DNA of 64,000 nucleotides, from NCBI RefSeq assembly GCF_025526975.1, contig NW_026515669.1, positions 1,488,001 through 1,552,000 on the forward strand, given 5' to 3'. Of the stretch, positions 1-64,000 are shown piece by piece (position 1 is the stretch's first letter; every line of letters starts with the position of its first letter). The translations under genes were made by a program, and so were the position numbers. Under the pieces are notes generated by a model. That model saw nothing but the letters and a program-made list of their open reading frames with translations. It was not told the origin of the DNA and searched no databases. The stretch comes from Fimicolochytrium jonesii. Taxonomy: Eukaryota.

Positions 1-886
1 GAGTCATCAAGTAGACTTGGTTTTGGAGACCGATGTCTCTCAGGAAAGTCGGAGCAACCATTGACAAGGCTGACGCAGAATGATTGATTAGCCGGATCCT
101 CCTTGTAAACCATCCTTCCGTCGCCTGATACTGCAACTCCAATAGCTTTCCGCTCAGCGTGCGCAGAAAGATTCTCCCCTCTTTCGACCCCTCGATCTGC
201 AGAATATGCTCGCTATCGGTAGGAATCGACAGATCAGTCCTGAAAATTGTCAATTCTGTCGACGGATTACCCTTTACGGCGAAAGCCACGCCAAGAATAA
301 TAATCTCCAGTCGAGTAGCAACAACAAGCAGGTAATCGATCTGTTCAAGAAAAACTCCTGGGGTGGGCCGCACAAGGCCTACACTACAGATCAGCTGCTC
401 CTGATCATCGTAGCAAGAGGTGGCGTTCGGGCTGTTATCGTTGAAGTTCCACAGATACAGTTTCGAATCCATCGTTATCCACACTCGTTCGATTTCTGGG
501 AACAGGCCCATAAAGGTTTTACACTGAACGGAATCGTACTGCTCGTAGACATAGTTGGGCAGAGACACGAAACCGTCGGCTCTCAAGTAGTTCTGGACTC
601 CCGCAAGCGTTGTTGAGGCTTCTCTCAGCTGTTCATCGGAAAGTCTGACGAGAAGCTCCCAGAGATCAGGGTAACGGTCGCGCTGTAAATTCTCATCAAG
701 CACCGCCGCGGCGTTTCGTAGACGATCATGCCGTTGAAGCAGAGTGGATTGCTGTTGTTGGCGATGCTGTTGTGGTTGAGTGATTTCGAAGTCTCGAGCG
801 GGGAGACCATAGCCAGCAGCTTGTGGTGGTTGGCCCACCATCCCACCCCACGGACGCGCAAGATCGTCCAGGTTCCCGTACGGCAT
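1..886 (-). CDS. NUP155: Nucleoporin Nup155/Nup170 family, 5' part; runs off the left edge
   Basis: Manual translation from ATG 886 gives YEQYDSVQCKTFMGLFPEIERVWITMDSKLYLWNF and LICSVGLVRPTPGVFLEQIDYLLVVATRLEIIILGV, typical of the Nup155/170 N-terminal propeller. The ORF is absent from the supplied track. Confidence 0.88.
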   Translation of the reverse strand, partial: MPYGNLDDLARPWGGMVGQPPQAAGYGLPARDFEITQPQQHRQQQQSTLLQRHDRLRNAAAVLDENLQRDRYPDLWELLVRLSDEQLREASTTLAGVQNYLRADGFVSLPNYVYEQYDSVQCKTFMGLFPEIERVWITMDSKLYLWNFNDNSPNATSCYDDQEQLICSVGLVRPTPGVFLEQIDYLLVVATRLEIIILGVAFAVKGNPSTELTIFRTDLSIPTDSEHILQIEGSKEGRIFLRTLSGKLLELQYQATEGWFTRRIRLINHSASALSMVAPTFLRDIGLQNQVYLMT

Positions 887-1249
887 TCTACAAGCTGCCT
901 AGAAACCGAAGTCGAACTAAACCAGTATCCGAGAAGCCCTGACGGAAGCAGTATTTCGAAGGCAACAATGCGCGCTCAAGTTGAAAATTGAGGCCAGAGT
1001 CGAAAGGAGCAGAAGGGCAAAGTGAGCAGTCGAGGGACTTAATACTGTAATTAAGGCATACCCCATATGTATATTTAGTTTCTCGTAAGCCCCATACACA
1101 TTTCGACACCGGGCAAATCGATTCTCACAAGAGTTCAACACTTGCACGAATTGCTCTGTGAACTACCTACGCCGCTCTCCGCATCATCAGTCGCTTGGTG
1201 CAATCAGCTTTCGAAGAGAAGACTACCCTTCTTCAGGATACTCTGTGCA

Positions 1250-3315
1250 ATGATGGCACCTATACGCAAAAAAGCTATGCCGCCAGGCTCTCACCAAGGC
1301 CCGGCGGAAGCCAGCAGTCGTCCGACCCAAGCGGTCTTGGGCGGGATCACATTCGCAGCGAGCCTTCCGCCAGGAGTTAAGAAGGGAACGCCTGTGCCAG
1401 AGCATATACCATTATCTACGACGGGAGCCGCACCACCCCCAGTCAAAAGAAGTGCGTCAAATGCGCACGGCGTAACAGTTGTGGTGGAACCGTCAACTGA
1501 GGTGGCAGACAACGACGAAACTTTCGTCACGCAAAAAGGAGGAAAGATGTGAGTTTTGACAGTTCCACAAGACAGGTGTTGAAAGAATACTCTGCTCACA
1601 GCACATGTCGCTGACAGAGACCTCATTCCTATATGCTGCGGGGGATCTGGTCTGATATAGCGTCCAAAATCCGCAGGTCACTTTACAAAATGAGGTGAGT
1701 GGCCATAGAAATGATCTAAATAATTCGTCCTCAAGTTGCTGAGCGTATCCATCTCAATTCAGCGGATGCCGTCCATGTTCGAGTCTCGTCGCACGCTTCA
1801 ATCAACTCTGTTACTGCAAAAGAAGAAGGAAATGCAGGCCGTACAGCTGGAGCTGGAGAAAAGAAGGCTAGAGTTCGCCAAAAGAATGAGTGGATGCAAA
1901 GACCGACAGGAAGAACTTCGTTCCAAGGTACTATCCCGGACATTGGCACTATACTAGCGTAGCATCGTATTGACTTTACCGTTCTCATCTGTAGCAAAAG
2001 CAAATACGAGACCGGGTGAACAAGTTCGAGAGGTTCCTAAAAGAAAACGACGCAAAACGGCAACGTGCCAATCTCAAAGCCCAGACAGAGAAGAAATCTC
2101 GGGAGCAAAAGGTAAGCATTTTATACATAATTTGCAAGGAGCCTATGACATAGCAAACTCACATCATATGACAAACGAACCCTGCGTTCTTAGGAGCACG
2201 AACTACTTGGACTCCTCAAACAGTTAAATTTGGAGCAGATCAAGCATGGAAGCGTTTTGCACCTCATCAGTAGAGCACTCCTAGCTTTATGTCGATCTAA
2301 TGATGGAAGAAGGCTGATCCGGCTACTGCAATTCACAGAGAAGTACGAGATCTATGAGGCGTATCTGCAGTCAGTTGTGGACGTCCTTCCCCCAGAGTAC
2401 CTGGACGTCAATGAACCACATATCAACGACATCCTTATGCGCCACAAAACGCTAGTCGAAACAAATGATGATTTACGGCAGGCCGTTCAAAAATCGCAGG
2501 ACGAGATCGAATCGGAGCAAACGAGGTTGGGCGAGCTGGTAAAGGTATGTATGCGACGGATCGCATCGTCCTTTTGCACCAAATCTGTGATCTAATACAA
2601 GCGCTTGTTTGCCCACGACACTCTCAGGAGAAGAACGATCTAATATTGGTGCAGAACTCCACCCTGGGCACGCAGCAGAAACGGCTAGATCAGCTGAAAC
2701 AGGAATGTGCATACCTTGAGCAAAGGCTTGAAGAACGAGATAACACCGGCAAGGAGAGGGTACGCCGCATCTCCGGTTAAATTTGTTGTACGTTGGCACA
2801 GAAACACTTACATCCTATTACTCCAGATGCGTATGCTTAGCGAAACAAAACTTGCTATCAATAACATTTACGACCGCATCGGACTTCGGCCACATGCTGC
2901 GCTGGAAACGCCACCGGCGCAGGTGGTCATTACCCCACCTGGTGCTGCTCGCGGCCCAGATACACTGGTTCAACAGCAACAACAGCAACATGGAGGATTT
3001 GGAGCAGCGCTAGTTCCTCCACCACCGCCAGCCTTTCTTTCGAAAGACTACGTTGATAACTCAGCGAAAGCACTGGGCGAAAGGCTTCACGCAATACAAG
3101 ATAGGGTGCTAGATTTGGGCCGTAAGTGTTATCGTCTGCTTACTGACTAAGATTCCCCGGTTAACCTGTCCGCAGATATCGCCCAGCGAACGGAACAGGC
3201 TATCCTCGGGCAAGACCATGCGGTGAAGGGAAAGAAGCAACCTGCGGGCACACCTAGCCCTATGATGGCGTCCATTTCCCAACCAGCGGAGGCTTCTGCC
3301 ATCAAAACACATTAG
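1250..3315 (+). CDS. CCDC42/CFAP73-family (DUF4200) coiled-coil ciliary protein, multi-exon
   Basis: Spliced peptides STLLLQKKKEMQAVQLELEKRRLEFAKRM...VNKFERFLKENDAKRQRA...YEIYEAYLQSVV; several short GT-AG introns; stop at 3313-3315. Confidence 0.8.
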
Positions 3316-4767
3316 TGTTTGAAACCCTGAGGCAGACGCTCGCTATGAACCTTGCAATTTGTGTATACAGCCGTCAAACGAAGCAGAGCCAAAACTCTAC
3401 TCTGCAAAGAATTGTGTGAATATTTGTGCAGCACCGTTATTGTCGTTCATCAGACCCATCATGCGCATCTGAACGCTTTGCGCGCTTCCCAATGACATCG
3501 CTTTCCATCTATTTATTTACGGGCCTTCGATTTCAAGAATGACGAACTTGTATCACATCTCTTTGCTGGGACCATGGGGAGCGTTGCGCGGCCAACGGGT
3601 CCTGGCCTGTTATGATGTTGTAGTATGGAGATCGAGCCTAAAAATGCAAACACATATGTTTTCAGTCAACGGAAGATTGCAATGTGAGCGAATCATCAAG
3701 TCCGTACATTTGCGACATCATCTTGATGCTGGAACGTCTCAATCACAGCGCGGTGACCGGCTCTGTATCCACCGTATTGGTCTCCGTAGAGTTGTACTCC
3801 TGAGAATCGGCATTCTTAGTTTCGCGGAACTCTCTGAATGAATTGCACGCTGGCCTCTCCACCTGTAATGATATCATATCTGGCCTTGTTCTCTCCGTAA
3901 CCAACCGCTGCAGGTGATCCTGGACGGAAGGTTCCTTCCGGAGCTGCTCTAATCCCAGCAGCTTCAGCGTTTGTACTGCGACCAGCGTTACCTCCCTCAA
4001 CCTTCTGTGGCTGTGCCGGTCCCTTCTGAACTTCAGTCTTCTCAGTCGCAACAGTAGGCTTTCCCGACAAGTCGCCATTTGTCACGGTCAAATTCTGAGT
4101 GGGGTCCAAGGAAAGGCACCAGGAACATCTCCGTAAGCTTCAGTCCCAGCAGTGATACACGTGAACAAAGAATTCGCAGCAAGCTCACGTTTTTGAGGTG
4201 CCTACTAGGCAATTTGGGCAGCTGAACCTGCTTTCCGTTATGGTAGTTACTCATGCCCTTTACAATGACGCCCAACTTTCGATCCTTCTGCGCCCGAGAC
4301 GACAACACTGCGGCGGCTCCAGCTTTGCAGGCCTTATCGTGCATGAGGTGGGTGCCCGCCTTCTTCTCCAAAAGTGACGATGCCCCTGGTTTCCCCCGGG
4401 ACTGCAACTTGCCCGATAATGGATCCTTGTAGCTCTCCTTGTATTCGGTCATGAAGGGCTTGAAGATCGGGTGCCCGACGACGATACGATGCATTCGATT
4501 GACTTGCCGAGAATGTGATTCTTGAGTGCTTCTAAATGTGATACCGTATCTTCCGTTTTGGGGTCGCTTTTTGATATCTAGGTTCAACGTCCCAACTGAG
4601 GATATAATTGGTGAGCGTTTCCAATGCGATGCCCTATCTTCCGTTTGGAGTCGCTTTTTTGTAACGAGGTCCAGATTCCGAACGCTTTTCCAATGACAGG
4701 GAGGTCCAGGCGAACTCCGCTCTGTGTGGCTTGTGGTGTGTGCTTGTGGCTGGTACGTAGACATGTA

Positions 4768-5423
4768 CAGTCTGTTGCCATAAAGCAGGTCGCGCCTGAA
4801 ATTGAGTCACTGTCCTCGCGGCTGATCATGGTCCCGACTCCCTAATCACGGTATTAGGACCCCTAATCTAAATTTCGATCTGGGTTCCTAATCACGGTAT
4901 TGGGACCTCTAATCTAAACTAGATCTGGGTTCCTAATATTTTGTAAGTCCCCCGTTTGCGGCAATGACAGCGGCCATGCGTCCAGGCATTGAACCAATAA
5001 GTCTCTCTAAATGAACATCCATTGTCTGCCAGACATTCTGCACAATCCCGTTCAGCGTTGCAAAGTTCAGCAAGCTCGTCTGCTAAGGGTTGATACTTAA
5101 CTGGTCTGCTCCTGGGTTTTGTTGACTTGAATGCGTTGGGGTCGTCGCAATTTGCATTCTGGAACCTCCTCAGGGTTCTCTGAACGGTTCTGCAGGCACG
5201 GACTCTTGCTCTGCAATCTCTCTGGGTGTCTTGCCAGCGTTGCTCAACGCAACAATGGCTGCCCTCTTTTGGGGGGTGAGGGGTTTTGGCATTGTCGGTG
5301 TGGGAATGGGGAAGATGATCTCGCAATTGCGGCACTGTGAAGGGCTGTCCAGTGTGTCCGAAGCACCCGGCTACGGGCCGACTGTGCACGGCCAGGCGCG
5401 ACCTGCTTTATGGCAACAGACTG
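4768..5423 (-). mobile_element. Non-autonomous Tc1/mariner element (656 bp) with internally deleted transposase
   Basis: Perfect 31-bp TIRs (cagtctgttgccataaagcaggtcgcgcctg, 4768-4798 and 5393-5423) with TA TSD at 4766-67 and 5424-25. ATG 5292 gives the HTH MPKPLTPQKRAAIVALSNAGKTPREIAEQESVP/CRTVQRTLRRF, and the C-terminus LIGSMPGRMAAVIAANGGLTKY* ends at 4933. The DDE core is missing and there are frameshifts. Confidence 0.93.
4841..4937. repeat. Two ~46-bp direct repeats, each with a small hairpin, inside the Tc1 element
   Basis: cctaatcacggtatt(a/g)ggac...gatctgggtt at 4841-4886 and 4887-4931, plus a partial third copy. Confidence 0.85.
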
Positions 5424-5761
5424 TACATGTAAGCCAGGCCGGTGAATTCGACAGCGCGAACTCCGACAAGAGATTCTGGAAGTGGAAGTGGGGCTTTGAG
5501 CTTGACGGACTTTTTATCGAGCTTGTAGGCATTTTTCGGGCAAATCTATGGAAATGGGATGCAAAGGAAGAGAGGAAGGGCGTGGGGAAGGAGAATGCTT
5601 GTTCCTGAAGAATTTTGGAGGATAGGAGGGTTGACGGCAGGATACAAACCACTTGGTTAGAGTCTGTCCTTTAATGTGCAATGAGATATGGTTTAGCTAG
5701 ACGGTGATGTCAGGAAGGCTTAGAGAGTATATAGTTCGACTACTTATTCTTTTGGTATGTC

Positions 5762-5936
5762 TCGTTTTCCGATGATGATATTTAAATGGAAACTGCTCTG
5801 ATTGTGCCTGTGAGGACTACTTCTCCATGATTCTTCCTTAATACAAGTTGCCATCATCGGCGACGCCTCAGGCAGAGGTACAATGATGTGGATGGCAGAT
5901 AACCACCACGGAAAATGGGATGGGGTGAAATCTAGA
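5762..5936 (-). ncRNA. Candidate Fanzor omegaRNA scaffold
   Basis: Lies immediately 3' of the Fanzor stop. Hairpins at 5888-5909, 5866-5878, 5847-5864 and 5766-5792; perfect 9-bp complement between 5852-5860 and 5769-5777 (pseudoknot-capable). Confidence 0.5.
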
Positions 5937-8848
5937 CTACCGGTTACGGGAGAATGCGTCTGGTCTGCGGCCATCAATGCCAAACACCACCGAGCGCACA
6001 ATCGAGAGGAAATTCTTGGTGCTCAGGACGTCCCGATTGTGCACTCTCATCCGTAGTCGTAGTGGTTGTCTTCTTCCAGGAATCTCAAATGGCGTCCAGT
6101 CTTGGTGATATATTCGGGGTTGGGGCAACCCACCAATCCATGGACGTATTCCATTCTTCCCTTTCTAGCTTGCCACAGCCGAGATGACAGCCGGCGTCGG
6201 ATGTTTTTCTTCACACGCCCGTGGCAGTCTGGGCACACGGAAGACGTTCGATACTCATCTAGCAAGTAGCATGGGATGCTGTTTCTTGCAAAGAGTGTGC
6301 GGAATCTGATTTCCATGAAGATGAGTTAGCATATTAAAATACATAAAAAACAATGATGGTCACTCACCCCTTGGTCTTTGATTACTCCTGAAAGCGCATG
6401 GTTTTTCCAGCGTCGCTCCAATCACCCAAGATGACCGCAAAATGCTTTCCATACAGGCGTCGCATGTTCTTGATGAGCTTGCTCTCAGACTTTTGCCGCA
6501 GTGAGAACGCCTTGAATCTGCGAGCCACGTGAATCTCATCCTGGTAAAACTCATCCAGGGCGGGATCTGGGATATGGATGGATGTCAGCCCATGTGTTAC
6601 CAAAGTTGAAAATCAAAGTTGAAGTGGAACATCATACCCGCATATTCGTAATCCACGATGAACGCTGAGACTGCCTCGATGTTCATGCTCTTGTGCGATG
6701 GAATATGTGATTCCATCTCAGCGATGCCGGCATTGATCTTTCGCTCTGTCATGTCTCTTTGAAAGTACCGAGACTTTGTCTCGACCGCCCGTTGATTGGA
6801 TGTGTATCTGATAAATGCATTGTGAGGACGCCGCAGCGGAATGTCGAACGAAGGGGATGGTGGGGACGGAGGTGGGGACAGCGGCGACAGCGGCGACAGC
6901 GGGGACGGCGGGATAGCGGGGACGGCGGGATAGTGGGGACGACGGGATAGCGGGGACGGCGGGATAGCGGGGACGGTGGGATAGCGGGGACGGCGGGATA
7001 GCGGGGACGGCGGGATAGCGGGGACGGCGGGATAGCGGGGACAGCAGGGCAGTAGTAATCAGCTGAAACTTACCGAAATGGCCGCTCCTTGTTGATGTCT
7101 CGACAGAACAAGAGGTCACGCTTGCCCGGATCAATGCTGACGATGTTTGGAGCCTCCCGTAGTTCGGCGATGTGGTGCTCAAAATACAGCTGCTTGACTT
7201 CTTCCTGCATTTGGGCTTTGCTGCGCTTCCGGGCGCGATGGCCGTACTTGAGCCCTGGCTTCTTGAAGTGGATGGTAGCGGAATACCCGTTTGTGCTGAT
7301 TGACCCATCAAATTTGAGACCAAGCTTCTTTCGATCCTTGAAGACCTTGTCCTGCAATCCGTCATTCAGCGAGGTGAGGTGATTGAAATAAGCGCAGAGG
7401 GATAGAGACTTACATTCACATTGAGAAACTGCCCCCACAGCTCCTGCTTGCGTTGATCGGTGAGTTTCCCCACGCGATGGCGGCTCAAGGCCAGGATATG
7501 AGTGGCTAGGATCATCGTGTCGATCCGAACAGATGACTGGATTCGAGATTTGCGCAGCGGGATAGCTGAAAACAGCCGCATTCTACGGCGCTCAAAGAGG
7601 CGCGAGAGCTCACAATAGGCACCTGTGATGAGGCAGGTGCGGACCATGATTAGACAAAGAGGAAGCCATGCGGGGGGGGGGGGGGGGGGCGGAAATATAC
7701 TAACTCACCTAAATATGGCATTGCGTCCACCGCAAGGCTGTATGCAAGCGGTTCATCCTGGGGAGGAAACAGAGCCCATAACTCGTCGAGGATGGTCCGC
7801 TCAAGTCGTGTGAGGCGTGCAAGCTCCTCTTCGGTTGGAAACTCTTCAAATGTCGCATACTTTGTAAACTGACGGACACGCTGATAATAGCGTCACCGCT
7901 GCGCTCTCCGGAGATGCCGTTCCACTTGCTTCAAACCAAGCCTTTCATTGACGTAGCGCAGAAACATTTGCATGAAATGCTCTTGTACGTTAACTTTGAG
8001 GTTTGTGAAGATGCTCATAGCCGTGTACGCTGCGGTCTGTTGGCAATATCGCATGCGGATGGGGGCGAATCCGTGAACATCACAGTACTTTTGAACCCGT
8101 GGACGCAACTCTTGCGCGATGACTGGATTGCCGTTGTAGCCTGGATTGTTGAGCAGCTCAAACATCACACTGATGTGCTTGTCGGTGATGTCCGGGAAAT
8201 CGTGTAGAGGATGATCAGCTGTGGTGGGGTGGGCAGATGTAGCAGTCAGGACATTGTTTTATGGGAAATATACAGTATAGTGTACCTCAAAAACTGACCA
8301 AGGTAGTACTTGATAAAGAAGGTGGTGTGGCGCGCAAGGACGTGAACATCAGCGATGAACGTTGTTAGGCGCTCCCTTTGCACTTGATTGTGATTATGGA
8401 TTCTGTGAAGGGAAACCTTCGTGCTGGCATGCGTCTGCGGGCGGGGTCGTTGAGCTGGTGGTGGTGGCGGTGGTGGTGGTGGTGGCGGGGGCTCATACAC
8501 CAGGGATCCCGGTGTGCTGGGAAAAAGGAAAGGGATGGGGGCGGGGAGGTTCAACGGACGCTGCAGACCCCTGTCCACGGGCGAAAGCCCTCGCTCCTGG
8601 CGCTGCTGCCCGTCTTCATCGCCGGAACTCTCGCCAACCATGTCTGCAATTGCTTGGGGCAAGTGGCGACGGACAGAAGGTGGGAGCTCGAATCGCGGGG
8701 GCTGCAGTGGTGTCTGCACAGCGGTTGGCGGATTTATGGGCAGCCGCGGGGTAACCGGAGTAACCTTCCTCCTCTTCCGCCGTGGTGTGGTTGCTCCCGT
8801 AAAGAAGCCACCCCACAGGTGCCCCTGGAGCACCTGGTGTGATGACAT
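5937..8848 (-). pseudogene. Fanzor: Fanzor1 (eukaryotic TnpB-like RuvC RNA-guided endonuclease), 7 exons, ~761 codons, inactivated
   Basis: Exons 8848-8299, 8218-7709, 7622-7414, 7351-7074, 6807-6638, 6566-6368 and 6305-5937, all GT-AG with consistent phases. Motifs: FSAIPLRK...RIDT, ISTNGYS, RuvC-I VSIDPGKRDLL, FRYTSNQRAVETK, ILGDWS, LDEYRTSSVCPDC, GCPNPE(Y), HNRDVLSTKNF. Stops at 7893-95 (TGA) and 6382-84 (TAA); frameshift near 6110. Confidence 0.92.
6858..7045. repeat. G-rich ~18-bp minisatellite inside Fanzor intron 4 (6808-7073)
   Basis: Tandem gcggggacggcgggata(g)-like units; they explain the spurious repetitive ORF 6718..7365. Confidence 0.9.
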
Positions 8849-9120
8849 GATGGCTGTGCTGTGCCTTTTGCGTGCCTGCTAGAGATGAGGTGTTGCAGGT
8901 GATTGCCGTGATAGCTGTGTGTCAAGGAACTCACGTCAGTGCTGTGGTAATGAGGCTGAGAACGGTGAGGAATTGCGGTTGTTACCTGGTGGCGGTTGAA
9001 GGTGAAACCGGGGTTGCTTACTGCTCACAATTGCGTTGGGAAGGACGGGGGTTGGGAAGGAGGTTTGGTATGTAATTGGGGGCCATGATGAGGTGCAATC
9101 AAGAGCGTGAGGTGTGCGAA

Positions 9121-9159
9121 GAGTGAGGAAGAGTAGAGTGAGGAAGAGTAGAGTGAGGA
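9121..9159. repeat. 15-bp tandem repeat upstream of Fanzor
   Basis: gagtgaggaagagta x2.6. Confidence 0.8.
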
Positions 9160-9214
9160 TTGTTCTTTACACGCGTGTAAAGGACGTGGGGTAGCTTCCA
9201 GGGCAGCTAGCTGG

Positions 9215-9378
9215 GCAGCTACCTGGGCGAGTGACGGCGAGTGACGGCTATGGCAGCAGCTACCTGGGCGAGTGACGGCGAGTGACGGCTATGGCAGCAG
9301 CTACCTGGGCGAGTGACGGCGAGTGACGGCTATGGCAGCAGCTACCTGGGCGAGTGACGGCGAGTGACGGCTATGGCA
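9215..9378. repeat. Four perfect 41-bp tandem repeats at the putative 5' end of the Fanzor element
   Basis: gcagctacctgggcgagtgacggcgagtgacggctatggca x4, starting at 9215, 9256, 9297 and 9338. Confidence 0.95.
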
Positions 9379-9562
9379 GCAAACTACAGTATGTCAAGTT
9401 GGGTCCGCCATGGCCCTCTAACAGCAGACCGTTGCGAATATGATCATAGTCTAGAGCCAGCATTGCGCAAGTAAAAAGGAGTTTTAAAGGAGCAAAGAGC
9501 AGACAGGCAGTACAATGATATGCTGGTGACCGGTGCTTATATAGCAATTCACATCTATGAAG

Positions 9563-10212
9563 CTATGAAGGGAGACATTGCTCGTCCGTCGTATAACTAT
9601 GCCTGCCCTCCTTCCAAATCCCGTCGTTCTTACACCACTCGGAAGTGGCTTCGAAGCAAGGGTGTTCACCGCAAGACGAGTTGGCACAATGGGCCCAGTA
9701 GGAAGAGAAGATGTTGGAGCCTACATAGTTCTTATATTCATCCCGTTCGCCGATGTTCCACTGAACTATGTTGTCAAGGGAGGTTACTAGTGGTAAGGGC
9801 CCCTCCATCCCCTCATCCTGCATAAGCGCCCGTAAGGTGTCGTCGAGCGTCACGAATGAGTCGGTGATGAGGTCTCGTTCGGTTGCGTATGTCGTGAGGG
9901 CGGCCAAGGCTTCCCTCTCTGTGATGGTGCTATTGTGTGGTATACGGAGGAAGTCGCAGAACGCAGGTGACAAGAAACAAGGAGCGGCGGATAACGATGG
10001 GTGAGGATCCACTCGAAAAACACGTGGCGAAGAGGGGTTGGGTTGAGCCAGACTTCCATCAGTTCGATGCTGCTCATACGAACGCAGCGACGACTGATCA
10101 TTTGAGTAAAAAGTAAGTCGAATCGTCGTATTTTCGCCTTGAACGCCTGGCAACGGTGTGTTTGAAGGATGTTGATTCGAGTCTCAAAGGGGAGATCGGC
10201 GTAGCTGGTCAT
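9563..10212 (-). pseudogene. SWIB/MDM2-like domain ORF, possibly frameshifted from an F-box-like N-terminus
   Basis: LSPAFCDFLRIPHNSTITEREALAALTTYATERDLITDSFVTLDDTLRALM resembles the SWIB consensus. The overlapping frame 9850..10212 starts MTSYADLPFETRINIL (F-box-like). Confidence 0.5.
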
Positions 10213-10294
10213 CTTCGGATTCTTCTCAATGGCTGGAGGGTCAGCGGTTGCGTTGATATGCTAACCCCCCCCCCCCCTCCTATTGCGGGTACAG

Positions 10295-10851
10295 ATCGTG
10301 GAAAAAGCATGGGGATCTATCAACCACGAAAAAAGGATTCCGTCAGTGTGGAGAAGTGGCGCGCGTTACAAGCCAAGTTACCGAAGATCGAGGCGCATTA
10401 CATCTACTTCCTCAATAAGCTTTCCCCTTACCTCTTGTCTCGCATCAAAAAGCGGGCAAAGGAACTACGCGTGCCCAGCATTTCACAAGCGGAATTCGGC
10501 AACCTCGTTGCAGACGACTCCTTCGCCAGCAATATCACCGCCACATGGGACGACTTTGCCAATAAATTCCACCGCGATAACGACACATCGAAACTCACAT
10601 ATGGAATCTGGTTCCCGGTCTCGAACACAACGGGCAAGCTGAAAAGCAAAGCGGATGGATTTGCCTGTCATGGTGGAGTCTTTGTGAATGCAGACTATCG
10701 TGTATACGTGGACTTTGATGCGTGCGATGGCGTTGTCGAAATCGTTTGGCGAGGGCCTGAGGATGCACACGCAACCACGTCGTCCGTCAGAGGCCAAGAC
10801 TCGAATCGCCTCGGGACCTCCGTTCAAATCAACGAGAAGCTGGCAAAATGA
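10295..10851 (+). pseudogene. Tet/JBP-like 2OG-Fe(II) dioxygenase, 3' exon only
   Basis: FASNITATWDDFANKFHRDND (HxD), TYGIWFP, GGVF, VDFDACDGVVEIVWRG, AHATT (distal His) and RLGTSVQ (2OG-binding Arg). Branch site gctaac and a cag acceptor lie before 10295; no 5' exon is visible. The frame stays open past the TGA to ~10953. Confidence 0.75.
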
Positions 10852-11080
10852 GTCGAACGGTTGTTGCGGGAGGAGGGTGTCGTTGCTGCCGGGCGCGTCC
10901 TTGGGCTTGCTGAGTCTTTAGAACGATTGCAGACATTAGAACGATTGCGCTGACCCATTCTGATTTGTACCGAATACCATAAACTCTACATATATAAAGT
11001 ATGTGCGTTTTGAGAACGGTACGCCGGTCGTAGTGTTTTTACACCTACAAGTCGTATTTTTTACAGCAAAATCCGGGCCT

Positions 11081-11326
11081 GGGGAACCGACGACCTAAAA
11101 GGTCCGAACGTTTCCCCGACAAGCAAATGATGTGAAAACAGATAGATCAGAACAGTTGATCAACGGCCAAATTGGCCCGAATGTGCGGAGAAAAGGGAGT
11201 AAAAGCGATTGAGTGAAGTGAGCACGACGACCTAAAAGGTCCGAGCGGTGCGCAGAAAAGGGAGGTGAGAGTGCACAGTTCGAATAGGAAAAAATAGAAC
11301 CGACGACCTAAAAGGTCCGAGCGGTT
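11081..11326. repeat. Three dispersed copies of a 20-bp hairpin core with variable closing stems
   Basis: cgacgacctaaaaggtccga at 11088-11107, 11225-11244 and 11301-11320. Confidence 0.9.
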
Positions 11327-11399
11327 GTCTCTTGTCGACGCTTACTCGATGGTGTTTGGTGTTATTTTGTGTTTGGTGTATTAGTTTGGTGTTTGGTTG

Positions 11400-14304
11400 T
11401 CAAGCGGTGGCACGAGTTGCCGTTGCGGTTGCAGAACTGGTAGGATGGTTCCGCATTCTTTGCACTTCTTGCCATGTTGGGTGTGGCAGGTAATCTGACA
11501 TCGTCCGTCCGGATGGCGGTTCCGGCAGAACAGTACATGTGGAGATCACCCTTTTCTTGGTTTCGCCCCTGATCATGCCTGAGTGGTACAAGACAACTCC
11601 CTGCGGTTTCTGTGGGATGAAGCTATTTTTGTCAATGACGACGTCCTGTTGGGAGGGACGGCAGAAATGGTGGTCGGTAAGTGTGCAGAGATGACGCTGA
11701 ATCATTAAGATCTCACTGTAGTCTTCAAGTGGACAGTGGTGAAGAACGTGTCAGTGTCCGGTTTGACCGCTAGTTGCGTCTCAAAGCCTCTCGCAAGTGC
11801 CTGGAGAATGAGCTTGCGCTTGTTCGGCGTCGTGATTGATGTGCCATCATCGGTGTTGAGGCCGGCCTCCTTACAGGCTATCAACAACCGACCACTCAAG
11901 TGCTCTGCGAGTTTTAATGATGGCATGTTGATGAACCCCGATCGGCACCACGTCTGTCGAAGTGGGACATGGACTTTCCTATACGCAGCCAACACGTTAA
12001 GGAGTGCGAAGTGATCGCTCGTGTCGTCGATGAACTTCCGGCCTTGAGGGCCCGAGCCCCATACTTGCAGGGCTTCACCACGCTCAAGCGGATCATTTGG
12101 CCATTGCAGGACCGAGGCGCGCTGTTGCAATATTGCCGCCAGATCGCACATATGTCGTCCCACGCCCTTATCACAAGCGTGCCAAAGAGCAGTCGCCAGT
12201 TGAGGGTCAATGGGGAGTCTTGCCACCACAGCACCGACACGAGTGAGTTCCCCTGTCTCCTTCAGGACACCGATGCGTGTCAAAACATCGTTCCCGAGTT
12301 TCCATGATTCCGGCACTGTGCAGTGACAGGTATAAGGACAATTCCCTGGAAGGACCCAGATCTGTAAGAATGCTATACAACTCACCAGGTTGCTTGAACC
12401 AGGGCCAAGGAGCATCCCCCGCAACCCCGCGGTATCCGAATCCTCTGACGCAAAGGACAGCCGATTCGAGTCGCACTTGTTTGACCTCCGCTAAAGATAT
12501 GTCAAGGAAGGGGCCAGAGATGTTATGAATGGGCGGAGCCGATGGAAATAGAGGCGACTTGTGGTGCAGGTTGTTGACAGGTAATGGTATTCAGACCGGA
12601 ACAAGAACTAGAACAAGACTAGGAAGAACTGGTGTTGATCTGCTGGGGGATCAGGAAGTGGGGAGCTCAGGGGAGGCGGCTATTTATGTTTTTCTGGGAA
12701 GGCTGGGGAAGCGTGGGGAAGCAGAAGGGTACGGAATGAGAGGGAAGCCAAGAGAAGCGCCAAGGGTGGGGAAGCATAGAAACAGAAGACTGGGGATGGG
12801 GTGGCTACGCTGAGGCTGTGGGCGGGTACGTGGGGAAGTATGGAGAAGGGTTTGTAAGCGCCGAGTGTTGGGAGGTGTGGCTACGTGCGGCTGCGTGGAG
12901 AAATGAAGGCAGTGGCAGGTGTGGGGTAGCGCAGCTGCGTGCGGCTGCGAGGTTTGGCAGATGTCAGGTTTTGACAGGGAATTGACATTGACTGACTGTT
13001 GGGATGCTGTCATGAGGTAAGCGCATGGTATGGACGCGGCGTCCATAACAAGAGAAGTCTGCCATGCTGAAGCATGGCCAGTAGGCACCGGGACCAGTGC
13101 GACCAGTTCTTCCCGCGCGTTGTTCTGCATCCGCCCTGCTGATGAACTTGGTGCTAAGTTCGTGCAGGCCAGAGCGCGGGTCGAATACCATGATCTTGGC
13201 GGCACCGCAGTCAACCACATGGTCGATGCCCCCAACTGTGAGGGAGGTTTCCGCCACGTTTGTCGCCAAGACAACCTTCCTCTTTCCAGGCTGTGCTCCG
13301 ATCACCCTTTGCTGCACTTCCGTAGGCATCCCGGCGTATAACTTGCCAAGTTTTACGTTTTCAGCGGGGTGGCCAGAGTATTCCATCCAGTTATCGAGAT
13401 CGGCCTCCATGCGGTCAATGTCCTCACGTCCAGGTAGGAACACGAGGATACCTCCAGGAAGAGCTTGCGGTGGCCTAGGCTCGCCTTCCTGGTCGTTATC
13501 TTTGAACTTGAGTATTCTGATAACGTTTGCCAGGGCCCGGGCGTAATACGAGTCCTTCTCCGTCTTTTTCTTCGACAGGTCAAGACCCTCGTTATCATAG
13601 AGCCTCGCGATATTGTGGGGATCATGCCGTATCCGAACCACAGTTGCGCCGAAGAAATAGTCTTTGAACATGTCCAGTGCCCTCTGCATCGTCGCGCTCA
13701 TTATCACGGTGATGAGAGGGTCTCCTCTATCCTTGCGCTTAGCGATTGCGAGTCTCAGTGTAGTCATGAGCATGTCCACGTGCAGGGTGCGGACATGGGC
13801 CTCATCAACCACAATTGCGGCATATTTCGAAAGGAGTGGGTCATTCTGGGCCTCGATGATGAGGATTTGCTCCGTAGCGAAGCAGAGCTTGGTGGTGCCC
13901 TTGGTGTAAGCGGTGTCAGGGCCCGTCTTGTAGCCCACCTCCTGGCCAACTGTCATGTCCATCACTTCTGTGACTCGATTGGCTGTCGCGATGGCCGCGA
14001 CCACACGGGGTTGGCTGCACCCCGTAACCCTGCTTTCGCCCTTTTTAACGACACCGGCATCCCAGAGATACATAAGGATGAAATAGACGAACGCTGTCGT
14101 CTTTCCACTGCCCGTCGGACCCATCACTAGGAATTGAGTGATTCCCGCAGCCAGGTGCGCCAATAACTCATCCCTGTGATCGTAGGCTGGCAAGGTTTCC
14201 CAGCCCGATCGGGCCCGTGTGCGGTGGGTTGGGGTGTGCGGTTTCCCGTTGAATATGTTGGGCTCTTTCCTCTCCAGCATTTGCTGAGCTTCTGCGGTTG
14301 ACAT
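11400..14304 (-). pseudogene. Divergent Prp43/DHX15-like DEAH-box RNA helicase (RecA1, RecA2, HA2, OB), interrupted by a solo LTR
   Basis: GPTGSGKTT, SQPRVVAA, DEAH, SAT, TNVAETSLT, QRAGRTGRTGPG; Prp43-like N-terminus NIFNGKPHT...LPAY; HA2 GELTRVGAVVARLPIDPQLA. Introns at 12316-12385 and ~11646-11715. The frame is restored on removing 12521-13050 plus one TSD. Confidence 0.88.
12521..13050. mobile_element. Solo LTR (530 bp) of an LTR retrotransposon
   Basis: Termini tgttatg...cataaca (TG..CA inverted ends); 5-bp TSD agaga at 12516-20 and 13051-55; no internal coding sequence. Confidence 0.9.
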
Positions 14305-15786
14305 GCTGCTGCTGTTGCCTGGTAGTTGGTGTTGTTGTTATCGCTTGGTGGTTGGTGTGGTATGTGATTGGGGTTGGCGCTGGAGTTGAAGGTGATGTGC
14401 AGGAGTAGTAGGTAAGTGATGAGAGACCTCACAGTGAGAGATTTTCCCTTTGGGGGTGGTATAGGTAGGCTGTTGTGCGAAGCCGTCGCGTTTTTGAATA
14501 TGTGAATCACGAAATATGTGATTCACAAAGTTATGCGCAAGCGCCTCCCATCCGTCCCCAAGCGCGTATACACCACAGTTGTTGGATCGACGATTCCAAC
14601 GCGTTTCAGGAAAGCTACGAGGTGGATGGATGACGGATACGAAGGCACGTACTATACGTATAATATACTATACTCTCCCCCTATCACAACTAGGAGCTCG
14701 CATCTTTCGGCACAACCCCCTTCTGCACCCCCTTCTGCACCCCCTTCTGCACCTCCTCCTACGCCGACATCTCTGCACATCTCTGTTATCTGGTTGGTGG
14801 AATTAAGTACACGAGATTCGTGGGAGGCCATGATTGAAGGAAATTTGTACATTCTTAAAAAGAGGGAATGGGTGGTTTGAGGGGACGGAGGGTTTCGGGC
14901 TTCCGATGGACAAGTGAGCAAGAAGCGCTACAATGTGGTATGAGCGACTTGGTGTGGTATAGTTGGTGGGGTACATTCGCAACGACGATGCTGGTGATGG
15001 TATTTCGCAGGCATAATAGAAAGGCGGTAGCGTAGTAGCTGCATACGACCACAGACTTAAAATGGGCCAGGGAAAGACGACGCAGAACTCACGACGAGAT
15101 CTTGAACTCTGCGGCAAGCAACACATGATCAGAGACGACGTTCGGATTTGGCATGGTATTTCACACACTCCAATCGCGTTCTCATCTTCTCCTCGCCGGT
15201 TGCATTATTGATTGACGGCGCTGAGAATCCGAAACGTTCCGTCTTCTCCTTGTTCCGACAAAGATATAATCGCAATTCTCCTGCACCGCATCATGCCAGG
15301 TGGTAAAGTACGTTGTGGGGTCAATGTAAGGGTGGTAGACGGAGGTGGGGCGGAAAGGACGGCGGACAACTTGAAGGAGCGGCTGGGAGGTGTCATTATT
15401 GTGTCGCCAGGGATTCAGCCGGTGGTGTGCCGGATCAAACGGTTGTAGGAAGGGATAGAACACCAGCCCAGCCAGCGGGCGTCGTCGTCTTCCTCATCCG
15501 ATGATTCTGACGTGGAGTGTTTGGAAGGTGGGCGTCCACATCCGTTGCATCTCCGTCGGTGGACGTCCCGTCGTCACCGTTAGGAGCTCGAGAGCACGCC
15601 GTATCATGTGACATAATGCAGACGACTTCTCATCCGTGTCAGGGTGTCATGGAATGTCTGCCCGCGTTGAATTCACGAACCCGTTTTCTATATTTAGATT
15701 TTTCATCCTTTTTGAATCGTTTTGCACGCTGTAACACGCTTTTTATGTAGTACTGTAAAATGACACCAAAATCTATGATTTCAACC

Positions 15787-17039
15787 TTAACTCTTGCTGT
15801 CCTTGTCCTTGCCCACCTTGGCGAGTTTCTCGACGTTTAACAAAGCCTTCTCGAGTTGAGATGAGAGCGCCTCAACTCTGTCCCTCAGGGACGACACCCG
15901 CTCAGAGACATGTGGGGCGCGGACGTATAGGAGACGCCCGGCTTTTAACAGGCCCCATAAGCACGGAAAATTATAGCCACTCGCTGCGTTGATACGGCGA
16001 ACGACCTCTCTCTCCAGCTCAGGGCTATACGCTTCTGTCAACGCCCAGCCAGCGAAAGCAACCAACTTCAGAACTTCCTGCGCCAGCCAATTGCCCATGG
16101 CCTTGCCTTTGCATTTGGGTATTTTTAGCGAGTGATATCGAAAGATTACAGACGCAAGTTGTATCTCTAACTGTTCCACTTTGTCTGGAATCCACTTCTT
16201 TAAGGTCGTCGCCTCAAAGACCACGTAATACGCCGAGCTTGCTTGGAGTGCTTGCTGGGCGGGGGTGCTGCCAAAAAGATCGTTGGACGATGAAGGGGGC
16301 GAGATTGGGACTGGATATGGCGCACTTGCCGCGCTGTTGAGCGAATTGATAGAGGTTTGCCATGTTGGGACACCAAAGGGTCGGAAATCTTCCGGGGCCG
16401 CAAGTCCACCATGCGCGGACCATGTTGGTGGCTTTGTGGCGTACATAAAAACATCTATCTCCCCAGAGGAAGTTCGCTGCAAACGCTTGGCATAATAGGC
16501 ATCCAAGTGGCTCTGAACGTGGGAGGCGGGCAGCAAAGGTCGGCTAGCGTTAAAGTAGTCGTTCATGTCGCCAAAGCCGACAAGGAAAAAACGCCAGAGA
16601 TTTCGTAGCACAATCCGTCGAGCTTCATTCTCAAAGCCAGCTGTCAGATCGGAGTGCACGGACGCGGCTTCCAAGTGGTCTGCGCGAAAAAAAAAGGCAT
16701 TAACTTGACTGACCAGGTCGTGCACAGGACCTGCAGTTTGCTCTGTGGAAATTATTGCACAGCAAGGACCAGGAAACATTTCATGGACGCCGTGCTGAAC
16801 TTACTTCGAGTTGCGTGCCGGGGATGAAGCAGGGTATATATATAAGTGCCCGCAACGAGACCCCATAAATCTGTTAGGTGTACCTGCTCCAGAGAGTAGA
16901 GCACCTCAGCGTCCCCGCCTGACTTATTCCATTCGTATGCAAGACTTTTTGTGAAGCCGTGGGCCTTTTGAATGCTCTCCAGCCAGGCCACAACAGCTTC
17001 ATTGTTAGCGTCGGTAGGTAGTGCGGAGTCCTTGGGCAT
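15787..17039 (-). CDS. Crinkler-like protein: small helical (SAM-like) header plus putative PD-(D/E)xK REase-fold domain, 396 aa, 2 exons
   Basis: Exons 17039-16805 and 16742-15787 join in frame (1191 nt). Header NNEAVVAWLESI...DAEVLYSLEQVHLTDLWG; nuclease-like E..D..E-x-T spacing in GFENEAR...EIDVF...VFEAT...KVEQLE. Confidence 0.55.
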
Positions 17040-17113
17040 GTCGACTGCGGATTGTAACGATGGAGTAAAAGCAGCGGTCGTCGGGTTCTTATGGTCAAGG
17101 TCAGTGTTTGGAG

Positions 17114-17290
17114 TAGGGCTCCGTCCCGGACGCGTCCCATCCCGGACGTCCCGGTACCCGGTACCGGCCGGGCCGGGTGGCGGGCTGACACATATAAAGC
17201 CCGGCCCATCCCGGTCAGATCCCATGGGACGCCCGGGCCGGTACCCGGGCCGTGGTAAACCCGGCCCATCCCGGACGGGACGGACCCGTA
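17114..17290. mobile_element. hAT-type MITE (177 bp)
   Basis: 8-bp TSD gtttggag at 17106-13 and 17291-98; imperfect TIR tagggctccgtccc / gggacggacccgta; GC-rich subterminal ccgg repeats. Confidence 0.88.
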
Positions 17291-17430
17291 GTTTGGAGGG
17301 GAGTATAACGTGTATTACTGTATGTATGGTTCTTTTTTTTTTTGTAGGCCAGTCACCGGGTGTGATTTTTGTTTTCTTTACCCGTTACCAAATTCTGGGC
17401 GGTTGAACTTGCTGATACCGACTGGCAGTA

Positions 17431-17758
17431 CAGTCACTTCTTGTTTATTTCAACACCGTTGACCCTTGAAATAAGCGAAAGTTGAAATATCTGAAGTCCT
17501 CCTCATACTAAAGGGTATACAAACAGGTACGCAACTAAAACCTACGCTAAGCTGCACTCCCTAGGCTAACCCCATAACCTCCAACCCTTCCTCACTAAGA
17601 GTCTGGCGAGCAATGAACTCTTCAGTGTGCTCAAGCCTCGTGCTCTCAGTGTTGTCAAAGTCAATGTTACCCGAACCCTAACCCTAACCCTAACCCTCTG
17701 ACCGTTAAAATAAGCGGAAGTTGAAGTAACCGGAATTGAAATAAACGAGACGTTACTG
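17431..17758. mobile_element. pogo/Tigger-like MITE (328 bp) containing a (CCCTAA)n tract
   Basis: 23-bp imperfect TIRs: cagtcacttcttgtttatttcaa versus the reverse complement cagtaacgtctcgtttatttcaa. TA on the left flank (right flank is aa); telomere-like repeats at 17669-17697. Confidence 0.75.
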
Positions 17759-18342
17759 AAGTAGTAGGCTTGGGTTGAGGGATTCCCTTTTCTTTTTGTC
17801 CCCAAGTCGCCCCAATCCAATTTTTACCTTAACTTTACTTTGAGACTCGATTTTAGATTCACCTCCATTATTCCGATTACATTATTCTCCTGACCAACAT
17901 GATGGCATACATCCCTCCACTCGCACCTGGCTTCTTCTCGTCAACATGGCACCGATACTACTCTACAATAGGAGATTGTTTACCCCTAACTTTTTCTGGT
18001 CAACTTGGTCCTCGAAGATGCCTTACGTTCCTTCCGTCACGAACAGTGACTGTCAACAAGGCAGGTCAAATTTCCTTTGTTTATCTATAGGGGCTCAGCC
18101 AAAATGGGGGCTCAGCCAAACTGTTGCCAATCCTTCTATGTTGATGTTCCTTCTCGCGACTGCGCTGGTGTTGATGGACACCTTGTTGAAGGACAGTCGA
18201 CCAACTTGTAAGGCCGCCCGCATTGGACAAGCCAACCGCGCAACCCTCTCCCGCGAAGCCCCCCCAACAACCTTCTATATCCGTGACGCCAACGGCACCG
18301 ACCTATTCATCTCCTGTCAGTTGGAAGCAAATCCTAAGCACA

Positions 18343-21300
18343 ATGTCTGCCAAAGGACAGCCAGCCTACGAGCGCCAGCGGCGATCGCCGGTGGAGCGGG
18401 TAAGTGAAGTTGTTCTACATTCAGCACGTATCGCCAAAGTTTGGCTGTACACTCATCAATAAAATAGGCGCTGTTCCAACTTCTCTTCGCCATGACAAAA
18501 GGGGCAGAGTTTCCTCATTCGGTTTCGGTGCTGATCCAAGTTTTTGAGGATCTTCAGGTATCCGATGGTATCAATTCGAACCAAGTGAAAGGAAACATGA
18601 TTAAGTTGTCGTTCCAGTTAATGGCATACTCGCTCAAGCATCATTTGGACGTTCCATACGCGCCACAATGGTTGGCGTCCATTTTACACCCGGCGGACTG
18701 GACGCGAGACAGCTGGGGAGTTTTCGTTCCGGTGTTCTGGCTTTGTTTCGCTGCTACGATGCTTACGACCGGCCTGATGGCATACGTCGCAGTGCAATTT
18801 CAAAGAGGATCGTTCAAATACGTTTGGGTCAGTCTCATCAAAAAAGGGGTTTTCTCGCGCGTATGCCCCTCCTCTTTGACTGATATGAACATCTCTTAGC
18901 CTCTTGCCCTTTTGCGCTATCTTTCCACTCTCCTGACTTCCTTGTTGTTTGAGCCTATGGTGACAATATTTCTCATTGCTCTGCAATGTATCGATTCTCC
19001 CGACGGCACCGGCAAAGTATTCTCCCAGTTTCGCACCGTTTCCTGTAATGGAGCCAACTTATCTGTACTTGCGCTTGGGGTGTTGGGCCTCGCCCTTCTC
19101 ATCCCTCTCGGTCTCCTTATCACTTACGTTTTTGTTGAATGTTCACCGTCGAGCAAGTAAGTCTGACATATTTGGATCGCCGCGAGTCGCCTTGGGGACA
19201 ATACTTACAGCATTCGGCGCTTCTGCAGGAACCCTCATGCAAAGGCGAACGGATATTGTGATCTGGTCTACCTGGTCGTAAAGGTACATTGTGAGGGCTT
19301 TCTTTTCTTTCTCGTTGCGTACTTGACCCTTTCCCTCCGTGCCAGGCATTGTTGGTCGTCATCGAGCACAACTCGACTGCTGACAAACCCTTGGTGGCTC
19401 AATTCTTCCTCCTTCCCATGCTGGTGTACTTTTACTGCCGTTATATGCCATATCTCTCTGAAGACTTTATGCGGTAAATTTTGTGTGTGCGCAAACCTGA
19501 TTGTCTTCAAGTTACTGATTAATTCATATTGTACAGCCTGCGAGTCGGGATTTTCTTAGGGGCATTTCTATCCGCCATAATCAGCTACATCACATATCAG
19601 ATAGGCGTCCACGATTCCCCGGCCCCGCTAGTGATGATCATTTTATCTGTCCCAATCGGGCTGGCCCTAGGGCGAGGACTTCTGATGTTTTCGAAGAACA
19701 TCATTATCCGCCGGATTATGCGCAACTTGAAGATCAAGATGGAGCATGATTCTCAGGATGCAGAGAGTGGAAAGCTGGACCGTCCGAAGCGCCGTGGGTC
19801 GTTGATGAGATCGATGACAATAGATGAAAATAACGGAGTCGGAACAACTCCCCGACACAAAGGTTCAATCACCCTTGAGAATAGTTCCGGCAAGCTAACC
19901 GCACTCCATGCCGTGGGACATTTTCAAACGATAGCGGCAAGGAAGCTTGTGGAGCCGGCCCCTGTCTTCCATAGTGCTTTGGAGCCAGAAATTGCTTGTC
20001 GCTTTCTTCGGGGAGCTGTATGCGACTCTTCAGCGTTAGAGATCATGCATGCGGTGTTCCGTGAAGCGATCAGTCAATTCCCTACATCGGCGGTGAATCT
20101 TAGCTACACGTATTACCTTGCAACCTACGACCAAGGGAACCCCGCCGCGGCCATGCATTTGGAAGCCGCCAAAACTCTCTCGCCCCCGTTCGACGTTCGT
20201 TTCCGGATATTTGCGGAGGAGCGGGAGCATGAGCAGGAAACTCGAGCCGATGATCTCTCAACTAGGTTAGGCGAGTAATCCTCAAGTACGTCGGGCAAGG
20301 CTGTTCCTTACCAACTGCCGCTTCTCCCCACCACAGCGCTTTTGACGTGGCCAGCTATGTTGAATATAAAAGTCTCGAGCACCACGCAATAACATCGCAC
20401 TTACGCTCTCTGATGTGTCTCAAAGTGTTCTGGCAAGGTCTCCTGTCCGACCAGGTCAACTCAAACACCGTCGCGGCATACCTGGACACCATGCACACGA
20501 CACAAGGCAGTGCGTCATCCGCTTATAAGAAGTTGATAGAAAGATTTCCCTCATCCAAGCAGATTCTGCGTCTCTATGCGAAATACTTGCTCACAGTGGA
20601 AAACAATGCCGAGCTTTCTGCTCAACTCCTCAGTCAAGCAGAAGATATTGAGTTCCGTGAGCAAAGAGACGTTCGGCAGCGTCTCGAAGGACCTAATGGC
20701 ATTCTACCCGCAGCCAATTCAGCAGGCTATCCCTCTCCACCCGCTGTCAACTATCCCGAAATCGCCGGATCTATGATGAGCGACAAGGGTACGACTGGGC
20801 GATTCCACCCAAGTCTCTCCAAGGTGATTGGCTCGACCGCCCACGAGTCCGTGGGCTTCGCCGGTGCTGCTTCGGGACGGAGCATGGAAATCTCGGACGA
20901 TGAGGAGTCAGGCCGCGGGTACCAGAATGCCCGTGTGACACATTTTCCAGAAGAAGAGATCGAACCTCCGACGGCGAAAATAGCAAAAGTCTCGATCAAG
21001 CCTGAGGTTTCCAGCGCTGGGCTATCCTTAGCATCGTACAACGATGAAGCTGGAGGAGGACCAGAAGCGGAGGCCGTACCCCGTCACAAGGTTGGCGGGG
21101 CGCGCTCTACAACATCATCTGCCACATCCAACAAAGACATCCGAAAGATGAGGGCGGAGAAGATGCGCATGATGGAGAATCTCTCAACGCAAATTCGGCG
21201 TTATATTCTCTATGAGCGCTTGTGGCTTCTGGTTCTTTTGGGACTCATCATTGCGAACTACGACAGATCGCTGCAAATGTTTCAGGCCCCGGACACGTTT

Positions 21301-23506
21301 TTGAGCACTTTGCGAGTACGTACGGGACGTATGTTACAAATATGTTCGTAGCGATTACTAGTATCCCTCACTTCAGTCTCGTATTGTAGGAGGAAACGCG
21401 TGCGCGCAGGATATGCCTCTCGCAATCAATCCTAGTTCGGCAAATGTGGAGCGCTGGGAAGGCGGCCAGCAACAAAACTTTTCAGACTGCAAGAACGAGC
21501 TTGGCTGCCCAAGTCGATCGTCACACCCAAGTGGTGCTTCCGGTTTTATTTACCCAGGCCAACTCTTATCCAACCATCGTCACCGTTGTCCGCAACACTG
21601 AGGCAAGCTGGGGATCGGCGCGAGAGGTATTGGGGTTAAACCCGTACGAACTTGCCCGTCTCACGAAGACCAGCCTCGAACGCATTCTTCAATATGACTA
21701 CACGCGTTTCGTCGACACAGCAACGATTGACCAGGATATAGAGATCCGATTCTGGTTCGATAATACCCTCGATGTATGAGCACGTCGTGTTCACCTTCTC
21801 CTTCTACTTCGACGTGAGGACTCACAACAGCCCATTTATAGATGTGCGATGCCTTTCACATGTTTACTGGCGATATGTACAAGGATTACAAAGCTCGCTC
21901 TTCCCAACAGACTATGATAATCGTTGGGTTGTTGGTGGTTGTGGTTGTGGTTCTCGTGGTTGCGGCCGTCCTTTTTTGGATGTCACTACACCACACCAAG
22001 GTTGAAGGCAGAAAATGGTTGAAAGTACTAAAGGGGATTCCGCGTTCTCATTTGCGCCATCTTACAATGGACCTTGAGGAAGAGATCGAAGAGCTTTTCG
22101 AACTCGAGGGCTTGGAAGATCGGGCGCAGACGGCGGCCACAAGGCATATGGAAACTCGTTTGTCCCATTGGCTGCTTCAAAGATACGCATCCGGATATGT
22201 AGTCTCAATCTTTGGATTGGCCGCATTGGCTGTGTGTCTGTTCGCTCCGCCATTGCTGTCGAGCTCGCAGATGGATGAGGTTCGTGATATGTGCGCCTCC
22301 TGTCTTATGACATGACTGACGAGCGCTTTGTCGCAGACGGCAACCTTGATTCTCGCTAGTAACCCGCGAAGATTTTACGGACAAGTAAGATTTTTGTGTA
22401 GCATTTCCATCAGCCCCGCAAAGCAATAACTGAATACATTTCTGCAGTCCATCAATTACCTAAGCCAGGTACCTCACTCTCTACTCCTGATCCAGTCTTC
22501 AGATGTTGACGCTTTGACGTAATGCCCCAATAGGAACTTGCAGCAAGCGACGCCAACACGTGGACGCCTTGGAAGTGAGAGCATTCGTCCCAATGCAGTC
22601 TTCTCGCGTTCTTTACTTGACTGCATTTGATTCACGTAGGGCACAAATCGAAGTTGAGAAACGGATTCAAACGTTGCGGGTATGTGTCCAGATTTTGCAG
22701 TCCTTCACATGCGCCGGCGGGGCATAGGTTGACAAGTCGGGTGCCGTACGGTCTAGACGTTGCACGAGATATGCATCAAAGGAGATGAGAATACCCCGTC
22801 GATATACGTTTTTCCTCAGCTCGACCCATATCTTCGGTGAGCAGACGAGTTCTCAGTGACAAGCGAGTCGCAGGGTATGGGATGACGGATGAATCTCTGA
22901 CGCCCTTACGATTCAGCACGGGCGGCATCTGTTTGAGATCGACTGGTTGTGATAATCGGCCGTATAATGCTAGTTACGGTTTTACCAGGGATCTTGTAAT
23001 GTCCGGAGCGACTTACCTCATCGATGTGCTGCTCATGGGGGTAGGAACTCGGGGGTGCGGAACTTGAATCTTGGACGGTGTAGTGACGGTAACCGCTTGT
23101 ACACATTCTACCACAGGCGCGAAAGTACTTGGACACCAAAGACTTCACGGCGACCAATCCGGAACTGCGATTGGTCATGGCCATCGAGCCGGACATTGCG
23201 GACGGATTGGAAACCGTTGACGGACTTCTGCTCTCCATTGCTCGGGACGCTGCCGCCAAGTATCAAGCCATCGGACATGTGTTGTTCGCATTGACGTCGA
23301 TATATTACGTCTGCTTCTGCGGCTACTTCCTGCTCCTCGTCATGAGGAACATCCAGGAGCAGATCAAGATGATGGTGCATGTTATTTTCTGGGTGCCACC
23401 CGAGATTGTCAGTGATGCTCCCAGGCTGCAGAACTTCATCGCAGCAGGAGGCATGGTTCACGTACCGGTCGAAAAACTTAAGGAAACCCCGGAGAAGAAG
23501 GCCTGA
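18343..23506 (+). CDS. TmcB/TmcC-like multi-pass membrane protein with TPR segments, many exons
   Basis: N-terminal TM helices; TPR-like AYKKLIERFPSSKQILRLYAKYLLTVENNAELSAQLLSQAEDIE; PPFDVRFRIF; further C-terminal TM segments; numerous GT-AG introns. Confidence 0.65.
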
Positions 23507-24199
23507 GATTGAGCGAAAGTCATTCGGAGAATTCGACGACAATCAGATAACATAGGAGACTCATACATATCATCCATTATACACATTGTATCGCCTTAAA
23601 AGTTAGTTCCTTACGGATCCCGTTTAGTTCGTTCCTTGCGGATTCGAAGTTGGCGGTACTGTCAAAACTCGCCGGTACCGTAGTGTAAAGATGCCGTTAC
23701 CCAACAACGTGAAGCGAAATGCTGCCTCCGAAAGCCGAAAAACCCAATATCAACCCTGAGTTGGCTCATGATACCCTCGATCTTTGGGGACTCAACAACC
23801 CCCCTCAACCCGTCAACATCCAAACTCTTCCACCTCCCGCTCTCCATCCCATCCCTTATCCACTGAGCTGGATTGCACCCTTGTCCGGATTAGTCCTAGA
23901 GACAGCATCCATCCATTAGTCAGACTTTAACACTCTCGATATCCCATGCCTTATCTTTCGTTTATACTCTCTCGATGTCTCAACACTTGGTTACTCGCGC
24001 CTCTTCGGTTGTCAGACGGTTCCCTTTGTGTAAAGTAACTTGCCCATTTGTACGGTAAATTTATGCGCCCTTCACGCAACCATTGGACCAGTAGCGATGC
24101 TCGTTAGCCCAAGGGCGTACATCCCAGTCATAGTCACAGGCAATCTTTGCACAGAGCGTACATATCACGGGGCCGACACCAGGCAGAACGTTCTGTGAA

Positions 24200-24960
24200 G
24201 ATCTACAAGGAGTGCAAAGGAAGGATGAGAGAGCAGGAAGTAAAAATATGGACATACCTTACGAACCAGCTTCTCACGTAGATGAGGATATCCAGAAGGG
24301 CCCTGCTGTCATCGCCGGCGGTATGGAAGACGTATGCGTTCAAGGGAAGGAGTTCCCCGACAACATGCCCGAGACTACGCAACGGGAACGCCATTGCTTC
24401 CGGATTTTCAAGATTGGTGACTTCCTCAAGTGGTCTGCCTTCTCTGGGAGGCCAGAGAAGTGCTGCTAATGGCAGCAGTTGCAAAAGTTCCACTGGTGGT
24501 CTGGGCACATCCTCTTCCGAAGGGTCTCGTCGCAGAAGTTCTTCGACCATGAGAAGAGAGTGATGTGGGTGTTGTCCAGGGTGTTGTCGGCAGTCGCACC
24601 CAAGTGGTTCAGGAAGACTTCCTCTGCTTCCCGAGCATTCCTTGGGTTCTGGTAGATATAGAGGTGGGAGACAGGTTCTTGGGGCGCGAGGCTGCCACCC
24701 ATCCAACCTCATAAATCAGGGTGCTAGAGAGGGGTCCTTTTCCAAACTCGAAGTCGAAGGCAACCTCCAAGCTCTCCAAGCTGCCAGGCCCAGAACCGCG
24801 CAGAATTGCTGGCCATATAGTACCAGCCAACCGTTGGTGGGCGATGCCAGAGTGTGTTTCCAGGAATGATGCCATTCACATTGGAGAGTCTGGTAGGCGT
24901 TTTTCCATTGCACTCCTTGTTCGGCTCACTGTGGCTCCATTCCTAACGTGGGTGTACACA
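24200..24960 (-). mobile_element. Degenerate 3' remnant of a non-LTR (L1/Tx1-like) retrotransposon ORF2
   Basis: Stop- and frameshift-broken frames with EPVSHLY...LFSWS...WN...KQWRSRC, resembling the zf-RVT/C-terminal region. Confidence 0.35.
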
Positions 24961-26093
24961 GACTTACCTTGCAGCCCGGCCAGACTCTCCAATGTGTAAG
25001 GTAGGGCATTGCGGACGGATTGGAAACCGTTGACGGACTTCTGCTCTACATTGCTCGGGACGCCTACCCGGCGCCGCCGGAGAGTGCCGCCGGAGCGCCA
25101 TCGGCGCGACTGCGGGCGAGTATGATACGAGACCTTGGCACGGGTAGGAAGGAATGGTTAGTTTCTCCCAATCGCTGACACGTGGATCTCCAGCGCTCTG
25201 CATGCATATATAGCGGCGAACCGACGGGAAGGAACTTCGGGGTCTTTCGAGATGCCCTGTTCTGTGGATTCCGCCGGAGATATCAGCTCGACAACACCAA
25301 CGTCAAGCTGAGCGAGAAAATGCTTTGTGAGACCTATTCATATCTGTCACGGCCTTTTCCTGCTCTTTTTCTGCTCCTAGCCATGGCCTTCTCTCAAGTG
25401 CGTTCTTCTCCCTGACTCGTACCGGCCATGATTGACCACCCCGAAGATGACTTTTTTTGATGCTGTCGTGAAGCGGAATGGCAAGATAAAAGAGTCTCGA
25501 AGGCATACAAACAATAGTAGTAAGTAGCGGAAGATTCCTTTTCCTCCTTTGTTCTTTTCACTCAGGGTCTTCGCTTGTCGATGATATCTTCTACAACTCA
25601 TTCAGGTTGGCCACGTACTTCGATAGGTTCAGGAGGTTGTTCAACAGTACGTTGTGCAAAATGAAGACTTTACAGTCTTGATTCAGATGAGCGGTGGGTC
25701 CGGGTTGATATGTCTTCGCTCCGGTGTGCATGCATCGTGTGCTGGCTTTTCATTCCATTCACACCTTGAAGCTACCGTATAAGATGGATCTGAGCTACGG
25801 TTCACAAACGTCAGTAAAAACTTGTGGACGCCGTTGGGCGGCGAACGCGGCCTAATCTGCGTCCTTATGGGTCGACCCTACTTGAAATTGGATGAAGGTA
25901 CGATAGTTGCCATACGATAGTTGCCATAATGTGATTTATGTAGTGGTCGAAGCAGAGAAGCAGCGGGTGCGTAATCCCCAAGTGAAAAAGCTATAAACAC
26001 AGTTTGGAATGTCCTAAAATAAATCCTTCAAACTCATCCCAGCCCAGCTCATCCCTAACATCGTCGCGGGGAACTTCAGATGTTCTTGTCGCA

Positions 26094-29000
26094 TCAGCTA
26101 TCCTCGTGTGGCAAATGGAATTGCAAACTCTGCATCCCGAGTGCCGGGGACATTGATATTCGACGCTCCCGATCCCTTTTTCCTCCAACTTTTGCGTTCC
26201 TGCCAGTGAGGAAGTAGGTCTCCATCTCCCCTTTGCCTTTCACGTAGACTGTTCCACGGGGAGTGAACATAAAGCGTGTCTTTATGCGATCGTAGACGGC
26301 TTGCGTTACTTGAATGCTCTCGTCTACTCCTGTGGATTCCATCCGAGATGCCACATTTACAGTGTCGCCCCATACGTCGAAAGTGAACTAAGGAAAAGGA
26401 GCAAGTCATTAGAAACTATTTTCAGATTTGAATGATGGGATGTTCCTTACTGTTTTCGTGCCGATCAACCCACACACTGCAGGTCCGACTAGCGTAGATT
26501 CAGATACAAATCAGCAGACTGCTTTCAAAATACCAAGCGTCATGTAACGACCATACCGTGTATCCCGGTTCGTAAACCAAAACTTTGTCCAGATCGAGCA
26601 TTGAACGCCCGTACCACATCCTATAGCATTAAAAAAATTTCCATGATGCGAGCACTCTTCGGCGCATAGCTGTGATGAATAACAACGTACCAGAAGATCT
26701 AATGCAAAGTCACACAAGCGTTCCAAATGATACTCCGGCACTTCCGCTATCGGCTCTGCCATTGCCATGTACTTGGTTCCTGTTCAGAGAGGATCAATTT
26801 CCGCAGGGAGTCGGGCCTTGTTCACAAATTCTCAAAACCTTGCCTATAGTTTTGATCTTTTCAACACTCCGCGTCCGCGCCAGCGCATCTATATCGCAGA
26901 TAATGTCGTTGAGTGTCCAAATGTTCTCGATTTCCGTCGCGTCCGCCTGTGACACAACTGCGAGTTTCGAAACGTTTAGCGACATTTTGCGACATCAGTA
27001 CCAAGAAAGTACTTCGACGTCACTACCCACCGTTGGAAATGAAGCAGAAGAGAATGGACACTTCCTCCTTGTCATCAGCGATACGGAGAGCTGGGTTGTC
27101 TTTGAGTCTTTGCACAACGTTTAGCGGCAGGATATTGAGAAGCATTCGCTCCGCCGCTGCCTGTGTCGACTTGGTTTCCGCATAGTCCCGTTCAGTCTGC
27201 AGCTTCACGTAGAAATTCATCCGACTGATAATATCAAAGGTTCTGTTGGCGCGAATCGCGACGGCGACGATTAAGCCCACTCCCGTTATAAGGTAGGTCT
27301 GGCTCTCTCGTGACGCAATGACAATGATATAAATGGCGGAGGCAATCAAGATGAATATGTTCAAGTAGAACATTCTTATCCCAGGATGCACAATGCACGT
27401 CACGAGTGTGAGCATCATGGCTCCGTTATGATAGACGATAACGCTAGGGTCCCATGATCCGAAGTGGATAGCGATGGTGATTAGCAGCAGAAACGCGAGA
27501 AGAATTGCTGATGTATTCGGCCGAAGCCAACCCCACTTGTCGGCAACTCTTGGGGCTTTGCCTGGCATTCGGGGAGATGCATCGCTTATCGATTGACGAT
27601 CCGGTCTTTGCTGATCCAATATTCCCGCAACGTGCTCGCGACCATACTCTGGATTGGGGCGCCTCCCAATCTCTTCGGCTGAACTCATCCAAAGCGCGCT
27701 GCCTAGTCGGTCGCCCTTGTCCATTATAACGATAGTTTGTTGCCGAAGAGGTAAGTTGATTTGATGCAACACGATGATGATGGAAAGCATCACAAGACCG
27801 ACAGCGCCTTCGATCGCAAATGTTGTGTGGCTCGATATAGATCGGAACACGGCGATGTGCATTCCCAGCAGGCAGAGGTAAAGGATGAAAACGACACAAG
27901 AGGATACGATGGTAGCACCTGGCCAATTTCGGACATGGCTGTCACGGTAGCTTTCTTCCATAGTTGGGTCACGAAACGTGCCTACCACAATTCCTGTCAG
28001 TTACCTTCATCCACACCAAGCCCCACTGTCCTATTCAGCGAGGAAGGGACGAGTAATGCTTACTTTGCCAAAACCTGATACTCCGCGCAAAGTTTTTCAT
28101 CATTCCTCCGATGTTGTTTTTATTCCTCGTATGAGGAGAATGCCGCATTCCAGGCGCGCCTATCTCCGTAAACATAAGAGCTCCGGATGCTCCTATGGCT
28201 TGACGCACGGCAGCGGCCGTCACTGCCTCTCCACTGCCATCCCTTTTGCTTCTCCCTAGTGGGTCCAAACTTTCCCGCACTCTGAGCCGGGAGGCCAGCT
28301 GTTCCAGATTCTCGTCATTGCTCTCGAGGACAAGCATGTCATACGTCGGAATCTCCTTCCCGAAAGCCGTGATGGTTTGTGCAGGACTGAAAGAGAACGT
28401 CGAGTGATTATGAAGGAGGGCGTATGTAGCGTAAGAAAGATGCGGTATTCCTGGTTTGCCGCTTTGTTCGATATATGAGGCAATGTCTACGTCCTTTGAC
28501 CAGATGTCTATCATCGGGACAAGAAAGATTTGCAAGATGTGAGATAACCATCTGGCTGATCTGCATAGAACGGCAGGTGCCGGGAATCATACCATATTTG
28601 AATTTCCACAGACCCATAACTCCCCCGATAACAGTTCCAGTATGTATCCCAATTCTCAATTTCAAAGTCCGTCCCACATGGGCGCTAATCCGTTTTGTTG
28701 TTGTGAGCATGATGAGCGCTACTGCACAAATCTTTTCGGCTTGATTTGCAATGTCTGCCTCGCTCGTCAACTGTTCTGGCACACCGCCAGCAACTTGTAT
28801 GCAGTCACCAATGGTTTTTATCTGCAGAAATCCTAGTGTTAGGCAAATATAAGGTCCAATCGGATGTGAGTAGGTACTAACCGTTTCCAGTCCAAACTCG
28901 CTGACAACAGCATCGAACTCCGAGAATAATTCACTGAGAACCTCGACCTAAGAGCGGCAGAATGAACACCAAGCCCTCGGCAAAAACCCAACAAGAGCAA

Positions 29001-32000
29001 GCTCACCAGCGTGTCTGCAGTGATACTCGAAGAGAATTCGGTGAACCTTCGGAAAAGACAGGGGATGTTCATATTTTCGCAAGGCAGATAATGTACATAA
29101 TTGCGGCGGATCCCATACATACCCGACCAAATCCGCAAACATGATAGTGACTCCATGTAATTCAAGGAAAGTTTCATGCGTGCTGAGAATCAGTCTGTCG
29201 GAAACTCTCCCTTGGAGATTATGCAGAGTCTCGATGACTTTAGCGGGTAAGATCATCGACAGAAGGTATTCGCTTTGCTCCCGTGCGGCAAACAGGCGCT
29301 CCTGATTCCGATAGGCGACCCGATACTTGATGAAGGCTTTCCGAAGATGTACCTCGCCAGCGTACCGGAAATATAGGCATACAATGGCGGTTCCAACATA
29401 GAGTAGGGCGCTTCCGATAATTCTTTCTGACGGTCCATCATCGTTGGAATGAGAGCCGACTTCAATTCCGACCTGACCCGCAGTGATGACGAAAAGAATC
29501 GCAGCAAGCTGATAAAACGGGATTGGACCGAACACGCTGACACAAGTCTGCACGAAGATGATACGGCTGACTGTGAACAGCTGGATGAATGTGAGGCCCT
29601 GTAGAGAAGGAAGGCTCGATCAGCTTCAATCAAGAAGGTTTGCGCTGAAGAGAAACACACCTCATCTTCCGGGCCATCTTCTGGAGAGAGGAACAAGGTT
29701 TGTGCGGAGACATTCAGGGCATTCAGCGCTTGCAGGATGCTGATGCTCCACATAAATCTGTACCACCAAGTCTCCCAGCTCATTCGCATGGTCCACATGA
29801 AACCGAAAAGGCATACTCCGGCGGTGATCATGCTTCCGATGTGGATAGTTGGCAGTGTGGTGGTGTAGAAGCACCATTCCAAGATTGCCCAACCAACATT
29901 GAAGATGCAAAGTAGACCTAAGGCACTTTGTTCGAAAGGCTTCATCCACAAATGGAATAGCCACACACGATAAAGGGACTCGACGGGTAGTGGAAAGAGT
30001 AGTCTCCAATCAGTCAATGGGCTCTCCTATTTATTAGAGGTCAGTGGAGATCCTTTTCAAGAAACAGGCAAAATCAAAGGAGTCAAACGCACGTGTAAAG
30101 GCTGAAAGAAGGCCTCGAGGATACCACGGGGCGGTTTCTTGACCATCTCGGGATGGGAATTAGCTTCCGATAGACCTTGGAAGGCGGGATGTGGCGACCC
30201 AGAGCCTTTCCGTGAGCCCCCTTGAAACCGAGCAAAAACCCTAGATGTCTTTCTTTCCGAGTTTGCCGCCGGCATATACTTTTCCGGGACCATCCCGCCG
30301 GTTTCGAAGTTCAGCGACGATGCGCTCAGATCCGGAGGTTCGACCCGGACTGGTGGCATCACAGGAGCGGTCGGGTTTCTGCTCAGAGAATGGTGAATCA
30401 CGGGTAAGGAACCGGTATCCCAGGACTCGGGCGCCTTTTGCGTCTCAGTTCTACGAGCAGTATCGCATTCTGCCACATCCTTGTCAGCCCCATGCACTTG
30501 AGACGGGACAAGCATAACCTCTTGAGTCGTACAGTCGGTCTGATCGTTGGAAGCTGACAGGTCCCGTTTTGAAGTTAAGGGCCGCGGGCTTAAGGGCTCC
30601 CCTTTCCCTTCCAACCTCTTCGTACCCTCCGAAACCACCCGTCTTCGAAAGGTCTTCAAGGCCTCAGAGGATGGAATGCTTGTTAGCCGGTCGTTCGAGC
30701 TCTTTGTTTGCTGCTCCGATGAGCGTCCATTCCGACTGTCGCATGCCGCATCCGCACGTCTGCGATTGCTCCCCTTTGAAAGCGTTGGTGGCCCTGGGTC
30801 TACTTTTATCCCCACCATCTCCGGTTTGTCAAAGGGGACTGGAGGCGTGGAAGGGATGCTTCCGAACTCGGTGATCGGTCCAGGCCCAATGCTACCATGC
30901 GGAGATTGAGCGCCGCGGTTCGACGCAGCGGAGGTAGAAAAGTAGTCTTCAATCCGGTCATTCAACGGTCTGCTGTATTGAATGACAGACCCCGACGGTG
31001 TCAAGGCAGTAGGAAAGCGCCGCGACTGTCCATGAAATGGCACGTTCCGCTGTGTGCGGGCAAATAATCCTTGCATAGTGGAGTGCAAATAGTCGGTTGA
31101 CGCCCCCGGGTCATACTTCGGCTCCTCCGGCTCTTTCCTTCCATCCAATAACAAGCTTTTCATTTGACGAAGAGAATTTGCTTCGGCATGGATTGTGGCA
31201 GTTCCATCTTGTGCAAATGGATCCTCTGGTGCACGTTTCGCAGCTTCGGCACTTCCCATTTGATTTGAGCTGCCCATCCATCGTTTTGACCGCTGTGCCT
31301 CTTTCTGCAATTGCGACGAACTCTCTCTCGAGATTTGTCGATCGCTGTGCTGACCGAATGTCGCACTGCGTGGCCGTTTTACCTGCTTACGCGGACTCGT
31401 GCGGTTGCCAGCAGACCCATCCTCCGAAACATCTGAGAGACCCGCCTCTTCGACGCTCTCAGCAGATGTTTCTTTCTTAGTGACCCATTGACCCGTCCGT
31501 ATCAATCGTAGCCAAATCGATGAAGAAGGTGACAAGGCCACTCCTTGTCTGGTGGACGGTGGGGTTTCCCCGGCGGCTGGCATATCGATGGTCACATAGT
31601 CTACGTTGCCCATGTTCAGGGACGTGGGGACACTCGGTGTGCTGCTCGCAAGGTGCAACTACCGACAACAGAATCGAGTAAGCATCGGCGTTCTCACAAA
31701 GCAGCTGCGACCCTGACAGTACTTACCCTCGGGTCGGTTGCCATTGATACCGAAAGGCCGTCATCAGAACGTTCTTTCTTCTGCGTTGAGGATTCAATCG
31801 AGCTGGCCTTAACGGAGCCGGAGGAAGAAGCGCCAGGGCGCATCGCTCCACTTGAAAGCTGCGATGAAAACCGAGTTGAAGGCGACGGCAGCGCTTGGAA
31901 GGACGGGGTGGAATCAGAATGATCCTGAGACTGATTTATTGGTGGCACGCAGGAGGATGGCGATCTCGAGACTTCGCTGCGAATGGGCAACCCAAGCATG

Positions 32001-32245
32001 GAGGAATTCTCCCGGCGTGCCGCTTCTTTGACCTGCTGATCGTATAATGCCAATGCCTCGGGATCGATATCGATGATACTATCGTAATCGTCGCTGCCTT
32101 CCGTCAGTGGAATCTGCGATTCGTTGAGGAACTGGTTGAACGTTGGGTTACTTTCCACTTGGGACTCTGTCAGGAATTCGTTTAACGTCGGTTGAACTCT
32201 CTGGGCGCTACTGTCTGGCGATGCGGTCAATATCTCAGCCATCAT
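26094..32245 (-). CDS. Transmembrane class III adenylyl cyclase with two TM clusters and two catalytic domains
   Basis: C1: VTIMFADLVGFTEFSS, IKTIGDC, LRIGIHTG, YDIWSKDV. C2: VEKIKTIG, FDVWGDTVNVASRMESTG. Long disordered N-terminus; multi-exon; start codon approximate. Confidence 0.88.
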
Positions 32246-33421
32246 CGGCCGGACTTGCGACGATCTCGGGCTCGTGCGTATGGATGTTGAAGAATTGTTG
32301 GCCTTCCCGCCATGACTCGGACCGGCCCACATCAAGACAACGGCGCACACGATGTATCCGTGGCCAAATATTCTGATGAAAGGCAATCTACTATTCCCGA
32401 AGAAGGTGACAGGTTTATTCCAGATGGGTGTATTATTGGCTCAATGCTTGCCTCGTTCGATCGGTCTGCCAGGATCGAGTAGCGAAACTAGGCCGGGCAG
32501 TACTTCCACAATAAGGCTTCACACCCGCTCTAGACACTCTACTCTGTGCAGAACCGCTTGGATGTTCCACGCCCCGTCAGTTTGGCAGAATTTGGAAGAC
32601 TTGTAGCCTATGCTGTAAGCAAAAGCTTGTCCGATCAAACCCTCCGGGTTCGGCTGCTTCGAATGTTTGAGGCTGCCGGACAATGCGTTCATTCTGGAAG
32701 GCTGCCTGAATCATCCAGCTGCAAATGACCCGCCACTTGGGGCACATTCTCTCCACCTCTTAGTTCCCTCCATTCAAATAACGTAAACCATATCTTAACT
32801 GAATTAGAACCGGACTAATCCAAAAGGTGCTTTGGGTGGGATGAGGGGATCTCCCGTGGACCTTACATCGCAGCGTACCCGGTGAGTTACGCCTTTTTGA
32901 CAGCGGCGCGGAGTTGATTACGTGATTGCCAATTTCTGACTTCTTGCTCCTCACAGACTTCATCTGGAGGAACCGCATTCCAAAGCACACCCCGGATCGA
33001 CTAGTGTATGTGCCCAACATCAATGTCTTGAACTTCTTGTATGATCCGTAGGTTTTATACGGCTCACATAATATAAACTGTTATAATCGGAAATTCATCC
33101 TCCACGACGCCAACCGACGAAGAAGACGCTCGCAGAAGCACATCATTGTGGGCATACCTCAAACTTTATTGCTTATTTCGCAATGACAAGGCCCACACAA
33201 TGCGAAGAAGGAAAGACTTATATTCGAAAGCACAGCAAAAATGATACAGTGAGAACGGCACTCCTTCAAATCATTGAACCATCTATAAGGGAAACTCGAT
33301 GCTTCTCGCTCAAACGAGGGCAATCCCACCCTCCTCAGTAGCCGCCGGCTAAGCATAATGCTTAAAGCACATCACCGGAACACAAAAATAAGAAACACTC
33401 CTAAGCAAAACGAAATATTCA

Positions 33422-36062
33422 CTACATCCAATCCGAGCTCCTTGTGGTACTCGTCACAGGCCCTCCGGGATGCGAGTGCGGTGGGGGTGAAACCTGACCG
33501 GCAGTAACACCCGAGGGCTGGACGGGTTGCGGTTGTACTCCCAACGGCAGGGTCTGGCCTACGTTGGACTGTAATGTACCGCCTACTATTCTGTTGTTAT
33601 TGGGAGTCGCCTGCTGCTGCTGCTGTTGGCCTGCAAGCTGGAAGTCACATCGGCTTAGAACACGAGTAAGGGCGCGCAATTTACACTGAGATGTACTTAC
33701 GTAGGCACTGGCATCTTCGGGATTGACAGGTTTAGGGCCTCTCTGAGGATCTCGCACAGGTGTCTGCACCGGAGCTCCTAGCACATCGCCACCGGCGGGT
33801 GGTATCATACCCGGCACAGGTACACCCTGATACGGATACGGCATGCCGGGCGGGACCTGACCTTGATTTCCGGGGTATGGTCCTCCATAATACCCAGGCG
33901 GCGCACCGTAATGCGGGATAGGAGGTCCAGGGTAAGGCTTTTCCATACCGTGAGCATGACTAGATCCGTGCTCCCCTCCGTGGGCTGTTGGGCTTGGGCG
34001 GACAGCTGGAAAAAATCGGATGACAAGGGGAAATGGCCGATAGCGTGAGAATTCTGTGTACACACACTTTCCAAAAGCAACGACGCTTACCTGCACCAGG
34101 AACTGAGGGATGATGACCGTAGTAGGGAACGTTTGCACCAGCGGCAGGGCCAGCCGCATGCTCCCCAGGAGGTTGCGCTGAAGCTGGAGCGGCCGCCCTG
34201 GGACTAGGGTCTTCATATCCATGAGAACTTCCGACGTAAGGTCCAGTTGCAGGTCCCGGGCCGGCCCCATAGCCATGATGACGGTAATCACGGTGGTGCC
34301 ACTCCATCATCTGCCCGTCGTGCTCCCGAGAATTGTACATGTGCGGAGGCGGTGGATATACGGGACGCTGGCCAGGGTTGTACACTGACGGATACGCTCC
34401 ATCTTGATCAGGGGCACCGTGATGACCAGGAGGACCTTGAGGGTACGGGACGTTGGGATCGTAGTGCGGCAGAGGTGGATATCCGTGAGGCGGCATTGAC
34501 GACTGATAAGGATCTCCATGGCCGTGCCAAACTTTAGGTGGCATTCCCGACATGGGCCCGTAGGGATGCGGATAGGGATGGGAAGCATCGTGCGGCATAT
34601 GGTAATGGCGCGGGTCATGATGTCCCATAGGGCCCATCGGTCGGTTCGGGTCATAGCCGCGATCGTACCCAGGGTACATTTGTTGGTTGGCACCACTCTT
34701 ATCACCGGCGTCCTGGAACAAAACGAAGAGTATATGAGATTGCAGAGTTACGGATCTCCCTCTGCTTTGAATGACATCAGACTACCGTTGATGCCTTGGC
34801 TCCAGTGCGTCTCTTTTGCGCGGCATCAGAACGACCCTCGTCAGAGTATCCGGACTCAGAATCTTTGTCACTGCGGTCAGCACTTCCACGGCGGCTCTTC
34901 TTGCGGCTGCGCTTCTTGTTTGCATTATCACCGCTGTCGTACTCATCATTGGCTCCTTTTTTCCCGCGACCCCTATTGAAAGCCAAGAAAGTTAGAACCA
35001 GGAAGTGCATTATTATCGGATTCAACTCGACATTTACTTTCTCATCCTCAGCTCCTTCCTGATCCTAATCTTCAAACCTTGCTCGGCAAACGTCCTCGAC
35101 AAGAAGGTGGACTCTGCATCATGAAAGAATGTGAACCCAAGTCAGGCAGGGAGCCTATGATATGGGAGTCGCGCCCGTGACATACCTTCCATTCCAGGAA
35201 ACTTCTTCGCTGGATATACGTTGAAGACGTCAGAGCAAATGGAGGAGCAGTGATAGATCTCGGTGTTGATGATTTCGAACAGAGAGAACTAGAGTCCATT
35301 TGCCAAAGATCAGAAACATGTAATGTTCATGCAATGTTCATAGAAGCGCATACCTTCAGGCGGTACGTCCCTTCCATGCGGACTGACAAGTCGGGGAAGA
35401 CAAAAAAAGCACCGTCCTTATTGTCCAAATCCTTCAGCCGGTACAACGATGACACGATGGAACCCGTTGTCGATCGCGTTTTGCCGTCGCGGAGTAGATG
35501 AAGTTCCTCCTCGCTTTCAGGGGAAATAAGCGACGCGTACATGAAATAGTATGGATTGTAAAGGTACGAGCTGGAAGGAAAAGGGACGAAAGATCGTAAG
35601 GTCAGATGCGATTCGACGGGATTGATGAAATGCACGAATGCAGCTTACTTCTCGTCCGTAAAGGATGTATTCTGGATCTCGAGTTGCTATGATATGAAGG
35701 AGATGGTTGGAAGGGTTGGGAGGGTTGTTACAACAACAGCATGGTCAACGACTGCCCCAGCATCATGAGAACAGCCACTTACAATGATCGGCGGTGGGTC
35801 CAGAGGACGCCGGTCAACTTTCTCCCCAAACCCACACATCCGCGAATGCTTCGGCTGTTGTCTTAATTTCAGGTTGTAGTTTCTATCAGGACGAGACTTA
35901 GTTAGCAGTTGCGATCGGCAAGAACCTGCAGAGTGCAGGCATTGGATACCCAACTCACCTATTGGCACGTTGACGCGGGCTTTGGCTGAGGGTGATGAAC
36001 TGGTATGGGTTGCTATCCGCATTACTGCCAGCGGAAGCCGGCTGCGCGCTGGACGCAGACAT
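33422..36062 (-). CDS. Velvet-domain transcription regulator (VosA/VeA-like) with Pro/His-rich tail
   Basis: YNLKLRQQPKHSRMCGFGEKVDRRPLDPPPII; GSIVSSLYRLKD...GAFFVFPDLSVRMEGTYRLK; KKFPGM; FAEQGLKIRIRKE. Confidence 0.9.
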
Positions 36063-38810
36063 GGTGCCCCCTCAGTGATTCAGTGAAAGTGACAAGAGGT
36101 GGGGGGGGAATGGGATTGGACTTGAACTTCAGATGTCCGGCCGTGAAGATCTTGAAGCACACACACGACGAACAAAAGGGGTTCCTGAATTTCACCCCTG
36201 CAAACAAGGAAAACGACACGTATGTGAGCCCTGGGTTCAGCGCCCTATTTCCGAATTCCCAAATCCTAATCTGGCACTGCTCTCGCGGCCGTGTTGAAAA
36301 ACACGGACAAGAGATGTAAGTGCAGACGACTTCAGGACTAGCACAACGCACGTAGACGACTTGCGCACGTCGAAGGGTTCTGTGAAAATAACATAGCACG
36401 TACCGCGGTATTGCTTTATCCACCTCTGTCTTGGTTCTGGGGCGGGGGCTGGGAACGGGGCAGGGGAAAACACACACCAGCAAGCAGAAAAGCAGACAGG
36501 CCGGTGGTAGGTCGGTAAAGCCTCTACGACCGGGTAGCGTTTGGCCCGAAGACGTCGGTATTTGGGGCGGTCGGCGTTGGGAACCGAAGCAGCTGACTAT
36601 TTCCTTGCATGGGATGTGACGGGAAACAAGGTAGCGCAAAGCCGTGGTAAATTTATAAACGACGGTTGATCCCAAACACCCACAAAGCGGGTTATTAAGA
36701 AAACTGAGGGGCGCTCCCCAGATCCCAGACACCGATTGAAATGGGAAGAGAGGCACAAATCCGTGGGCAGACAATACGCGGCGCATAAACAAAAATATCA
36801 AATGGCCGAGCCAATCCATGATGAGAAGAGGGTATCGTAATTTAAATCCAACCGGCCCATCCCGATCCCAGAGCGGAGGTCCCTGGCTTACGAGAAACAT
36901 GACGTTGCCGGAAACAGTTAGGGAAATTGGCACGGATCGCTGTTTACTTATTTACGACAGCAGTGACAACCAGGACGAAGGAGACAAAGGACTTGTACGG
37001 CAAACCCCACGGCAATGCGTGAAACGGACGGCTCCGTATCAGCCTCGACAGCCGGCGGACGTAAGACCGTGAAGCTCACCTGCATTCCATGTAGCACGCA
37101 ATGCACCCACCATCTCGACTGCGACTCGTCTCGTGGGAAGTTTCGTGGAGTTCACTACGACCCGCATCTTGCCGAAGTATACGCCCATGAAGAGGGCTGC
37201 ATCCCATCTAGCGTGTCGCTGAACCGACAAAGCCCGGTCTACTTGCCGTGGCGGTTCCGTCCCAGATCCTCACGCGAATACCGGGAACACCAACGCGAGG
37301 TGTATTCCAGTGTGTCGAAGAAAAAGACGCTTGACCACTGGTGGCAGCATTCAACAATTCGAAAAACTTTCTCGAAAACAACGACGGTGGTCACGAAGAA
37401 TGGGCAAAAAACCAGCGTGAGCAAACATTCCGCGGTTGCGACAACGAAGACGGGAAACGTATGGAAGGTGCATCATATGTGCACATTGGCCATCTCAGGG
37501 CCTGATTGTGAGATCATTGTCATCGATCAAGAGAGAGACGCACGATTAGCGTCCGTCGTCAAGAAGGTGTCGGGGGAGGCGAAACGGTGAGCAACTCAGA
37601 GCCAAACGCGTAGCTAAAAACGTGGGATGGGTACAGCATCTGAGCCGTTGCCATACTTAGGCTTGAGAGAGGCGATCTCGTGGAATACCTGTTGCAGGTT
37701 GTGCGAGATGTCTTTGGAGACTATGGCTTGGAAAACGGTCCTACCATGTTCGAATGCGAGGCAAAGTTGTTGGAAACCATGGTCGGGTAGGTTTCGCATA
37801 CCACAGATGTCCAATCGGTGATTGACGAGGATTTGGGTCGGTTCAGACCCATGGCTGATATTCGCATGAAAGGCAGGGTCACAACTTTGTCTTGTTATGC
37901 TCAGTGCCAAATGGCCTCTGTCGACACAAGGCTTTACTTTTCAAAGTGCTCGCAGACGTCGTCGGACTGAGTTGCGCATTGGTAACGGGTTACAGGTAAG
38001 CTCGCGAATTTAGTAGTGGCGTAAGCCCGATCCTAACTGGAACCGGTCGGATGTCCTAGCAATGTTGCGCGGCACCAGTAAGTTGAATTGGTCTCCGACA
38101 CATCCTGTGAAGCTCAAAGCGACCGGCATTTTTCCGCCCAGGTGGAACATTATTACGTTATCGGAGTCGATAGCCGCATCGAACTCGCCATCGAGTTCAG
38201 ATAAACCGGAAAGCCATGACGAGACCTACCTCATTGACCCCACTTCTCCATACTTCACGTGGACGCGGCATGGGAGCGGTCGGGCAAAAGGGTATCGGAC
38301 GTCGACTGAGGTGTCGTTTGGACATTTGGGTTTCACGCAGGTTCGTAGTTTGTTTTGCGGGATATGTCAGACCGGTGCTGATGTTTTAGAGGTGGTTCAG
38401 AAAAAAGAGGGACTTCTGTGAACAGATTGAGAACCTTGATGTTCTGGCATGGTGTAATCTTCAGCCTTAAGTTTCACAGGGACTTCCATGTTGCTCGCAA
38501 CGCAGGTGCAATTTGCGACGTGACCCCTGCTCAGTGTTGATCATCCGGGAGCCTTCTCAACTCCACTACACCATCGTCGTCATTAAATGTAGTTGGAAAC
38601 ATCTTGTATGGGACGTTTATATATACAAATGGAAACGGGGCTATGTACAGAAGGGGCAAGAAGGATGTTTTTACAAGGCCTATGCTACGGTAGCCAGACG
38701 GCGGACGCAAAGTATGTACATCACTATGAATGGGAAGGTGCAGGAGTATGTACACATAGGTAGGAGGAATGTTCAGGTTCAGCATCCCCGAATAGAGCGA
38801 TCCCGAGAAA

Positions 38811-40069
38811 TCATATGGGAGTGGAGGTAAAGAGAACGACAACCATCAAAGCGACAACATAGCTGTACCATTCGACCGGTTGCGCTACCATGCGTCCGGC
38901 TGCACTCTGGATGAGGACGGTGGGCGACGCTGCTGGGGTAGACCTCGACACTGCTGCAGAGGTGGTGGATGCTCGCACTGATGATTTGGACGGGGTGGGG
39001 TCCGGAGCCGTGGGAGGCGCTGATGCGGATGGCTCGACAACAACCACCGTGCTTCTGGTGACTGCCGCGGGAGGCGCTGAGGTGGTCGAGCTTGCTGGAG
39101 GAGGGACGCTTATTTGTGGGACTGCCGGTGAGGTTACTTGTGGGGGGGCCGGGGCGGGAGCAGGTGCGGGAGCAGGTGCTGTTATAGGTAAGAAGAGGGG
39201 TAGTCGGCACGTATTCCCTTTCGATTGCATGTACAAAGGAAGCTCATCTCTAAAATGTCCGCCTTACCTGGATTAACGTCCTTCGCAGCTACCACTTGGA
39301 ACGCTGCGCTCGTCACCTCATCAGCTCTGCAACCGTCATCCACGCGGCATCCCGCGCTCGAGACGCTCAAATGCACCACGAACGATCCTCTCGTCGCGGC
39401 CGCCGGGCTCACGCCATATTTCCCTGAGCGCAAATCAGCGATCTTGAGTGTTCCAGACAGCGGCGCTCCATCAGCGCCAACACATTTGATACCATCGCCC
39501 CCAGTCGTGCCAGCGGCTTGGAACTCGCAGGCAGTGATGTCGGTGGCTTCATCGAAGCGTGGATCCGTGTCGACCTTAAAGGGGGTGACTTGACCAGCTG
39601 CGACATTCGTGCCTATGGTCACAATGATTCCGAAAGCACTCGGGTCGTTCGCTGGGCTTGATAGCTTTGCTGAGGACACCTGCTTCGGAGCGATGGTGAA
39701 TGCATCTCCCACGACCTGGTTGCTAGCACATGAAAGACCCGCACACGTCGCACCCGCTGTTCCAATGGCGACGCGGTAGCTGCCTGGGGGTAGACTGGGA
39801 GGAAGCACAGCGGTCACCCTTCCACTGCTGAGATCAGCTGCGTCGAAAGAAGTACCGCCTCCACACCCGCTGACGCGACGGTTCGCGGCGTCAAGTACAG
39901 CACAGAAGGTGAATGTTGCTGGACTTGACCTTCCGTCCGCACTGGCAAAGATAGGCACATTTTGGCCGGGTGAAACAGTAGACAATGGGCCAGGATTATC
40001 GATTTTGAGAGCGCCGGCGTTCGACGAAAGCAGGAGCAGGCTCAGTCCGAGGGCGAAGCGGTTCAGCAT
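38811..40069 (-). CDS. Secreted Cys-rich, Ser/Thr/Pro-rich, probably GPI-anchored surface protein
   Basis: Signal peptide MLNRFALGLSLLLLSSNAGA, two similar Cys-containing beta-rich modules, an intron near 39190-39270, an S/T/P stalk and a hydrophobic C-terminus. Confidence 0.7.
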
Positions 40070-41379
40070 CGTTCAAAGGTTTCTTTATGAAATATAAAGG
40101 AAAGGCGATGCGCTATGGTCTTCGTCGTATATCGGGTCCGCCTTTCTATGTCGTGTGCAATTATAATGTGAATGGGATGAACAGACGAGTTTCGTTTTCA
40201 GGACGAGTACTGTTATGACCGCAGGTACTTAAGGCTGCGGCATGGCTGGATGTCCGTTCACTGATGAGGCTGGCATCCCAGGACAATGTTCGCAATGCCT
40301 TCTGCGCAGGGTCAACTTATTGCAGTGTCCCAGGTTGTCAAGTTGCTGAGCTCACTCCGTCATACGCGTTGCCGAAACAAATGGGGCATTGGCTGCGCAG
40401 CCTCGATGGAGTTCAAACAATCGCAAACAAGGAGGGCTTTCTCAGTTCCATGTTGGACTTGCGTGCTTCCGTAATGTATACAATACAGTACGTAAGCTTC
40501 CGCCGGTTTCGCATCTTCGCCACCGCACCGAACCATGGTCCATTACCATCATCGTGGGTCTCACATCCAAAAACATATGGTATCGTACCTTTCCTAAGGA
40601 AGTTGGGAAGTGATCGGTGTTTTGCAAGGCCCCTGTCCGAAAATTGTTGTCCGAACGGAGACGGAGATTGAGGACGGAGATTCGAATCTCCGTCACGCCG
40701 TCAACGGTAGAAAGGTAAAATCAACCCCATATCCGTCTTCCGCGTCGGCACCAATTGACGTTGTCCGTCCGCATGACTGCTGTGAGGAAGTTTAGTGTTG
40801 AAAGCGAACACTTTTTTGTCTCCGGGAGGTGTTTTAGACCTTACTCCCGTCCCCAGAACTTGGTAGCTCTCGAGGCGGGATTTCCAGGTGGATCCCGCGA
40901 GGATCAAGTCTTACTCGAATTCTTGGGCTTCTCGTGAGATATCCTGGGCCTGGGGGTAGCCATTACTCTATGTCTGGCTCTCGGTAGACCGCCCTGTTTA
41001 TCCTTATAATGCGCTTTGAAATGACTCGGAAACGTTCAACAATTTGGATTTTATACGCGCTGTCTCGGTGGTCTCATAAACACACGTCCAGTTCACCGCC
41101 TCCGACGACAATTCTCTCCCCTGCTGGGTTGTCTCAGAGCAGACTCGTCGTATCTCAGTCGGGACCCTCGGCAATCGTCCTTATAGCATCGTCGTCTGGC
41201 TTTTGGAGCCTTCTAGCCCATTTCTTTCTTCGGTGAACGTTTAGCCCGCGGACGTCACTTTTTCCCCCAGGACCCGAGCCAAGTTTTCATATAGGACTCG
41301 AGCAACATAAGGTTTATACTTACGTCGGTATTCCTTCGCCTATACACGCTGTCGGACTCCATTTGCGCACGTGTCCGCT

Positions 41380-44338
41380 ATGGCTGCGGAACGGGGATAT
41401 GTTGTCAGCAAAGACGCGACACCGTCTGCTTTACCTCCTTTGCCTAGCAGCATTAGCTCGAGCTCCTCATCGAACGCCGTGAAATGCCTCTGGTCAGGGT
41501 GTATAGAGGCTTTCGCTACTGAAGATGACTGCTTCCGGCACTTGACAGAATCCCACGCGAGGGACGGCAAGCAGTCCTGTGCATGGCATCCTCACTTGGG
41601 CAGGCCAGTGTGTGGGCAGCTATTGAGGAACCGTGGGAATTTCGCAGACCATGTGGTCACTCACTTCAGCACCGCACTAAGACCAATACAGTGCCCGGTG
41701 GGTCATCCACGGTGGAATTGGATTAGGTTTTTGTTGGTCTGCTTTTGTTTCCTACGCTGACCTTTTCCTTTTGTATAGCTCTGCCCTAGTCGATTGCGCA
41801 ACCGACAAGACGTGAAGCGTCACGAATCGAAACATCAGACAAATGGCGAGCAGCCTGTTAGCAAACCAAAGGGGCGCAAGCGAGCCGCATCTCCAACGCC
41901 CCATACATCCCAGACTCCGTCCCCGATGACCACAGTGACATCCGCGTCAATAACGACATCTGCGAGTTCGGCAATATCGACAAGCCCCGTTTCTGCTCAT
42001 ATCCCAGATCACTACTCCGCCCGCAACTTGCCTCCAGCGAGTCAAGCAATCAAATTGGAAGATCAGAAGAGTCTGCGGGAGACAGCGACGATACAAAAAC
42101 GCAGCGCGGCGAGCGCCGCTGAGTGGTACCGGGGATCCGCGGAAATGCCCGCTGCTCTGATACCAATGCAAAACAGTCGTGAAGCATTCCCACACATTTC
42201 GGCCACACCACAGGGCTACATGCAAATGCTCACATCTGCCCCAGACCAGATGAGCCGATCCGGCAGCCTGGTTCGCGAGGGCCAATCGTCGCCCATTCCA
42301 CCCCTGCCAGTTCCCTGGGCGGCCCAAGGACATCATGTGCTAACAGGGGCGCATCAAGCAGGCGTGGGCTCACCGGTGCCTTTCCATCAGTCTCAACGAT
42401 GGGGTACATCTCTGATGCCACTTCAAGGAGGCGCCGAGTATGGAGCAAATATGCATACCGCACCTTCCACGTCAATGACATCACAGGGGGAGGGTAGTAA
42501 CTGGGATGGGGAGTGTTCGAGGCCTACGAAAAGAGGAGGCGCCCGCATGCAGTCAGACTTGGTTGCGATCAATCATGAAAACGCCTATGTGGTAGGCATA
42601 CCCAACTCATTGGCTACTCCCATGACTTTGGGTATCAAAGCCACTATTATCAGTCGGTACGTTCTTTCTCATCTTGTGTTAAATCATTCCTATCAGTGCT
42701 AACTCTCCATAACCGCTCAGTCTGCTATCTATTATGCAGGTTATGTGCCCCACCGCCACTCCACCACAGGACTGTCTTGATCTGATCTCTCACGCAGAAC
42801 GACGAGATTCGTATCTCCCCGGCGTTTACGTGCATACCATATTCTTGAACCTGGTCTACAAGAACATGAGCGGCGACCAAATCGACGAGCTTATGAGGAG
42901 GTTCATCCTGAGTGTCCCGAGCCGATCGGAATACTCGTGCGTCATATATCGCGCCTTGACCACCTTCGTTCGCACGTATCTTTCGCCACACGACACTGGG
43001 GTTACGACAGGAAAGCGGGACAAAAACGAGCTTTTCGCTCTCGGTGGTAGCGACATGATTCGTGCGATCAAAGCACTGTGCAATTCCGAGGATCCGTATG
43101 TCATCAAGCTCATTCCCGACGGTTTCGCATGTGTCGTCCGGCAAAAGCCATTGGACCCCAAGCACGAAGTGGTGTCGGCACCGCGCATTGCTGGGGTGGT
43201 GGGTTTACGACGCCGGGTTTACCGCGCTTACGTCGAAGCCATCGCCGCCGACCTTGCATGGCTGGGCGATGTGGACGGATGGAAGGCAGTGGTAGAATGG
43301 ACACCGACCATCGAGGATGTACAAGAGACGGTCACGGAAGACGGGTATGCTGTGGGAACAATCATCGTGCGCTTCAAGCGAGTCGACACGTACACCTCGC
43401 ATCCTATTGCCTTGCAAATCGGCGATCAGCAGGCTCTGCAGCAGCGTCCGGGTCACCTATTCCCCTCTGCCCAGACCGGCGCGGTCTCCAGCAGTCAGTC
43501 GCAACAGTGGATCAACTCGGCCGCAAACTACACGTTTCCGTCGCAGCCATCAAGCCAGTCTCGTCACGTATCATTATCAACATCCACCTCAACTTCCGCC
43601 GACTTGCCAAGACGGAGCGTCCCGATTATAGTCCCAAATCCACGGTCCACCTCCCTCGCATTTCGTGGGTCACAGTCAAGCCAGACTCTAAAGCGAACGC
43701 GCGATGATGCTTATAGCGGCTTCTACGAATCATCGGTCCAATCGCATGTCGAGCCTTTCATGCCAGCGGCCTCGGGGCTCGCCATCCCGGTGATGCAGTG
43801 CCCCGTTGCGGAACGAGGGGGGCCGATCATGGACGAGTTTACTGTTGCTATAGCGCCACCCAGGCACTCTTCGCTTCCGCACCGCCTGGGTCTTTCGTCT
43901 TTCACCAGCCAAGTATCGCCCAGATCATCCTCGCTGCCAGGTTCGAGGAATTCTACCCAGTCAACGATCATTGTCCCGTCGTTATCAACGTTGACATCCG
44001 ACTTCGTTGATCACGAATCTTACCTCGCCACCGCGCCATCCACTGCTTTGGAATCTCCGCCCGCCCCCATCTCAATTACGCCGCATGTGTTCGCTTCCCC
44101 AACTCAGGGCACTGATGACTTCGGCGTAGACCCTGAGTTGGATGCCAGGGCCTTCAACGAATCGTGGGCTGAGCTTCCGCACATTGCCAATATTCGCGGG
44201 GAATTTGAGGATGCCGCGTTGGAGTGGTTGCAAGGATATCCCTCCCTCGTATCCTTTATAGCCGCACCTCTCGCTGCAAGCGGCGGACTTGGTGATGAAG
44301 CTCCCTTTTTGGGCGATGGCAATGCGATCGCAGTCTGA
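41380..44338 (+). CDS. C2H2 zinc-finger protein, 3 exons
   Basis: CLWSGC..F...H..SH, CAW...CGQLL...DHVVTH, CP.CP..L...KRHESKH. Confidence 0.8.
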
Positions 44339-45592
44339 TCTTCTGCACTCCATGCAACAAACATTCTGATACGCATTCACCAGAGTACATATTTACATAG
44401 CATAGGATACCTCCGCCGTAGCGACGTATAGATTTAGGGTCTTTTCTTTTTGCACATATTATTCATTATCGTTCGAGGACCCAATATACCGTATTACCGT
44501 TCATTTGTTTTGTTTCTCGAACCAAAAGTCCGACGAATATACCACCGCATAATGATCCGTCCGCATATGATTGGGCGGAAGGATGATAAGGAAATTGGTA
44601 GCTAATTTCTGCTTTCGGCACCATCGCAAGATCGTAGACACATGGGAACAGGCGGACACGATTGTAATTGGTGCTCTAGAGTCAAATGTTTGCATGAAGC
44701 AAAGGAAGCGCTACAGTATGCAAGAACCCATGGCAGAGGACGCCATCAGCACAAGCTGCGTCGTGGCTATCTGTGCGAGTAGGTACTTGAAAGAGCAACG
44801 GAAAGATGTCTGAGCCACTCAGGCCCGTCCGCCCACGAGGACGACCGGGCAGACATAAATGGGCTCGCCGAGAACAGCCCCTCTACGAGCACAGAACCGC
44901 CGAAACGGAGCGTGCGTCAATAGCTGAACTGGCCGCACGAACTGTAAAGTTTCGTGTTCGCGATACATAGTCACAGTGATGCCCACGGAGGAGAAGGGTA
45001 ACCAGCCGGCTTAATTGATCGCGGTCGTAATGACAATGCTGGCGCAGTTGCGGTTCAAGGAAACAAGGCGGAACGACGCCCTAACTCGGATGGCGGCGCC
45101 TGACCGAACGCAAAGAGTGCTATCTTCTTCCTGCTCTGAACAGAGGCAAATGAACGACGTCCCAGAGCGACCTTCTGTTGAGAACGTGTCGAATAATAGC
45201 GGCTCGCTGATGAGTTGAACGTTGGGGCTCAGCACGAGAGCCTTTTTATAAGAAAGTCTGAGGAAGTGGCTTGGACCGAGTGAAAATAAGAAGGGCCTGG
45301 ACACGTGATCAGTTCATCGTGTCCGGACGTCCCTTCAACGCGCAACTATCCCGTTACATGCAGCGCATAACTGGGGCGGCGAGTGCCAACCCACCCCATT
45401 ACAACCTCCACATCTGCGGTGAATACCAGATCACACTCCCGCAATCCCACACCGACTCGGAAAGCTGGAGAAGGAGCTCAATCCGCCGTCGCATATCGGG
45501 ACTGCGAACGCGCTACGTAGTTCCCCCTCTTCAGCAACATCTACCTCGGCGACACCCGGTATTCGTTACACTTTGGAACGGACCTAATCACG

Positions 45593-48500
45593 ATGGACAA
45601 AGAAAATGAAGCTCACGAGCAGGATAGCCCTTACGAGTTTGGAGACATTGTTTCCGCTCCAGGTGTGAGCAAAGGTGATGGAGTCACGGACAGTCCTCGG
45701 GTAGAACGCGGTTCGCGTAGGCGATCGTCGGTCAGTGTCCTACCACTCAGAGTGACATACGCGAACGTACATTCGTTAACCCCACTGTTCCCTTTTATCG
45801 ACGCGACAGTTCGCTGGAAAGGGTATCTTACGGGCTACTGAAGTCGCAGACTCTACATGGCCGCCCGTGCCAGGAGTCTTGGATGGGAAGCTTGACGATG
45901 ATAGGGCGTTCGGGAACGAAATTGAGGATAACGGCGATGGCGACGCGTACGTATTAGTGGAAATGAGGACCACAGGGCAACGAATGTTTGGGTGCGCTGA
46001 CACTTCGCAGGCAGGGGCACCAGAAGAAGCAATCGCGGAAATCACTCGGACGTAGAGTTAGCTTTGCGCCGCGAGCGCACGTTCGGTACGTGCAAAAGTC
46101 AGCGTTTGACTGCATGCATCTTCACCTGACGAAATATGGTCCAGCCCCTTCACGAAAGACAGTGACAAGGCGGACATGCCATCTCCAAATCAGCGCGTCT
46201 TCACAATTCCGGACTTATCCTCCATCCGCCGAACAAGGTATGAGCGAGAGATGGACTCTGGTGGTCCAGTGATCAATACGACTATCAGGTGGTGATATGA
46301 CTGACACTTTGATATAGCGGGCACTACGATATTCAGCTGAGCCCTGGAAGTGACTTGAAAGGGTAGGGTTCATTGGTCTCTCAAAGGATGGGTTGCCCGC
46401 GAAAATCAGCACTAACACGATTGTCACAGCGAGCATCGAGACACGAGCTATGAGATTGATCTAGCACCTCCTGCAGCACACCCGGATTCTCCATTACATC
46501 GATCGCATAATGATTTCTCCATTGACGCTTTGGCACCTACCGACGTCGGGAACGCGAATACGAACCCGCCACCGCTGTCTTCAGATCCCCAAGGATCTGC
46601 TTCGCCAGCGAAATCTAGCAAACGCCGACGCAAATCCATGCGGGACAGTATCGCGGGCTTTTTCGATAATACCGGTACTGGCCCGAAGCAGCTTCGTAAT
46701 GTTCTGACCGACATCACGGTGCAGGGTCCGGATTTTGCGAATGACGAGTGGGATGATGCTAGCGATGACGACTCGGAGATGGACATCGATGAAGAGACTG
46801 AAAATGAGCAGGACGCCGAAGACGTTACTCGTCATGATGAGAGGGATCAACAATGGCCCGGCTATCCGACTGCCGATGTCCATCCGGCGAACCCAGCCGA
46901 AGTGGAAACTCCATCCAGTGCTGGTGAACTTTCTATGAGCATGGATTTAGAAATGTCACTCTCGCCAAAGGACTCGGTTGCGTTCGAAGCCGTGGCCGAA
47001 AGTCAGGATGTCGGGGGAAGATACGTCCGGCCTCAGCCTGTATTAGAAGAAAGTGGCCCAGAGTCATCGGTCATCCCCATCAAATCACCGCGGAAGAGCC
47101 CTCGCCAGAAGAAAGCCCCGCTAAGGTTTGGGGAATGGTTGTCACCCGGACCCAGCGTGTCCCCGGCACCAAATACTGGCGAAAAGGGCAAAGCGAGAAT
47201 GGACGATTCCGAGCTATCGAACCAACCATTAGCCAAACGATTCAAGCACGTAGATGATACGATCGCGGGATTTTTCCCACGCGAGTTCCCATCGGCTAAG
47301 CAGCAGCCAACTGTCGAGAAGCGTGCGGAGATCAGGGTCCAGGCAGATGACCAGGAAACAGCGCGGAGCAGTGCAGGTAAATTGCTTGATTCGCATGCAA
47401 GTCACCCAACTTTTAGCAAAACTCATCTGCCTTATACATAGCGTTCTCACGTCTTTCGGCTGCGGATGATAAGGACGACACGATCGGCCGGTTCTTCAAA
47501 ACACCCGAAGGCGGAAATGCCAGCGAGAATGGCTTGGATGCGGATTCTTCCAGTGAAGACGATGTTGGTGGGGGAGAGTTGGATATGGAAATGACAATGG
47601 ACATCACTCGCTGTGTTGGGAGAGGAATACTGGCGCCCCTACCGGATGAGGATGACAATACGGCCAACACGGTTGAGACTATGTTGTCGGCGACGCCCAC
47701 ACAGTCGTTCGCACAGAGACGGCGTGAATCGCTGAGATGTGAGTGTTTTGCCACTTAATCATTGCAGGTGTTCAGCATGCACTGACTACGTAACAGCTCG
47801 TCGCTCGTCAAGTGCTTCAACGCCCTCATCTCGTCAACCGGTAGAGGCGTCTCCATTCGTGCCTATCACAGAGCTAAAAGGCCTTCTTGGAGATAAAAAA
47901 TGCGAAGTCCACATTTCCGAGCCTGTGCCACGACACGAATCTAACGTAAAGCCCAGTCCGCGAAAACCTCCTTCTACGCGATCCTCGAACATTGACTCGC
48001 CTGCGGTAAAAACACACGTTGAGAGTCCTGCCGAGCCAGCTGAAGACCTGGATGATGCAGGATCGTTTATCGGCGACCAAAACTTCGGTTAGTGTTGGTG
48101 CCGAACAGTAATATGCACTCTGCACGTTTGCTAAAGAAACTCTTGTGCCCTGTTGCGCTGCTTCGCAGAAGATGATATCATGAACGAACCGTCCATGGTG
48201 GAAGAATCGTTTATGGAGGAGGTTTGATCGACAAGAGCCTTTTGATCGACTACACCTGTAAGATGTGCCTCAGCTAATTCGATATCACATCAGGCGAAGA
48301 GCATAACCTCAGTGCGCGAGTTCCTGCAAGCGACTGGAATCTACTTTCAGGACAGCTTGACGACCGGTTTCCGGCGTGAATCTCAGGCGTATTTGCATAC
48401 TGGTATGAACCCGAAGACTGTGTACCTTTGACGCATCCTGCATCTCATTCATCAACTATTGCTTTTACATCAGAAAAACCTACGGACCTCGAGTACTACA

Positions 48501-50643
48501 CAGCGGCTTTGGTGTGGTCCTGCGAGTTGGACACATATGAGTTTGTAAGTCATTCGTCCATAAGTGGAACGGCTGTTCAGGCCTTTCTTCCTGTCATTGC
48601 TGACAGACATATTCATGTCCAACGACATTCTACTCTCGTGTTGCAGGGTTGCACAGAACTGCAGAAGATCATTGACGACGTGAGAGAGGAAATAACGCAT
48701 GCTGAAGCCGAGGCAGCCGCCAATCCTCCACCAATCTTTTTTGACGCATGCGAAGGCACTGTGAATGAGCTGACGGAGATTCAGGTTGGCGCACCCAAAT
48801 TAGTGGGAAAGCTGCCCGTGGTTTCTCTGCTTGGCAAACCTGACCTCCACTCTTTCACGTGACAGCGTCAATTGAAAGCAGCCCGATCGTTTACAAGGAC
48901 AGAAGCGAAGGAGTACTGGCACGCTTGGCGGAGTCAACACCTTGACAATCTCGTGGAGTTTTTCACGGCGCATCTGGAATTCCTGCGTAAGGTAAATTTT
49001 CAGAAGCGCTATAGTGGCGGATTCGTCTTTTCTGTGGTCACGCTCCCGTGATAGTCGGAAAGACTCATCCTTACAATGTAGGATTGGAGAAAAATCCAAA
49101 GGATGGCTTCTCGGGTTTCAGACATGAATACAAATGGAGAGAAAGTAGTGGCAGACTTGCGCCGCCAAGTGGAAGAGACTAGGCAAAGGTGCGTATCTGA
49201 CAGAAATTGTCACCCTCTGATGGCTCAGGGCCATGTCCTTTGTGGATATATTAAACTCATGGCTGGGCTCCTGTTTTCGACCAGAGTGCAAAATGAAGAG
49301 AAGGAAGTGACGGAGAAGCTCCGAGCCTTGAATGAAGAGCGCGAAGAACAACAGTACGTGTCAAATGCGGTGTCTGTGTTTCGCTGGAGACATGGGCCAC
49401 GCGCCTAAAATTTGGATGGTGGCAGAGAGCAGATCGCCCAAATTCGTGCGGAGTGTGATCGACTACGACAGCTTTGTGACGAGGAGCAGATCCGGGAGCA
49501 ACAGCTGGCAAATGACAAGATCGAAATGACCAATGCTATCCGCAAGGCGGAAGATATTTGCAGAGACCTTATGATATTTGATCCCGTAGAACTGGCTACA
49601 CTTCGAGGTGCGTGAAATGCAAGCGCTGGCCATTTTTCAGGGCATCACTAACGTTCGTAAATTTCCCTCAGATGAATACAAGCTCCTCGCCACTATGTTT
49701 TCATGGACCTCGTCCCACGCATCACCGTCCAAGCACGTGCTTATATACGACCAAGTGATTCAAGTAGCGCTCACGAAAGTTGAATCTAACAAGCTGCATG
49801 TGGAATTATCTGTTGTGGAAGAGCCGGTATGGTTTCGGAGTGTGCTATTCTGTAATGCTTCGTATGCTCGACATTTCAAAACGCTGTAGAAGTCATCGTA
49901 TCATTATCACAAAGTCCTCTCAACGATCAAGCAACACGAGTCACATCCCACCGTTGCTGCGTTTGGACGGGCAAAGATCGCGAACATCCTGCGACGGGAG
50001 CAGGATGTCATTGGGCTCTGCGGAGGTCCTGCGGACATCGGCCGGGTTAGTGGGGTGCTTCATGCTACATTGCATCTATGCTAGCAGTTGTCAGACGTTC
50101 TCACTCATGAGCTTATCTCAGGTGATGACCCACGTGGCCAACGTGTGGAATACGTTACGGGATTTCCACAATGAAGTCGAAGTCGCTCGCGACGAATACC
50201 TGCTGGATTACGCCGACAACGAGGCAGTTCCATTTACCAGCCCTCACCCTACAAGGCAACAGTCATCCCCGATCCCTTTCAACGCCAGTGTTGCCGTCAC
50301 CACTTCCATATTTTGCCGGCAATCGCGAACCCGGTTCCGTGTCGCTTTCGGCGTTCCTGTGGCACCATCAGGAGCGTTGGCTCTGGCGAAGGCGTGGGCG
50401 TCGGAAGCCCAGGTCATTTATGGGCGGATCAGGTTTGTGCGGTACTTCGTCTATTCCGACTGGGCGCTCATTGATATTGAAACTCATTCTGAACGTTCAA
50501 TGTACCATCACAGTTTCGAGCAAGTTGGAGCCGTCGTCGCCGAAGAGCTTGAGGACCGTAAACGCCAAGCCAGCACGCCGTCTACTTCCGGCAAGTTGCT
50601 GCGGGCGCTGCGACGGCTGGAACATCTCGCTGCGGGTCGTTGA
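45593..50643 (+). CDS. SPC7: Kinetochore scaffold Spc7/Spc105/KNL1
   Basis: GILR (SILK-like) and RRVSFAP (RVSF) PP1-docking motifs; MELT-like MEMTMDIT; Spc7 domain EFLQATGIYFQD...YEFGCTEL...NPPPIF...WHAWR; coiled coil. Confidence 0.85.
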
Positions 50644-51507
50644 GCTTTGCGAAACCCTTACGCGCCCTCGATTTGGAATATTGCCGCAAGGCTCTTCCTA
50701 ATGTAGAGCTTTGATGAACCCCTGCTTTCATGGACAAAGACAGTCTTTGGTGTCGCATTGCACAGTCCTCCACTTATTAGGTTTCACTTCCATGAATACA
50801 TATAGTACGGCTTCTTACAAGCCTTTACAGCTGCGACCTGTTGCGCCTTCCACATGGCCTTGCAACCTTGTTCGAAGTGTCGTCTTGGAACGTGCCGCTC
50901 GCTTTTCTCACTCCCAGGGAAACCAGGGAAAACGCCAGCACGATCTGCAGCACGATCACGCCAAAATTAGTACGTCCATCACGGTGTACCTGGTTGTCTT
51001 CCACCCGCCATGGACAAACCGAAAGGTTCACGACCTACATGCGGAGGAAGCCATGCCCACGGAAAAACAGAGGACGGAGGAATTGGGTGGATACGTTCAG
51101 AGCATTGCGGAAGACCCTCCTCAGGGAGTTCAACACTTGCTTCCTCCACTTTGCCCATCGTCCACAGCGATGTGCGACCCTTTCCATTGACTTCAGTATT
51201 GACTTCGCTGCTCGCTAAGCCACGTTACATGCGGAAGCGTCTGGTAGTCCCCTCTTCGTTCCCCCATCACCAACAGCCACTCGGACGGTTATCACCGCGC
51301 CGTTCCTCACAAGTCTCGAGGTACCCTCCCTTTGCAAGTGGCCGATTTTAGGTGAGAAAGGCTGGAAGCAATTTCGATATTAGGGCATCCGACAATATGA
51401 GTGAGGCTAGGAGGCTACGCCGACAAGCTTGATTATTGAAGATTATGAAAGGGAAGTGTGTTATCAAAATTGCGTGCGTTTCAAGCTTGGGGAAGCTAGG
51501 AGTTGCA

Positions 51508-53205
51508 CTATAAGAGAGTAGGGGACCGCATACATGAAGGCAAGATGGAGCAATATAGGCTGCAGGCGGGATAGTGAAGCCGTTGATGGTCGGCGGGATG
51601 AAGCATCGGCTTGATTCGCGAGATTAGGTTGATGGGTTGAAAATATGAGGCGTAGTGAGCGGAATCTATGTCAGGTTGTGGCGTGCTCATAGCCATGAGG
51701 GAGGAATAGGAGAGAGGGCGACTGTCAGCTTGTTGACGGCCCGGGAGGCGGTTTGGTATCTGCGTTGCTTTGTGACCAGTCTTTGCGAATGTGTATGGGC
51801 ACGCTTTGACGAGCCAGGCATTTCGATAGTGCTGTTGATTCTGTTGAGGGCATTGTGGTGAGTACGGAACAGGCACCGCTCGATGGCATGGAGCTCGTAG
51901 ACATACCTGTCATCCCTGGGAAGGCTTTGGGTGGAGTGACTTCGAAGACATCGGACATGAGCGACGTGCTCAATGCAGCTGCCGTATTCTCACTTTTTCG
52001 ACCAGAAGGACAAAGAGGTGGTTTAGATTGTTGTTCTCTGCGAAAATCAGAAGAACGAACGAAGTGAAGCGCATGAAAACACCTACAAGTTCATGTGCAC
52101 AAGGACGAACTTTAGCCGATAAAGTCCCTGGGGTCGCACAGAGAGGTCGTGGAAGATGAAGAACATGCTCTCCTGCCCATCGATGTCCGCGAGAACCTCG
52201 CAAGATGCTACTGTCACACCGACCAGCGTTTGTATACATGTTGCGGCATCTGGTTCCATTCTAAGCTGTGAATCGCTTTCCAAAGATTCCATTGATGTTG
52301 TTCGTGGTGGTTGAGGCGGTGTTACTGGTGGAGAGTCTCGTTGCAATGGAGAAGACAGGTGAGATGAAGAGGAGAGGCGGGATAACGACGCGGGGCGACC
52401 CGACGGAGCAGGCCGTGTCGTTCTGGGAAGATTTGCGTATCGGGAGTTTGACTGTGACATCTTCGGGTCGTTCAGAGGAAGGGTTTCTGCCCCTTGAGAA
52501 TCGGCATCCCATGGGCGAAACGACTTCCGCTCCGCTGGAACAATCGGTGGTGGTGGTGGACGGGATGGAATCTGAGTGGTCATCGATGACTTCCTTGAAG
52601 ATTTGTCGCCGGATGTTATCGCTTCTCGCAAGTCAGCGCTGGAGCTTCCTCGTGAAGGACGGACGATGACATTCCGGTCTTCATCCGTGTCGGGGGCATA
52701 CAACGATGCATGGCAGATGAAGTGGGCTGCTTCCAGCGGTCTATCACTACGTGTCAGGGATGTTGGTGGTTGTCCAATTGGCGACCATCTCGAGGACGGT
52801 GAGGATCTCACCTTGATGGAACTTCACGACCATGAGCGTCGTAGAAGATCAATTGAAGCACAGGAGGAGGGTCGCTAATTGGGAAGATTCCGCTTGAGTT
52901 CTGTAACGGTGTGTCAAATTTCAAAAATCGGGTGTACACTCACATCAGCCTACGGTCTTTGATATCGCTGAATCCGCACATACGCGCTCGACGAGGCTGT
53001 TGCCTCAGAACGAGCTTGAAGCGCCCTCCGCCATAATCGCCTCTACGAGTCAGGGAAAAAAACGGGAGGTAAAGGGAGGTGTGAGAGTTTCAGGGAGCAG
53101 CTGCATATTCCCTGCGCCCGAACGCACAAGCCGGTTTGAGAGAATGAGTACATCATATAGCGGTACTTACTGCGCCGAGCTGAAAGACGATGATGGCGAG
53201 GCCAT
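51508..53205 (-). CDS. Second velvet-domain protein (VelB-like, split domain)
   Basis: FKLVLRQQPRRARMCGFSDIKDRRL...PPPVLQL; FFIFHDLSVRPQGLYRLKF; FEVTPPKAFPGM. Confidence 0.85.
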
Positions 53206-55835
53206 TGTCACGAAAGGAAATGGTGAGTCGGGAAATGCTCCACGCGCCTGAACCTCTTTTTGCTTGACACGCCCCCTAGTGTGTGCGAGCACAGGTGGCG
53301 ATACGGTGAAAGGCGTTGAGAAACGAGAGGCGAGAGCGATACAGGGCCGGCAATAATAAAGTACATAGACTCGTCCCAGTGGAAGGCCCGTCGTTTTCTT
53401 AATAAGGACAGTACCGGTGCCGGCGGCAAGGAGGCTTGGGGAAAGCGCAAGGCGACTCTGGTTCCCGGGCGCGTAAAACGGTGTATTGTTACAGGGACGG
53501 GGGCTTAGCCCAATTGACCAAGGCTTCTCCTTGTGCTAGCGATATGACTGGAGAGGAAAGTGGGGGGTAGCCCTGGGTGTAGGACATCGGTTCAGGGATT
53601 CCGATGGGAGAGGATCTGGACTCATCGAAAGACCGCTGGAGCTTGGAGCCCTTCGATCCTGGGCCTCATCACCATCGGTTCCTCAGGCTAACCATCAGAG
53701 ATGCTGCGATATAGGAGGGTAACATCCCATGACAGCGCAACGTGCGGTTATTACGTTAACGGTGATAGGAGGACGCCTTCCAAAGTCAAACCGGCACCCG
53801 GATGTCACCTTCGATTTCGGTTACCGGTTGTAAAAAAACGCTCCGTCCCAGCGTGATTACGCTTACATCTACAACCCTTCGGGGCCGGATTTTCAAGATT
53901 TTGAATAGTTTGAACCACCTCATTATACCAACTTGAATGGCCATTCTTGTGCGGTAGGAAGCTTAAGGTGGAAATTCGTAAGCGCTATATCCGTAAGCGT
54001 GAGTGTAAGTGATTCCTGAGAGTGGATGCACCTGCTGAAGGTGCATGGCATGCGAGGTGCCCACAAGCAACCAACCATTGCCCTCAAGGATCTTGCATTG
54101 ATGCATTCATGGCCTTTATCCACAACAAGCTCGAATCTTGATGAGCAGGAGGAGGATGTCGCCTCAAACTCAGGGGTCGGCCACACGCATTGCTCGGAAA
54201 CGATGGGTCGCTGGATTTGGTCTCGGCTCGTCATCTGCATGCATGCCGCGCGCCTGATGAGCCCCGATTCCCATGGACAAAAAGCACCGGTTCTCAGGAA
54301 AGTACGTACAATACATACGAGCGCCGGCGGTAAATGATGACAAAAGCTTTATCAAAAACCGCCTTGGGCGTTGTCCTGGCGATCTTCTTGGGCGATCTTT
54401 GTCGGAGGTAAAAGCGGAGGGCGCAGCTCGGTTAGCTGAGCCGTTATTGGAGCCTCCTGTGGATTCCTATACAGATTGCAGCGGGGCTGGGCACTGTGCG
54501 TTGCGGCAGGGCGCGTTGGAGGTTTCCGAGAGTATGGTTCATTGGTTACAGCGAGCTCGTCCAGATGGCAATGTCACGGACGCCAATTTGGCTTGAAAAC
54601 CTGGTCCATGTTGGCCGTGCGAATACTTTCCCTTGCAGTGGAATTTGGTAGTCTTTGTTTCGCTGAAACAACCGATCCAGCGGATCCCTCTATATCACAG
54701 ACAATGCTCAGCTCAGAGCGTCAGAGACGTGCGACTTCGGAGGAACGACAGTTGTCAATTTTTGAGCATGCATTTCCGACCGGCAGACACATTCCGAAAA
54801 CCCATCGACAACCACAAACTGCACTAGTCAGCGACCTAGCCGAAAGCAACACACAACTCGGCACCGTTTTTCTTCATGCACAACGCCGCCAGCGAGCTGA
54901 GCCATACTGTACAGGTGGCGGTGGTAGAGCCTTTGCAGGACAGAAATTTGGTGACCTGGGGTGTTTGCGGGACATCGTGTTCTTGCATATCGGGGCTCGC
55001 CCAGCTACACTGCGCATAGTAGGGCATCCATGGCCTTCAATTGGGACGATGGTGATCGGCAACTACTGGCAAGCAGTCCAGATTCAAGTGGTAGTCACCA
55101 GGTGTGGACGACTAGTGGCGGTCTGCCACTGGGTCTGGGCACACGGGCCCAGCAGGGGAAGACGGGAAGTAAGCGAGGGCGTCGGCAAAGTTGGGATATG
55201 GCAGGTACTGTACAGCTGAGCCATTGGGCCGCATGATATGGATAGCGGACCAAACGTGGGTGTTTCCTCGTTAACATACTTCATGTAACTCGGCGAGATC
55301 GGATGTGTTCATGGAATGTTCCGACACAGGTGCGATACAGGGTACGAGTGTACAAAATGCTACCCATATGCTACCCATGGCAGTCAAGTCAAGACCCCAT
55401 CCTCCTCATAACATTGCAGTTGCATCAAGGTTCCGTACCAAATAGCTCCAGGTTCACGGGCGTCGACCATATATATATATATGTAAAAGAGACTGCTTGA
55501 TGAGCAAGCTGACGGCGAGAAAGCCGACCCATCTCGAAGCATTGCTGATCGGACTCATCGGAGTGACAGAGTCGGCCGACGATATTGTGATCTGGAGTCA
55601 TGCATATAGTATATATCATGGTATACTGTACTTGCTGTACACATTTCTTCCACCTGATCGGTGGGAAGAAATTTGACCGATCAAGCCGGGATCCGCGTCG
55701 CGTACAGTACGGCTCAGGGAGCAGCACAAAGATGTACGTAGGACGTAGGGTTGTCGCCATGGCGAATCGACGGGGGCCGTATAAAGGAGGCTACGGGGAC
55801 GGAGACCCTCTCTTGAATCGGGAGTACAACCAACC

Positions 55836-57682
55836 ATGAAGTTATTGTCAGCACTTCTTTTCGCCGTCGCGGCCTCGTCCGTGCAGGCCAACATCTTTTC
55901 GGACCGTCTGCTGGCCGAAAAGAGTCGTGCCATCCATTTGAAACTCGACACGAAACCAAGTAGTTTGGCTTCCGCTCAAGAGGTTGTCACTGAGCACTTC
56001 TTCAACCAGGTGAGCAGGTGATTGCTGAGGTCTTGAGAACGCGTTTAACCAAACTTTCCCCCCCGGATGTCCCGTTCGACAGACCGTCAACCACTTTGGC
56101 GAGGTGAAGGGCAACGAAACCTACCCACAGTACTACGTCGTGAACGCCAACCACTACAAACCTGGTGGCCCGCTTGTCTTGGATCTTGGTGGTGAATGGA
56201 CGGTGACGCCCGGAAGCGAAAGGCAGGGTTTGCAGCACGACTTCATCGCCAAGTACAATGGTTTGCTTGTTGGTCTTGAACATAGGTAACTATCTTGATT
56301 TCAACTGTCTCGCTGTTTTTATCTAACCATTCGCCCCACCAGGTTTTACGGGCAGTCCTATCCCTCCCAAGATCCCAAGGACCTCTGGCTCTTGACGGTC
56401 GAGCAGGCATTGGCTGATGCTAACAACTTCGTGAAGACCCAGGATTTCAAGGCTGGGAACGTAACAGTCAAGGCTGGAAGCAAGTGGGTCGCCTGGGGAG
56501 GCTCTTACTCTGCCAACTTGGCTGCTTGGGCCAGGTTGAAGTATCCCCAGTCGTTCTGGGCCGCGCATGCTGCTTCCGGCCCCGTGTATGCCAAAATGGA
56601 TTTCCAGGAGTACGCGTACTCGGTATGTTGCACTTGGGCTTTGTCCTGTGCCCTTTTAGCTGAAAGAACCAGCGCACATATATCTCACTGGACTCTCTGT
56701 TCTTCAGGTCGATGTTGGTATTCCTCAAATCGGAGGCTCGCAGGCCTGCGTGGCTGGTCTCAAGCAGGCTACCGCTGCTCTTGATAAGATCCTTCTGAAG
56801 GGCAACAAGAAGCAGATCAAGGATCTCCAAGCCCTGTTCAGCCTTTCTGGTGTCAAATACCCCTCTGACTTTGCGTCCTGGTCGACAACGTTCCTTGCGT
56901 CCAGCATTCAGTACGGACCCAAGTCCTCTTTGGTTAACAACCAGCTTGCCATTGACTATTATTGCAACAACTCTGTCATCACCTCCTCCAAGTTGTCGGC
57001 CAATGACAAGCTCCATGCACTCGCGTCCATCGTCGGCAATGCTACCTTGGAGTATTTCGGAGGTGATATGGAGGCTGCCTACAGCACCATCAACACGCCC
57101 GTTGGCCCCCCGACTATGTCCGAGACCACGTCCTGGTTGTGGCAAGTTTGCACAGAATTCGGATACTGGCAAATCTCTCTGCCCTACGCACCGTCGACCT
57201 ACTCCAAGCTGCTCACCGACCCGTACTTCTCATGGCAATGCAAGCAGATCTTCAAGGGGGTGCGTACACAGTTTGAACATTTGCATTATCTTAAGAAGAC
57301 TTTTCTGATCCCTTCGACATCGCTCTATTAGGTTAAGGTAATCGACCCTAACACTGGTCGCGCAGTTGACTCTCACCGCCCCAACACCGACAAGATCAAC
57401 AAGAACTATTTCGGTACCGACATCATCAAGCATACCGACCACATCGTGTTCGCGAACGGACAAATCGACCCGTGGCACACTCTCAGCGTCCTGAAGGGCA
57501 CCGGCGAATCCATTAAGAAAAACGTCGTCGTTCAGCACTTCGGCTACCACTGCGACGAATTCTCGGGATCTCAAAGCCAGGCTGCGTGGAGGGGTCAATT
57601 GCTGGCCTTCTGGGACAAGTGGTGGGCCGAGTTCAAGGGCAAGCAGGGCGGCTACCAGGCCCGTGCTGCGCGCATCCGTTAG
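55836..57682 (+). CDS. Secreted serine carboxypeptidase, family S28
   Basis: Signal peptide; FFNQTVNHF; LEHRFYGQS; LTVEQALAD; GGSYSANLAAWARLKYP; WLWQVCTEFGYWQ; NGQIDPW; HC. Confidence 0.92.
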
Positions 57683-58048
57683 GTCGTACCGTCCAAGCCG
57701 CGCCTGCCGATGTAGGAAGATAGATAGATACCATCGTAAAGCACGTAGAATTAAGTAGAACAATGCGTTGACGCATGAAGATATCCATATACGAGCTATT
57801 TGCGTAATATTCACATGCCCTTCACGATCTTCCATCAAAATCAGCACAACTCTGATGAGCCAGTGAACAGATTGGGTGGTTCATGTTCAGTTACCAGTCT
57901 TGGCGGTCGTGGGGTGGGGTGGCTGGTGCATCAGAGATTCAAAGCGCGTTCAAACGCTTTCGCGAAGTCGTTTTTCGCGAGAATACTGTAATACTAGCAA
58001 AAGGGCGTCCGCAATCCCATCACTCGCCCGTCGTGCATCCGCCAAAAG

Positions 58049-60902
58049 ATGGCCATTATCGAACCGGGAAAACAAGGGCTGTACTCCCCACCGGCGGGAC
58101 CACCTCCTCCACCACTTATAACGTACTCACCGCCCGCGGGGCCTCCTCCACCTTGGGAGGCCTTCCGGGTCGCATGCCAACGACCTCAAAAGGTTCAACT
58201 GGGAATCTTCGACAATCTTCCAGAGGAGCTAATAGTCGAGGATATCCTTCCCCTGCTGAGCCCCCATTCAATCGAGACGTTATCTCGAGTTTGCCGCGCT
58301 TTTCAAGTTCATTGCAGGGACGATCAGCTGTGGAGACGGATATGCTTGGCGAAGTGGGCAAACCTTGGCTCTCTGCGTTACAAGGGAGACTGGCGAACAA
58401 CATACTACTGCCCTAGGGACGAGGAAGCTGACGAGGAAGCAGCAAAACGCTTTCGAGCTCTCACTGGAGCCTCCAACATTCCGCCGCCCGGTGAGGAAGT
58501 GGACATGGAGTCGTGTCACGCTATGAAGAACACCCAGTTGACCAGCCAAACCTTCAGACCCGGGCTTGTTTCCCTACTCTTTTGCCAAGTGGTGCCGATG
58601 CCATATGAATCTCTCAGGCTTTAACAATTCCTCCATGTCAAACGGCATTCAGAGGGGTTCTAGTCACGATTTCACGGCGGAGCAGTTCCAGAGCAGGTTC
58701 GAGTCATTATCCATACCTCTCCTGATCGGACCTGAATACGTCAAGTCAAACTGGACGGCCATGAAGAAGTGGACAATGGCGAGTCTGTTGGAACAGGTAC
58801 TGCCGTAATTGGAAACTCTATTCCATTCCGTAGGACTGAAAGATATAGCTAGTACGAACACGTTCGCTTCAAAGTTGGCAATGAGTACGGAAACCCGCGA
58901 AAAGTCGACATGTCATTCGGCGCGTACACCGATTATATGATCCGTCAGAACGACGAGTCTCCGCTTTACGTTTTTGACTCGGACTTCGCCGAGAAGGCCT
59001 CCTCGATGTTGGAAGACTATGCAGTACGTGGCACGTTCTAACTTGTCGATGCGATACTCATATGGTGTCTCAGACATAAGCGTTTGCGCCAGGTTCCGCC
59101 AATGTTCAGCGACGACCTGCTGCAAGTGTTAGGGGATGATAGGCCAGATTACCGGTGGTTGGTGATAGGACCATCTCGTTCAGGTGGGATTCGCCTCGAA
59201 GTACATAGATTCGATGGAAGCTCGAGCTCACATGTTGCACAGGAGCAAGCTGGCATGTAGATCCCTTGGGCACTTCGGCGTGGAATGCCTTGATATCGGG
59301 ACGGAAGCGCTGGGCGCTCTATCCGCCAGAGGTCACACCTCCAGGCGTGGACGACGATGAGGAAGGGATGTCTAGCCTGGAATGGTATCTAGAGGTTTAT
59401 CCCTACCTACCGAGTCATATGAAACCCATCGAAGTCATCCAGGAGCCTGGAGAAATCATATTTGTCCCTGCTGGATGGTGGCACCTGGTGCTCAACATTG
59501 ACCCGTGCAACATTGCCGTAACCCAGAACTGGGCGAGCAGATGGAATCTGAGCGGCGTTGTTTCGGAGATGGCTGATTCGGGGAAACCCAAACTTCGGGA
59601 GGTGAGGTTAGACTTGGTTCCACTGGAGGGTGATCGATCTGCTTATTGATGCTGCAGAAATACCAACGATTTCGAGATGCGATTATGGTTTCACACCCGG
59701 AGTTTGCATCAACGTTCACAACTCATGGACCGAGTACCGATCCCATCATTCTATCGGAAGGCTACAGTACGCGTAGCGACTTTCATGAGGGATTCGACTC
59801 GGATGCCGATAAATGGATAGAGCGGATCAACATGATATGGGCTTCCAAGTTTCCCACGAGCTCAACTGTCCTTTTGAAGGACGTAATACCTCTAAGCACT
59901 GGTATAAATCCGGTAAGCGTGTTCTTGTGTTGCAACGTGATTGGCGAGTTTGCAGCTCAATCGTATGCAACGCAGGTGTATTTCCATGCAGAGAGCAACC
60001 ATATTGTAAAGTTCTACTCGCATCTAGGGGGCGGGAAAGCATCGTTCCACTCGGAGGCATCAGCTCTATCGAGACTTTCAGCGCATACTACCAAAGGCCA
60101 TTCCTTTTTTCCTGCACTCCTCGCCAGTGGAACCCTGGCTGATTTACATCCCAGAAAGTTCGACGCCTGGTCATGGCCATACACCGTCCAGTCCAACGAT
60201 GGCGCTTTGGAAACGCTCTCGATGGGCGATGTCTGTGCGTACTTCACTGACATTCATTGGACCGCTTGCGTGGATAGCATCGCAGCGCATGTCCGGGCGC
60301 TCCATCAGACACCACGAGCATCAGATCTGACCGATGTACGTTTATGGAGCCCGTTTCTTCAAGGGAGGATTGAACGGGCGGAAGCCGAGCACGCACGCTG
60401 GGGCCATGTGCCGCCCGTCTTATTGCGTCGCCTCAACGAGTTCATCGGCACTGCTCTCAGCTGCGAAATCGAAGCCATGGCCAGCGTACCAGCCGTCACG
60501 TTATTGCACGGCGACCTCACTCCCGGCAATATCATCGGCCGATGGAACGGACTGGATATAGCCACATGGATGCCCACACAGTTGATCGATTTTGGCGATT
60601 CGCTGCATTGCGTAGACGACACGGCCGACCCGATGTGGGACATTGCCATCCTATACGCGACAACGTTGCGGTGCCAACCTCACTTGCTGCATCGCTTTTT
60701 GGATAGCTACCTAGCGCGAAAGGATTGGAGGCGGGAATGGGAATCTCTTGAAAATCGATTACTAGGGTACATACTCCTCTGGGATTTTGAAGGCGGCGTA
60801 AAGAGTATAAAGCATGCCAGAGGATTCGATTCGCCGGACGAGGGATGGGAGGGCGTTGTACGTAGAATCTATGGCGACGGAAGCTTTGACGGACTAGAGT
60901 AG
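58049..60902 (+). CDS. F-box + JmjC (JMJD6-like) + aminoglycoside-phosphotransferase/kinase-like protein
   Basis: F-box FDNLPEELIVEDILPLL; JmjC RWLVIGP..SWHVDPLGTSAWN...FVPAGWWHLVLN; APH-like LLHGDLTPGNI...LIDFGD. Confidence 0.88.
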
Positions 60903-60987
60903 ACGTGTCTGGGTCTAGTATAGTTCACGATGTTCCAATCTACCCCATGTCTGATATCATGAATCGACCCGTTTGACATTGCTCATA

Positions 60988-61862
60988 TCACAACGGTAAC
61001 GCCATCGCGCTCCTCGGCACCGATGGCAGCTGCGATGATACGGTAGCGGCGGAGCGCTGTTGCGCTCTTTTTCGTTGCTGTTGTTCCCTTAAGTCTGAGC
61101 ACCAGTGAAAAGGTCGTACATCAGGACGTTGGCGAGTCCATCTCACAAGGAGCACGGGATACTCACAGAAAATATTCCCAGACAGGATGTATTGTTTTGG
61201 CGGCGGAGGCAGGGCGGGAGCCGCTGCTGATGTTGCTGGGGCCGCCTCAGCTGCAGGCTTTTCCGATGGCTGTGCGGGCTTTGTGAGGTCTTCCGAACTC
61301 AATCCAATGGTTTGAGCAATAGATGACAACCATCCGCCCGGTACTTTCTCATCAGGCTTATTCAGGTCCTCCTTCTCTTTCGGTGGTACTTTCTCCGCTG
61401 CCTTTGGCGGAGGTTTGGCCGTGGCTGCTGCTGGTTTTCCTGGAGCTTTCGCAGCAGGAGCAGTTGTATATGCTATTGGCGTAGGCGCCACTTTACAGAA
61501 GCTACCGAGAAGGCCAAACGTTAGGGATGAGGTCTTCTGGAAAATGCCTTCTCAAACCCCTCATACCTGGGGTCCTTGATATGCCCTTGGCAAACATAAA
61601 ACCAGTCGCCGCTGTTGTTTGTCTACCAAAAGTGACGAGTTTACAGGGTCGGGATATTTCTTCCCCCAGACATCACAACAAACGGCGCCATGGCTACCCA
61701 CCAGCACACTCGTGCAGAATTTTGAGCAAATAAAACAAGTGCTCTCACTGGTAGCTTTCAGCATGAACAACGTCAGTTGAATGCACTGTTGAAAGACAAA
61801 GAAGCACGATGGCGTTGGCTACCTGTCTTCAGCTGATATAAGTTGGGGAAGGACGTTGCCAT
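60988..61862 (-). CDS. VFA1: Vps4-associated protein 1 (VFA1/DUF1742)-like, multi-exon
   Basis: Manual splicing gives MATSFPNLYQLKT-ATSESTCFICSKFCTSVL-TNNSGDWFYVCQGHIKDP-FCK; C-terminal LPSVP. Confidence 0.7.
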
Positions 61863-62135
61863 CCTGTGTAGCTCCTGGAGTTAAAAGATAGCGGACAATC
61901 CGTAGCTATATTTCCCACAAACTGCTCTCAACTAGCCAGTGACCACGCTCTTGAAGTGCGGAGCCGGAAAACTCTCCATTGGAAAAGCAGCTCAAAGAAC
62001 GCGTCCGTCTCACACGTCATCCGGTAGTTTTGCGTATTGGACGTACGGACTAGAACATGAAGATTAACAACTTATTGAGATACGCCGACGTTTCGAAGCT
62101 CTCCCTTTTCCTATGCTATCCTATGACCTCAACCT

Positions 62136-63087
62136 TCATTTGCTCAACTTTTCCGCATGCCACCTCAAATGGTCCTCTACAAAGGTGCTGATGAAGAAGT
62201 AGCTATGATCGTATCCTTCCTGCATACGGACTTGCACCTGTACTTTGTCATTCGTCTCTGCGGCACTTGTCAATTTGAAAACCTGCAGCTGTTCCTCGAG
62301 GAAGTTGTCGCTGGTGCCTTGATCAACTAAAACGTCGCGTTTGGGTCCGTTATAGGACTCGATCAACGTTGTCGAATCGTACTTGCTCCACGCCGAGGTG
62401 TTGGTGGCCCCGAGATAGTTCGAAAATGCCTTCTTGCCCCAGGGCACGTTCATCGGATTCGCTGGGTTCATCAGACGAGATGGATATGATCAGATCTTTG
62501 CAAGGTTACAAGGTCGACGGGTTTTGCAAAGTCTCTACGTGGAAGAACCTACCAATAGGAGCGAAAGCCGAGATGCTTTTGTACTTCTCCGGATTCCGGA
62601 GACCCAGTACAATCGCTCCATGCCCTCCCATGGAGTGCCCAAATACGCCGACCTTCGCCGTGTCGATTCTCAGGTGTCCCTCCACGGTCTTGGGCAGCTC
62701 CTCTGTGATGTACGAGTACATCTTGTAGTTCTTCCACTTTTCCTCTGTCGCATCAACGTAGAATCCAGCGCCTGTCCCGAAATCCCAACTATCGTCTTCG
62801 CCCTCAATACCCAGTCCACGTGGGCTCGTATCCGGCGAAACCACGATGAGCCCCAGTTCCGCCATCACGTTCTTGCCTCCGGCCTTTTGCATGAAGTTGT
62901 CTTCAGTGCAAGTCAAGCCCGATAGAAAGTAGAGGGTGGGGAACTTGTGGTTCAAGTTGGTTGCGTAGTTCGGTGGCAGAAAGACCGAGTATTTCATTTC
63001 GCAACCGAGAAGCGACGATTGGTGGGAAAACTTCACGACGAAGCCACCGTGCGCTTTGGCGCGAGACAGTTCTTTCGGTGCAGCCAT
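62136..63087 (-). CDS. ESD: S-formylglutathione hydrolase (esterase D)
   Basis: LYFLSGLTCTEDNF, PDTSPRG, WDFGTGAGFYVDAT, GHSMGGHGA, GYDHSYFFISTF; one intron. Confidence 0.96.
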
Positions 63088-63408
63088 GCTGGAAGTCGGA
63101 TATTTGCGTTCGATGAGAGCGGGTATGCCGTAAGGTTGACTGGCACTACTATAGCAGGTTCTATATCTGCGTACTGTACTTGAAATCCGATTATTGCTAA
63201 GTTCCTGCTTCCTCGCGTCGTTTGTCAAGCAAGCGTCGCCAAGAGCATCAAGGGAGGATCAAGCGTCGTTTCGCAGCCCGCCAAACGTATGTCGGCGCTG
63301 AGCATTTCGCCAACTTGCGCTTCTTCACATTTGTGCAATTCGCCCGTTGCAACTCGCGGAACTCGCCTTTTGTAACCTCTTGCTTTCTCGTTCTCATCTC
63401 TCTTCGGA

Positions 63409-64000
63409 ATGCCTCCCAAAGAACCTTCAAAGCCGCCTCGAACTCGACCGCCAAACTTTCCGCCCGATTTCTACGCGTGCTACCTACTGCTGTCGCAGAA
63501 GCCAAAATGCGCCAATCACACTTATGTAGGGTCAACTCCGAATCCCTTGCGGAGACTGCGGCAGCACAACGGGGAGATCAAGGGTGGTGCAAAGAAGACC
63601 ATGAGGAAGAGGCCATGTGCGTGTTTCTGAATATATCAACTACGTTGTCCTATTGAAGTTGTTCTCACCGCTGAAAGTGGCCTGCAGGGGAAATGGTTGC
63701 AGTAGTGTGGGGCTTCCCAAACAAATATGCGGCTCTTCAGGTGAGAGAATGCACTAGCTTGTCAATCCTGGTGTTCCACAACTCACGTGTTACGTCGCTG
63801 GATAGTTTGAGTGGGGCTGGCAACGACCAAATCTTTCCCGGCATTTTACCACGGCGTACCCCGGGGTCTATAAAGGATCATGGGCAGAGCAGCTGCTGGC
63901 TATTAAGCTGCGTGTTCTTTCGGATATGTTGCACTTGCAGCAGTGGGCGCGTTGGCCGCTCAACATCCACTTCACGTCGGAGAAGGTGGCGTCAGCGTTC
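63409..64000 (+). CDS. SLX1: Structure-specific endonuclease Slx1 (GIY-YIG), 5' part
   Basis: FYACYLL...[51 protein letters not shown]. Confidence 0.93.

What the first reader, a model, noticed from the sequence alone, without database searches (positions are those of the whole stretch)
5937..8848. Intron-rich Fanzor1 RNA-guided nuclease gene hidden across seven exons
Seen in sequence: six canonical GT-AG introns (62-266 bp) splice phase-consistently into 2285 nt, one base short of 762 codons. The product carries RuvC-I D (SIDPG), GDW, the E-x-x-T-S-x-x-C glutamate just before a CxxC...C zinc finger, and RuvC-III NRD. Known: this motif order characterises Fanzor, the eukaryotic TnpB/OMEGA relatives guided by an omegaRNA. 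This copy is dead: TGA at 7893, TAA at 6382, a frameshift near 6110, and Tyr in place of the last finger Cys. Inference: the few lesions suggest recent inactivation, so intact siblings may exist and the ancestral enzyme is reconstructable.
Basis: partly seen in the sequence, partly recalled or inferred. Interest (0 to 1): 0.88.

Follow-up and report, generated by a model that had tools for sequence, protein, structure and literature searches.

The report
Broken intron-rich chytrid Fanzor with guide-RNA
This is a broken, six-intron copy of a Fanzor gene (a known type of eukaryotic RNA-guided DNA cutter) from a chytrid gene family already listed in a published survey, with one full-length sibling on record and a likely 75-base guide-RNA scaffold just downstream, so it adds an untested relative of the genome editor SpuFz1 and not a new kind of system.

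Summary
Seven minus-strand exons (8848-5937) and six GT-AG introns of 62-266 nt give 2285 nt, with stops at codons 292 and 634, a one-base loss near 6105 and Tyr for the last finger Cys. Read through, the product is 90% identical to a full-length open Fimicolochytrium jonesii model (XP_052925929.1) and 45% to SpuFz1, with no indel at any junction. D497, E656 and D731 map onto SpuFz1's catalytic triad. The sibling's predicted fold matches SpuFz1 (E 3e-50). I hold 48 sibling models on 27 contigs; only 2 cover the core without gaps. Added here: a candidate omegaRNA scaffold at 5916-5842 (75 nt, starts 20 nt after the stop, ends in TA, 14 of its first 19 nt as in SpuFz1's), changed TAM-contact residues, and introns absent from five environmental relatives. 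No left inverted repeat was found, so how the element moves is open. Yoon et al. 2023 list 33 F. jonesii Fanzor hits in a supplement, and intron-rich Fanzors are published. Verdict: new member of a known kind.

The parts
8299..8848 (-). Exon 1 (aa 1-183): about 128-aa proline-rich extension with NLS-like PRRKRRK (aa 22-28), then the start of the folded core
   Evidence: pLDDT under 50 for nearly all of residues 1-128 of sibling P0030; the SpuFz1 match starts at residue 129
8219..8298 (-). Intron 1, 80 nt, phase 1
   Evidence: 9 of 10 sibling models spanning it have no indel
7709..8218 (-). Exon 2 (REC region, TAM-contact helix); premature TGA at 7895-7893
7623..7708 (-). Intron 2, 86 nt, phase 1
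   Evidence: 15 of 15 siblings no indel
7414..7622 (-). Exon 3
7352..7413 (-). Intron 3, 62 nt, phase 0
   Evidence: 23 of 25 siblings no indel; second-best pair against SpuFz1 alone
7074..7351 (-). Exon 4 (WED to RuvC-I, DPG with D497 at 7132-7130)
   Evidence: (8gkh, E 2.2e-16)
6808..7073 (-). Intron 4, 266 nt, phase 2, holding a 17-nt tandem array (6875-7042, 9.8 copies)
   Evidence: 30 of 32 siblings no indel
6638..6807 (-). Exon 5
6567..6637 (-). Intron 5, 71 nt, phase 1
   Evidence: 30 of 31 siblings no indel; two sibling models read into the same intron sequence
6368..6566 (-). Exon 6 (GDW); premature TAA at 6384-6382
6306..6367 (-). Intron 6, 62 nt, phase 2
   Evidence: 28 of 29 siblings no indel
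5937..6305 (-). Exon 7: E656 (6256-6254), CxxC, Tyr for Cys704 (6112-6110), one-base frameshift near 6104-6106, D731 (6032-6030), stop
5842..5916 (-). Candidate 75-nt omegaRNA scaffold; its last TA is the predicted right end of the element
   Evidence: inferred from homology, expression not seen
5827..5841 (-). Predicted guide segment of about 15 nt read from flanking DNA
   Evidence: by analogy with SpuFz1; best other match in the window 12 of 15
9215..9381 (.). 41-nt tandem array (4.1 copies, 100% match) upstream of the gene; whether it belongs to the element is unknown
4768..5423 (-). Neighbouring 656-nt element with perfect 31-nt TIRs and TA on both sides; likely an internally deleted Tc1-type transposon, probably a separate element

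Best explanation
The locus is a broken copy (two stops, a frameshift, a lost zinc ligand) of a multi-copy six-intron Fanzor1 gene of the SpuFz1 clade, whose intact members are predicted to be RNA-guided DNA nucleases that likely help a non-autonomous DNA element persist. Shown: the gene structure, the lesions, the homology, the catalytic triad, a full-length sibling model and the sibling's fold. Inferred: the spliced 761-aa protein enters the nucleus through its N-terminal basic patch. It binds a 75-nt scaffold transcribed from the element's right end plus about 15 nt of flanking DNA as guide, and cuts DNA that has a TAM followed by the guide, which is the empty insertion site. Repair from the occupied copy would then restore or spread the element. 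Copies kept their introns, so copying went through DNA. For the transposase supplied in trans I favour a TA-targeting cut-and-paste enzyme as proposed for Spu-1, at about even odds. This copy cannot make the nuclease (stop at codon 292, before RuvC) but might still donate a guide RNA to intact copies.
For: P0030 against SpuFz1: E 4.6e-149 over residues 129-759. Predicted P0030 model (mean pLDDT 79.4): the top seven Foldseek hits are SpuFz1, PpFz1 and GtFz1 (E 3e-50 to 3.6e-18), then Cas12f at 1.7e-5. SpuFz1 D383/E541/D606 map to D497/E656/D731. In the quick tree the window copy nests among nine F. jonesii models (SH-aLRT 100), sister to a Gaertneriomyces protein (99). 48 sibling models lie on 27 distinct contig lengths. 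Four sibling models read into sequence like window introns 2, 4 and 5, so siblings carry those introns. Scaffold: SpuFz1's starts 21 nt after the stop, is 75 nt long and ends in TA (supplement rows); the window's starts 20 nt after the stop and has TA at nt 74-75. By eye, 14 of the first 19 nt agree, including U5, C6, C7, U16, U18 and C19, which the structure paper names as contacts. The first hairpin is predicted with pair probabilities 0.63-0.86, and two of its outer four pairs differ from SpuFz1's on both sides (by eye). L002/L003 (one element, 41% protein identity) has the same 5' motif 14 nt after its stop and TTGTA at the end of a 76-nt stretch.
Against: No RNA data, so splicing and omegaRNA expression are unobserved. 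No left inverted repeat matches the predicted right end in the 64 kb (best other hit 21 of 32), nor in about 6 kb upstream in L002, whereas Spu-1 has 30-33-nt IRs. Pfam found no transposase in the 70 nearby ORFs scanned. The scaffold's folding z-score is only -1.33, and a SpuFz1-like second stem closing on the terminal UA lies 3.2 kcal/mol above the minimum with pair probability near 0. G20 of SpuFz1 is U here, with G at 21. The search motif was written after seeing both sequences. Only 3 of 58 loci with a C-terminal match show the 5' motif near the stop; L005 and L008 (42-46% identity) lack it. Only 2 of 48 models cover the core without gaps, and both carry private changes. The one intron-containing Fanzor1 tested by Jiang et al. 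did not cut.
Confidence: 0.8

Rival explanations
1. The gene and RNA are as described, but the element has no terminal inverted repeats and spreads by another DNA route (Helitron- or Crypton-like, or nuclease-driven gene conversion alone). This rival concerns the mobility step only.
For: No left IR in the window or in L002; a tandem array upstream; one sibling model is fused to a tyrosine-recombinase-like segment (P0011, Phage_integrase E 5.6e-4, below cut-off); Fanzor1s on Helitrons and Cryptons are published.
Against: The predicted end is TA at exactly the Spu-1 position; a relative, L024, sits between 35-nt inverted repeats that begin TACAGT; the left end of this one copy may simply be lost; the recombinase fusion is 1 of 48 models.
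Confidence: 0.35
2. The family is a decaying or nuclease-dead remnant: it binds an RNA but no longer cuts, and no copy is active.
For: 46 of 48 models are partial or gapped over the core; P0030 differs from the family at 9 fixed columns, 6 of them also conserved in SpuFz1 or Gaertneriomyces, including T659; the SpuFz1 TAM contacts R96 and N133 are G and A; intron-containing CrFNuc showed no cleavage.
Against: All three catalytic residues and four cysteines are kept in P0030, P0031 and many partial models; copies are about 90% alike with short branches; partial models may be annotation artefacts.
Confidence: 0.15
3. The neighbouring 656-nt TIR element is the family's 'ghost' or transposase partner, and forms one unit with the Fanzor gene.
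For: It lies about 420 nt downstream, has TA flanks, and its TIR shares an 8-nt run with the predicted Fanzor end; Spu-1 ghosts are about 550 nt with 30-nt IRs.
Against: 2.3% of random 36-mers from the window score as well; it lacks the scaffold's 5' motif (one match in the whole window); it carries transposase-like remnants and has both of its own ends.
Confidence: 0.08
4. The lesions are assembly errors and this copy is intact in the organism.
For: A one-base loss is a common long-read error (general knowledge); no reads could be laid.
Against: Three of the four lesions are substitutions in columns that are R/Q, S and C in siblings, and most siblings are broken at other places.
Confidence: 0.03

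Closest known systems
SpuFz1 / Spu-1 element of Spizellomyces punctatus (PDB 8gkh, 9ceu-9cez; PMC10432273, PMC3627910)
   Same: 45% identity (278 of 616 aligned residues), same fold, same catalytic triad and four finger cysteines, Q129/Q130/Y345 kept, and a 75-nt downstream region with the same 5' motif, offset and terminal TA.
   Different: Six introns against a single ORF; an extra N-terminal stretch of about 128 aa; DPG instead of DPN; R96 to G, N133 to A and R291 variable (R 10, Q 7, H 6), so the TAM is probably not CATA; no IR pair found; this copy is broken.
Fimicolochytrium jonesii Fanzor HMM hits in Yoon et al. 2023, Table S2 (PMC10711439)
   Same: The same family: 33 rows, 32 of which I saw, all partial models with the family's C-terminal sequence.
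   Different: Catalogue rows only. The full-length model KAI8821362 and three other long models were not found in that file, and I saw no gene structure, RNA or activity described.
Gaertneriomyces sp. JEL0708 protein HDU85_005947 (P0107)
   Same: Sister branch (SH-aLRT 99), 55% identity.
   Different: 637 aa, no N-terminal extension, DPN; gene structure not available to me.
Intron-containing Fanzor1 of Chlamydomonas (CRe-1/2/3, CrFNuc; PMC3627910, PMC10530073)
   Same: Multi-exon, multi-copy Fanzor1 with a 3' non-coding RNA.
   Different: Carried by Helitron2, another lineage; no cleavage was detected.

Membership tests
Fanzor | RuvC1 DPG motif | tested here: met
   SIDPG, D497; definition read in PMC10711439 section 23
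Fanzor | Alternative RuvC2 glutamate six residues upstream of the zinc finger | tested here: met
   E656, six residues, then CxxC
Fanzor | Zinc finger between RuvC2 and RuvC3, then RuvC3 Asp | tested here: met
   CxxC, C699 and D731 present; the fourth Cys is Tyr in this copy but Cys in 32 of 32 siblings
Fanzor | Eukaryotic genomic origin | tested here: met
   spliceosomal introns; nucleoporin and other intron-split host genes in the window; closest relatives are named chytrid proteins
Fanzor1 (SpuFz1 clade) | Large REC/RuvC form, grouping with Fanzor1 by sequence and fold | tested here: met
   the tree (quick method) held no Fanzor2 or TnpB outgroup
Fanzor/OMEGA | omegaRNA encoded at the element's right end | tested here: inconclusive
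   position, length and motif match SpuFz1; fold not significant alone; no Rfam match; no RNA data
Fanzor/OMEGA | TAM- and guide-dependent dsDNA cleavage | not testable with these tools
   needs a bench assay
Spu-1-type TIR element | Paired 30-33-nt IRs with TA duplication around the gene | tested here: not met
Spu-1 ghost (for 4768-5423) | omegaRNA-like right end without the gene | tested here: not met
   5' motif absent; TIR similarity weak

The most novel reading that the evidence does not exclude
An active, intron-rich Fanzor1 family without terminal inverted repeats or its own transposase has spread to dozens of sites in one chytrid genome through DNA, helped by its own guide-directed cutting. 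It recognises a relaxed TAM because two SpuFz1 base-reading residues are lost, and its broken copies serve as a guide-RNA library for the few intact enzymes.
Probability: 0.15. Interest if true: 0.55.

Novelty: new member of a known kind. Interest (0 to 1): 0.3.

Why it matters
SpuFz1 is being engineered as a compact genome editor and is limited to a CATA TAM (PMC10432273, PMC13434818). A natural full-length relative at about 45% identity, with changed TAM-contact residues and a scaffold of the same length, is a ready candidate for another TAM. It also tests a point left open by Jiang et al., whose one intron-containing Fanzor did not cut: do intron-rich Fanzors stay nucleases? Six introns that are absent from SpuFz1 and from five environmental relatives give a compact case of likely intron gain in a mobile gene. 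None of this is a new kind of system, and the copy in the window is dead.

Tried and rejected
No whole genome is held, so sibling DNA, element ends and copy number by tblastn could not be examined. No sequencing run was listed, which is no evidence either way. Scans with P0030 found no locus in metagenome or viral contigs, and an exact 22-nt scaffold pattern found none in viral contigs. Pfam has no passing family for the exons, for P0030 or for SpuFz1 itself in the copy held; the best was Cas12f1-like_TNB at E 0.033 on exon 7. Rfam gave nothing for 4500-9600. Earlier findings of this scan: none in three look-ups. A link between the Fanzor and the nearby TET-like ORF: one F. jonesii relative was found within the lengths searched, and its accession is not next to any Fanzor accession I hold; not supported. 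Ghost reading of 4768-5423: rejected. Searches used the wrong frame of that element and are void; the right frame gave no PDB or passing Pfam hit. The careful tree did not finish and the quick tree was used. My greedy intron finder is crude: its calls at about aa 477 in L005 and about aa 649 in L001 may be artefacts. CpG/CpA ratios of the gene (0.91/1.21) show no marked depletion against the rest of the window.

Full report
Observation. The gene lies on the minus strand from ATG 8848 to TAG 5939-5937. Six GT..AG introns of 80, 86, 62, 266, 71 and 62 nt leave 2285 nt of exon; four introns have a CTRAY branch-like site 22-31 nt before the acceptor. The lesions are TGA 7895-7893, TAA 6384-6382, a one-base loss best placed at 6104-6106 and Tyr at a column that is Cys in 32 of 32 siblings.

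Are the introns real? Two tests. First, the read-through product aligns to SpuFz1 (P0108, whose D383, N385, E541 and D606 match the paper's numbering) and to the Gaertneriomyces protein with no indel across any of the six junctions. SPu-1 is a single ORF (PMC3627910 passages). Second, sibling gene models spanning each junction agree without indel in 9 of 10, 15 of 15, 23 of 25, 30 of 32, 30 of 31 and 28 of 29 cases. These models are predictions, so they are weaker evidence than reads, and no run was listed.

Identity. Exons 7 and 4 hit SpuFz1 at E 1.8e-18 and 2.2e-16. A search with exon 4 returned 21 proteins, all named Fimicolochytrium jonesii, 83-98% identical; the window is therefore likely from this chytrid or a very close relative. 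Cluster look-ups raised the set to 48 models on 27 distinct contig lengths (one unrelated 51-aa member dropped; some models may be halves of one locus). P0030 (XP_052925929.1, 761 aa) is full length and open and 90% identical to the window product (680 of 754). It matches SpuFz1 at E 4.6e-149. Its predicted structure matches SpuFz1, PpFz1 and GtFz1 ahead of all Cas12f and TnpB chains. Both Fanzor fingerprints of Yoon et al. (DPG; glutamate six residues before the finger; section 23) are met. A quick tree of 37 proteins puts the window copy inside the F. jonesii group, sister to Gaertneriomyces (careful search unfinished, no TnpB or Fanzor2 outgroup).

State of the family. Only P0030 and P0031 cover core residues 130-757 without gaps. 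The window copy differs from family-fixed columns at 10 positions, P0030 at 9, P0031 at 18, P0039 at 9 and P0003 at 8. So the copies are about equally diverged, most are broken or only partly modelled, and an open frame does not prove activity: P0030 has Lys at the conserved Thr659.

Guide RNA. The supplement of Saito et al. prints SpuFz1's scaffold: 75 nt, starting 21 nt after the stop and ending in TA. In the window a matching 5' motif starts 20 nt after the stop and nt 74-75 are TA (5916-5842). By eye 14 of the first 19 nt are identical, including six of the nucleotides named as contacts in the structure section; G17 and G20 differ. The 7-nt core occurs 10 times in 128 kb of both strands, so a chance hit within 10 nt of the expected place is about 0.002 (my arithmetic). 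The longer motif matches once in the window (0.06 expected) but was written after the comparison. The first hairpin (nt 8-29) is well predicted, and two of its four outer pairs differ from SpuFz1's on both sides. L002/L003 has the motif 14 nt after its stop and ends a 76-nt stretch in TTGTA; L010 has a similar first hairpin. Against: z is -1.33, a SpuFz1-like second stem is not favoured, 55 of 58 loci lack the motif near the stop (most are distant, some are truncated), and Rfam has no match. I put the scaffold at about 75% likely.

Element ends. No inverted copy of the predicted right end exists in the window, nor upstream in L002. Spu-1 has 30-33-nt IRs and no transposase between them; the relative L024 lies between 35-nt IRs. 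The nearby 656-nt element has perfect 31-nt TIRs and TA flanks, a weak HTH (HTH_23, E 0.0045) and a C-terminal peptide that I recall as Tc1-like (no database support). It lacks the scaffold motif and is probably separate. Four sibling models read into sequence like introns 2, 4 and 5, so copying kept the introns and went through DNA; the transposase is unidentified.

Differences from SpuFz1. There is a low-confidence 128-aa N-terminal extension with PRRKRRK. TAM contacts Q129, Q130 and Y345 are kept, R96 is G, N133 is A and R291 varies, so the TAM likely differs. Five environmental relatives show none of the six introns over the parts they cover; three have an intron at about aa 273 instead and a fourth near there (crude method). 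Lineage-specific gain is the simplest reading.

Prior knowledge. Intron capture and NLS gain in Fanzors are published (PMC10530073, passages and section 10). PMC10711439 Table S2 has 33 F. jonesii rows, 32 of which I saw, and none of four long models I searched by accession. The readable supplements of PMC10432273 and PMC10530073 gave no F. jonesii hit; two PDF supplements of PMC10432273 could not be read and may bear on this. Full-text searches for Fanzor + Spizellomycetales gave 0 papers and Fanzor + jonesii gave 1, a giant-virus preprint seen as a listing only; its published version has no 'Fanzor' in the main text. PMC11423790, PMC13434818 and PMC3627910 were seen as passages.

Verdict. 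A real, well-read finding: a dead copy of a catalogued but, as far as these searches show, undescribed Fanzor1 family, with a natural full-length sibling and a credible omegaRNA. New member of a known kind; interest 0.3.

Noticed in passing
window 4768-5423: 656-nt element with perfect 31-nt TIRs, TA on both sides within a palindromic flank, an HTH start and a Tc1-like C-terminus (recalled motif), DDE region missing; a 46-nt duplication at 4841-4937.
   Followed up: partly
window 10117-10851 (+): TET-like 2OG-Fe(II) oxygenase ORF (PF20515, E 5e-43); one F. jonesii relative is 97% identical over 101 aa.
   Followed up: partly
window 9566-10183 (-): ORF with weak SWIB/MDM2 look-alikes, mostly from clusters of large DNA viruses (score 0.79, a lead only).
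   Followed up: partly
window 11705-14337 (-): DEAH/HrpA-like helicase in long open stretches next to the TET- and SWIB-like ORFs; the 4-19 kb region looks like an island of mobile or acquired genes between host genes.
   Followed up: no
window 6306-8298: All six intron lengths leave remainder 2 when divided by 3; retention of any one would shift the frame. May be chance.
   Followed up: no
window 6875-7042: 17-nt tandem array in intron 4; sibling model P0006 reads through a much shorter intron 4, so the array likely expanded in this copy.
   Followed up: partly
window 9215-9381: 41-nt tandem array, 4.1 perfect copies, about 370 nt upstream of the start codon.
   Followed up: no
window 11079-11336: Three spaced copies of a repeat of about 16-25 nt (spacing 137 and 76 nt).
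   Followed up: no
L024 3734-7701: Fanzor1 relative inside 35-nt inverted repeats that begin TACAGT; I noticed no transposase among the ORFs listed between them, by eye only.
   Followed up: partly
protein P0011: F. jonesii model joining a tyrosine-recombinase-like segment to a Fanzor fragment; may be nested elements.
   Followed up: partly
window 23191-23250 and 25004-25063: 60-nt direct repeat, 97% identical.
   Followed up: no
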